In this document: positions 1 to 28,159 of the stretch, one piece after another
Layout of the letters: each line of letters opens with the position of its first letter
How positions within the stretch are numbered: position 1 is the first letter of the stretch
From: Candidatus Saccharimonadota bacterium
GTDB lineage: Bacteria > Patescibacteriota > Saccharimonadia > UBA4664
Reading direction: 5' to 3'
DNA: 28,159 nucleotides
Assembly: GCA_029237755.1 (NCBI GenBank)
Contig: JAQZBT010000001.1
Location: forward strand, 1-28,159
Made by a program: the position numbers and the translations under genes
Notes under the pieces: model-generated
What the model saw: only the letters and a program-made list of their open reading frames with translations
Databases searched by the model: none
Told to the model about the DNA's origin: nothing

Positions 1-635
1 GGCAGGTGAGTGCGGGGTAGATCTTCGACCCGGTGGACGAGCCGCCAGATCTTCATCCGGTCGCCGTAGGCCTTCTTGCCTTCGGTGATGACCGTGGACC
101 ACCCTCGGAAGGAGAGCGGGTGATACTCACGCAGTCCCGGATCAGCGCGCACGATGACGAAGCCGTCTGCCGGCAGCGCTTCGAGGCCGTGATGGACACG
201 GTCGCGGCCGAGCCAAACATGGTCGTCGTTCTCGAGTCCAGGATGAACCACCACTCGCAACGGCGGCCACGAGCGTCTGAGAAGTTCGAGCCGCGCGTCG
301 AAGTCGGGCGACATCGCCGTGAGCAGACCGAGCCCCAGGGGTCGGTCTTCAGCTTCGTACATCTGGACGGTGCCGGCTGGCGGATAGAAGGCATCTTCGG
401 ACGGTTGATAAAGAGTGACGCCTTGACCGTCCTGATCCACCAGTGTGCAGTCCAGGCGCCAGATGCCCGAAGGTACACCGAGCAGGCGCATGGCGGCCGT
501 GTGCTCGGTCGTGAAGGCGTTGGCGGCTTGGACGACGAGGCGAGAGGCCTGCCGGACGATGTCGCGGCTGAGTGGCAGGGTGACGTTGGACACGGTCGTT
601 TTCCAACCGACGTCGATGTCGTGAGTGGGGAGCAT
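1..635 (-). CDS. Hypothetical protein, possibly ATP-grasp-like ligase; partial, runs off the left edge; not in the ORF track
   Basis: ATG at 635 with GGAGG SD (644-640) 4 nt upstream. The frame is open to the window edge for about 211 codons (MLPTHDIDVGWKTTVSNVTLPLSRDIVRQASRLVVQAANAF...). The motifs WRLDC and MYEAEDRPLGLG resemble the R-x-D and E-x-[N/E]...PxGxG motifs of glutathionylspermidine-synthase-like ATP-grasp proteins; the product call is inference. Confidence 0.8.
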   Translation of the reverse strand, partial: MLPTHDIDVGWKTTVSNVTLPLSRDIVRQASRLVVQAANAFTTEHTAAMRLLGVPSGIWRLDCTLVDQDGQGVTLYQPSEDAFYPPAGTVQMYEAEDRPLGLGLLTAMSPDFDARLELLRRSWPPLRVVVHPGLENDDHVWLGRDRVHHGLEALPADGFVIVRADPGLREYHPLSFRGWSTVITEGKKAYGDRMKIWRLVHRVEDLPRTHL

Positions 636-687
636 GGTGCCTCCAGGGGTCGTTGGATTGTGGGGTACGCTTTTTGCCTGCCCGCTA

Positions 688-712
688 ACAGAAAACCGCT
701 CCGGAGGAGCGG
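688..712 (-). terminator. Intrinsic terminator (attenuator) upstream of the left-edge gene
   Basis: Minus strand CCGCTCC-TCC-GGAGCGG (712-696, 7 bp) followed by TTTTCTGTT. Confidence 0.75.
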
Positions 713-742
713 GGCTGTGTGCGGGTTTGGGCAAGGGTATGG

Positions 743-817
743 TTAATGACCGCGCACAGCATCAACCAGCCACCAAGCGGTGACAGCAGCGTTGAAGCTG
801 TGAGAGATGGAAACCAT
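743..817 (-). CDS. Leaderless 24-aa leader peptide with tandem Trp (MVSISHSFNAAVTAWWLVDAVRGH)
   Basis: ATG at 817 lies 6 nt after a TAATAT -10. TGG TGG at 775-770, TAA at 745-743, followed by protector and terminator hairpins. Confidence 0.75.
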   Translation of the reverse strand: MVSISHSFNAAVTAWWLVDAVRGH

Positions 818-823
818 GGCGGT

Positions 824-852
824 ATATTAATGCCAAAATTATGAATTAGCAA
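824..852 (-). promoter_or_regulatory. Sigma70-type promoter of the Trp leader unit
   Basis: TTGCTA (852-847), 17 nt spacer, TAATAT (829-824), 6 nt, ATG. Confidence 0.7.
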
Positions 853-863
853 AGGGTAGGGCA

Positions 864-886
864 GGGAGCGGACCGGGTCCGCTCCC
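864..886. terminator. Perfect 10-bp hairpin between the two attenuated units; probable terminator of the 84-aa gene
   Basis: GGGAGCGGAC-CGG-GTCCGCTCCC lies 25 nt after the stop of the 84-aa gene; no immediate U-tract. Confidence 0.5.
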
Positions 887-911
887 CACGGAGTGAATGT
901 TGCTCGAGCCT

Positions 912-1166
912 CTAGCGGCCACTCCTCGTGCCTTTCAGCCTGCCGCCACGTTTGGGACGGCCTTTCTTTTTGGCGGGCGCCGATTGGTCGCTGATATCCA
1001 CGCGGCCAAACTTGCGCATCTTGCGCAGCGCGTTGTCGTCCGGCGGGCTGATGAGAGGAGCAGTGGCTTCGGACGCGACGAGTTGGGGGCTGACGAACCC
1101 TTGGGTGGCGTTGATGGCGGCTTGCACCGTCAGGTTGGAGCGGAACTTGATCGTGCCGTAGTGCAC
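912..1166 (-). CDS. 84-aa hypothetical protein with a Lys/Arg-rich C-terminus
   Basis: Track ORF 912..1193. I prefer the GTG at 1166 (MHYGTIKFRSNLTVQ...) because GAAGGA lies just upstream and the track's TTG at 1193 sits in the terminator U-tract. Confidence 0.7.
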   Translation of the reverse strand: MHYGTIKFRSNLTVQAAINATQGFVSPQLVASEATAPLISPPDDNALRKMRKFGRVDISDQSAPAKKKGRPKRGGRLKGTRSGR

Positions 1167-1191
1167 AGTGAATCCTTCCGTAGATGGGTAC

Positions 1192-1214
1192 AAAAAAGCC
1201 GCTGCTGTGAGCGG
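1192..1214 (-). terminator. Intrinsic terminator (attenuator) upstream of the 84-aa gene
   Basis: Minus strand CCGCT-CACAGC-AGCGG (1214-1199) followed by CTTTTTT. The stem is short (5 bp). Confidence 0.6.
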
Positions 1215-1244
1215 TGCCTGGCTGGTCGGTGGGTGAGGGTTGAA

Positions 1245-1319
1245 TCAAGCAGCGTAACCAGGCACACGCAGACACATGTTGCAGCAGGGCATCATGGTGA
1301 CTGAGTAATGGCTGGTCAT
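1245..1319 (-). CDS. Leaderless 24-aa leader peptide rich in Met/Cys (MTSHYSVTMMPCCNMCLRVPGYAA)
   Basis: ATG at 1319 lies 6 nt after a TAACAT -10. Codons 9-16 are ATG ATG CCC TGC TGC AAC ATG TGT. TGA at 1247-1245. Same length and spacing as the Trp leader. Confidence 0.7.
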   Translation of the reverse strand: MTSHYSVTMMPCCNMCLRVPGYAA

Positions 1320-1325
1320 GGCAAG

Positions 1326-1354
1326 ATGTTAACGTTTGTTGAGTAAGCGGTCAA
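1326..1354 (-). promoter_or_regulatory. Sigma70-type promoter of the Met/Cys leader unit
   Basis: TTGACC (1354-1349), 17 nt spacer, TAACAT (1331-1326), 6 nt, ATG. Confidence 0.75.
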
Positions 1355-1414
1355 ATAAGAACGTGCTCCCGGAGAGCGAAGAGGGTCCACCTCTCCGCCC
1401 TCCAGGCAATAATT

Positions 1415-2275
1415 TCATGAACTTTGCGGGAGCTCTCGCACGGAGTAATCCCGTAATGACGCGTCCATGAAGTCAGTGCGAATGCCGACCAATCCGGAAC
1501 CGGTGATCGGCGGCATGCCGGAAGTGCTACTATCGGTGGCCTGGGCCACTTGCTGCCACAGGCCATTGCCATCCACGTCCACCCACAGGGTGATTGAAAC
1601 GGTCCGGTTGGCGTTGGTTGTGACGGCACTGCGCAGTCCGATCCATCGGTCCTCCGGCAAGAGGTTGGGATTCTTGGTCCGGTCGTATTCAGCTCCGTCG
1701 AACACTGGAACCTCCGCCAACGAGTCCGCGTAGACGCCGCCAACCTTTTTCTTGATGACGGCGCTGCCGTCTACTCTGAACCCGGTGTAGTAGAGTGTGT
1801 CGCCTTGGTCACCGTAGCGGCTCATGGAGAACACTCCGCTCCAGGCGTCGCGCTCGGGATCTTTGGAGAGGTTGATCTGGTCAACCCGGAAGTAGAACTG
1901 TTGCTCCGGGTTCTGGTACTCCTGCCGAAGTACGAGCCGGAACAGATTCTGTGGGTGACGTCCTCGGTCGGCGCCGCTGTTACTGGCGTACGCCCGGTGC
2001 CAGGGATCCTCAGGGTCGAGCGACCCTTGGATGGTCTGGGCGACGCCGTCGCGAATGTCGAGGCGAGCGCCGGAGTTGAGCCACCAGTTGGGGTCAGCAC
2101 TCTCCTCAATGGGGTTGGATTCCTCTATCACCCGCTGGTCTTGAAACTTGTCGCTGAATGACTTGGCGGGAGAGGGGCTGGGCGGAGGAGGGGTGGTGCC
2201 GTCGCGGGTGCAGGCGCTTAGCAACACCAGTATGCCCACCACGGTGAGCACAACTACTTGCGTGCGTCTGGTCAT
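1415..2275 (-). CDS. Putative lipoprotein with a beta-rich (ConA/jelly-roll-like) extracellular domain
   Basis: 286 aa. Basic n-region, hydrophobic stretch, lipobox L-S-A-C (Cys22), Pro-rich linker, GAAGGA SD. The fold call is inference from the aromatic, beta-strand-rich pattern. Confidence 0.75.
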   Translation of the reverse strand: MTRRTQVVVLTVVGILVLLSACTRDGTTPPPPSPSPAKSFSDKFQDQRVIEESNPIEESADPNWWLNSGARLDIRDGVAQTIQGSLDPEDPWHRAYASNSGADRGRHPQNLFRLVLRQEYQNPEQQFYFRVDQINLSKDPERDAWSGVFSMSRYGDQGDTLYYTGFRVDGSAVIKKKVGGVYADSLAEVPVFDGAEYDRTKNPNLLPEDRWIGLRSAVTTNANRTVSITLWVDVDGNGLWQQVAQATDSSTSGMPPITGSGLVGIRTDFMDASLRDYSVRELPQSS

Positions 2276-2384
2276 GACTCACTTCCTTCAGGAGTCGGGG
2301 CAGCCACGAAAGTGCGCGGCTGCTTACGGGTAAGAGCCGATTGGGACATATTGGCACATCGAGTGTCAGCTTCCAACCTGCGCC

Positions 2385-2414
2385 TTGCTGCCTACAGATA
2401 GCCACTGCTAAACT
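2385..2414 (+). promoter_or_regulatory. Probable promoter of the mreB operon
   Basis: TTGCTG (2385-2390), 18 nt spacer, TG-c-TAAACT extended -10 (2409-2414). Confidence 0.5.
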
Positions 2415-2437
2415 GGGAGAAGTGAAAGTGCTTCCAA

Positions 2438-3493
2438 ATGATTAACCGTTTACTCGGTCTGTTATCGCACGACATTGGCATCGACCTGGGAACGGCCAAT
2501 ACGTTGGTCTATGTGCGTGGGAAGGGGATCGTTATCAACGAGCCCAGCGTGGTAGCGGTAAACGTGAAGACCAAGCAGGTGCTGGCTATCGGTGACGAGG
2601 CCAAGAAGATGGTGGGCAAGACACCGGCCAGCATCGTGGCGACGCGGCCACTCGTCGACGGCGTGGTGAGCGACTTCGAAGTGACTGAGCAGATGCTCAA
2701 GTACTTCATCAATAAGGTGCACAAGGAGACGTACAGCGTCTTTCCACGGCCGCGGGTAGTGGTTGGTATCCCGTCAGGCGTGACCGAAGTGGAGAAGCGG
2801 GCGGTGGAAGACGCCGCGACCAACGCCGGTGCGCGCCAAACCTTCCTGATCGAGGAGCCAATGGCTGCAGCGATCGGCTCGCGGCTGCCGATCCAGGATG
2901 CGGCGGGCAGCATGATCGTCGACATCGGCGGTGGCACGACTGAAGTGGCCATCATCTCGCTCGGTGGCATCGTCGCCAGCCGCAGTCTGCGCACAGCCGG
3001 TGACGAGCTTAGCGATGACATTATCCAGTACGCGCGCGAGCAGTTTAACCTGCAGATCGGCGAACGCACGGCCGAAAACATCAAGATTGCTGTCGGCTCG
3101 GCTTACCCGGTATCCGGAGGCCCCAAAGAGGTGCCGATGCGGGGCCGTGATCTCGTCACCGGACTGCCCAAGGAGATCATGGTGACGCCGGAACAGATCA
3201 GGCAGGCGCTGTCGAAGAGCGTGCGCGAGATTGTTGAGGCGGTGAAGATCACGATCGAGGAGACGCCGCCCGAACTGGTGGCCGATATCATGGAGCGCGG
3301 AATCTACTTGGCGGGCGGTGGAGCCCTGCTGAAAGGGCTCGACACCATGCTGTCCAAGGAGACCAAGATGCCGGTCCACAAAGCGGACGACCCGCTGACA
3401 GCGGTAGCGCGGGGGACGGGTCTGGTGCTGGAAGACATCGATGCTCTCAAGGATATTCTGGTGCCGACGCAGTACGGGAAAATTCCGCGTTAA
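2438..3493 (+). CDS. mreB: Rod shape-determining actin-like protein MreB
   Basis: IGIDLGTANT, IVDIGGGTTE and AGGGALL motifs; 351 aa. Confidence 0.98.
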   Translation: MINRLLGLLSHDIGIDLGTANTLVYVRGKGIVINEPSVVAVNVKTKQVLAIGDEAKKMVGKTPASIVATRPLVDGVVSDFEVTEQMLKYFINKVHKETYSVFPRPRVVVGIPSGVTEVEKRAVEDAATNAGARQTFLIEEPMAAAIGSRLPIQDAAGSMIVDIGGGTTEVAIISLGGIVASRSLRTAGDELSDDIIQYAREQFNLQIGERTAENIKIAVGSAYPVSGGPKEVPMRGRDLVTGLPKEIMVTPEQIRQALSKSVREIVEAVKITIEETPPELVADIMERGIYLAGGGALLKGLDTMLSKETKMPVHKADDPLTAVARGTGLVLEDIDALKDILVPTQYGKIPR

Positions 3494-3505
3494 GGAGGTA
3501 GTGGC

Positions 3506-4303
3506 TTGAACTTGTCCCGAACCAACCGTCGCATCCTGATCGTCGTTGCGGTCGGTGGGCTGTTGGTGATGTTGGGGACGCTGGGCAAGCTGGGACCGGT
3601 GCGGTGGTTGTATGACCACACGCTCGTGCCGATCGGGCAGGGATTTAATGGGCTAGGCTCAAACACGAGCGAGGCACTGGCCAATGTCGGTGGCGTGCGC
3701 AACCTGGCGCGCGAGAATGTGCGCCTGGAGCGTGAGAACGCCGAGTTGCGCAAGAAGATCGCGGCGGACGCTGAGACGCGGCGGGACAACGAGCTGCTGC
3801 GGAAGCAGCTGGGATTGGAGGTCGCGGGAACCTACCGCGAGGTGGCGGCTGAAGTCGTGGCGTTCCAACCCGATTCGTACCGGCAATTCGTGACGATCAA
3901 TAAGGGCAAGAAGGCCGGCATCGCCAACGGCATGGCGGTAGTGAGCGAAGGAGTGCTGATCGGCACGATCGCCGATGCCCAGGCGTCGACTTCACGCATC
4001 ATTCTGGTGACCGACCCCGAATTTAAACTCACTGCCAAGGATCAGGAGACCGGCGCAACCGGTATCATCCGCGGTCAACTGGGCAGCGGCCTGGTACTGG
4101 ACAAGATTGGGCAGACCGATGAGGTGAAGCCGGGTGACACGGTGACGACTTCGGGGCTGGGCGGGATTGTGCCGCCGGGACTGTTGATCGGTAAGGTGGA
4201 ATCGGTGAACACGCGGGCTAACGTAGTGTTTCAGGTGGCGCAAGTTGAGACCAGCCTCAAAGTATCGCGCCTGCGGTTCGCCTATGTTGTGCTAGGTCTA
4301 TGA
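3506..4303 (+). CDS. mreC: Rod shape-determining protein MreC
   Basis: N-terminal TM segment, coiled coil (LERENAELRK), ITINKG...GI..GMAV, GD.V.TSGLGG..PPG motifs. TTG start after AAGGAGG. Confidence 0.95.
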   Translation: MNLSRTNRRILIVVAVGGLLVMLGTLGKLGPVRWLYDHTLVPIGQGFNGLGSNTSEALANVGGVRNLARENVRLERENAELRKKIAADAETRRDNELLRKQLGLEVAGTYREVAAEVVAFQPDSYRQFVTINKGKKAGIANGMAVVSEGVLIGTIADAQASTSRIILVTDPEFKLTAKDQETGATGIIRGQLGSGLVLDKIGQTDEVKPGDTVTTSGLGGIVPPGLLIGKVESVNTRANVVFQVAQVETSLKVSRLRFAYVVLGL

Positions 4304-4803
4304 GGCGGATAGCACTAATCCTGTCATCGCTGGTAATCGTCATGATGCAAATCAGTCTGTTGCCGGCGCTAAAGCCGCTGGGGGTGGTGCCAAATATCGC
4401 TTTGGCGTGGGTCGTGCTAGTCGGCCTTGAGGGGACCGCGAGCTCTGCTTTGGCCGTAGCAGTGGCGTCGGGAATCATCATCGACCTGGCGAGCGGGGCG
4501 AATTTCGGGCTCTGGACCGGGACGTTGGTGCTGGCGGCATTGGCCGGCGGCGTGGTGCATCGGGCCGGCATTGAGCTGACGGGTTGGCTGGTAGCGGGCG
4601 TGATGGTGGCGGTGGGTACGCTGTTGATGACCATCATTACGCTGGGAGGACTGGTAGACACGGTAGGGGAGTGGCCCGCGGGGGCGATGGTGGGCCGGTT
4701 CATGACAGAGCTAATGTTAAACTTGTTACTAACAGCAGGTCTGAGGCGGGCGGCGCGCATGGTGGCGGCGGGACCCCGGACCAGCGAAGCAACCATAGGG
4801 TAG
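4300..4803 (+). CDS. mreD: Rod shape-determining membrane protein MreD
   Basis: Polytopic hydrophobic 167-aa protein with GVVPN motif; ATGA overlap with mreC; synteny. Confidence 0.8.
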   Translation: MRRIALILSSLVIVMMQISLLPALKPLGVVPNIALAWVVLVGLEGTASSALAVAVASGIIIDLASGANFGLWTGTLVLAALAGGVVHRAGIELTGWLVAGVMVAVGTLLMTIITLGGLVDTVGEWPAGAMVGRFMTELMLNLLLTAGLRRAARMVAAGPRTSEATIG

Positions 4804-4807
4804 GGGA

Positions 4808-6811
4808 ATGGCACACAAGTCTATCTTTGGCTATCTCGAAGACTCGGCCGCTTCCGACAAACTCAAGGTGAAGCGCAGTATGTCGCGGTATGAGGAATGG
4901 ACCGAGGCTATTTTGCCGGCGGATGCCGAAGCCGAGGGTCCCGAAGGCGAGACTAGCCGGCGGCCGTTGTTGGCGTTTGGCGTGGTTGCCGGTGTGGCGC
5001 TGAGTATCCTCCTGTTGCGCTTGTTTTCGCTCCAAGTGGTGGCGGGTGACGAGAACCTGGCGCTAGCTAATGGGAACCGCATTCGCGAAAGAGTGGAACG
5101 GGCACCGCGGGGCATGATCTATGACCGCAACAAGGTGGTGTTGGCGCGCAACCAGGCGAGCTTCGACGTGACGGCCGTACCCCAGCTCTTGCCAACGGAC
5201 GAGAAGGAGCGGCGCAAGGAGTATGAACGGGTGGCTAGCATGCTGGGGTTGCCCGTGGACGAAGTGGCCAAGCGGGCCGAGGTAACATGTAAGGTCAAAA
5301 CCCCCGGGTGTCTGCGTAGCCCGATTCCGCAGCTAATCGCTGCCGGCGTGGATCGCGACAAGGCGCTCCTGATCGACCAATCAAGCGGCTCGCTGCCCGG
5401 TTTCGCATTGGACGTAAACCCGATCCGTCAGTATGCCGATGAGAACCTGCTGTCGGTGTTTTTGGGATATACCGGCCGCGTCAGTCCTGAAGAGGTAAAA
5501 TCCAACCCGACCTACGGACCGACCGACTTGATTGGGAAGCTCGGACTGGAGAAGCAATACGAGGAAGTATTGCGGGGGACTAACGGTGGCGAGCGCACGG
5601 AGGTAGACGCCACCGGCCGCCCGGTGCGGGTCCTGGCTAGCCGTGATCCGGCGCCGGGGGATAACCTGGTACTGTCGATCGACCAGTCGCTGCAGCGCAA
5701 GATGTCCGAAGCGTTGCGTACCCAGATGACGCGCGGCAACATCAAGCGCGGAGCCGGTATCGCGGTGAACCCCAAGACCGGCGAAGTGTTGGCGGCGGTG
5801 TCGCTGCCGACATATGACAACAATGAGTTTAGCCGCGGCATCGGCGAGGCGAGCTACCGGGCGCTGGTCAACGATCCCGGCCAGCCGTTGTTCAACAAGG
5901 TCCTGTCGGGCGCTTATCCATCCGGATCGGTGATCAAGCCGATGACCGCGTCGGCGGCGCTGCAGGAGAAGATTGTGACGGCCAACACGATCATCAATGA
6001 CACCGGCCAGCTCGACGTCGTCAACCCATACGACAACAGCATCCATTACATCTATAAGGGCTGGGAGACGTCGGGTCTGGGCAACGTCAACCTGTTTTCG
6101 GCCATTGCCCGTTCGTCGGACATCTACTTCTACACGATCGCCGGCGGTTTCACCAACTTCACTCGTTACCTGGGTGTGGAGAAACTCACCGATTGGTACA
6201 TGAAGTTTGGCTTCGGAGCGCGCACCGGGGTCGACCTGCCAAGCGAAACGAAGGGCCGGGTGCCGACGCCCGAGTGGAAGAAGAAGTTTTCGGGCGATCC
6301 GTGGTATACGGGTGACACCTACAACATTTCGGTGGGGCAGGGCGACATCCTGACATCGCCGATACAGATGGCGATGGCGACGGCGGCCGTAGCCAATGGC
6401 GGCAAGCTGCTCAAGCCTCACTTTGTGTCAGAAGTGACAGACGCAAATGGCAAAACGGTGAAGAAGTATGGAGCGGAGACGATAAGACAGGTGCCGGTAT
6501 CGCCCGAGAACCTGGCGTTGGTGCGCCAGGGTATGCGAGATACGATTCAGAAGCCATACGGTACGGCGTGCTGCTTCATGGAGAAGGAAGTGCCGGTGCC
6601 GGTGGCAGGAAAGACCGGTTCGGCCGAGACCGACCCCAATAACAAGGTGTTGCCGCACTCGTGGTTCACTTCCTTCTCGCCCTACAACGATCCGAAGATC
6701 GTGACGGTGGTGTTGTTTGAGAAGGCCGGTGAAGGTTCGCAGTTCGCGGCGCCGGCTACCAGGGAATTATTGCGCTGGTATTACACCGAAGGCGCGGGCG
6801 CCTCTCGGTAG
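4808..6811 (+). CDS. mrdA: Penicillin-binding protein 2 (class B transpeptidase)
   Basis: PRGMIYDRN, YPSGSVIKP (SxxK), SSDIYFY (SxD variant of SxN) and AGKTGSAE (KTG). Confidence 0.95.
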   Translation: MAHKSIFGYLEDSAASDKLKVKRSMSRYEEWTEAILPADAEAEGPEGETSRRPLLAFGVVAGVALSILLLRLFSLQVVAGDENLALANGNRIRERVERAPRGMIYDRNKVVLARNQASFDVTAVPQLLPTDEKERRKEYERVASMLGLPVDEVAKRAEVTCKVKTPGCLRSPIPQLIAAGVDRDKALLIDQSSGSLPGFALDVNPIRQYADENLLSVFLGYTGRVSPEEVKSNPTYGPTDLIGKLGLEKQYEEVLRGTNGGERTEVDATGRPVRVLASRDPAPGDNLVLSIDQSLQRKMSEALRTQMTRGNIKRGAGIAVNPKTGEVLAAVSLPTYDNNEFSRGIGEASYRALVNDPGQPLFNKVLSGAYPSGSVIKPMTASAALQEKIVTANTIINDTGQLDVVNPYDNSIHYIYKGWETSGLGNVNLFSAIARSSDIYFYTIAGGFTNFTRYLGVEKLTDWYMKFGFGARTGVDLPSETKGRVPTPEWKKKFSGDPWYTGDTYNISVGQGDILTSPIQMAMATAAVANGGKLLKPHFVSEVTDANGKTVKKYGAETIRQVPVSPENLALVRQGMRDTIQKPYGTACCFMEKEVPVPVAGKTGSAETDPNNKVLPHSWFTSFSPYNDPKIVTVVLFEKAGEGSQFAAPATRELLRWYYTEGAGASR

Positions 6812-6998
6812 GGTCCTGAGTTTTCCACAAGCATTTTAAAGCGCCTGGCTTGCTTGAAGCGACTGTTTATGGCTCTGGGGCGCAAACTATTAGTGTTAAA
6901 CAATAGTAACTATTGACGGTGCGAAGGGCTTGAGCGAACATAGTAAAGCAAAACACACAGGCAAGTCTTACAAACTAATTCTCAATCAAGCAATGGCC

Positions 6999-7026
6999 AA
7001 TCTCGGGGAACCCCGAGGATTTTTTT
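6999..7026 (+). terminator. Intrinsic terminator about 40 nt upstream of greA
   Basis: CTCGGG-GAAC-CCCGAG stem with flanking ATC/GAT, followed by 7 T. Confidence 0.75.
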
Positions 7027-7064
7027 CACCCTGGTGATAGGCTAATGCTCGAGAAGGAGTGACC

Positions 7065-7532
7065 ATGAATGGTACAAAAAGTGAATTTCACCTGACAGCA
7101 GATGGTCTGCAGGCGCTCAAGGACGAGCTTCAAGAGCTCACGACGTCCAAGCGCGGTGAAATTGCGGAACGTCTGAAGGAGGCCAAAGCTGACGGCGATC
7201 TCAGCGAAAACGCGATGTATGACGCTGCCCGCGACGAGCAGAGTTTCGTAGAGGGTCGCATTTCTGAAATTGAACACATTCTCAAGCATGCTGCGGTAAT
7301 TTCGAACAAGAGTTCATCGGCTGTTGCCCTGGGTTCGAAAGTCCACGTCGAGCTGGAAGAGGGAGAGGTCGAGTACGTTATCGTCGGCTCGACTGAGGCT
7401 AACCCGGACAAGGGCTACATCTCCGACCAGTCGCCGATCGGCAAGGCGCTGCTCGGCAAGAAGAAGGGCGACGAGGTGCACGTTGACGTTCCGTCCGGCA
7501 CCATGACCTACCGCATCAAGCACATCGCCTAG
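7065..7532 (+). CDS. greA: Transcription elongation factor GreA
   Basis: GDLSENAMYDAA and ISDQSPIGKALLGKK motifs. ATG 7065 after AAGGAG preferred to the track's GTG 7059. Confidence 0.97.
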   Translation: MNGTKSEFHLTADGLQALKDELQELTTSKRGEIAERLKEAKADGDLSENAMYDAARDEQSFVEGRISEIEHILKHAAVISNKSSSAVALGSKVHVELEEGEVEYVIVGSTEANPDKGYISDQSPIGKALLGKKKGDEVHVDVPSGTMTYRIKHIA

Positions 7533-7556
7533 TTTTTACTATCGACACTTCGAATT

Positions 7557-7583
7557 AGCCGCTCTCGCTTGGGGGCGGCTTTT
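7557..7583 (+). terminator. Intrinsic terminator after greA, overlapping the lysS promoter
   Basis: AGCCGCTCTC-GCTT-GGGGGCGGCT (10 bp with G-U pairs) then TTT. Confidence 0.7.
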
Positions 7584-7587
7584 CCGT

Positions 7588-7593
7588 TAGAAT
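7588..7593 (+). promoter_or_regulatory. -10 element of a probable leaderless lysS transcript
   Basis: TAGAAT 7 nt upstream of ATG 7601; no SD. Confidence 0.6.
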
Positions 7594-7600
7594 GGGCGGC

Positions 7601-9133
7601 ATGACAGAACCGGTTTCGCGCGACTGGCTGGACAGCCTAGCCGAACAAGTAAATCAACAGTTCCCAGATGGGGAAGTGACCGTCTCAAGCGGCCACTCGC
7701 CGTCTGGCGTGTACCACGTCGGCACGCTGCGCGAGATCATGACGGCCAACGCCATTACTTGGGCACTGAAGCGGGCCGGCCGCCGTGCCAAGCACGTCGA
7801 CTTCGTCGATGATTTTGACGCTTTCCGCAAGGTGCCGGTCGACGTTCCGGAGGAGTGGAAGAAGCATATCGGAGTGCCGCTGCGGCTAGTGCCAGACCCC
7901 TGGGGTGACTGCCATGAGAGCTACGGCGACCACCGCTTGGCCAGCCTCAACGAAGGTCTAGTGCCCTTGGGAGTACAGCCGGACGAGCAGATCTCGGGTT
8001 ACGACAATTATCAGCAAGGGGTTTTCGTCGATCAGATCGTGGCTAGTCTCGACAGGCTGGACGAGGCTCGTCGCATCCTCACCGAAGTCGGTGGCCGCCA
8101 GCTCGACGAGCACTGGGCGCCGGTGCAGATCATGGACGATAATCACAATCTGCGCACCCGTAAGTTTTCCGGCTGGGAAGATGGGAAAGTGAAGTGGAAG
8201 GACCGCGAGGGCCAGACCGGGACGGTCGGACTCGACGAAGGCAAGGTGAAGCTCGACTGGCGGCTAGACTGGCCGGCCCGGTGGGCCAAATTTAAGGTTA
8301 CCGTCGAGCCCTTCGGCCGCGACCATGCTACCAAGGGCGGGTCCTACGACACGGGAGCCGTGCTAGTAGACAAGCTCTACGATGGTAAGGCTCCCTTCCC
8401 GGTGCCATACGAATTTATCAACTCGGTCGGACAGACCAAGAAGATGAGCAAGTCGTCCGGTGACGTGCTGACACCCAAGGATGCTCTCGATGTGATGCCC
8501 CCCGAGATCTTGCGTTACTTTGTGATCGGTTCGCGGCCGTCGCGCACGCTTAGCTTTGATCCCGGCCTCGGCCTGTACACGCTAGTCGACGAGTTTTCGA
8601 AAGTGGCCAACGGGGAGGCGACCGCGGCAGTGGCTTACGCCCACGCCGGTTCGTCCGCTGAAATGATCGCACAGGTGCCTTTCAACCATCTGGTGGCTGT
8701 GTACCAGGCGGCCCGTCAGCAACCGGTCGAGGTGAAGGCCATTCTGGAGCGGACGGGTTACGCCGAGGCGGCCAAGGAGCAGTGGCCGGTGGTCGAGCGC
8801 GAGCTGGCGTTCGTACACAACTGGCTCGAGAAGTATGCTCCAGACAGCGTGAAGTTTAAGGTCCATGATGAGCTGCCCGATGTGAAGTTGTCCGATGAGC
8901 AGCGCCAGGCACTGACCGAGTTGGCTCAGGCCATCGAGGCAAAGAAGCTCGACGGACAGGGCATGCATGACGCGGTCTACGCGGCAGCCGAAGCGGCCGG
9001 CATCAAGGCCAGTCAGGTGTTCCAGGTGATTTATCGAGCGCTTCTGAACCAGGACTCCGGACCGAAGGCGGGATGGTTCCTGGCCAGCTTGGATCAGGAG
9101 TGGCTAGTGGACCGTCTCCGCTTGTCAAAATAG
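7601..9133 (+). CDS. lysS: Lysine--tRNA ligase, class I
   Basis: SSGHSPSGVYHVGTLRE (HIGH-like), KKMSKSSG (KMSKS), DWPARW, EPFGRDH and GPKAGWF; all characteristic of LysRS1. Confidence 0.95.
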   Translation: MTEPVSRDWLDSLAEQVNQQFPDGEVTVSSGHSPSGVYHVGTLREIMTANAITWALKRAGRRAKHVDFVDDFDAFRKVPVDVPEEWKKHIGVPLRLVPDPWGDCHESYGDHRLASLNEGLVPLGVQPDEQISGYDNYQQGVFVDQIVASLDRLDEARRILTEVGGRQLDEHWAPVQIMDDNHNLRTRKFSGWEDGKVKWKDREGQTGTVGLDEGKVKLDWRLDWPARWAKFKVTVEPFGRDHATKGGSYDTGAVLVDKLYDGKAPFPVPYEFINSVGQTKKMSKSSGDVLTPKDALDVMPPEILRYFVIGSRPSRTLSFDPGLGLYTLVDEFSKVANGEATAAVAYAHAGSSAEMIAQVPFNHLVAVYQAARQQPVEVKAILERTGYAEAAKEQWPVVERELAFVHNWLEKYAPDSVKFKVHDELPDVKLSDEQRQALTELAQAIEAKKLDGQGMHDAVYAAAEAAGIKASQVFQVIYRALLNQDSGPKAGWFLASLDQEWLVDRLRLSK

Positions 9134-9159
9134 CGCAAAAATGGAATGATATGCGAACA

Positions 9160-9182
9160 AGGGGCCGGTAGCGCCGGCCTTT
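9160..9182. terminator. GC-rich hairpin after lysS; possible terminator
   Basis: AGGGGCCGG-TAGCG-CCGGCCTTT; short T-run. Confidence 0.45.
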
Positions 9183-9206
9183 CGCGCACATACGAGTAGG
9201 GGAGAG

Positions 9207-9707
9207 ATGAACCTCGACCAATTACGTGAGCGGTGCCACGTGGTGCCGGTAAATAACTATTGGGTACTGTTCGGCGATATCCTCGCCAATGAAGACCACG
9301 CCATGGTGATCAAGATCGATACGGTGTGTGAGGCTTGCTACTACTGCTGCATCGAGACGACGCGACGAGTGGTGCTGCCGACCTGGATCAAGGGCCGGTT
9401 ACATGTCAGCGCTGTCGTAGCGATGTGCGCGTGGTGCTACCAGGCTTGGGAGCGCTTGCCACTTGATGCGCCGTACGATCTACTTCTGGAAGCGTGCTGG
9501 CGCAATCGAGCCAGACGCTTGGGCCTGGTCTACGGCGGGGTAGGAAATACCGTGAGGACTCACGCGAATTTGCGGGAAGATCTATTCCCGGATTTAATCG
9601 CTCAAGCTCGTCAGCTCTTGCCCGAGCAGCCGCTGGCTAAACCGGAGCCGGTCTCACTGGAATCATGGCTCGCTGGGGTCAATGCTCTGCTGGACGAAGC
9701 GTCCTGA
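9207..9707 (+). CDS. Cys-rich hypothetical protein, possibly metal-binding
   Basis: 166 aa, SD AGGGGAG; CEACYYCC and CAWC motifs. Confidence 0.7.
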   Translation: MNLDQLRERCHVVPVNNYWVLFGDILANEDHAMVIKIDTVCEACYYCCIETTRRVVLPTWIKGRLHVSAVVAMCAWCYQAWERLPLDAPYDLLLEACWRNRARRLGLVYGGVGNTVRTHANLREDLFPDLIAQARQLLPEQPLAKPEPVSLESWLAGVNALLDEAS

Positions 9708-9724
9708 CTCCCGTAGCTCAGTCA

Positions 9725-9760
9725 AAGAGCCTGTATTCGGTTTACCGGATACGGGCTCTT
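9725..9760. other. 16-bp hairpin between the orphan and serS
   Basis: AAGAGCCTGTATTCGG-TTTA-CCGGATACGGGCTCTT (2 G-U pairs). Confidence 0.7.
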
Positions 9761-9810
9761 GCCACGTTTGAGTGGCAGGCAAGCCACGCTGGAAGTATAA
9801 TCGAGGCACT

Positions 9811-11043
9811 ATGATAGATATACGAGACCTCCGCACAAACCCTGACCAATACCGCCAAGCCGCCAAACAGAAGGGCATAGGTGAGAGTTCGGTGGATGCC
9901 GCGCTGAAGCTTGATGAGCAACGCCGCGAGCTGCTGGTGAAGGTAGAGGAGGGGAGAGCTGCCCTCAACGTCAAAGGCAAGCCGACACCGGAGGAGCTGG
10001 AGAAGCTGCAGCAGACCAAGACCGAGTTGGCTGAGCTCGAGGCCAAATTGGCAAAAATAGAAGCGGAGTTTGACGACCAGGTCGGCCGCATTCCCAACCT
10101 GCTCGCGCCCGGTACGCCCGAAGGTGGCGAGGAAGACAACCGCGAGGAGCGGCGCTGGGGCGAGCACGTCAAATTTGAGTTTGAGCCCAAGGACCACCTG
10201 GCGATTGCTGAGGCCAACGGTTGGATCGACTTCGAAAGCGGCGCCAAAGTGGCCGGCAGCAAGTTCTATTTCCTGTTTGGCGCGCTAGTGCGCCTGGAAG
10301 TTGCGGTCACTCAATTTGTACTCGACCTGTTGGAGCAAGAGGGCTTCGTGCCGGTGATGGTGCCAAACATGGTCAGTACGAAAGTGGCCTCCGGTACCGG
10401 CTATCTGCCGCGCGGCGAAGAGCGCCAAATCTACAAGATCGAGGGTGAGGACCTCAACCTGATTGCCACATCCGAGATGCCGCTGACGGGTTTGCACGCC
10501 GACGAGATTATGGATGCCAAGAATCTACCCAAAGTCTATGTGGGCTACAGTCCCGCCTACCGCATGGAAGCCGGCGCTTATGGCAAGTACTCCAAAGGCC
10601 TCTACCGGGTACATCAATTCAACAAACTCGAGATGTACGTCTTCTGCTTGCCTGAGGAAAGTGCCAAGTGGCATGAGAAATTGGTCAAATTAGAAGAAGA
10701 TATCTGCCAAGCTCTGGAACTACCCTATAGGGTAGTCAGAATAGCTGCCGGTGACATGGGCGGCGCAGCGTATGAGAAGTATGACGTTGAGTACTGGAGC
10801 CCGCTCGAGAACACCTACCGTGAGTTGATGAGCTGCTCCAATGTGACTGACTACCAGGCCCGGCGACTCGGCATTCGCTACCGCGATGCTGAAGGTAAGC
10901 CAAAATTCGTTCACACACTGAATGGTACGGCGGCCGCGTTTAGCCGGCTGCCCATCGCCTTGCTGGAGAACCATCAGCAAGCCGACGGCAGCGTGCACGT
11001 GCCCCTCGTACTGCAAAAGTATTACGGGAGGGACAGCTTATGA
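9811..11043 (+). CDS. serS: Serine--tRNA ligase
   Basis: MIDIRDLR start, LIATSEMPL, GLYRVHQFNKLE, ELMSCSNVTDYQARRL and HTLNGTA motifs. ATG 9811 lies 9 nt after a perfect TATAAT (9796-9801). Confidence 0.98.
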   Translation: MIDIRDLRTNPDQYRQAAKQKGIGESSVDAALKLDEQRRELLVKVEEGRAALNVKGKPTPEELEKLQQTKTELAELEAKLAKIEAEFDDQVGRIPNLLAPGTPEGGEEDNREERRWGEHVKFEFEPKDHLAIAEANGWIDFESGAKVAGSKFYFLFGALVRLEVAVTQFVLDLLEQEGFVPVMVPNMVSTKVASGTGYLPRGEERQIYKIEGEDLNLIATSEMPLTGLHADEIMDAKNLPKVYVGYSPAYRMEAGAYGKYSKGLYRVHQFNKLEMYVFCLPEESAKWHEKLVKLEEDICQALELPYRVVRIAAGDMGGAAYEKYDVEYWSPLENTYRELMSCSNVTDYQARRLGIRYRDAEGKPKFVHTLNGTAAAFSRLPIALLENHQQADGSVHVPLVLQKYYGRDSL

Positions 11044-11441
11044 TGAAGGTCGATTTGACCGCGCGGAACTATGAACTGGACGATAAAGTAAGAGCCTACG
11101 TCGAAGAGAAGCTCGGTGGACTCGACAAATACCTGCCGCGACATGTGCGCGGCATTAGTGTTTGTGACGTGATATTGACCGATGATCCCAGCGGCCGGGA
11201 AGACAATCGTTATGTCTGTGAAGGGATCGTGACGGTTGGCGGAACGAGACTGGTGAGCCGGGAAGGGACGATCAATATCTTTGCCGCTGTCGACATAGTC
11301 GAAGCCAAACTCAAATCTCAGATGGCCAAGTACAAAGAGAAGCACACCACTGAGCCGCGGCGACTGCGCATGCTGTCGCGTTTGCGCGGGCAGGGTCCGG
11401 ATCCTGAAACCACGCCGGTGGAGCCCGGCGCCGAGGCTTAG
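11040..11441 (+). CDS. hpf: Ribosome hibernation promoting factor (HPF/RaiA, S30AE family)
   Basis: VRAYVEEKLGGLDKY and NIFAAVDIVEAKLKSQMAKYKEK patterns; overlaps the serS stop; upstream of secA. Confidence 0.88.
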   Translation: MMKVDLTARNYELDDKVRAYVEEKLGGLDKYLPRHVRGISVCDVILTDDPSGREDNRYVCEGIVTVGGTRLVSREGTINIFAAVDIVEAKLKSQMAKYKEKHTTEPRRLRMLSRLRGQGPDPETTPVEPGAEA

Positions 11442-11495
11442 AGCCGTCACGATTTCTCTTAGGCCTCTCGAAGCCGATAGTGTATCCTAGACTGC

Positions 11496-14081
11496 ATGAG
11501 AAACCTCATAACAAAAATTATTGGTGATCCCAGTGTCCGAGAGGTGAAACGAGCTCAGAGCATCGTTTCGAAAGTAAATGCACAAGAAGAGGCCATGAAG
11601 GCCTTGTCCGATGCTGAACTTAAGGGCCTGACCGATAAATTCAAGGAACGCCTGACCGGCGGTGAATCGCTCGATAGCATTTTGCCAGAGGCATTTGCTG
11701 CGATTCGTGAAGCGTCCAGCCGCGTCGTGAACATGCGGCACTTTGATGTGCAGTTGGTCGGTGGTTTTGTCCTGCACAGCGGGAAGATCGCCGAGATGCG
11801 CACTGGTGAAGGTAAGACGCTGGTGGCTACGGCGCCCAGCTACCTCAATGCCTTGACCGGAAAGGGAGTGCACGTTGTCACGGTCAACGATTACCTGGCA
11901 TCGTTGCACGCCGGATGGATGGACCAGGTCTACCGGGCGCTCGGCATGACGACCGGCGTCATCGTCCATGATGCTGCCTTTATATATGACCCCGAATACA
12001 CCAGTGAAGAGCACGGTGACGACCGGCTGAACCACTTGCGTCCCGTTACCCGGGCCGAGGCCTACCAGGCCGATATTACCTACGGTACCAATAATGAGTT
12101 TGGCTTTGACTACCTGCGCGACAACATGGTCGACGACCTGTCGCGGATGGTGCAGCGGCCACTCCACTACGCCATCGTGGACGAGGTCGACTCGATCCTA
12201 ATTGATGAGGCGCGGACGCCGCTGATCATCTCGGCGCCTGCCAACGAGGCGACCGATAAATACTACGAGTTTGCCAAGCTTGCCGCCGGCCTGAAGCCCG
12301 AGCAGGACTACACTATCGACGAGAAGTTGAAGGCCGTCTCGTTGACCGATGAAGGCGTCGAGTCACTCGAGCGCAAGTTGGGCGTGGACAATATGTATGA
12401 GGCCGGCCGGATTGATGACATCCATCACATCGAGCAGGCCGTGCGCGCCCAGGCACTCTATAAGATCGACCGTGACTACGTCATCCGGGACGGCGAAGTT
12501 ATCATCGTTGACGAGTTCACCGGACGTTTGATGCCGGGACGGCGCTGGAGCGACGGGTTGCACCAGGCGGTCGAGGCCAAGGAGCGCGTCCAGATCCAGC
12601 AGGAATCGCTGACGCTGGCGACCATTACCTTCCAGAACTATTTCCGGTTGTACGAGAAGCTGGCGGGTATGACGGGTACGGCTGAGACCGAGAAGGAAGA
12701 ATTCTACAAGATTTATACCCTCGATGTCGTGACGATTCCAACGCACCGGCCGATGGTGCGCAAGGACCTGCCGGACCGGATCTACAAGACCGAGGACGGT
12801 AAGTTCCGCGCGGTAGCCAAAGAGGTCGCGGAGCTAAACAAGCAGGGCCGGCCGGTGCTGATCGGTACGGTATCGATTGCCAAGAACGAACTGCTGAGCC
12901 ATTACCTCAAGCAATTGAACGTACCGCACGAGGTGCTAAACGCTAAGAACAACGAGGCTGAGGCTGCCATCATCGCGGCCGCTGGTCAGGAGGGCGCGGT
13001 GACGTTGGCGACCAACATCGCCGGCCGCGGTACCGACATTGTGTTGGGCGAGGGAGTCGATAAGCTGGGCGGCCTGCACGTGCTGGGTACTGAGCGTCAC
13101 GAGTCACGCCGCATCGACAACCAGCTGCGGGGACGGTCGGGACGACAGGGCGACCAGGGTTCGAGCCAGTTCTACGTCTCGCTGGATGACGACCTGATGC
13201 GCATCTTTGGCTCGGAACGCATCGCCGGCATCATGGACACCCTGGGACTCGACGAAGAGACACCGATCGAGAACAAGCTGGTGTCGCGTTCGCTTGAAGG
13301 CGCCCAGAAGAAGGTCGAAGGCCACAACTTTGATACCCGCAAGCAGCTCGTGGAGTACGACGACGTCATGAACCGGCACCGCGAAGTCATCTACAGTCGC
13401 CGCCGCAAGGCGTTGGCCAACGAGAGCTTGCGCGATGACATCCTCGAAATGATCCGCAAAGAGGTCTCGGCGATGGTGCAGGCTCATACCGATGCCCGCA
13501 CGTCCGTGACTGACCACGATGCCCTCAAGGGCGCCGTCGAGGCGATCCTGCCCGTGGATGCGGAGCTGGCGGCCAAGCTGGAGCAGGCTCACCTGTCGGA
13601 GATGACCGACATCGTCGTGGATGCGGCTACGGAGTTGTACGACCGGCGGGCAGAAGAGTTCGGGCCGCAGGTGACGACGATGGTAGAGCGGTTTACTTAC
13701 GTAAACTCACTCGATCGGTTATGGATACAGCACCTGGAGGCGATGGAGAGCGTACGTAGCGGTATCGGACTGCGGGCGATTGGCCAGCGCGACCCGCTGG
13801 TAGAGTATAAGCGTGAAGGTTTCCGTATGTTCAAGCAATTGTTGGGACTACTCGATGCGGAGGTCGCGACGACTATTTTCAAGATTGAGGTGCGGCAGCA
13901 GCCGGAGGCACTGCCGGTAGAGACGGCCCTGACCCGGGCGGCGGAGCAGGCGAGTACCAATGTGAGCGGTGATGGCACTGAGGCCAATCCTCAGGGATCA
14001 CGAGCCGAGCGGCGTAACCGAGCCGCGGCCACTCCGGGAATGACAAGCGCGACCAAGAAAAAGCGTAAGAAGCGGAGGTAG
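11496..14081 (+). CDS. secA: Preprotein translocase ATPase SecA
   Basis: AEMRTGEGKTL, VDEVDSILIDEART and ERHESRRIDNQLRGRSGRQGD motifs. TATCCT 7 nt upstream of the ATG, no SD. Confidence 0.99.
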   Translation: MRNLITKIIGDPSVREVKRAQSIVSKVNAQEEAMKALSDAELKGLTDKFKERLTGGESLDSILPEAFAAIREASSRVVNMRHFDVQLVGGFVLHSGKIAEMRTGEGKTLVATAPSYLNALTGKGVHVVTVNDYLASLHAGWMDQVYRALGMTTGVIVHDAAFIYDPEYTSEEHGDDRLNHLRPVTRAEAYQADITYGTNNEFGFDYLRDNMVDDLSRMVQRPLHYAIVDEVDSILIDEARTPLIISAPANEATDKYYEFAKLAAGLKPEQDYTIDEKLKAVSLTDEGVESLERKLGVDNMYEAGRIDDIHHIEQAVRAQALYKIDRDYVIRDGEVIIVDEFTGRLMPGRRWSDGLHQAVEAKERVQIQQESLTLATITFQNYFRLYEKLAGMTGTAETEKEEFYKIYTLDVVTIPTHRPMVRKDLPDRIYKTEDGKFRAVAKEVAELNKQGRPVLIGTVSIAKNELLSHYLKQLNVPHEVLNAKNNEAEAAIIAAAGQEGAVTLATNIAGRGTDIVLGEGVDKLGGLHVLGTERHESRRIDNQLRGRSGRQGDQGSSQFYVSLDDDLMRIFGSERIAGIMDTLGLDEETPIENKLVSRSLEGAQKKVEGHNFDTRKQLVEYDDVMNRHREVIYSRRRKALANESLRDDILEMIRKEVSAMVQAHTDARTSVTDHDALKGAVEAILPVDAELAAKLEQAHLSEMTDIVVDAATELYDRRAEEFGPQVTTMVERFTYVNSLDRLWIQHLEAMESVRSGIGLRAIGQRDPLVEYKREGFRMFKQLLGLLDAEVATTIFKIEVRQQPEALPVETALTRAAEQASTNVSGDGTEANPQGSRAERRNRAAATPGMTSATKKKRKKRR

Positions 14082-14086
14082 TACCG

Positions 14087-15367
14087 ATGAAGGTGGCGAT
14101 CATCGGTTACGGCGTCGAAGGACAGGCCGCCCATAAGTATTGGGGCGCCAAGGGTGCGGATATTACGATCCGCGACCAGAATGAGCTGAAGGGACTGGCG
14201 CCTGGTGCGACCATCAAGACCGGCGATGACTACTTGTCGGGGCTGGACGATTACGATCTGGTCGTGCGCACCGCTAGCGTTAAGCCATGGCTGATCAAGA
14301 CTAAAGCGCCGGTGACAACCGTCGTAAAGGAGTTTACGCAGAAGTGTCCGGCCCGCATCATCGGGGTGACCGGTACGAAAGGGAAGGGGACTACCTCTAC
14401 ATTGATCGCCCGCATTTTGGGCGAGGCGGCCTGGCGGACGTGGCTGGGTGGCAACATCGGCACTGTACCGCTCGATTTCCTGAGTAAGGTGAGGGCGAAC
14501 CACATGGTGATTCTGGAGCTGTCTAGTTTCCAGCTCATGGACCTCGACCTGAGCCCGCATATTGCAGTAAGCCTGATGATCGAGCCGGAGCATATGGACT
14601 GGCACCGCAACCTGCGCGAGTACGTGGCAGCCAAAGGAAATATCTTCTGGCACCAGCGGCCTGAAGACGTAGCTGTCTACAATGCCCACAACGACTATTC
14701 CACGCAGATCGCCCAACTCTCACCCGGCACTCGGATCCCGTACCTCGAGTCTCCCGGGGCCAAGATTGAGGGTGACCGCATCGTGATCGACGGCGTTGAG
14801 ATTTGCCGGACCGACGAGGTGGGGCTGTTGGGACCGCACAACCTGGAGAACATCTGCGCCGCCATCACAGCGACCTGGCAGCTGGTCGAGCAGAATCCTG
14901 AGCCGGCGCGGCGGGCGGTCAAGGCCTTCACGGGTCTGGAGCATCGGCTGGAGCTCGTGCGCGAGCTGGGCCGGGTGCGCTACTACGACGACTCGTTTTC
15001 GACAACTCCCGAGACGGCCATCGCGGCGCTGAAATCTTTTGCCGAGCCCAAAGTTATTATTCTTGGAGGATCTGACAAAAAGTCGGACTACGCTGCACTA
15101 GGCAGGGCAGTGAAAGCTGCCAATGTCCGCTATGTGGTCTTGGTGGGGCAGATGGCAGGGAAGATCAAAACGGCACTGGAAGAGGCCGGGTTCAATAAGA
15201 TCATCATGGGTCCGAGCAAGATGCCGGAGATCGTGAGTTCCGCCCGCGCACTCACCGAACCGGGTGATGTAATCCTATTGTCACCGGCCTGCGCCTCGTT
15301 TGACCTGTTCGCAAACTACAAGGACCGGGGCGAGCAGTTCCAGGCGGCCGTGAAGGCTCTGCGCTAG
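14087..15367 (+). CDS. murD: UDP-N-acetylmuramoyl-L-alanine--D-glutamate ligase
   Basis: GVTGTKGKGTT, ELSSFQL, FTGLEHRLE, YYDDSFST and LLSPACASFDLFANYKDRG motifs. Confidence 0.97.
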   Translation: MKVAIIGYGVEGQAAHKYWGAKGADITIRDQNELKGLAPGATIKTGDDYLSGLDDYDLVVRTASVKPWLIKTKAPVTTVVKEFTQKCPARIIGVTGTKGKGTTSTLIARILGEAAWRTWLGGNIGTVPLDFLSKVRANHMVILELSSFQLMDLDLSPHIAVSLMIEPEHMDWHRNLREYVAAKGNIFWHQRPEDVAVYNAHNDYSTQIAQLSPGTRIPYLESPGAKIEGDRIVIDGVEICRTDEVGLLGPHNLENICAAITATWQLVEQNPEPARRAVKAFTGLEHRLELVRELGRVRYYDDSFSTTPETAIAALKSFAEPKVIILGGSDKKSDYAALGRAVKAANVRYVVLVGQMAGKIKTALEEAGFNKIIMGPSKMPEIVSSARALTEPGDVILLSPACASFDLFANYKDRGEQFQAAVKALR

Positions 15368-15439
15368 CGTTTTGCAATAACGGCCATATCGGTCCCATCG
15401 TAGTGCCTGTATCATTTTCCGCATTACAGAGGGCATTCT

Positions 15440-16726
15440 ATGAAGCATTCCGTATCTGAACATCATTTGGCCGGCGGTGCGTCGGGCCTGGTGATCGATG
15501 TCCCCGGCAGTGACGTTGTCAGTATCCAAGTACGATTTAATTCCGGATTCCAGTTTTCTCAACCGGATCTCTACGAAATTCCGCATGTGATGGAGCACGT
15601 GCTGGCGACTGTGACAAAGCGTCATCCGGGGCCCAACCAGTTCATCATTGACGCTCAAAAGAATGGGGCGTACGTCAACGCCAGTACCAGCGTTGACTCC
15701 AACGGCTACATCTATGAGTGTGCCGACTTTGAGCTCGAACGTATTCTGGATCTGGTCGAGGAGCAGCTGGCTGAGCCGTTGTTTGAGCCGGTCTCGCTCA
15801 AGGCGGAGATTGGAAATGTGCGCGAGGAGCTCACCCGTAATACCACCCAACATGCCACCGTGTGCTCGGTGCGTCTTGCCGAAAAGGCCTATCCCAACCT
15901 GTGGCTCGACTACGACGCCCGCATCGCGCAACTGGAGGGGATTAAGGTCGAGCATATCGAGAAGCACTACCACCAGACGCATACTTCGGCCAACTCCCGG
16001 TTTGTGATCGCCGGCAGTTTTCCGGATGGCGGAGCGAAACTGGCCAAGCGGCTGGACAAGATCTTCGGACGGCTGCCGGTAGGGGAGCGGAAGCCGCGCA
16101 GCCTGGAGATTGGGCTCAATCTGAAGTCGCCGATCGTGACGAAACGCGATATCCAGCAGTTGTACTACCGGGTAGTGATGTACTTTGGCGAGCTGACCGA
16201 GCCGGAGCGCCGGGCCATGACGCTGCTCAGGCTGATCCTGGTTGGCGGAATGGGCGCGCGCATCCTGGGTGAAGCCCGGCGGCGTGGTCTGGCCTATGGC
16301 GTCGGCGGAGCCGGTCACGCGGAGCCGGGCAATAGCTCATTCGGGTTTTTGGGCTATGTGACGCCAACCAATGCCGAAGCCTTGTTTGAGCTGATGGCGA
16401 GGGAGTTTGGAGCGGTGCGCGAGGGCAAAGTGAAGGAATCAGAGCTCCAGGCGGCCAAAGACCTGTTGATCGGATCATTGAAGCGGTCCACGCAGACTCC
16501 GGGAGATATCCTCGGATGGTACCTGGAACCTTATGACGAGGCCGGCGAGATTCGCGACTTCGGCCGGACGTTGGAACTTTTGCGCGGCGTACGGCTGGAC
16601 GAAGTCGTGGCTTTGGCGCGCAAGGCCAGCGCCGGGGAGAGAAGGGGATTGAGCTTTCTGGGCAGAGTCGACAAGGCCCTGGCTACTAGATACGCAGACC
16701 TACTGGAGCCCCTCTGGAGAGTTTGA
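15440..16726 (+). CDS. M16 (insulinase/pitrilysin family) zinc peptidase
   Basis: Inverted zinc motif HVMEH, NASTS, EIGNVREEL and RRRGLAYGV motifs. Confidence 0.9.
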   Translation: MKHSVSEHHLAGGASGLVIDVPGSDVVSIQVRFNSGFQFSQPDLYEIPHVMEHVLATVTKRHPGPNQFIIDAQKNGAYVNASTSVDSNGYIYECADFELERILDLVEEQLAEPLFEPVSLKAEIGNVREELTRNTTQHATVCSVRLAEKAYPNLWLDYDARIAQLEGIKVEHIEKHYHQTHTSANSRFVIAGSFPDGGAKLAKRLDKIFGRLPVGERKPRSLEIGLNLKSPIVTKRDIQQLYYRVVMYFGELTEPERRAMTLLRLILVGGMGARILGEARRRGLAYGVGGAGHAEPGNSSFGFLGYVTPTNAEALFELMAREFGAVREGKVKESELQAAKDLLIGSLKRSTQTPGDILGWYLEPYDEAGEIRDFGRTLELLRGVRLDEVVALARKASAGERRGLSFLGRVDKALATRYADLLEPLWRV

Positions 16727-16751
16727 CACCGCAGTAAAAATGTGTTAAAAT
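16723..16751 (+). promoter_or_regulatory. Near-consensus sigma70 promoter upstream of the LPXTG protein gene
   Basis: TTGACA (16723-16728), 17 nt spacer, TG-t-TAAAAT (16746-16751). Confidence 0.85.
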
Positions 16752-16772
16752 GCTCCCACTGCAATTAGTGGG

Positions 16773-16895
16773 CAGGAATCCACCTGGACACGCATGCCGC
16801 CCATGCGTTTCAGGTGGGTTTCTGGTCGTTATGAGGTCAGGATTTACTCTTATGCTTGCACCTATGAGGAAACACTTCATACTGCGAGTCAAGAG
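16773..16895 (+). ncRNA. Structured 5' leader (two long irregular hairpins); unclassified
   Basis: About 23-bp stem 16773-16796/16802-16824 and about 19-bp stem 16847-16869/16875-16895, lying between the promoter and ATG 16946. Confidence 0.45.
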
Positions 16896-16945
16896 GGACA
16901 GGTTTTAACAATTCTTCCTATAAGAAGATACAAGGAGATTAAACT

Positions 16946-17983
16946 ATGGCTTCGTTGAAGCACATCATGAAGGGCCTGGGTATCGCTGCTAGCGCGGTTG
17001 CGCTCGCGTTGTCACTGGTGAGCCCTGTGGCAACTCAGGCTGCAGCCGGTGAGCCTCGCGACTGCGAGACCTTCTCCATCATCTACTGTGGCGCGTACAC
17101 CAAGGCCGAGTTGCTGAAGAAGATGACTGAAGGTGACGGTAGGCACTCCGCTGCCAATATCCAGCAGATCTACTACAAGGAAGGTCGCGGTGTTACCGAG
17201 GCCAACTTTAAGTCCGCCAGCACCGTCGACGGCCGCGTCTACAAGGACGGCCGCGTAGTCGTAAACGGCAAGACCGTTGCTACCGGTGGTAAGGCGATCA
17301 GCCGCACCTATACCGAAGGCTCGACCAAGAGCGGCTCGGTGTGGATGCGCCCCAACAGTCAGGGCTTCGCGGTCGACTCAATCCCGGCCTGGGTCAACAT
17401 GGACGGTGGCCAGTTCCGTTACTACATCATCAAGTCCTGTGGTAATATCGGCGTCGCTACTCCGGTAAAGACTCCGACTCCGTCTCCGACTCCCGCTCCA
17501 GTGCACGAGTTTGACTGTATCGACCTGGTGCCTACCCGTGTTACCAACAAGGGTAGTAACGACACCTACCGGTTCACCGTCACTCCCAAGGTCAAGAATG
17601 TAACAATCACTGGTTACCGCTTCACCTTCAGCGACGGCACCAGTGTGACGACTGCGGCTGACAAGCCCTTCGTGGAGCGCGAGATCAAGAGCGGTTCATT
17701 CAAGGTTCAGGCTCAGGTCATCACCAACAAGGGTGAGACCAAGATCGTTGAAGCTTGCACCGCCACGGTTAACATTACCGTCAACACCCCGTCTCCGACC
17801 CCGACTCCGACTCCGACTCCGACCGCTACTCCTCAGGTACTTGGTGTCACCACTCTGCCCGAGACCGGCCCGGCCGCTCTCCTGGGTGGTATCGCCGGCC
17901 TGACGGCTGTCGGCTACGCCGGTCGTTCGTACCTGCGCTCGCGCAAAGCCCTGATGGACTCGCTGCGCAACAAAAACCGTTAA
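16946..17983 (+). CDS. Secreted LPXTG (LPETG) cell-surface protein with an N-terminal Cys-containing domain, Pro/Thr linkers and one PKD/Ig-like domain
   Basis: Signal peptide (...SPVATQA), PT repeats, LPETG (17855-17869) followed by a hydrophobic segment and basic tail; SD AAGGAG. Confidence 0.85.
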   Translation: MASLKHIMKGLGIAASAVALALSLVSPVATQAAAGEPRDCETFSIIYCGAYTKAELLKKMTEGDGRHSAANIQQIYYKEGRGVTEANFKSASTVDGRVYKDGRVVVNGKTVATGGKAISRTYTEGSTKSGSVWMRPNSQGFAVDSIPAWVNMDGGQFRYYIIKSCGNIGVATPVKTPTPSPTPAPVHEFDCIDLVPTRVTNKGSNDTYRFTVTPKVKNVTITGYRFTFSDGTSVTTAADKPFVEREIKSGSFKVQAQVITNKGETKIVEACTATVNITVNTPSPTPTPTPTPTATPQVLGVTTLPETGPAALLGGIAGLTAVGYAGRSYLRSRKALMDSLRNKNR

Positions 17984-17993
17984 TTTGTAGTAA

Positions 17994-18009
17994 CGGGGCC
18001 TCGGCCCCG
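17994..18009 (+). terminator. GC hairpin after the first LPXTG gene
   Basis: CGGGGC-CTCG-GCCCCG, about 10 nt after the stop. Confidence 0.4.
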
Positions 18010-18049
18010 GAACGTGTAATTGACAGTCAGTCGCGGATTTCGTGACAAT

Positions 18050-18088
18050 CAACAAACCCTGCTCTCTACGGCGGGGTTTGTTGTGTTA
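18050..18088 (+). terminator. 14-bp hairpin with T-rich tail; probable terminator
   Basis: CAACAAACCCTGCT-CTCTAC-GGCGGGGTTTGTTG followed by TGTT. Confidence 0.6.
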
Positions 18089-18095
18089 TGTAGCA

Positions 18096-18124
18096 TTGAA
18101 AAATCGCTTGGCGACGGTTAGTAT
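18096..18124 (+). promoter_or_regulatory. Promoter of the second LPXTG gene
   Basis: TTGAAA (18096-18101), 17 nt spacer, TAGTAT (18119-18124). Confidence 0.65.
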
Positions 18125-18166
18125 TACGTCTCAACGTGTGAGCAAGCAGACTGTGAAGGGAGCATT

Positions 18167-19381
18167 ATGGACTTGCTAAGACGCTTCGGATGGGTGTTGT
18201 TACTTGTGCCAGCTGCGTACATGGTCGGGTTCGGTTGGCCGCAGGCCCAACCTGAGAAACGGCTAGCTGCCACTACCAGCTTTCTGGGGACACCAACTCC
18301 GGCGGCTAAACCGGCGCCCAAGCCAACTACGAGGGTTATTACCAGGCCGGCGCCGCAGCCAAAAACCACGGTCATCGTGAAGCCGGCGCCAAGGCCCCAG
18401 AAGACAGTGATCATAAGGCAAGCGCCACAGCCAACGCCACGGGTCATCTATAAGCAGGCACCGACGCCGAGGCCGCAAGTGATACACAGGACTGCTCCGG
18501 CACCAGCGCCGCGCGTAGTCACGACTGTGCCGGCCCAACAAACGGTGGTGCGCAACCCGAGCTTCACCTGTGATGCGATGACCGTGACCAAGGCATCGGA
18601 CACGATGTGGCGGTTCAATATGCAATCGCGAGTTTCGGATACCCAGGCCGAAGGGTACAGGTTCACTTTTAGCGACCAGGGGCAGGCTACGACTTCGAAT
18701 CCCTGGATCGATAAGCCGGTGACTACCGGACCGATTAAGGTCTATGGCCAGGTGCTGACTAATGAAGGTGAATCGCCGGTGAGTGATGCGTGCAGTGTCA
18801 CTGCAGGAGGCGAGCGGCCGGTAGCTGCGGCTGCGGATCCTGTGACGGTAGTGGCTCCGGCGCCGGCGAACGCAGCGCCGGTGGGACCGGCGGTGCTACA
18901 TTGCGACAAGGTCACGGTGTCGGATGTTTCGCCAACGATGTGGCGCTTTTCGGTCCACGCGCGGGCGGAGAACACCACTATTAGTGGATACCGGTTCTCA
19001 TTTAGTGATAGCGGCGCGCAGGCCACCACCGATGCCGGCCATCCCTACACAGACAAGGTGAAGACCAGTAGTCCATTGAAGGTGCGGGCTCAAGTGCTGG
19101 GAAATGACGGTTCCGTGACGCCTCAAACTGAGCAGTGCAGTGTTACGGCCGGTGGGACCGGAGCGTCGCCTGCGCCAACCAGGTCGGCCAGTCCGGCACC
19201 GACCTATTCGGTAACGCCAACGCCCAGTGGGCAAGTGCTCGGGGCGGCGACTCCGGCATTGCCTGACACCGGCCCTGAGGTGGCATTGGGCGGTGCGGTT
19301 GGATTGGGCATTGTGGGCTATGCCGGCCGGGCATACTTACGGTCGCGGAAAGCATTACGAGATTCTTTGAAGCGTCGCTAG
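18167..19381 (+). CDS. Secreted LPXTG (LPDTG) cell-surface protein with a 12-aa Pro-rich repeat stalk and two PKD/Ig-like domains; paralog of 16946..17983
   Basis: N-terminal hydrophobic segment, six 12-aa repeats, duplicated C...YRFxFSD...C domain, and a QVLG..LPDTG...GYAGRAYLRSRKAL tail nearly identical to the neighbour. Confidence 0.85.
   Translation: MDLLRRFGWVLLLVPAAYMVGFGWPQAQPEKRLAATTSFLGTPTPAAKPAPKPTTRVITRPAPQPKTTVIVKPAPRPQKTVIIRQAPQPTPRVIYKQAPTPRPQVIHRTAPAPAPRVVTTVPAQQTVVRNPSFTCDAMTVTKASDTMWRFNMQSRVSDTQAEGYRFTFSDQGQATTSNPWIDKPVTTGPIKVYGQVLTNEGESPVSDACSVTAGGERPVAAAADPVTVVAPAPANAAPVGPAVLHCDKVTVSDVSPTMWRFSVHARAENTTISGYRFSFSDSGAQATTDAGHPYTDKVKTSSPLKVRAQVLGNDGSVTPQTEQCSVTAGGTGASPAPTRSASPAPTYSVTPTPSGQVLGAATPALPDTGPEVALGGAVGLGIVGYAGRAYLRSRKALRDSLKRR
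18308..18523 (+). repeat. Six tandem 36-nt (12-aa) degenerate coding repeats
   Basis: KPAPKPTTRVIT / RPAPQPKTTVIV / KPAPRPQKTVII / RQAPQPTPRVIY / KQAPTPRPQVIH / RTAPAPAPRVVT. Confidence 0.85.
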
Positions 19382-19452
19382 CTGAATGCTGGATGTGAGC
19401 CATTGCCAGATAGGGGAGTGTTATTGACGAGCGCCGCTACCGATTACGTAAC

Positions 19453-19550
19453 TGTGGATAACTGCAGGCAATAGTTATCCACAATAGTCAAAGATTTGAA
19501 CTCAACGAGGCCTAAACAGCCTCGTTTTGGTGTCTGGGAGGGGTGGATAA
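19453..19550. promoter_or_regulatory. DnaA boxes upstream of mraZ
   Basis: TGTGGATAA (19453-19461) and TTATCCACA (19475-19483) are perfect and inverted; GGTGGATAA (19542-19550) has one mismatch. Confidence 0.8.
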
Positions 19551-19557
19551 CATCGAC

Positions 19558-19609
19558 TGGACAGTGGGTAAGCATGGGTACTATACTGCTTTCAGTGGGT
19601 TGCAGTGGG
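19558..19609 (+). promoter_or_regulatory. mraZ/dcw promoter with MraZ-binding GTGGG repeats
   Basis: TGGACA (19558-19563), 18 nt spacer, TATACT (19582-19587). GTGGG at 19564, ATGGG at 19574, GTGGG at 19595 and 19605 (10-nt period within each pair). Confidence 0.8.
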
Positions 19610-19639
19610 TAGCACTCACCACGGTAGGAACAACAAAAC

Positions 19640-19996
19640 TTGGATTTCTTCGAACGAAAACTAGACGACAAGAACCGGCTAACCATTCCGGCAGAGGTAC
19701 GTCACGAGTTTGAAGGCGGAAGAGTTGTTATCACCCGCGGTTTTGCTAAATACCTGCATCTGTACACTGAAAAGGTCTGGAACGAAGACATGGAGACGGC
19801 GCTCAAAGGGGACATCCTCGACGAGCGAACGGCCGATATCAATGTCCAGTTCAGAACGGGCAAGACGACCTCAGGCATGGACGCCAAGCAGGGTCGGATC
19901 ACGCTCGAACAACATCTCCTCGATTACGCAGGCATAGGCAAGGAGGTGGTCGCTGTCAGAGCCGGAAAGTACTGGCGCCTGACGGCCAAAGAATAA
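19640..19996 (+). CDS. mraZ: Division/cell wall cluster transcriptional repressor MraZ (short form)
   Basis: LDDKNRLTIPA, VITRG...LHLY and MDAKQGRITL motifs; first gene of the dcw cluster; TTG start. Confidence 0.93.
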   Translation: MDFFERKLDDKNRLTIPAEVRHEFEGGRVVITRGFAKYLHLYTEKVWNEDMETALKGDILDERTADINVQFRTGKTTSGMDAKQGRITLEQHLLDYAGIGKEVVAVRAGKYWRLTAKE

Positions 19997-20052
19997 CTTA
20001 GTTTTTTACTCAAAAAGAACCTTAAAAACCAAAACAAACATTTTAAAGGCAG

Positions 20053-20279
20053 CTATTTGGCAGTCAGCGAAACGGATCATAGGCAACCGTCTCAAGAGCC
20101 TCGAACCTCTATCGTAAACTCCACCTCACAACACACACTCTTTTTAGGAATTATTCATTCTCGAATAATTCCTTACCACACTTCGTCGCAAGGCGAAAAA
20201 ACTCCACTCCCCCTGTCGAGAGTCGAAACATGGCAGCGAATAACAAAAACGTTCAAACAAAAAGCTGACTGCTGAATAG
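20053..20279 (+). ncRNA. Candidate structured RNA element in the mraZ-rsmH spacer; unclassified
   Basis: 16-bp closing stem 20053-20068/20264-20279, 11-bp perfect hairpin 20146-20173, and GCAA tetraloop hairpin 20182-20197. Confidence 0.4.
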
Positions 20280-20291
20280 GTGACCTTGAAA

Positions 20292-21218
20292 ATGCAAACT
20301 CCACACCAACCAGTCCTATTAGACCAAGTCGTCACGGTCCTCGCTCCAAAATTGGGTGAGGCCTACGTTGATGGTACGGCCGGATACGGCGGACACGCCG
20401 CAGAAGTACTGGACAAGATCGGACCGGAAGGCCGGCTGATCCTGGTGGACCGGGACTCCAACGCCATCAAGGCGCTGGCGGAACGGTTCGGGGACCATGC
20501 AGAGATTATCCACGCCGACTTTCTGGAGGCAGCCCAAAGGCTGCTCGAGGATGGAACGCTCGTAGATATGATCCTGTTGGACCTGGGGGTTTCGTCACCA
20601 CAGCTTGACAATGCACAGAGAGGATTCAGCTTCAAAACTGATGCGGCTCTGGATATGCGGATGGACCAGTCCCAAAGCCTAACGGCGGCGGATGTGGTCA
20701 ACCACACTCCGGCTCGGGAGCTCGAGCGGATCATTCGGGAGTACGGCGAAGAGCCGCGCGCCCGGGCGGTCGCCAGAGCGATCGTAGACGGCAGGCCATA
20801 CGCCACGACGGCCAAATTAGCCAAAGTCGTGCGTAGTGCCGCGTTGGTCGGCGGAGATATTGATCCCGCCACCCGTACCTTCCAGGCAATCCGCATCAAG
20901 GTGAATGCTGAGCTCGAACAGTTGCGGGAAGCCCTGCCGGTATTCAACAAAATTTTGAGGACCGGAGGCCGGCTGGCCGTCATCAGTTTTCATTCTCTCG
21001 AAGATCGCATCGTGAAGCAGTTCATTGAAACTGAATCGCGGGATTGCATTTGTCCACCAAAACAGCCAATATGTACATGTGGACATACCGCTAGCCTTAA
21101 AAAGCTAACGGGTAAACCGATTACCGCCGATTCCACCGAGATTGCTATCAATCCGCGTGCCAGGAGTGCAAAGCTCCGCGCCGCCGAAAAAATAAACAAA
21201 AACAAAAGGAGGACATAA
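20292..21218 (+). CDS. rsmH: 16S rRNA m4C1402 methyltransferase RsmH (MraW)
   Basis: HQPVLL, DGTAGYGGH, DLGVSSPQLD, ATRTFQAIRI, ISFHSLEDRIVK and NPRARSAKLR motifs. The start may be ATG 20292 or GTG 20280. Confidence 0.98.
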   Translation: MQTPHQPVLLDQVVTVLAPKLGEAYVDGTAGYGGHAAEVLDKIGPEGRLILVDRDSNAIKALAERFGDHAEIIHADFLEAAQRLLEDGTLVDMILLDLGVSSPQLDNAQRGFSFKTDAALDMRMDQSQSLTAADVVNHTPARELERIIREYGEEPRARAVARAIVDGRPYATTAKLAKVVRSAALVGGDIDPATRTFQAIRIKVNAELEQLREALPVFNKILRTGGRLAVISFHSLEDRIVKQFIETESRDCICPPKQPICTCGHTASLKKLTGKPITADSTEIAINPRARSAKLRAAEKINKNKRRT

Positions 21219-21220
21219 AT

Positions 21221-21283
21221 ATGTCCATCAAGGTAGAAGGCCGTTCTCGCCGCGTCGCGGTGAAAGTTCGTGTCAAGAAATAA
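21221..21283 (+). CDS. 20-aa basic small protein (MSIKVEGRSRRVAVKVRVKK); not in the ORF track
   Basis: AAAAGGAGG SD 8 nt upstream of ATG 21221; TAA at 21281-21283; lies 2 nt after the rsmH stop. Confidence 0.6.
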   Translation: MSIKVEGRSRRVAVKVRVKK

Positions 21284-21285
21284 CG

Positions 21286-21333
21286 CATAGGGCGATACAG
21301 CCCGGGACGACACACCCCGGGCTGCCGCCCATG
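21286..21333 (+). other. Long GC hairpin between the small ORF and ftsL
   Basis: CAGCCCGGG/CCCGGGCTG (21298-21306/21316-21324), extended by GGGCG/CGCCC; no U-tract. Confidence 0.55.
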
Positions 21334-21437
21334 TTAGTGTCGAAGCCTTGCACCCAAGGCAGTCCTTCGCAGGCGCACCCGCTTGCACCAAAAAAAGTCC
21401 GACAAAAATACAAAAAGAAAACGTTAGGTAAAAACTT

Positions 21438-21758
21438 ATGGCAACTGCCGCTTTTACGGCGCGCCGGAATCAGAACCTGTACCGGCAGCCAACCAAGTTG
21501 CAGCTTGGTCCGACATCGGCAACATTTGTCGTGATCGCACTGATTAGTGTGCTCGCGCTTCTATACCTCAATCAGATCACCAAAACCAATGCCTTCAGCT
21601 ACAAGCTGACCGAGCAGTCGGCCCAAAGGGACCGTGTGCTAGCGGAAAAGCGCGAGCTGCAAGTGGAAGCAGGACGACTCCAGTCCATCGAAGCTACCAA
21701 GAACTCCAACGTGGCCAAGGGGATGGTTCCGACCTCCCAAGTCACGTACGCCCGGTAA
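21438..21758 (+). CDS. ftsL: Cell division protein FtsL (putative)
   Basis: 106 aa with a basic cytoplasmic N-terminus, single TM segment and coiled coil (LQVEAGRLQSIE); lies between rsmH and ftsI. Confidence 0.75.
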   Translation: MATAAFTARRNQNLYRQPTKLQLGPTSATFVVIALISVLALLYLNQITKTNAFSYKLTEQSAQRDRVLAEKRELQVEAGRLQSIEATKNSNVAKGMVPTSQVTYAR

Positions 21759-21790
21759 TCTGATCTACAGATTGGTATAGGATAAGAACA

Positions 21791-23554
21791 GTGGCACGAA
21801 TCAGCGATACGATTACGCAACGCAGGCGACTGGGATACTTCAGTGTGATCCTGGTCGTCTTCGGTGCGGTACTGGTGGCGCGGCTGTTCTATTTGCAGAT
21901 CGTCCGCCACGATCATTACGTCGCCCAGGCGTCGGCCGAGCACACTCGTAAATACGAAGTGCCAGCCCGCCGGGGCGAGCTGTTTTTGCGTGACGGCGAG
22001 GGGACGACCCCGATCGCGCTCAACCAGACCCTGAAGCTGATCTACGCCGATCCGCGACTGGTGGACAACAAGGAGAAGACGGCCGAGAAGCTGTCATTCG
22101 TGCTGGCGATGTCCAAAGATGAACTTATCAAGCGCCTGAACCGGGGCATCGAATATACGGTATTGGCCGAGCGGGTGCCGCGCGAGACGGCCGAGAAGGT
22201 GGCCAAACTAGACCTCAAAGGTGTCGGTCTGGTCAATCGTGATTACCGGACTTATCCCGAAGGACAGTTGGCGGCGCAGACCGTCGGCTTTGTGAATGCT
22301 GACTTCGTCGGCCAATACGGCATAGAGGGTTACTTGAACGAACAACTGGCTGGAAAACCAGGACAGCTGGCGGCCAAGACCGACGCCCATGGCGTGCCTA
22401 TCGCCACGGCCGACAACATCTCCAAGCTGCCGGAAGACGGCAAGAGTTATGTATTGACCATCGACCGTAATATCCAGGCCAAGGTGGAGCAGGAACTGAA
22501 GACTCACATTGAGGCGGTGCGGGCGAAATCGGGCAGCATCGTGGTAATGGATCCCTGGACGGGAGAGATCAAGGCGATGGCCAACTTTCCCACGTTTGAC
22601 CCCAACACCTACAGCCAGGTGTCGGACTACAGCGTGTTTGTTAATCAGGCCGTGGCAAGCCAGTTTGAGCCCGGCTCGGGTGTGAAGGCGTTTACGCTGG
22701 CGGCGGGATTGGACCAGGGCAAGGTTACGCCCGACACGACCTACGATGACCCGGGCTGTAACCGCGTCGACGACCGGACCATCTGTAATGCCGCGGGTGA
22801 CAAGGCGGGACGGGGCAAGACCATGACCGTGGTGCTGAGGGACTCGCTCAACACTGGTGTCATGCACGTACTCAGGCTGCTCGGAGGTGACGTCAATAAG
22901 ATCAACCTGGTCGGCAAGAAGATCCTCTACGAGTACTTCACTCATAAGCACTTTGGATTTGGCGAGCGGACCGGCATCGAGCAGGCCAACGAGGCGCCCG
23001 GCGTCGTGAAGGAGCCGAGTAATGCCTCCGGCAACAACACGACGTATGCCAACATGACCTTTGGCCAGGGTATGAGTGTGACCATGGTGCAAATGGTGGC
23101 CGCGATGGCTGCGATTGCCAACGGTGGGACATGGTACCAGCCGCGCGTCGTGGATGCCGTAATCGGCTCGGACGATGAACCGCAAAAGCTCCCGGCCAAG
23201 GCGGTCCGGGAAGGTATTATCTCGAAGAAAACCGCTACCGACTTGTCTCAGATGTTGACGGTGGTAGTGGAACGCGGCTCGGGTTTCCGCGCCAAGATCC
23301 CCGGCTACACCAACCAGATAGCGGGCAAGACGGGTACGGCGCAGGTGCCGCGACCGGACGGGCAGGGCTATTACGCTGACCGGACAATCGGTACGTTCGT
23401 CGGCTTCGCTCCGGTGTCGAACCCGCGGTTCGTCTTGATGGTGCGTATCAACGAGCCCAAGATCAATGGTTATGCTGAAGTTACGACCGTGCCGGCTTTT
23501 CGGACCATCTGCGACTGGTTGTTTAAGTACTATGGGATACCGCCAACGTCATGA
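21791..23554 (+). CDS. ftsI: Division-specific class B PBP (FtsI/PBP3-like)
   Basis: ARRGELF, FEPGSGVKAF (SxxK), DSLNTG (SxN) and IAGKTGTAQ (KTG); dcw position. Confidence 0.92.
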   Translation: MARISDTITQRRRLGYFSVILVVFGAVLVARLFYLQIVRHDHYVAQASAEHTRKYEVPARRGELFLRDGEGTTPIALNQTLKLIYADPRLVDNKEKTAEKLSFVLAMSKDELIKRLNRGIEYTVLAERVPRETAEKVAKLDLKGVGLVNRDYRTYPEGQLAAQTVGFVNADFVGQYGIEGYLNEQLAGKPGQLAAKTDAHGVPIATADNISKLPEDGKSYVLTIDRNIQAKVEQELKTHIEAVRAKSGSIVVMDPWTGEIKAMANFPTFDPNTYSQVSDYSVFVNQAVASQFEPGSGVKAFTLAAGLDQGKVTPDTTYDDPGCNRVDDRTICNAAGDKAGRGKTMTVVLRDSLNTGVMHVLRLLGGDVNKINLVGKKILYEYFTHKHFGFGERTGIEQANEAPGVVKEPSNASGNNTTYANMTFGQGMSVTMVQMVAAMAAIANGGTWYQPRVVDAVIGSDDEPQKLPAKAVREGIISKKTATDLSQMLTVVVERGSGFRAKIPGYTNQIAGKTGTAQVPRPDGQGYYADRTIGTFVGFAPVSNPRFVLMVRINEPKINGYAEVTTVPAFRTICDWLFKYYGIPPTS

Positions 23555-23653
23555 TCATCGGAGTGCTCTTCCAAATGGCCAGTATCATCGCCAGCACTCC
23601 GCTGCGCGCGCACCGTCCGGCCCTACGGGAGCGCCGGTTTGAGCCTACAGATA

Positions 23654-23662
23654 TGGTAAAAT
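23654..23662 (+). promoter_or_regulatory. Possible internal extended -10 promoter for mraY
   Basis: TG-g-TAAAAT 16 nt upstream of mraY ATG 23679, which has no SD. Confidence 0.5.
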
Positions 23663-23678
23663 AACACGAGCACAAAGC

Positions 23679-24734
23679 ATGTTTGACTTTCTTCCCACAA
23701 TTAATTTCATCCATGAACGCGAGCTGACATCGTTTGCGCGCATCGGCTTTATGGCGTTCGCGGCCTTCGTATTGTCCATGCTGCTCGTGCCTCTCTATAC
23801 GCGCCTTGGGTTTAAGTACAAGCTGTGGAAGCAGCCCCGCGAGACTGCCATTACCGGCGAGAAGGCGCCCATCTACCACAAGCTGCACGCGGCGAAACAC
23901 AAACGCAATATCCCGACCATGGGTGGCATTGTGTTTATCGTCACGGTGGCCATCATCACGATCTTATTCAACTTCTCGCGCAGTCAGACCTATCTGCCGT
24001 TGTTTGTGCTGGTTGCGGCTGGTCTGGTGGGGTTGTTTGACGACTACCTCAATATCCGTTCGGAGGGCCTGGGTATCGCCGGCATGCGGGGCAAGATCAA
24101 GTTCTCGCTGATCTTGGGTATCGCCATCGTGGGCGCGCTCTATTTCTATCTGAAGCTGGGCTACAACCTGATCCACGTGCCGGCGGTGGGCGACTTCAAC
24201 ATCGGCTGGCTCTACGTACCGCTCTTCATCGCGGTCGTGGTATCGACTGCTAATGCCGTGAATATTACCGATGGCCTGGATGGCTTAGCGGGAGGGTTGT
24301 TATCGACGGCCTTTGCCGTGTATGCCGCGATCGCATTCTTCCAGGGCAACTTCGGTATCGCCGCCTTCTGCGCTACGATTGTGGGCGCTTTCCTGACCTA
24401 CACCTGGTTTAGCATCTATCCGGCGCGGTTCTTCATGGGGGATTCGGGAGCGTTCGCGTTTGGTACGACTTTAGGCGTGATAGCCATGCTGACCAATACT
24501 GTTTTTGTGTTGCCGATCATCGCCGCGGTCTTCGTGGTCGAGGCTGGTTCGAGCGCCCTGCAGATCGCCTCCAAGAAGCTCTTCAAGCGCAAGATATTCC
24601 TGTCGGCGCCTTTGCACCATCACCTCGAAGCGATCGGGTGGCCGGAGACGAAAGTGACGATGCGCCTGTGGGTTATCGGCCAGGTGGTCGGCGCGTTAGG
24701 TTTGATACTGGCGTTACTCGGGAACCGGGCTTGA
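23679..24734 (+). CDS. mraY: Phospho-N-acetylmuramoyl-pentapeptide transferase
   Basis: PTMGG, GLFDDY, NAVNITDGLDGLA, PARFFMGDSG and APLHHHLE motifs. Confidence 0.98.
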   Translation: MFDFLPTINFIHERELTSFARIGFMAFAAFVLSMLLVPLYTRLGFKYKLWKQPRETAITGEKAPIYHKLHAAKHKRNIPTMGGIVFIVTVAIITILFNFSRSQTYLPLFVLVAAGLVGLFDDYLNIRSEGLGIAGMRGKIKFSLILGIAIVGALYFYLKLGYNLIHVPAVGDFNIGWLYVPLFIAVVVSTANAVNITDGLDGLAGGLLSTAFAVYAAIAFFQGNFGIAAFCATIVGAFLTYTWFSIYPARFFMGDSGAFAFGTTLGVIAMLTNTVFVLPIIAAVFVVEAGSSALQIASKKLFKRKIFLSAPLHHHLEAIGWPETKVTMRLWVIGQVVGALGLILALLGNRA

Positions 24735-24735
24735 A

Positions 24736-25956
24736 ATGAATCCGCTGGGAGGGAAGGCGGCCAGAGCACACCACCCTGACTATGTGATCGCACTTGTGAT
24801 CGCGATCCTCTTGGCCGTGGGGCTGGTGATGATGTACTCGATCAGCCCTATACTGAGCCACAAGCTGGGCGTAGGTGTAGAGCGCAACTTCTACTTCCTG
24901 AACCAGATCAAGTACGTCCTCATTGGCCTGGTGGTCTGGATCGTGGCGTCGTCGATCAGCTACAACAGGTGGCGCAAGTGGTCCCCGTGGTTGATGGGCG
25001 TTGCCATTATCAGCCTCATCGGACTCTTGATCCCGTCGATTTCGCACAGTTCCCATGGTGCCACGCGCTGGCTCGATCTCGGTCCGATCTCGGTGCAGCC
25101 GGCCGAAATTTTGAAGATATCGCTCATCCTGTATCTAGCGGCGTGGCTGGAGAAACGGCAGGAAGAGGTCAAATCGTTTTGGGACGGTCTCTTTCCGTTT
25201 GGCGTGATGGCGGGAGCAGCTGCTTTCGTGGTGGTGGTACTGCAAAAAGACATGGGTACCGCGATGGTGATCGCACTGTCGACAGTCGGCATGTACTTCG
25301 CTGCCGGGATGTTGTGGCGTCATCTGGGATTGGTGGCGGCACTGGGAGCAGCGGCCTCGTGGGTCTTCATCATGATGGCCCCGCACCGGGTCAGCCGTCT
25401 GACGACGTTTCTGGATCCTTCGCATGACGCTACCGGCCAGGGCTACCACATCAACCAGGCCCTGATCGCTATCGGGTCAGGGGGTGTGCTGGGCCTGGGA
25501 TTGGGTAAGAGTATCCAGGTTTACGGTTATCTGCCTGAGGCGGCCAACGACTCGATCTTTGCCATCATCGCCGAAGAGTTTGGCTTACTCGGCTCGATCG
25601 GAATCATCGTTGCCTTCGGTGTGCTGGCCTACCGGGGCCTGCTGGTGGCGCGATCGGCGCCGGATACTTTCTCGCGGCTGGCGGCGACGGGTATAAGTCT
25701 GTGGCTATTGTTTCAGTCGGTTATCAACATCGGCGCCATGCTGGCGCTCGTGCCCCTCACCGGTATTCCGTTGCCGTTCATCTCCTACGGCGGTACCAGT
25801 TTGATCATCTCCCTGTTGGGAGCCGGAATTCTTTTGAATATTTCCAAATACACGGTAAGAGAGGTAACTGATGCGGGTAGTCGTCAGCGGCGGGGGGACA
25901 GCCGGCCATATTTCGCCAACCCTGGCAACCAGCGACGCGTTAAAACAGCTCGATAA
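24736..25956 (+). CDS. ftsW: Peptidoglycan polymerase FtsW (SEDS family)
   Basis: GATRWL, VQPAEILK, QKDMGT, GYHINQALIAIGSGG, YLPEAANDSIFAII and GIPLPFISYGGTS motifs. Confidence 0.96.
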   Translation: MNPLGGKAARAHHPDYVIALVIAILLAVGLVMMYSISPILSHKLGVGVERNFYFLNQIKYVLIGLVVWIVASSISYNRWRKWSPWLMGVAIISLIGLLIPSISHSSHGATRWLDLGPISVQPAEILKISLILYLAAWLEKRQEEVKSFWDGLFPFGVMAGAAAFVVVVLQKDMGTAMVIALSTVGMYFAAGMLWRHLGLVAALGAAASWVFIMMAPHRVSRLTTFLDPSHDATGQGYHINQALIAIGSGGVLGLGLGKSIQVYGYLPEAANDSIFAIIAEEFGLLGSIGIIVAFGVLAYRGLLVARSAPDTFSRLAATGISLWLLFQSVINIGAMLALVPLTGIPLPFISYGGTSLIISLLGAGILLNISKYTVREVTDAGSRQRRGDSRPYFANPGNQRRVKTAR

Positions 25957-27058
25957 GGATATCGAACTGCTTTATATCGGCCAGGCCGACTCGATGGAGG
26001 CCCGGATCGTAGCGGCGTCCAAACTTAAGTTTGCCTCAATCCAGGCCGGTAAATTCCGGCGCTACCACTCTGCTTCGGCGTTGGGCAAACTCTTTAACCC
26101 CAAGACTCTGGGACCGAATCTGCGCGATGCCGGGCGGGCGGTCGCCGGTGTAGCCGGTGCGCTCAAGATCCTGCGATCGTTTAAGCCCGATGTGGTGTTC
26201 CTCAAGGGCGGGTACGTCTGCGTCCCGGTCGGTCTGGCGGCGCGGATTTTGCGCATACCCTATGTGATTCACGAGTCGGATGTGTCGCCGGGTATGGCCA
26301 ACCGCATGCTTGGACGCTGGGCGGAAAAGATCGCCGTCGCGTTCCCGGCCAAGAGCTACCATGATTTTCCGGCGGATAAACTCATCTATACCGGCAGTCC
26401 GGCGCGGCGAGGGATGGATGAGGATATTACGAGGGAGCAGGCGTTAGAGAAACTGGAGCTCGATCCAAAATTGCCGGTGTTGCTAGTGATGGGCGGTAGT
26501 TCGGGGGCGGCCCAGATCAACGACGCAATCGTGCAGGCATTGCCGGAGCTGCTGACGGTGTGCCAGGTCATCCACGTGACTGGCGAGCGGGAGCATGAAC
26601 GCGTCATGTTCGAACTCCGCCGGCAGGGCGAGCTGCCTCACCGCGAGCGTTACCACAGTTACGGTTTCCTGATGGCGGAGTACGTCCATGCCCTGGTCGC
26701 GGCCGACGTTGTGATCACGCGCGCCGGCGCCAACACGATCAATGATCTGGCCACACTGAAGAAGCCAACCGTACTAATACCGAACTATGAAATGGCCGGA
26801 CACCAGGTCGAGAACGCCAAGGTCTTGTCGCGCGCGGGCGCGGCGCGCGTGCTGGACGGTTCAAAATTGCGCACGGCGGTATTGGTAGGGGAGGTGAAGT
26901 ACCTGCTGACGGATAGGGAAGAGCAGGGGAGACTGAGCGCCGCAATTAGCCAGTTCGCCAAGCCGGATGCTGCGGTAGAATTAGCACAAGTGATATTGGA
27001 TGCTGGTAGGGTAGGGGAGAGTACCGAACAAGAACCGAACGAGGGTGATGCAGAGTGA
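25871..27058 (+). CDS. murG: GlcNAc transferase MurG
   Basis: SGGGTAGHI, KGGYVCVP, HESD..PG.ANR, GGSSGA and RAGANT motifs. Confidence 0.98.
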   Translation: MRVVVSGGGTAGHISPTLATSDALKQLDKDIELLYIGQADSMEARIVAASKLKFASIQAGKFRRYHSASALGKLFNPKTLGPNLRDAGRAVAGVAGALKILRSFKPDVVFLKGGYVCVPVGLAARILRIPYVIHESDVSPGMANRMLGRWAEKIAVAFPAKSYHDFPADKLIYTGSPARRGMDEDITREQALEKLELDPKLPVLLVMGGSSGAAQINDAIVQALPELLTVCQVIHVTGEREHERVMFELRRQGELPHRERYHSYGFLMAEYVHALVAADVVITRAGANTINDLATLKKPTVLIPNYEMAGHQVENAKVLSRAGAARVLDGSKLRTAVLVGEVKYLLTDREEQGRLSAAISQFAKPDAAVELAQVILDAGRVGESTEQEPNEGDAE

Positions 27059-27855
27059 ATGAACGCCGGGTAAAGACGAGCCGTCAGGCATACGGCAGGG
27101 GAGTGGCGGTCGCGCGGCCAGGTAGGGGAAAGCCGAAAGGGCCGAGCCTGAGCCTGGCGCAGCGGCGGTTTGTGATCCTGGCCGTGATCGTGGCGCTGGC
27201 GGTATGGGGGCTGACTCGGGCGTTTGCAATTACGGAAGTGGATGTGACGGCACCAAGCAGGGAAGAGGAGTTGAAGTCCACGACCAAGAAACTCATTGGC
27301 GAGTCGTGGCTGCAAGGCAATACTCTGACCCTCAATGGCGGCGACCTGGAGGAGCGGTTACTGAAAGAGGACCCGTTGCTCAGAAGCGTGGAGGTGCGCC
27401 GCAAGTTTTTCCATACAGTGAGCGTGACTGCCGTCTTCAAGCAGCCCAGCATGGGCTGGTCGTCGGATAACCAGAAGTACTTGCTGGACAGCGACGGGAC
27501 CGCTATCGGCGAGCTGCCGGCAGGCTCAACTCTCCCGGTGGTACAGGACGGCAGCAATCTGCCTGTAAAGCTGGGCCAGCGCGTGGCGTCAGCCCGCTTC
27601 GTCACATACGTGGGGAATCTGGTGCCCGGCCTGAAGGCGCTGGGCATCACGCCCAAGAGCATGGATGTGAAGGAGACGACCTTCGACCTGCATGTCACCA
27701 CCGATAAGGGCTACAAGCTCATCATGGACACCAGCCGGCCGGTAGAGGAGGGGACAAGGGACCTCAAAGCGGTGCTTGCCCTACTCGCATCCCAGAAGAA
27801 GGCTCCCACCGAGTATGTGGACCTGCGCATCGCCGGCAAAGCCTACTACAAGTAG
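27055..27855 (+). CDS. ftsQ: Cell division protein FtsQ/DivIB
   Basis: Basic N-terminus, TM segment, POTRA-like region, C-terminal EYVDLRIAGKAYYK; GTGA overlap with murG. Confidence 0.85.
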   Translation: MNERRVKTSRQAYGRGVAVARPGRGKPKGPSLSLAQRRFVILAVIVALAVWGLTRAFAITEVDVTAPSREEELKSTTKKLIGESWLQGNTLTLNGGDLEERLLKEDPLLRSVEVRRKFFHTVSVTAVFKQPSMGWSSDNQKYLLDSDGTAIGELPAGSTLPVVQDGSNLPVKLGQRVASARFVTYVGNLVPGLKALGITPKSMDVKETTFDLHVTTDKGYKLIMDTSRPVEEGTRDLKAVLALLASQKKAPTEYVDLRIAGKAYYK

Positions 27856-28079
27856 CTCTGCCGTAGGGAGCGCATTGCTGTGTCAGCTTTCCGTTACTCT
27901 CTCGACGTACATCTAAGTACGCCTCGTTTCGTTACTCAAGCTTCCTTGCATTGCATCTCCCGACGGCAGAGCGCGAACAACAGCCCGAAATGTACTTCGA
28001 CTTCCCTCTCTTTATGTTCGGTTTTTGTCGGGGTACACAACAAACGTGTGCAACGACCCCGACCGGGGGTTCTCGGGGG
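27855..28079 (+). ncRNA. Candidate structured RNA after ftsQ; unclassified
   Basis: 15-bp stem 27855-27870/27957-27972 with one mismatch, and mutually exclusive hairpins at 28027-28078. Confidence 0.35.
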
Positions 28080-28159
28080 AAGCTAAAACACCATAAACAC
28101 GCATAAAAAAACGCAAAAATGAAAATTTTGAAAATTTGATCAAAACCTGCCAAAACGCC

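Follow-up and report, generated by a model that had tools for sequence, protein, structure and literature searches.

Re-tuned paralogous leader-peptide attenuators predicted on leaderless mRNAs of a soil Saccharibacteria genome

Four paralogous copies of what is probably a ribosome-dependent attenuator of transcription on leaderless mRNA occur in this genome. Units 1 and 2 of the window, the stretch of 28,159 nucleotides analysed here, are two of them, and one Saccharimonadia family has at least 17. These switches probably let a tiny host-dependent bacterium sense the shortage of a single amino acid (Cys, Trp and other aromatics, branched-chain) and turn on ligase and deacylase genes. CPR bacteria (Patescibacteria) are mostly uncultured, have few recognisable regulators and largely lack both amino-acid biosynthesis and classical regulators, and very little is known of their gene regulation. 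A literature search found leader-peptide attenuation described neither in Saccharibacteria nor in Patescibacteria, in agreement with the initial annotation, and control of this kind has apparently not been described there before. All claims made here are computational, with sequence and folding models as their basis.

The sequencing runs behind the genome are DNA from three soil metagenomes. The organism is an uncultured soil Saccharibacteria placed in Ca. Saccharimonadia, which bears out the CPR host proposed initially. Contig C28 overlaps the left end of the window by 35 nt, and a JGI contig of independent origin runs through the join with 100% identity. Read on the minus strand, the coordinates first assigned to units 1 and 2 hold for both, and the 502-nt offset between them applies to every element (Table 1). 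The two units had been described as twins with otherwise dissimilar peptides. Neither description could be kept, since there are four units in this genome and 17 in the family, and the units are homologous at the DNA level, with 56% mean column identity over five units and the common blocks GCnGTGnnnGG, AAACC and CACCGCTC in the five-unit alignment. One duplicated and re-tuned leaderless leader-peptide transcription attenuator chassis very probably underlies them. This chassis stands from the initial annotation, together with the CPR host and the non-biosynthetic genes, whereas its protector, the sensor codons of unit 1, the twin arrangement and the wholly "unknown" genes had to be revised and its switch of unit 2 was not supported by folding.

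Table 1. Leader units and adjoining genes; positions refer to the window unless a contig is named.
Feature	Position	Strand	Description
Unit 1 promoter	1326..1354	-	-35 TTGACC 1354-1349, 17-nt spacer, -10 TAACAT 1331-1326
Unit 1 leader ORF	1245..1319	-	24 codons, MTSHYSVTMMPCCNMCLRVPGYAA, stop 1247-1245
Unit 1 sensor window (modelled)	1292-1278	-	codons 10-14 MPCCN, structure-defined; Cys codons 1286-1281
Unit 1 antiterminator (predicted)	1211..1269	-	5' arm GCGUGUGCCUGGUU 1269-1256 (ORF codons 17-22) pairs with AGCCAGGCACCGC 1223-1211
Unit 1 intrinsic terminator	1189..1214	-	CCGCU-CACAGC-AGCGG 1214-1199, ~ -7 kcal/mol, then CUUUUUUGUA
Gene B	912..1166	-	84-aa basic orphan protein, GTG 1166, SD GGAAGGA
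GC hairpin	864..887	-	perfect 10-bp, without U-tract, between gene B and unit 2 promoter
Unit 2 promoter	824..852	-	-35 TTGCTA 852-847, 17-nt spacer, -10 TAATAT 829-824
Unit 2 leader ORF	743..817	-	24 codons, MVSISHSFNAAVTAWWLVDAVRGH, stop 745-743; Trp codons 15-16 at 775-770
Unit 2 helix	714..760	-	GCUGUGCGCGG 760-750 pairs with CCGCACACAGC 724-714, 10/11 bp, ~ -16.6 kcal/mol
Unit 2 intrinsic terminator	687..712	-	CCGCUCC-UCC-GGAGCGG 712-696, -12.5 kcal/mol, then UUUUCUGUU
Gene C	1..635	-	316 aa, SD GGAGG, ATG 635; last 105 codons on contig C28
Unit 3	contig C28		leader MTAIAFTSQTRACVCACAIAVVGSDV, precedes PIG-L gene
Unit 4	contig C28		leader MISTSANIMWFFLLLGSAVPGQDS, precedes operon GCS2-like, M20, alpha/beta-hydrolase

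The units share a common anatomy, and their homology and the conservation of ORF and promoter are evident throughout the family. A covariance model collects 17 homologous units in 12 genomes. All 17 carry a sigma-70-type promoter (TTGACA-like -35, 16-18 nt, TAnnnT, 6-7 nt, then the start codon, which is ATG with one GTG), and in all 17 an ORF of 22-37 codons is kept open through many indels and stops inside or at the hairpin. Every unit ends in a hairpin and U-tract just upstream of an SD-led gene; the terminator stem-loops at 1214-1199 and 712-696 directly precede CTTTTTT in unit 1 and TTTTCTGTT in unit 2. The six nucleotides between -10 and ATG are CTTGCC in unit 1 and ACCGCC in unit 2. Since the ATG of unit 1 lies only 6 nt past the -10, its transcript is predicted to be leaderless, and a leaderless start is likewise predicted for the other units. 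In this genome, ATGs placed 6-7 nt past a TTGnnn-17-TAnnnT promoter open at least 100 codons in 21 of 36 cases, compared to ~20% at other spacings. With only 8 of 12 consensus positions matched, the promoter of unit 2 falls short of the cut-off of the promoter scan and was therefore not listed by it. From U-tract to start codon there are only 17-40 nt in unit 1 and in G017, G007, G020, G016 and G023. Due to this gap, too short for a second promoter, the genes depend on read-through. Units 1 and 2 have gaps of 25-53 nt, and the scan detected no promoter-like site inside them.

The paralogs were found solely by reading the adjoining contig and by the covariance model. BLAST against the own genome returned no paralog of the units, and a DNA search of 60 relatives with the whole region matched only gene C of G004, at 70% identity. 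Outside the family (f1), 27 other genomes of the order gave only weak, terminator-like matches.

The frame itself bears on the question whether the terminator could be controlled by a structured leader RNA of non-coding type, either riboswitch-like or a target of a protein or tRNA, with the ORF being incidental. The 3' two-thirds of the units, a conserved and covarying hairpin with an apical stem-loop beside the terminator, would suit such an RNA. However, in 17 of 17 members the start codon falls exactly on the predicted transcription start, the frame stays open through indels and the stop lies in or at the hairpin, and the amino-acid bias is frame-specific, the fraction of ILVMF residues being 0.67 in frame versus 0.30 and 0.17 out of frame. 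Moreover, what differs between paralogs is the coding block rather than a ligand pocket. Rfam families gave no match, as a scan of positions 1-2600 with E up to 10 returned chance-level matches only (E >3, far under gathering scores). We consider a non-coding leader RNA very unlikely and favour a translated leader.

The alternative of antiterminator and terminator is also conserved and shows some covariation. In the RNAalifold consensus helix the end of the ORF pairs with the terminator 5' arm. Over the 17 sequences 82% of the cells are paired and compensatory changes occur in 4 pairs; V-to-A codon changes are compensated on the 3' arm. The covariation is modest (score 0.143; ≤0.066 in slid controls, reached by 1 of 500 shuffles), as most of the helix does not vary in sequence. 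Antiterminator and terminator have nearly the same energy, and the MFE choice differs among members, of which 12 of 17 keep an apical hairpin holding the stop codon, with differing sequences. In unit 1 the antiterminator reaches a folding energy of about -26 kcal/mol, and the last 4 nt of its 3' arm are the first 4 nt of the terminator 5' arm. This hairpin had been taken for a protector. Since the conserved helix links the last ORF codons to the terminator 5' arm, in unit 1 to 4 of its 5 bases, it is to be regarded as an antiterminator instead. The alignment folds contain no conserved helix upstream of it that would represent a separate 1:2 protector or pause hairpin.

The same helix speaks against functional small peptides as the product of the ORFs (precursors of the RiPP type, or small membrane peptides, in which a variable core is joined to a conserved 'AVxGQ' end), for which hairpin and U-tract would form a leaky terminator: the 'AVxG' codons are one arm of the helix, and substitutions that change the amino acid are compensated on the other. 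The peptide middle is indeed hypervariable, Cys-rich or hydrophobic, between more conserved ends, and genes for ATP-grasp, GCS2-like ligase, peptidase and deacetylase adjoin. It was the variable Cys-rich cores together with the ATP-grasp neighbours that raised the RiPP-precursor reading, which we rejected as the main one. A search for RiPP-specific families found none, and a peptide gene precedes each enzyme gene without room for another promoter. Genes for cystathionine gamma-lyase and SAM hydrolase are also preceded by this layout, and their leaders are rich in the corresponding amino acid. Small functional peptides are thus highly improbable.

We propose the following mechanism for the attenuator. 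The A of the ATG would be the first transcribed nucleotide, and the leader of 22-37 codons would be translated by a 70S ribosome. The last 7-8 codons (GCG GUG CCU GGU, 'AVxG') would form the 5' arm of a long hairpin, whose 3' arm (CCAG..CACCGC) would take in the first bases of the terminator 5' arm, the stop codon usually lying in the apical hairpin. A ribosome reaching the stop codon would melt this antiterminator, so that the CCGCUCC/GGAGCGG hairpin and U-tract would form and transcription would terminate before the SD-led gene. If charged tRNA is short, the ribosome would stall a few codons upstream, the antiterminator would stay and RNA polymerase would read into the gene. Which amino acid is sensed would depend on the variable block immediately preceding the 5' arm: Cys (with Met) in unit 1, Trp or aromatic in unit 2 and the other gene C leaders, Cys in unit 3, and Ile/Leu/Val/Met/Phe in unit 4 and most relatives. 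The transcription start, translation, stalling, the direction of the response and its physiological role are what we infer here, and the role suggested is derepression of genes for amide ligases and deacylases under shortage of a single amino acid.

Folding whole leaders at equilibrium, with the ribosome moved along them, proved misleading, as the local terminator usually wins under these conditions. In its place we asked, with the ribosome at each codon, whether the terminator 5' arm has found another partner before transcription of the 3' arm. This defines the sensor codons by structure, without choice by eye. In most members the 5' arm is sequestered until the A site passes the special codons, which lie at the modelled switch point. 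The last permissive codons are MPCCN in unit 1, CVCAC in unit 3 and MWFFL in unit 4, LVVLI, IIVLF and IMVLY in relatives, CCRAC and MMMRS in unrelated leaders, and NYWFT, WFYLT, YFYFT and SHMMH before gene C homologs. G025 and G016 have odd switch points, and mask folding gave no clear switch for G004 and G003. An antiterminator that is stall-dependent and exclusive with the terminator emerged from the models for unit 1 and most relatives, but not for unit 2.

In unit 1, M15-C16-L17 had been proposed as the sensor. The ribosome-mask model points to C12-C13 instead, with a permissive window of M10-N14 and the switch at codon 15, just past the Cys pair. Of the three Cys codons in the leader two are neighbours, and Met codons are interspersed. 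Met or Cys occupies 6 of the 8 codons 9-16 (P ~1e-7 at proteome frequencies), a bias that could be partly structural, since these codons (CUGCUGC...UGUG) are also complementary to the terminator loop and 3' arm. Within these models, ribosome-mediated transcription attenuation on a leaderless mRNA, mainly as a Cys sensor, is well supported for unit 1.

For unit 2, attenuation of this kind may be assumed by homology only. Its helix occupies the position homologous to the family antiterminator, but the register is shifted and it ends 1 nt before the terminator, without overlap. Ribosome-mask folding revealed neither a working antiterminator nor a switch point, and in equilibrium folding the terminator had a probability of 0.99 in every ribosome state modelled. 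Several candidates for an antiterminator were tried. The AAACCCGC:GCGGUUUU pairing proposed in the initial annotation reaches only -6 kcal/mol versus -12.5 kcal/mol for the terminator. An antiterminator in the family register has just 4 of 6 pairs and no coherent switch, and no coherent switch resulted from extending the WW codons to the terminator either. The sole pairing that reaches the terminator 5' arm uses the Trp codons themselves, which a ribosome stalled at Trp would cover. Unit 2 could hence be a decayed or constitutive copy, in which the promoter and a fixed, partly efficient terminator set a low level of gene C and the WW codons (P ~4e-3 at proteome frequencies) are a relic. The lack of overlap, the terminator predicted in all ribosome states, the 8/12 promoter and the weak U-tract UUUUCUGUU would be in agreement with decay. 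On the other hand, ORF, geometry and the 10/11-bp helix are intact, the Trp codons lie at the site of the sensor window in the paralogs, and in gene C homologs elsewhere the attenuators look functional and carry Trp or aromatic codons where the switch occurs. We therefore regard decay as unlikely and treat unit 2 as a member of the attenuator family.

Gene C is a member of a Patescibacteria family whose proteins are ~300 aa long and share a glutathionylspermidine-synthetase / YgiC / YjfC-like ATP-grasp fold. The family (GspS-like ATP-grasp ligase with M20 partner) comprises 344 clusters at 50% identity, and an M20 deacylase gene usually comes next after gene C in relatives. Throughout Patescibacteria, a short ORF and terminator are found upstream of gene C homologs in 13-14 of 14 loci, and the type of leader is tied to the downstream gene. 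Homologous loci without Trp codons had been named as a possible finding against the Trp sensor. Trp is, however, present in 11 of 14 leaders of gene C homologs versus 4 of 15 other leaders (Fisher p=0.009), and aromatic residues amount to 15.9% versus 5.9% (p=2e-6), although both p-values overstate the significance because related sequences are kin. Outside the family of units, the longest ATG ORF ending before the terminator was chosen as leader ORF.

Most gene C leaders contain a single Trp within a semi-conserved N-W-F / Y-W-F motif, which could reflect a function at the peptide level instead of codon sensing. In E. coli, TnaC acts with free Trp at the stop codon to block Rho-dependent termination and has a conserved W-F-N. 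Like TnaC, the leaders are short, keep a Trp within a small motif and precede a gene controlled by a terminator, a likeness that we take only as a lead. They differ from it in their intrinsic terminators and RNA alternative, and the arrest motif is putative. If the nascent peptide together with free Trp or another aromatic amino acid stalled the ribosome, the RNA switch would be the same and the sign of the response opposite, with induction by abundance. Gene C leaders from genomes with a GC content of 0.34-0.60 keep the motif around the usually single Trp (QFNWYF, QFNYWF, IINWFY, QNWFM, SFNAAVTAWW), and a single Trp codon is a weak sensor of starvation. But the motif is short and absent from G004, G025, L160 and L161, while CC, MMM, CxCxC and I/L/V runs resemble plain codon runs with freely varying flanking residues. 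Furthermore, the enzymes encoded behind Cys and Met leaders liberate Cys or Met, in keeping with induction by shortage. We regard a TnaC-like arrest as quite improbable compared to codon sensing.

These Cys leaders (MIATSSATCCRACCL, MISVRATFICCTLSCT, MRSNFRQNTFCCASCT, MKHPTTISTCRPTSCT) precede cystathionine gamma-lyase genes in four genera; in two genomes the gene lies in an operon behind another gene. Leaders with MMM or MM stand before SAM hydroxide adenosyltransferase-like (SAM-hydrolase) genes in two genera. CC or MMM is found at the structure-defined site also in unrelated leaders. The downstream genes had been called non-biosynthetic and unknown. The first part is correct, as they are not classical biosynthesis genes, but they include a GspS-like ATP-grasp ligase, PIG-L, GCS2-like and M20 genes. 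Their relation to Cys or Trp is proposed from the leader codons. Gene B, the only gene under unit 1, has coding-like codon usage (GC3 0.80) and belongs to no Pfam or NCBIfam family; no homolog was found, and it shows no similarity to small proteins downstream of a Cys-type unit in G022. Word-based homolog searches with gene C and gene B each returned only the query itself, and a search for related loci with the GCS2-like protein found none.

It is possible, although tentative, that Patescibacteria run a 'ribulon', in which leaderless leaders for single amino acids (Trp/aromatic, Cys, Met, branched-chain, perhaps His, Arg) would gate GspS-like ATP-grasp ligase, GCS2-like ligase, M20, PIG-L, cystathionine gamma-lyase and SAM hydrolase and thereby release the amino acid in question from host-derived conjugates or store it. 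In one lineage a single chassis would have been copied, and its sensor codons re-tuned four times in one 6-kb island. If the leaders function as proposed, attenuation on leaderless mRNAs would be a main way in which CPR cells read amino-acid supply, and a physiological cue (Cys, Trp/aromatic, Met, branched-chain) could be assigned to conserved uncharacterised enzyme families, chiefly the GspS-like ligase with M20. It would also be a clean natural case of a regulatory RNA module duplicated and re-tuned via a handful of codons, and the leaders could serve as sequence-only indicators of the amino acids that limit an episymbiont in its host or habitat.

Classical attenuators of amino-acid operons include E. 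coli trpL, pheL, hisL, ilvL and leuL, and trpL and aroR (Phe-Tyr-Phe) of Corynebacterium glutamicum (PMC11802643). With these the units share a translated short ORF with codons of the sensed amino acid, an intrinsic terminator and an exclusive antiterminator set by the ribosome stop, all as predicted here. Leaders of the hydrophobic class are similar to ilv/leu leaders, and those of the gene C class to aroR/trpL. In contrast to the classical form, the units are apparently two-state, antiterminator or terminator, with no separate 1:2 protector/pause hairpin found; their mRNA is predicted to be leaderless, and their host has a reduced CPR genome. They precede ATP-grasp/GCS2-like ligases, M20/PIG-L deacylases and an orphan rather than genes for biosynthesis of the sensed amino acid, and a single RNA chassis recurs four times at one locus, each time with other sensor codons.

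For Actinobacteria, Cys leaders before cys/cbs genes have been predicted (Seliverstov et al. 2005, PMC1262725). The polycysteine leaderless short ORFs of mycobacteria reportedly form a 'Cys ribulon', in which stalling of the ribosome frees the downstream ribosome-binding site from a sequestering structure, a translational control, and no terminator hairpins were found there (Canestrari et al., bioRxiv 10.1101/834739). In both systems a short ORF with Cys codons, predicted to be leaderless in our case, is the first cistron, and several independently controlled loci, in our case by prediction, have one sensed amino acid in common. Different from the mycobacterial leaders, every unit has a canonical hairpin and U-tract, beyond which the SD is free, and unit 1 contains no more than three Cys codons. 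On contig C51, the Cys leader of cystathionine gamma-lyase is a parallel to the Bifidobacterium cbs leader.

MreB synteny in 80 public Saccharimonadia/CPR loci yielded no homolog of window positions 1-2437 (blastn, tblastn), and the element adjoins MreB only in G020 and G016. A GC hairpin similar to that at 864..887 can be read upstream of each of the four units, where it is probably a terminator or insulator of the preceding gene.

All coordinates annotated initially for units 1 and 2, each a promoter, a predicted leaderless leader ORF, a terminator and an SD-led gene, were confirmed on the minus strand, and the offset of 502 nt holds for every element. No Rfam family matched this region. The unit 2 promoter agrees with the consensus at just 8 of 12 positions and was therefore missing from a generic promoter scan. 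Genome-wide, an ATG 6-7 nt past TTGnnn-17-TAnnnT opens an ORF of at least 100 codons in 21 of 36 cases, compared to about one fifth at other spacings. From this excess, transcription starting at the ATG is taken to be a genuine feature of the organism.

Predicted features of the four-unit island and of further leaders
Feature	Position	Strand	Description
Unit 1 promoter	-35 1354-1349; -10 1331-1326	minus	TTGACC, 17 nt, TAACAT
Unit 1 leader ORF	ATG 1319; stop 1247-1245	minus	6 nt after -10; 24 codons
Unit 1 terminator	1214-1199	minus	CCGCU-CACAGC-AGCGG, then CUUUUUU
Gene under unit 1	GTG 1166	minus	SD; 84 aa
Unit 2 promoter	-35 852-847; -10 829-824	minus	TTGCTA, 17 nt, TAATAT
Unit 2 leader ORF	ATG 817; stop 745-743	minus	6 nt after -10; 24 codons
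Unit 2 terminator	712-696	minus	CCGCUCC-UCC-GGAGCGG, then UUUUCUGUU
Gene C start (unit 2)	ATG 635	minus	SD
Unit 3	C28		TTTACA-17-TATTCT-6-ATG; leader MTAIAFTSQTRACVCACAIAVVGSDV; terminator; PIG-L family gene
Unit 4	C28		TTGACA-17-TATTCT-7-ATG; leader MISTSANIMWFFLLLGSAVPGQDS; terminator; 467-aa GCS2-like gene
Pre-unit hairpins	window 887-864, about 1400-1365; L012 about 385-405, 1440-1470
Cys leader	C51 (L013), ATG at plus-coordinate 2542	minus	MIATSSATCCRACCL; 15 codons, predicted leaderless; terminator
Met leader	C52 (L014), ATG at plus-coordinate 288	minus	METNARIAAATEAMMMRSATAEVLA; terminator; gene runs off contig end
Ala/Leu-rich leader	C70 (L015), ATG at plus-coordinate 3442	minus	MKRPTSILLAAALPTLA; strong terminator; 20 nt before class I/II aminotransferase gene
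Arg/Phe gene C leader	L020 8500-8800 (G025)		MQVPMLNSSSKRRRFAFAMRRTFFDA
His/Met gene C leader	L160 (metagenome)		MKQKNRAMHSHMMHITHGAFSL

The window is the entire contig C4 of a 983-kb MAG (122 contigs, 71% complete). Its MreB shares 95% identity with that of Candidatus Saccharimonadia MAGs, and the sequence occurs only in sequencing runs of soil-metagenome DNA, therefore the assignment to the CPR is right. The minus strand runs on into contig C28 (locus L012), which shares a 35-nt overlap with the left end of the window, and the join is backed by a JGI contig (100% identity across 3255 nt). Gene C finishes on C28 with a full length of 316 aa (window 1-635 plus L012 1-351). C28 carries two more units, and a GC-rich perfect hairpin with no U-tract lies 10-25 nt upstream of the -35 element of each unit, so that the attenuators initially described as twins become a series of four modules, possibly insulated by these hairpins acting as terminators. 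L012 673-5400 encodes a PIG-L deacetylase (BshB/MshB/Mca-like) and the unit 4 operon of a distant 467-aa GCS2-like protein, an M20 (ArgE/DapE-type) deacylase and an alpha/beta hydrolase (S33-like). With gene C included, the gene set resembles a putative pathway acting on a small thiol or a conjugate of gamma-glutamyl type. A gene located between MreB and unit 1 (1415-2275, minus) encodes a 286-aa, lipoprotein-like protein, in which an N-terminal hydrophobic segment is followed by a Cys; it matched no Pfam or NCBIfam family and is missing near MreB in 80 related genomes.

Units 1-4 and one unit of a related genome (G004) can be aligned at the DNA level, sharing GCnGTGnnnGG (last ORF codons), AAACC and CACCGCTC. 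A covariance model built from the aligned core found significant copies in 12 same-family genomes, and a second model matched 14 of 25 other genomes, weaker matches included; no convincing match occurred in 27 genomes from other families of the order. In each of the 17 curated members a strong promoter is followed, 6-7 nt past its -10 element, by a start codon (16 ATG, 1 GTG), and the ORF runs for 22-37 codons up to the conserved hairpin. The typical peptide proceeds from a polar N-terminus through an Ile/Leu/Val/Met/Phe run to [GE][PS]A[VA]xGQ, and its hydrophobic bias depends on the frame (0.67 in-frame versus 0.30 and 0.17). C-x-C-x-C replaces the hydrophobic run in unit 3 and in one relative (G022-2), while MMPCCNMC of unit 1 and AWW of unit 2 are one-off variants.

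In the RNAalifold consensus, GCGGUG.CCUGG of the last ORF codons pairs with CCAG..CACCGC, whose 3' end is the beginning of the terminator's 5' arm. In unit 1 this helix, formed between 1269-1256 and 1223-1211 at about -26 kcal/mol, sequesters 4 of the 5 bases of that arm, thus the hairpin first read as a protector is an antiterminator. Over the 17 sequences 82% of the cells are paired, with compensatory changes at 4 pairs and a covariation score of 0.143, compared to at most 0.066 in slid controls and reached by 1 of 500 shuffles. Val-to-Ala codon changes are matched by compensation on the opposite arm, which argues for selection on the RNA instead of the peptide end. The apical hairpin bearing the stop codon is preserved in 12 of 17 members despite quite different sequences. 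Antiterminator and terminator are near-isoenergetic, and the MFE choice differs between members. Since only 17-40 nt separate the U-tract from the next start codon in several members, the genes depend on read-through.

Each leader was folded up to the terminator loop with a ribosome footprint spanning -15 to +12 around the A site masked at every codon, recording whether the terminator 5' arm was already paired. In most units the arm stays paired until the A site crosses a sharp switch point, and the five codons ahead of it were taken as the sensor window without inspection of the peptide. These last permissive codons are MPCCN in unit 1, CVCAC in unit 3, MWFFL in unit 4, and LVVLI, IIVLF, IMVLY and LLVVL in family relatives. 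They are CCRAC and MMMRS for the leaders on contigs C51 (upstream of cystathionine gamma-lyase) and C52 (SAM-hydrolase-like gene), and NYWFT, WFYLT, YFYFT, WHYLR and SHMMH upstream of gene C homologs. Special codons at the modelled switch point are what a starvation-sensing attenuator predicts. The unit 1 sensor is placed at C12-C13 (with M10) instead of M15-C16-L17, and no switch point was found in unit 2 by mask folding. The regulatory position initially proposed as common to both units is not supported. The unit 2 helix (10 of 11 bp, 760-750 with 724-714, -16.6 kcal/mol) stops 1 nt short of the terminator (-12.5 kcal/mol), which is predicted to form whatever the ribosome state; the pairing AAACCCGC:GCGGUUUU suggested before reaches only -6 kcal/mol, and the sole pairing touching the terminator 5' arm involves the Trp codons. 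For the attenuator interpretation, unit 1 is well supported as a predicted attenuator sensing mainly Cys, while unit 2 is supported as a candidate by homology only, because folding did not find its own switch. All conclusions are based on sequence analysis, and transcription starts, termination and amino-acid response are predicted.

The units share their logic with classical leader-peptide attenuation as in trpL, pheL, ilvL and C. glutamicum trpL and aroR (PMC11802643). In mycobacteria, short ORFs on leaderless transcripts are known to sense Cys, but their target is the ribosome-binding site and not a terminator (10.1101/834739). Cys leaders predicted in Actinobacteria precede cys/cbs genes without terminators (PMC1262725). 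Full-text searches turned up no report of leader-peptide attenuation in Saccharibacteria or Patescibacteria. New are the host group, the apparently two-state design on a predicted leaderless mRNA, the fourfold reuse of a single chassis with swapped sensor codons in one island, and the regulated outputs, amide ligases and deacylases instead of a cognate biosynthetic pathway.

A profile search placed gene C in a family of 344 clusters at 50% identity with no Pfam family. The AlphaFold model of a homolog (L021:355-1338; pLDDT 96) matched YjfC/YgiC, glutathionylspermidine synthetase and glutathione synthetase in Foldseek (probability 1.0, TM about 0.5), hence the predicted fold is that of a glutathionylspermidine-synthetase/YgiC/YjfC-like ATP-grasp ligase. 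In relatives an M20 deacylase gene usually lies 3' of gene C, and PIG-L, MreB or TrpR-like genes sometimes adjoin it. Among 14 homologs with upstream DNA (genome GC 0.34-0.60, phylum-wide), 13-14 are preceded by a short ORF, hairpin and U-tract, many with TTGACA-17-TAnnnT-6/7-ATG. Trp is present in 11 of these 14 leaders, compared to 4 of 15 other family leaders (Fisher p=0.009), and aromatic residues make up 15.9% versus 5.9% (p=2e-6), both p values overstating the significance since the sequences are kin. This comparison lends support to the Trp reading of unit 2. Exceptions are the His/Met-rich leader of L160, the Arg/Phe-rich one of G025 and that of L161 with eight Phe and no Trp; therefore the sensor seems exchangeable for one gene family. 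On a metagenome contig (L158 1-247), a Trp_repressor-family gene (PF01371) lies just 5' of a gene C homolog with the leader MVTQAFSNRISKNTLMWAAFYYFTY.

Independent, non-homologous Cys-codon leaders (MIATSSATCCRACCL, MISVRATFICCTLSCT, MRSNFRQNTFCCASCT, MKHPTTISTCRPTSCT) stand upstream of cystathionine gamma-lyase genes in four genera, and in two genomes this gene follows another one in an operon. The C51 leader lies directly 5' of a cystathionine gamma-lyase/synthase-family gene and has homologous Cys leaders (..CC..SCT) in three other genera (L142, L143, L144), placed ahead of this gene or of an operon in which it comes second. In two genera, genes resembling SAM hydroxide adenosyltransferase have an MMM or MM leader in front; the homolog of the C52 gene in G023 (L034) contains the C-terminal domain of this enzyme and has its own MM leader, so that at C52 an enzyme releasing Met from SAM would be under a Met-codon leader. 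The C70 leader may be an Ala/Leu-type attenuator. These predicted pairings of leader and enzyme are consistent with induction when an amino acid that the enzyme is able to release runs short.

Follow-up and report, generated by a model that had tools for sequence, protein, structure and literature searches.

Classical attenuation has been worked out in enterobacteria and actinobacteria. The closest counterparts of the leader described here are trpL of Escherichia coli, together with pheL, hisL, and leuL, with which it shares a short open reading frame (ORF) carrying the putatively sensed codons, an intrinsic terminator, and alternative helices between which a translating ribosome would choose, as well as tandem Trp codons. 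In comparison with trpL-type leaders, however, it appears to have neither a 5' untranslated region nor a Shine-Dalgarno sequence, and it is related to them neither by sequence nor through Rfam. The controlled gene also differs from that of trpL, being a predicted ATP-grasp ligase gene in an organism without detectable trp genes, and an antiterminator overlapping the terminator was not found in this copy.

In Corynebacterium glutamicum, leaders precede trpE (with three Trp codons), leuA, ilvB (without a ribosome-binding site), and aroF (with a Phe-Tyr-Phe motif) (PMC4046766; PMC3890552). The absence of ribosome-binding sites is a shared feature, and the aroF leader is comparable to a YYFWF leader found in front of a DAHP synthase gene in the present genome. 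However, the two organisms belong to different phyla, and the targets considered here include nonbiosynthetic genes, namely those for the ligase, for an M20 deacylase, and for a PIG-L deacetylase. In mycobacteria, leaderless polycysteine short ORFs (the "Cys ribulon") unmask a downstream ribosome-binding site, which constitutes translational control (10.1101/834739). The present units resemble this system in their leaderless sensory short ORFs, in the occurrence of several independent units per genome, and in the proposed use of ribosome pausing, but each of them is followed by a hairpin and a T-tract and would therefore probably act on transcription rather than on translation. A literature search retrieved no paper on attenuation in Patescibacteria.

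The DNA analyzed here (the window) is a stretch of 28,159 nt that represents one whole contig of a Saccharimonadia assembly of 983 kb and 71% completeness (genomes of the same family range from 0.6 to 1.7 Mb). The MreB of another family member, G004, belongs to a cluster at 90% identity that is named Candidatus Saccharimonadia. No Rfam family, Trp_leader and T-box included, reached its gathering score anywhere in the window. Near its beginning lies a leader unit, hereafter unit A, which we regard as probably being a ribosome-mediated leader-peptide transcription attenuator, with low levels of charged tRNA-Trp most likely raising transcription of the ligase gene. The attenuator class of element is well supported, and we infer the response to Trp, the translation of the leader, the start of the transcript, and termination at approximately position 690. 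Unit A combines a textbook mechanism with a new lineage and an unexpected target gene; on its own, the window copy is one more member of the class. Its features, read from the window sequence, all lie on the minus strand:

847-852, minus strand: -35-like hexamer TTGCTA, 17 nt from the -10 box, a spacing shared with a twin unit (unit B)
824-829, minus strand: -10-like hexamer TAATAT, ending about 6-7 nt before the ATG at 817
743-817, minus strand: leader ORF of 24 codons plus TAA (745-743), with the same length and spacing as in unit B
755-802, minus strand: ORF-internal hairpin (802-791 paired with 766-755) with an apical stem (784-779 paired with 774-769), from minimum-free-energy folds of the ribosome-free RNA
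770-775, minus strand: tandem Trp codons TGG TGG, codons 15 and 16 in the sequence
750-760, minus strand: 5' arm of helix H1, within codons 20-23 of the ORF, from pairing energy; accessible in the model while the ribosomal A site is at W15 or W16, covered once it reaches L17
714-724, minus strand: 3' arm of helix H1, from pairing energy, 1 nt (713) before the terminator stem
696-712, minus strand: terminator hairpin with a 7-bp stem (6 G-C pairs) and a 3-nt loop TCC, -12.5 kcal/mol
688-695, minus strand: short T-tract TTTTCTGT, longest T run of four
640-644, minus strand: GGAGG, Shine-Dalgarno sequence for the ligase ORF, with a spacing of 4 nt to ATG 635
3-635, minus strand: 5' part (211 codons) of the predicted ATP-grasp acid-amine ligase gene, which runs off the contig end

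The promoter of unit A matches 8 of 12 consensus positions and fell under the threshold of the promoter tool; it was accepted by the looser rule of our genome scan, and the same tool did pass the promoter of the twin unit B. Since the -10 box lies just before the ATG, the leader would be translated as a leaderless mRNA, and the sequence implies a transcript starting at, or within a base of, ATG 817; no Shine-Dalgarno sequence is present upstream of that ATG. The second TGG ends 9 nt ahead of strand 760-750, the terminator begins 30 nt past the leader stop codon, and 52 nt separate the end of the T-tract from the ligase start codon. With only four consecutive T residues in its T-tract, the terminator is probably leaky. 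A 237-aa ORF on the plus strand (33-746) was rejected as a gene; it shadows the ligase gene and the leader encoded on the opposite strand. The DNA runs that contain the window sequence are soil metagenomes, a search for RNA runs gave none, and the leader showed no variation in any of three such runs, each represented by fragmentary contigs only.

Unit B lies upstream of unit A on the same strand, and its parts are the following:

1190-1354, minus strand: unit B overall, with its promoter (1354-1326) reported by the promoter tool
1245-1319, minus strand: leader ORF of 24 codons, with six Met/Cys codons among codons 9-16
1199-1214, minus strand: terminator with a 5-bp stem
912-1193, minus strand: gene for a 93-aa basic protein after unit B

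The geometry of the two units is identical at an offset of 502 nt, and their ungapped identity at this offset is 0.42, compared with 0.256 +/- 0.035 at other offsets. In the ribosome model described below, the switch point of unit B falls directly after C13. A variant of unit B occurs in DNA runs X1 and X2, in which an in-frame 3-nt insertion at 1305 converts Y to YY. Between the 93-aa gene and the promoter of unit A lies a perfect 11-bp hairpin (862-885, minus strand, loop CGG) that has no T-tract, so that transcripts initiated at unit B may extend into unit A.

The first-pass annotation of this DNA had stated that the controlled gene is neither trpE nor a Trp transporter, and this is correct. 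Neither Pfam nor NCBIfam contained a match to the ligase, to the peptides of the leaders, or to the neighboring 93-aa protein. An AlphaFold model was generated from a 13-sequence alignment, whose first row was the homologue P0001 from genome G004 and which included the 211 residues of the window as another row. The resulting model of P0001 (pLDDT 87.6, pTM 0.88) matched YjfC/YgiC, glutathionylspermidine synthetase, and eukaryotic glutathione synthetase in Foldseek over the whole chain, with a probability of 1.00 (E = 7e-07 to 1e-05 and TM 0.44-0.55 for 7uk6, 7uka, and 2io8, and likewise for YgiC/YjfC models), the sequence identity being only 9-14%. On the basis of these structural matches, the gene was assigned as a predicted ATP-grasp acid-amine ligase of the GspS/YgiC/eukaryotic GSH-synthetase type. 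To our knowledge, the ligase has no link to tryptophan, a point against a Trp sensor in front of it.

The C-terminal part of the ligase was located at the start of another contig of the same assembly, C28 (G000:C28:7-342), where the gene is followed by these features, the two leaders again being predicted to be leaderless:

C28, 456-536: Cys-codon leader (locus L049), then a PIG-L deacetylase gene (top NCBIfam matches BshB/MshB, none reaching the cut-off)
C28, 1518-1592: W/F/L leader (locus L049), then a gene for a 467-aa protein (ESM Atlas matches to GCS2 ligases, score 0.97)
C28, further on: gene for an ArgE/DapE-type M20 deacylase, then one for an alpha/beta hydrolase

A GCS2-like ligase and an M20 deacylase are encoded 1.8 kb further on, behind a W/F leader of their own. 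The 467-aa protein was also considered as a relative of the ATP-grasp ligase family, and hhalign showed no relation. Units A and B and the two C28 leaders place four attenuator-like units within about 5 kb.

The class assignment of unit A is supported by the leaders in front of ligase homologues, which comprise 13 proteins, 9 of the 401 genomes of the class, and 29 metagenome loci; one homologue is labeled Patescibacteria, and an M20 deacylase gene adjoins the ligase gene at most loci. A total of 25 leader units were found at 23 Patescibacteria loci, two of which carry tandem pairs, along with further short leaders, five more of them with W. The leader stop codon lies 23-31 nt ahead of the terminator in the first 13 units examined, which are unit B and 12 units from loci of ligase homologues. 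W is present in 20 of the 25 leaders, within an aromatic cluster, and a terminator/antiterminator switch was modeled in 20 of the 25 units, in which a strand at the 3' end of the ORF pairs with the 5' arm of the terminator. In most units, this duplex reaches z = -3 to -6 relative to dinucleotide shuffles. The aromatic fraction of the six codons preceding the modeled switch is 0.48, compared with 0.24 +/- 0.05 at random boundaries (0 of 10000 trials, a figure that overstates independence since the loci are related).

The leader peptides have only their composition in common, with lengths of 17-47 residues and no conserved C terminus. Their best conserved feature is W followed by a hydrophobic or aromatic residue, and W15 of the window copy fits this pattern. 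The conserved WW that the first-pass annotation had proposed to look for in homologous leaders was not found: W itself recurs as stated above, but the tandem is confined to the window copy, and relatives usually have one W in a cluster of F, Y, and W. The order of these residues is shuffled between loci, which suggests that the identity of the codons is under selection and not a peptide or RNA motif. The leader of the relative G163 carries KRRR at the sensor position. In the leaders of L006, L015, and L029, the second W codon falls within the antiterminator strand itself. Besides the window copy, the modeled switch is absent in L007, L031a, and L023, and the 14-bp helix of L007 likewise abuts its terminator. 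A single-protein search of genome contigs for closer relatives of the window leader retrieved nothing.

From these comparisons, the following course of events can be proposed. Transcription would start at the weak sigma-70-type promoter with ATG 817, the 24 codons would be translated in leaderless mode, and RNA polymerase would then meet the hairpin and T-tract at 712-688 ahead of the ligase gene. As modeled and compared across the family, a G-rich strand in the last leader codons can pair with the terminator 5' arm. This strand stays free, giving read-through, as long as a ribosome is stalled just upstream at aromatic or Trp codons, and it is covered, giving termination, once a ribosome reaches the stop codon. 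The window copy has its two Trp codons at the sensor position of the family, and its strand 760-750 would pair beside the terminator, not within it.

On folding, the 231-nt leader RNA of the window copy was more stable than 200 of 200 shuffles (z = -3.5). The two pairings on which the first-pass annotation was built are real: 760-750 matches 724-714 at 10 of 11 positions (one C.A mismatch at 754/720, -15.7 kcal/mol), and 728-721 matches 699-692 at 7 of 8 (-4.0 kcal/mol over a 21-nt loop). The former helix, H1, ends at 714 and is separated from the terminator by a single nucleotide instead of the two previously given. As a duplex, H1 does not exceed chance in its GC-rich context (-24.8 vs -23.0 +/- 3.1 in shuffles, z = -0.6). 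It has no bases in common with the terminator, and both helices can form at once, for a total of -28.2 kcal/mol. An extension of H1 into the terminator 5' arm was considered and rejected, as only short interrupted pairs through TGG TGG are available (about -5.7 vs -12.5 kcal/mol).

To follow the effect of translation, the ribosome was placed at each codon and only RNA 3' of it was folded, in an equilibrium model; an earlier variant that permitted pairs spanning the ribosome gave misleading profiles, for example for G004, and was replaced. With the A site at W15, W16, L17, and D19, the modeled stability of H1 is -16.6, -12.8, -6.4, and -1.5 kcal/mol, respectively, so that W15 and W16 are the last stall positions that keep it intact. 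At equilibrium, H1 does not exclude the terminator: its partner strand 724-714 lies beside the terminator without overlap, so that the terminator also forms in the model when the ribosome is at the Trp codons. A switch at these codons was consequently not reproduced, the terminator probability being at least 0.99 at both W15 and W16, and, under two assumed footprints, at all positions except F8 (0.83) and N9 (0.63). The dip at F8 and N9 arises from a long interrupted helix (781-750 paired with 724-695) in which the G residues of the TGG codons face the terminator 5' arm. In the ribosome-free fold, the ORF-internal hairpin takes strand 760-755 away from H1 and the terminator forms, which makes the hairpin at 802-755 a protector-like element in the model; the bases of TGG TGG constitute the 3' strand of its apical stem (774-769). 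For this copy, the possibilities left are that the abutting helix acts kinetically or sterically, that codons other than those for Trp do the sensing, or that the terminator has drifted and is mostly constitutive and leaky.

The main rival of Trp-dependent attenuation takes unit A to be an attenuator by descent whose UGG UGG is kept for RNA helices, namely the apical stem and the long alternative helix extending to both arms of the terminator. Control would then come from stalls at codons 8-9 (Phe/Asn), or the terminator would be mostly constitutive and leaky, keeping ligase at a low basal level. We consider this rather unlikely. In its favor, F8 and N9 are the only codons at which the terminator weakens in the model, and the best duplex sets the G residues of both TGG codons against the terminator 5' arm. 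This pairing counts against Trp sensing in the window copy, since UGG UGG may have been retained for RNA structure; the second W within the antiterminator strand in three relatives and the T-tract of four T residues point in the same direction. On the other hand, W plus a hydrophobic or aromatic residue, the best conserved feature, lies upstream of the pairing strand in at least 20 units, with W15 in the expected place, and a single Phe codon would make a poor sensor. In addition, the chance of WW arising within 24 codons is approximately 0.4%, as estimated from typical Trp usage.

A very improbable alternative is the three-helix arrangement of the first-pass annotation, in which 760-750 paired with 724-714 serves as a protector whose opening by a ribosome stalled at TGG TGG would free 728-721 to pair with 699-692 and block the terminator. 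Its pairings are present, and a similar AACCCGC segment precedes the terminator at the homologue locus of G004. Nevertheless, the proposed antiterminator falls 8.5 kcal/mol short of the adjacent terminator (-4.0 vs -12.5), and a ribosome at the stop codon, which leaves 728-714 free, still gives a terminator probability of 0.99. The supposed protector is the positional counterpart of the antiterminator of relatives (ORF 3' strand paired with terminator 5' arm), and a ribosome at the Trp codons leaves it closed and nearly whole rather than masked; under the labels of that scheme, Trp starvation would therefore favor termination, which turns its logic backwards. What stands of the proposed trp-attenuation logic is the membership of the locus in a family of ribosome-read leader-peptide attenuators, together with Trp as the probable amino acid; the assigned roles of the helices do not, and the model forms the terminator at both Trp codons. 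Least credible of all is the notion that the small ORF encodes a functional peptide (a RiPP-like substrate or precursor of the ATP-grasp enzyme, or a TnaC-like arrest peptide responding to free Trp) followed by an ordinary intergene terminator: an ATP-grasp gene does lie downstream, and the 24-residue length and W-x-x-x-D spacing of the leader resemble those of E. coli TnaC, but the peptides of relatives share neither sequence nor length, units built in this way also stand in front of unrelated genes of the genome, the ligase fold is of the small-molecule GspS/GSH-synthetase type, the C-terminal residue is His and not the Pro needed in TnaC, and termination would be by an intrinsic hairpin rather than Rho-dependent as for TnaC.

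For Trp-dependent attenuation, the reading that we favor, sensing of Trp by the window copy is likely by homology, and the supply of this amino acid was surveyed. Searches for TrpA, IGPS, and chorismate synthase were negative both for this genome (71% complete) and for G004 (98% complete), with positive controls detected in 14 of 14 reference genomes. Trp is therefore probably imported, and its supply would be worth sensing. A DAHP synthase gene is present in this genome, with an attenuator-like leader in front of it and chorismate synthase not found. T-box elements were not found before 15 ligase homologue loci (Rfam, E up to 0.01), several of which have short leader ORFs. A T-box-like leader does occur in G163 (L053, 1169-1375; 44.7 bits vs a Rfam gathering score of 93, E = 1.6e-08), in front of an asparagine-synthase-like gene, trpB, and trpA, with mreB adjoining. 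Judged by sequence, this relative appears to use a T-box-like leader where the present genome would use leader peptides.

Similar units recur throughout the assembly. A scan for a terminator-like hairpin preceded, at 15-40 nt, by the end of an ATG-initiated ORF of 12-50 codons, with a promoter-like pair of hexamers whose -10 box ends 5-9 nt ahead of that ATG, returned seven units. In these, the ATG follows the -10 box by 6-8 nt, the ORF has 15-26 codons, and the terminator lies 23-31 nt past the stop codon. When the same promoter rule was applied at 17 decoy offsets, about 0.7 candidates were obtained per bin, which corresponds to an approximately tenfold enrichment for the seven units. An eighth unit, before the DAHP synthase gene, appears in the list of the same scan without the promoter rule. 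Leaders on four other contigs are as follows:

C51 (L050): CC..CC leader, before a Cys/Met-metabolism PLP enzyme of the cystathionine gamma-synthase type (Pfam, 444 bits)
C52 (L051): MMM leader, before a gene cut by the contig end
C70 (L052): Leu/Ala-rich leader, before a valine-pyruvate transaminase gene (NCBIfam, 565 bits, above cut-off)
C44 (L056): YYFWF leader, before a class II DAHP synthase gene (567 bits)

These four leaders, of which CC..CC, YYFWF, and Leu/Ala stand in front of cognate genes, served as controls for the ribosome model: their terminator probability is approximately 0 with the A site on the codon run and approximately 1 one to two codons later. An antiterminator that excludes the terminator is thus modeled in the other units of this genome, as it is in 20 of the 25 homologous ones. 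On a contig of a close relative with an MreB at least 90% identical to that of the window, an FSFYWF leader before a DAHP synthase gene shows the same modeled behavior, and a CCC leader precedes a PIG-L gene. The ligase is absent on contigs with such an MreB, whose neighborhood contains M20, or DAHP synthase and PIG-L, instead. Together, the leaders on C51, C52, C70, and C44 look like a regulon-like set of ribosome-read switches.

Classical attenuation would then be a genome-wide habit, with no fewer than eight units per megabase, of a lineage that is ultrasmall, probably dependent on hosts, and poor in regulators. The sensor codons could serve as labels for dark genes, linking the ATP-grasp ligase/M20 deacylase operon, which occurs across Patescibacteria, to aromatic amino-acid shortage and PIG-L to cysteine, and the leaders supply hypotheses on how amino-acid auxotrophs meet shortage. 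As a more tentative and, in our view, rather improbable extension, Trp-auxotrophic Saccharimonadia and other Patescibacteria might share a response to Trp or aromatic shortage whose outputs are amide-bond ligases (GspS-like, GCS2-like) and deacylases (M20, PIG-L), switched on by ribosome stalls at Trp codons, and the helix employed by the window copy, as by that of L007, may be one that adjoins the terminator without overlapping it. If so, an abutting helix would modulate termination in a way that nearest-neighbor models miss.

Two further observations concern the loci of ligase homologues. Tandem leader-plus-terminator units precede a single ligase gene at L006 (1111-1480) and L031 (1198-1470), an arrangement reminiscent of tandem riboswitches. 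At L004 (approximately 2930-2975), L005 (approximately 3005-3040), and L003 (approximately 5090-5170, minus strand), the stretch from the terminator to the ligase start codon contains a second hairpin that is conserved, CCAGGCC...GGCCTGG, which could represent a second control point or a processing site; in L004 and L005, it is followed by GCATCAG.

Follow-up and report, generated by a model that had tools for sequence, protein, structure and literature searches.

A candidate leaderless Met/Cys leader-peptide attenuator ahead of an orphan gene in Saccharimonadales

The u1 locus and the genes it precedes

The window analyzed here is the whole stretch of 28,159 nucleotides, taken from the soil metagenome-assembled genome of an uncultured Saccharimonadales bacterium (~1 Mb, 71% complete, 59% G+C). 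On its minus strand a 286-aa gene ends at 1415 and is followed by a segment at 1354-1192, hereafter u1, which lies ahead of an 84-aa gene. A promoter scan places a sigma70-like promoter, TTGACC-17-TAACAT, at 1354-1326 on the minus strand. The -35 box TTGACC occupies 1349-1354, a position at which TTGAC(A) is kept in 22 aligned units of the family described below, and the -10 box TAACAT (1326-1331) follows 17 nt past it and ends 6 nt ahead of an ATG at 1319. This ATG opens a leader ORF (1245-1319, minus strand) of 24 codons and a TGA stop (1247-1245), with the peptide MTSHYSVTMMPCCNMCLRVPGYAA. Codons 9-16 (1272-1295, minus strand) read ATG ATG CCC TGC TGC AAC ATG TGT, that is M M P C C N M C, with Met or Cys at six of the eight positions and Cys12-Cys13 consecutive. 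A preliminary description of this DNA had reported the ORF and the Met/Cys cluster, and both are confirmed.

Two hairpins are found downstream of this codon block. In the first, helix P1, a 5′ arm within codons 17-21 (GCG-U-GUGCCUGGU, 1257-1269, minus strand) faces a 3′ arm at 1211-1222 (GCCAGGCAC-CGC, minus strand); both arms are defined by folds and by covariation over 26 distinct sequences. GTGCCTGGT (1265-1257) and GCCAGGCAC (1222-1214) make 9 bp, one of them G-U, and the helix continues past a 1-nt bulge into GCG(1269-1267):CGC(1213-1211). Folded by itself, the P1 hairpin has -24.8 kcal/mol (z = -5.1), a stability that none of 200 shuffles attains. The stop codon of the leader lies 9 nt past the P1 5′ arm. 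The second hairpin, CCGCU-CACAGC-AGCGG (1199-1214, minus strand), is a terminator predicted by folding, with a single C between it and a U-tract of six (T6, 1192-1197). The last 4 nt of the P1 3′ arm (1214-1211) are also the first 4 nt of the terminator 5′ arm, and in u1 P1 thus takes four of the five nucleotides of that arm. The terminator stem had been described as weak from its 5 bp, and folds agree, at -6.3 to -7.0 kcal/mol; it is equally weak in the ortholog introduced below.

The Shine-Dalgarno sequence of the 84-aa gene, GGAAGG (1174-1179, minus strand), begins 12 nt past the U-tract, and the GTG start is 7 nt further on. Because just 26 nt divide the U-tract from GTG 1166, too little room for a separate promoter, the 84-aa gene would be transcribed only through the terminator, and it probably shares one transcript with the leader ORF. 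The gene itself (912-1166, minus strand) encodes a basic orphan protein and is probably real, since it scores as coding by codon usage (+0.21 per codon) and does so best of the six frames. The protein has no Pfam or NCBIfam match, and among 5.8 billion proteins only itself was found. A HMMER search gave two repeat-protein matches and one true homolog, protein P0003 (103 aa, 56% identity, full-length) of L012, a contig from another soil metagenome.

The 84-aa gene heads a cluster with a GspS-like ligase, a PIG-L deacetylase and a GCS2-like ligase, the last a weak GCS2 match. The GspS-like protein (316 aa) has no Pfam or NCBIfam match and a PDB sequence search with its profile was also empty. 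Modeled with 24 homologs it reaches a pLDDT of 94.6, and the best Foldseek matches of the model are glutathionylspermidine synthetase, YjfC/YgiC and glutathione synthetases (E = 1e-6, probability 1.0, TM 0.58-0.60). For the PIG-L protein the closest NCBIfam models are BshB and MshB, both far under their cut-offs. From these models and matches, the cluster looks like a pathway building or trimming a peptide or thiol. This suggests cysteine-containing products, which would make Cys-containing leaders plausible.

How unusual is the Met/Cys block? At least six Met/Cys per eight codons occur at 3 loci genome-wide in 1.55 million windows of this size, where base composition predicts 0.19. The cluster is rare, yet taken alone it is within reach of a genome-wide scan by chance, so the case for an attenuator rests on conservation. 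The codon-usage score of the short ORF is negative, which we judge uninformative because it has only 24 codons and is rich in rare residues.

Promoter spacing was surveyed across the genome by calling ~870 coding-like genes and recording the distance from promoter-like site to start. Long coding-like genes show a sharp maximum at 6 nt (9 cases where the background is ~2), and an ATG 6 nt past intergenic promoter-like sites is 3-fold enriched, mostly before long genes. Leaderless mRNAs are therefore apparently in use in the source organism. u1 has the same 6-nt spacing, so that the A of ATG 1319 is the predicted first base of its transcript. For short ORFs no genome-wide enrichment is seen at this spacing (4 against a background of ~2.5), so leaderless geometry alone does not prove function. 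The lack of enrichment, together with the commonness of short ORFs at 59% G+C, would suit an ORF that arose by chance in normal intergenic DNA with a promoter and a terminator. Retention of the ORF in L012 and in 13 genomes of the same family, with its geometry preserved, effectively refutes that explanation, to which we give almost no weight. As a separate observation, three of the genome's few short ORFs at the 6-nt distance fall in the u1 locus.

Tandem units and the R1 family

u1 is one of four consecutive units on the window and on contig C28, which extends the window leftward. Each unit has a promoter, 6 nt, an ATG, a 22-37-codon ORF, P1 and a terminator with a U-tract. u2 (852-690) has the peptide MVSISHSFNAAVTAWWLVDAVRGH and lies ahead of the 316-aa gene; u3 (C28:421-590; MTAIAFTSQTRACVCACAIAVVGSDV) lies ahead of the PIG-L gene, and u4 (C28:1483-1645; MISTSANIMWFFLLLGSAVPGQDS) ahead of a 467-aa gene, whose ortholog in L012 is the weak GCS2 match. 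The four can be aligned through a GCC-ATG start, G(C/T)GGTGnnnGG near the ORF end, and CACCGCTCC...GGAGCGG followed by a T-run.

L012 is syntenic with this region (mreB, the 103-aa gene, a 316-aa gene at 66% identity, PIG-L and GCS2), and all four leaders are found in its intergenic gaps, with the peptides MTSHLSVNMMSCCTMCLRVPGYAA (u1′), MVSTHHSFIAAAAACWCMLDAVRGD (u2′), MTTTTFSSQTCVCVCACAIAVVGPDV (u3′) and MISTSASIMWFFLLLGSAVPGQDS (u4′). DNA identity between u1 and u1′ is 89% in the leader ORF, about 61% in the promoter region, 64% in the hairpin loop, 81% over the P1 3′ arm, terminator and U-tract, 88% between U-tract and gene start, a stretch that includes the Shine-Dalgarno sequence, and 72% in the first 63 codons of the downstream gene. 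In u1′ all six Met/Cys codons are unchanged and both spacer residues differ (P to S, N to T); P1 has another base at its bulge (CGT to CGC), and the N-terminal residues of the leader drift freely. The two ORFs show 8 differences in 72 nt, 3 of them synonymous and the whole without third-position bias, so conservation at the level of RNA could explain much of their identity. We estimate the chance of keeping all 18 Met/Cys bases, given these differences and with two lineages only, at ~0.09, and retention of the six codons across the two lineages would thus be weakly significant. Conservation of the leader ORF upstream of homologs of the 84-aa gene, on which the preliminary description had staked its reading, is seen in the sole homolog found, that of L012 (56%), with the Met/Cys codons kept.

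The identity of the codon block can drift, since Trp-Trp in u2 corresponds to Cys-Trp-Cys-Met in u2′. Of the four local leaders, three have Cys codons, in this genome or in the ortholog, and u2 and u4 carry Trp or Phe/Leu blocks. A DNA search of 41 relatives gave no match outside the source genome, and no synteny was found in G010, a genome with a homolog of the upstream 286-aa gene.

More distant relatives were reached with a covariance model, R1, built from seven units and spanning the P1 and terminator region. u1 scores 68.4 bits against R1 as one of its seed sequences, and the non-seed matches include u2 (27.7 bits). Among 25 other genomes of the same Saccharimonadales family, 13 have an R1 match, the best at an E-value of 1e-13. 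Beyond the family, the order search gave weak matches only and the class sample none in 129 genomes. In the source genome the model finds the four units and two weak extra matches (C25 and C67), which were rejected as ordinary gene-end terminators.

Every R1 match inspected, to ~23 bits, has an in-frame ORF of 22-37 codons with an ATG start (GTG in one). The start codon lies 6 nt (in a few, 7 nt) past TAnnnT, with TTGACA 17-18 nt further upstream. The stop has a fixed place relative to P1 in most units, and across 22 units every length difference keeps the frame. No RNA run was found to cover the u1 locus; in four DNA runs the sole indel seen among soil strains is an in-frame 3-nt insertion at codon 5 of u1 (H-Y to H-Y-Y). 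This preservation of frame, in the length differences and in the strain indel, is the main argument for taking a u1-type ORF as translated. The typical family peptide begins with polar residues, continues with a hydrophobic block (7-10 residues, for example MFLVVLILG, MIIVLFLG or FFLLLVVLII) and ends in a tail (P/S)-A-V-x-G-Q-x-x. At the position of the hydrophobic block, u1, u3 and the unit G022b have a Cys or Met/Cys block. The tail A-V-x-G is conserved because the P1 arm GCG GUG nnn GG translates so. Genes downstream of family units encode M20 peptidases (four cases), an ATP-grasp protein, GCS2-like, PIG-L and 316-aa family proteins, and orphans.

If these ORFs are translated, is the peptide itself the product? 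The short ORF could be a small-peptide gene, whose product might serve the adjacent ATP-grasp, GCS2 and PIG-L enzymes as a Cys-rich substrate or as a RiPP-like precursor; the terminator would then simply be leaky and keep the peptide well in excess of the enzyme. Good conservation of the u1 peptide in L012 would fit such a gene, as would the Cys-rich cores of u1, u3 and G022b and the neighboring enzymes that make or cut amide bonds (GspS-like ATP-grasp, GCS2, PIG-L, M20 peptidase). Against this, four consecutive genes each have their own, different short ORF, in most family members the block is a featureless hydrophobic stretch of 7-10 residues, and the leader N-terminus drifts freely between orthologs. 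The C-terminal A-V-x-G is a coding image of the P1 arm GCGGUGnnnGG, and a peptide gene has no need of the conserved overlap between P1 and the terminator. We therefore consider a peptide gene unlikely. A combined role, in which the four leader peptides act as attenuator sensors and in addition supply the adjacent amide-bond enzymes with a ribosomally made substrate or primer, would be a distinctly long shot; if it held, each peptide- or thiol-pathway enzyme in a CPR episymbiont would be delivered with, and dosed by, its own mini-peptide.

The nascent peptide could instead act by arrest, in the manner of TnaC or Erm leaders, sensing a small molecule, redox state or metal through the same RNA switch with no role for tRNA charging. 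C-C-x-x-C is kept in the L012 ortholog and a C-terminal V-P-G is common to several units, which would favor arrest, but the common C-terminal motif is accounted for by the RNA helix, and related units have Leu, Ile, Val or Phe in place of Cys, as amino-acid-specific leaders would. Peptide arrest thus seems quite unlikely, and metal or redox sensing by CCxxC, an alternative raised in the preliminary description, finds no support; most family members have a plain hydrophobic block in place of Cys.

Helix P1, the terminator and the proposed switch

Which of the possible pairings would connect the ribosome to the terminator? Over 26 distinct sequences, in an alignment fitted to the model, 82.5% of P1 cells are standard pairs against 21-61% in slid controls. 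In the same fitted alignment 8 of the 11 pairs show changes on both sides, and none of 500 shuffles reaches the observed values. The P1 3′ arm overlaps the terminator 5′ arm by 3-7 nt in 24 of 25 units, u2 being the exception. A terminator-type hairpin of 4-9 bp stands at or near a U-tract in 25 of 26 distinct R1 matches, with a gap of 0-2 nt between hairpin and tract in all but one weak match. The 9-bp pairing within P1 had been proposed as a protector; the pairing is confirmed, but the role is not, since this helix is conserved and covarying across the family and shares four of the five nucleotides of the terminator 5′ arm. P1 is therefore better read as the antiterminator. An overlap of ~4 nt suffices in the trp leader of B. 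subtilis.

The antiterminator first suggested was a different one, CGCTGCT (1254-1248) with AGCAGCG (1206-1200). The two are exact complements and their duplex in u1 is real enough by folding (-13.3 kcal/mol, z = -2.7 against shuffles), but as a conserved switch it was rejected, being conserved neither in the ortholog (z = -0.5) nor in the family (mean z = 0). A further candidate, "P0", pairs the codon block with the terminator 3′ arm and could stand in for a protector. It is strong in u1 (z = -2.6), is not so in the ortholog, and is weak across the family (mean z = -0.7; p < 0.05 in 2 of 22 units); it was not adopted. Among the family units no conserved helix that would enforce termination on untranslated RNA was found, no conserved 1:2 "protector" and no conserved structure 5′ of P1. 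Rfam gave no match at gathering threshold in the whole window, and only chance-level matches at E up to 10.

These features bear on whether the ORF matters at all, since u1 might act untranslated, as a structured 5′ leader that resembles a riboswitch or binds a protein and carries the ORF only by accident. Conserved and covarying P1 and terminator would be expected of such a leader, and uniform DNA conservation over the short ORF without third-position bias and the negative codon-usage score point the same way. It would not explain why in nearly all units the ATG coincides with the predicted +1, why the ORFs of 22-37 codons always stay open and keep their frame through many changes of length, or why the strain indel is of 3 nt. 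Together with the empty Rfam search and the lack of conserved structure 5′ of P1, this makes an untranslated leader improbable.

The leader-peptide attenuator that we prefer would work as follows. The first transcribed base would be the A of ATG 1319, with a ribosome loading straight onto the 5′ end. Translation is assumed to be the default through this leaderless loading, which would take the place of a termination-enforcing helix. When all 24 codons are read, the ribosome would unwind or cover the P1 5′ arm at codons 17-21, the terminator (1214-1199, with U6) would form, and transcription would stop 26 nt ahead of the 84-aa gene. A stall in the Met/Cys block, best at codons 9-13, would leave the P1 arm free, and P1 would form at -24.8 kcal/mol; with four of the five nucleotides of the terminator 5′ arm held, RNA polymerase would read into the 84-aa gene. 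We infer that the u1 ORF is translated, that ribosomes stall on it when charged tRNA-Met or tRNA-Cys is scarce, and that termination occurs.

Equilibrium folds with the ribosome footprint masked agree with this order of events in u1′ and in part in u1. In u1 and u1′ the probability of the terminator is at most 0.15 with the A site at codons 9-13, and beyond codon 13 it reaches 0.6-0.98, with a dip in u1 to 0.19-0.26 at codons 17-18. At the last three ribosome positions in u1 it is 0.02-0.04, because GCAGCGG also pairs with two u1-specific GCUGC repeats; one of these is the CGCTGCT partner discussed above, and neither pairing is conserved. Elsewhere the masked folds are inconsistent, with the terminator always formed in u2 and almost never in the unit G004. 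Masked-footprint folding may thus count as weak evidence for the mechanism.

Comparison, both with the L012 ortholog and through the covarying family, lends strong support to the central proposal of the preliminary description, a leader-peptide attenuator ahead of the 84-aa gene. From the sequences compared here, it is quite probable that 1354-1192 on the minus strand is a ribosome-mediated transcription attenuator. A leaderless Met/Cys leader-peptide attenuator as a whole explanation appears moderately probable, and sensing of Met/Cys through tRNA charging has perhaps a little better than an even chance.

Comparison with known leader-peptide systems

Genomes of the CPR/Patescibacteria are very small, lack amino-acid biosynthesis and encode few regulators that can be recognized. 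Leaderless attenuators conserved as a family would, if true, mean that CPR bacteria gauge amino-acid supply directly by the ribosome. In the source genome four units stand in a row, one for each gene of a cluster with glutathione-synthetase-like, PIG-L and GCS2-like members, and u1-u4 give a handle on this cluster, which is conserved across CPR phyla. The attenuator mechanism is classical and is not described for CPR/Saccharimonadales in the searchable literature; neither "leaderless" nor "attenuator" was found in the searchable CPR, Patescibacteria or Saccharibacteria literature.

Like the trpL, hisL, leuL, pheL, thrL and ilvL leaders of E. coli and Salmonella, u1 has a short ORF with a cluster of codons that would be sensed, an intrinsic terminator before the gene and an antiterminator that would be set by the position of the ribosome. 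It differs from these classical leaders in being leaderless, without a Shine-Dalgarno sequence, and in having two conserved helices only. Its block mixes Met and Cys, its target is an orphan gene and not a biosynthetic operon, and it belongs to a CPR/Saccharimonadales lineage. With the leader families of Rfam it has no sequence similarity. We know of no Met/Cys transcription attenuator of the leader-peptide type.

In Corynebacterium glutamicum, leader peptides precede trpE, leuA, ilvB and aroF and are thought to be transcription attenuators (PMC3890552). These resemble u1 as small leader peptides in an organism rich in leaderless mRNAs. They precede biosynthetic genes for the sensed amino acid, whereas the targets of the u1 family are ligases, peptidases or orphans, and the source genome, unlike that of C. 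glutamicum, is about 1 Mb.

Closer in design are the polycysteine leaderless short ORFs of mycobacteria, which are cysteine-responsive attenuators and form a "Cys ribulon" (Canestrari et al., 10.1101/834739). The characterized mycobacterial unit sequesters the downstream ribosome-binding site and so exerts translational control, and the mshA operon, for a Cys-derived thiol, has the same hallmarks (10.1101/834739). Likewise, u1 has a leaderless short ORF as first cistron with consecutive Cys codons, and several units could respond together. There is also a parallel to mshA, in that a PIG-L (MshB/BshB-like) gene and glutathione-synthetase-like genes lie here under such leaders. u1 is distinguished by an intrinsic terminator with an overlapping antiterminator, by its mixed Met/Cys block, by the lack of homology and by belonging to another phylum. 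In folds only a weak helix, U-tract:UACGGAA, touches the Shine-Dalgarno sequence of the 84-aa gene, so that the ribosome-binding site is not predicted to be sequestered as in the mycobacterial unit. By these features u1 would work like the mycobacterial polycysteine family but is not a member of it. A terminator-based Met/Cys leader, if true, would widen the range of attenuators to the sulfur amino acids, for which the known case, mycobacterial cysteine, is translational.

Repeated leader units and two kinds of hairpin

The design of the Met/Cys leader unit u1 (promoter, leader ORF, antiterminator helix P1 and U-tract terminator) is repeated in three further units immediately downstream, one ahead of each successive gene. 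In the second, u2 (window 690-852, minus strand), which lies ahead of the 316-aa ligase-like gene, the block is Trp-Trp. The locus continues on contig C28 (L011) of the same genome, where u3 (C28:421-590, plus strand; C-V-C-A-C) lies before the PIG-L gene and u4 (C28:1483-1645, plus strand; M-W-F-F-L-L-L) before the GCS2-like gene. The terminator of u2 does not overlap helix P1, whereas those of the other units do.

A G+C-rich, near-perfect hairpin is also found at the end of each gene of the cluster, directly 5' of the next promoter (window 860-905 and 1362-1405, minus strand; C28:380-400 and C28:1435-1470). These gene-end hairpins lack a U-tract, in contrast to those associated with the leaders, and the locus therefore contains two kinds of hairpin.

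Soil sequencing runs reveal a natural variant of the u1 leader, a 3-nt insertion at window 1305/1306 (TTA on the minus strand) that doubles Tyr5. One run shows this form alone, and another shows both it and the form in the window; across positions 600-2300 no other variant was found in these runs.

Products of the first two genes

The N-terminal 30 residues (4-33) of the 84-aa protein encoded after u1 (window 1072-1157, minus strand) resemble a unit repeated nine times in P0002 and P0004. Both of these are large proteins from metagenomes (P0002, 3150 aa; P0004, 628 aa). The 84-aa protein ends in a Lys/Arg/Gly-rich tail, and contains no Cys and one internal Met.

The 316-aa gene spans window 3-635 (minus strand) and C28:1-348, and is complete in L004:3106-4056. 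Its product has no match in Pfam or NCBIfam. Its structure is predicted with confidence (pLDDT 94.6), and the model is closest to ATP-grasp amide ligases, namely glutathionylspermidine synthetase, YjfC/YgiC and glutathione synthetases. Many CPR groups, among them Levybacteria, Moraniibacteria, Doudnabacteria and Paceibacteria, have homologs of ~30% identity.

Short ORFs ahead of genes in other genomes

In AT-rich distant CPR genomes, the region ~100-300 nt 5' of the 316-aa homolog often contains a short ORF that encodes a patch rich in aromatic residues (FYFWF, WYFYF, WFYFYF, HFYFLW; L015, L016, L017, L032, L035, and L036). Windows of six residues with at least four Trp/Phe/Tyr were present upstream of the homolog in 6 of 19 loci, vs. 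none of the 19 when the reverse strand was read. The association of a leader with the 316-aa gene may therefore long predate the sequence family of u1-type units.

Two further leaders, MTATTISLINRQARLVEIILLPCGGWSRLV and MTVTTSSQINRQALLLAEIILLPCGGRSHV (L051 and L056, from genomes G020 and G016, respectively), are located upstream of an ATP-grasp protein. Both appear similar to the final part of the E. coli ilvGMEDA leader (…VVVIIIPPCGAALGRGKA).
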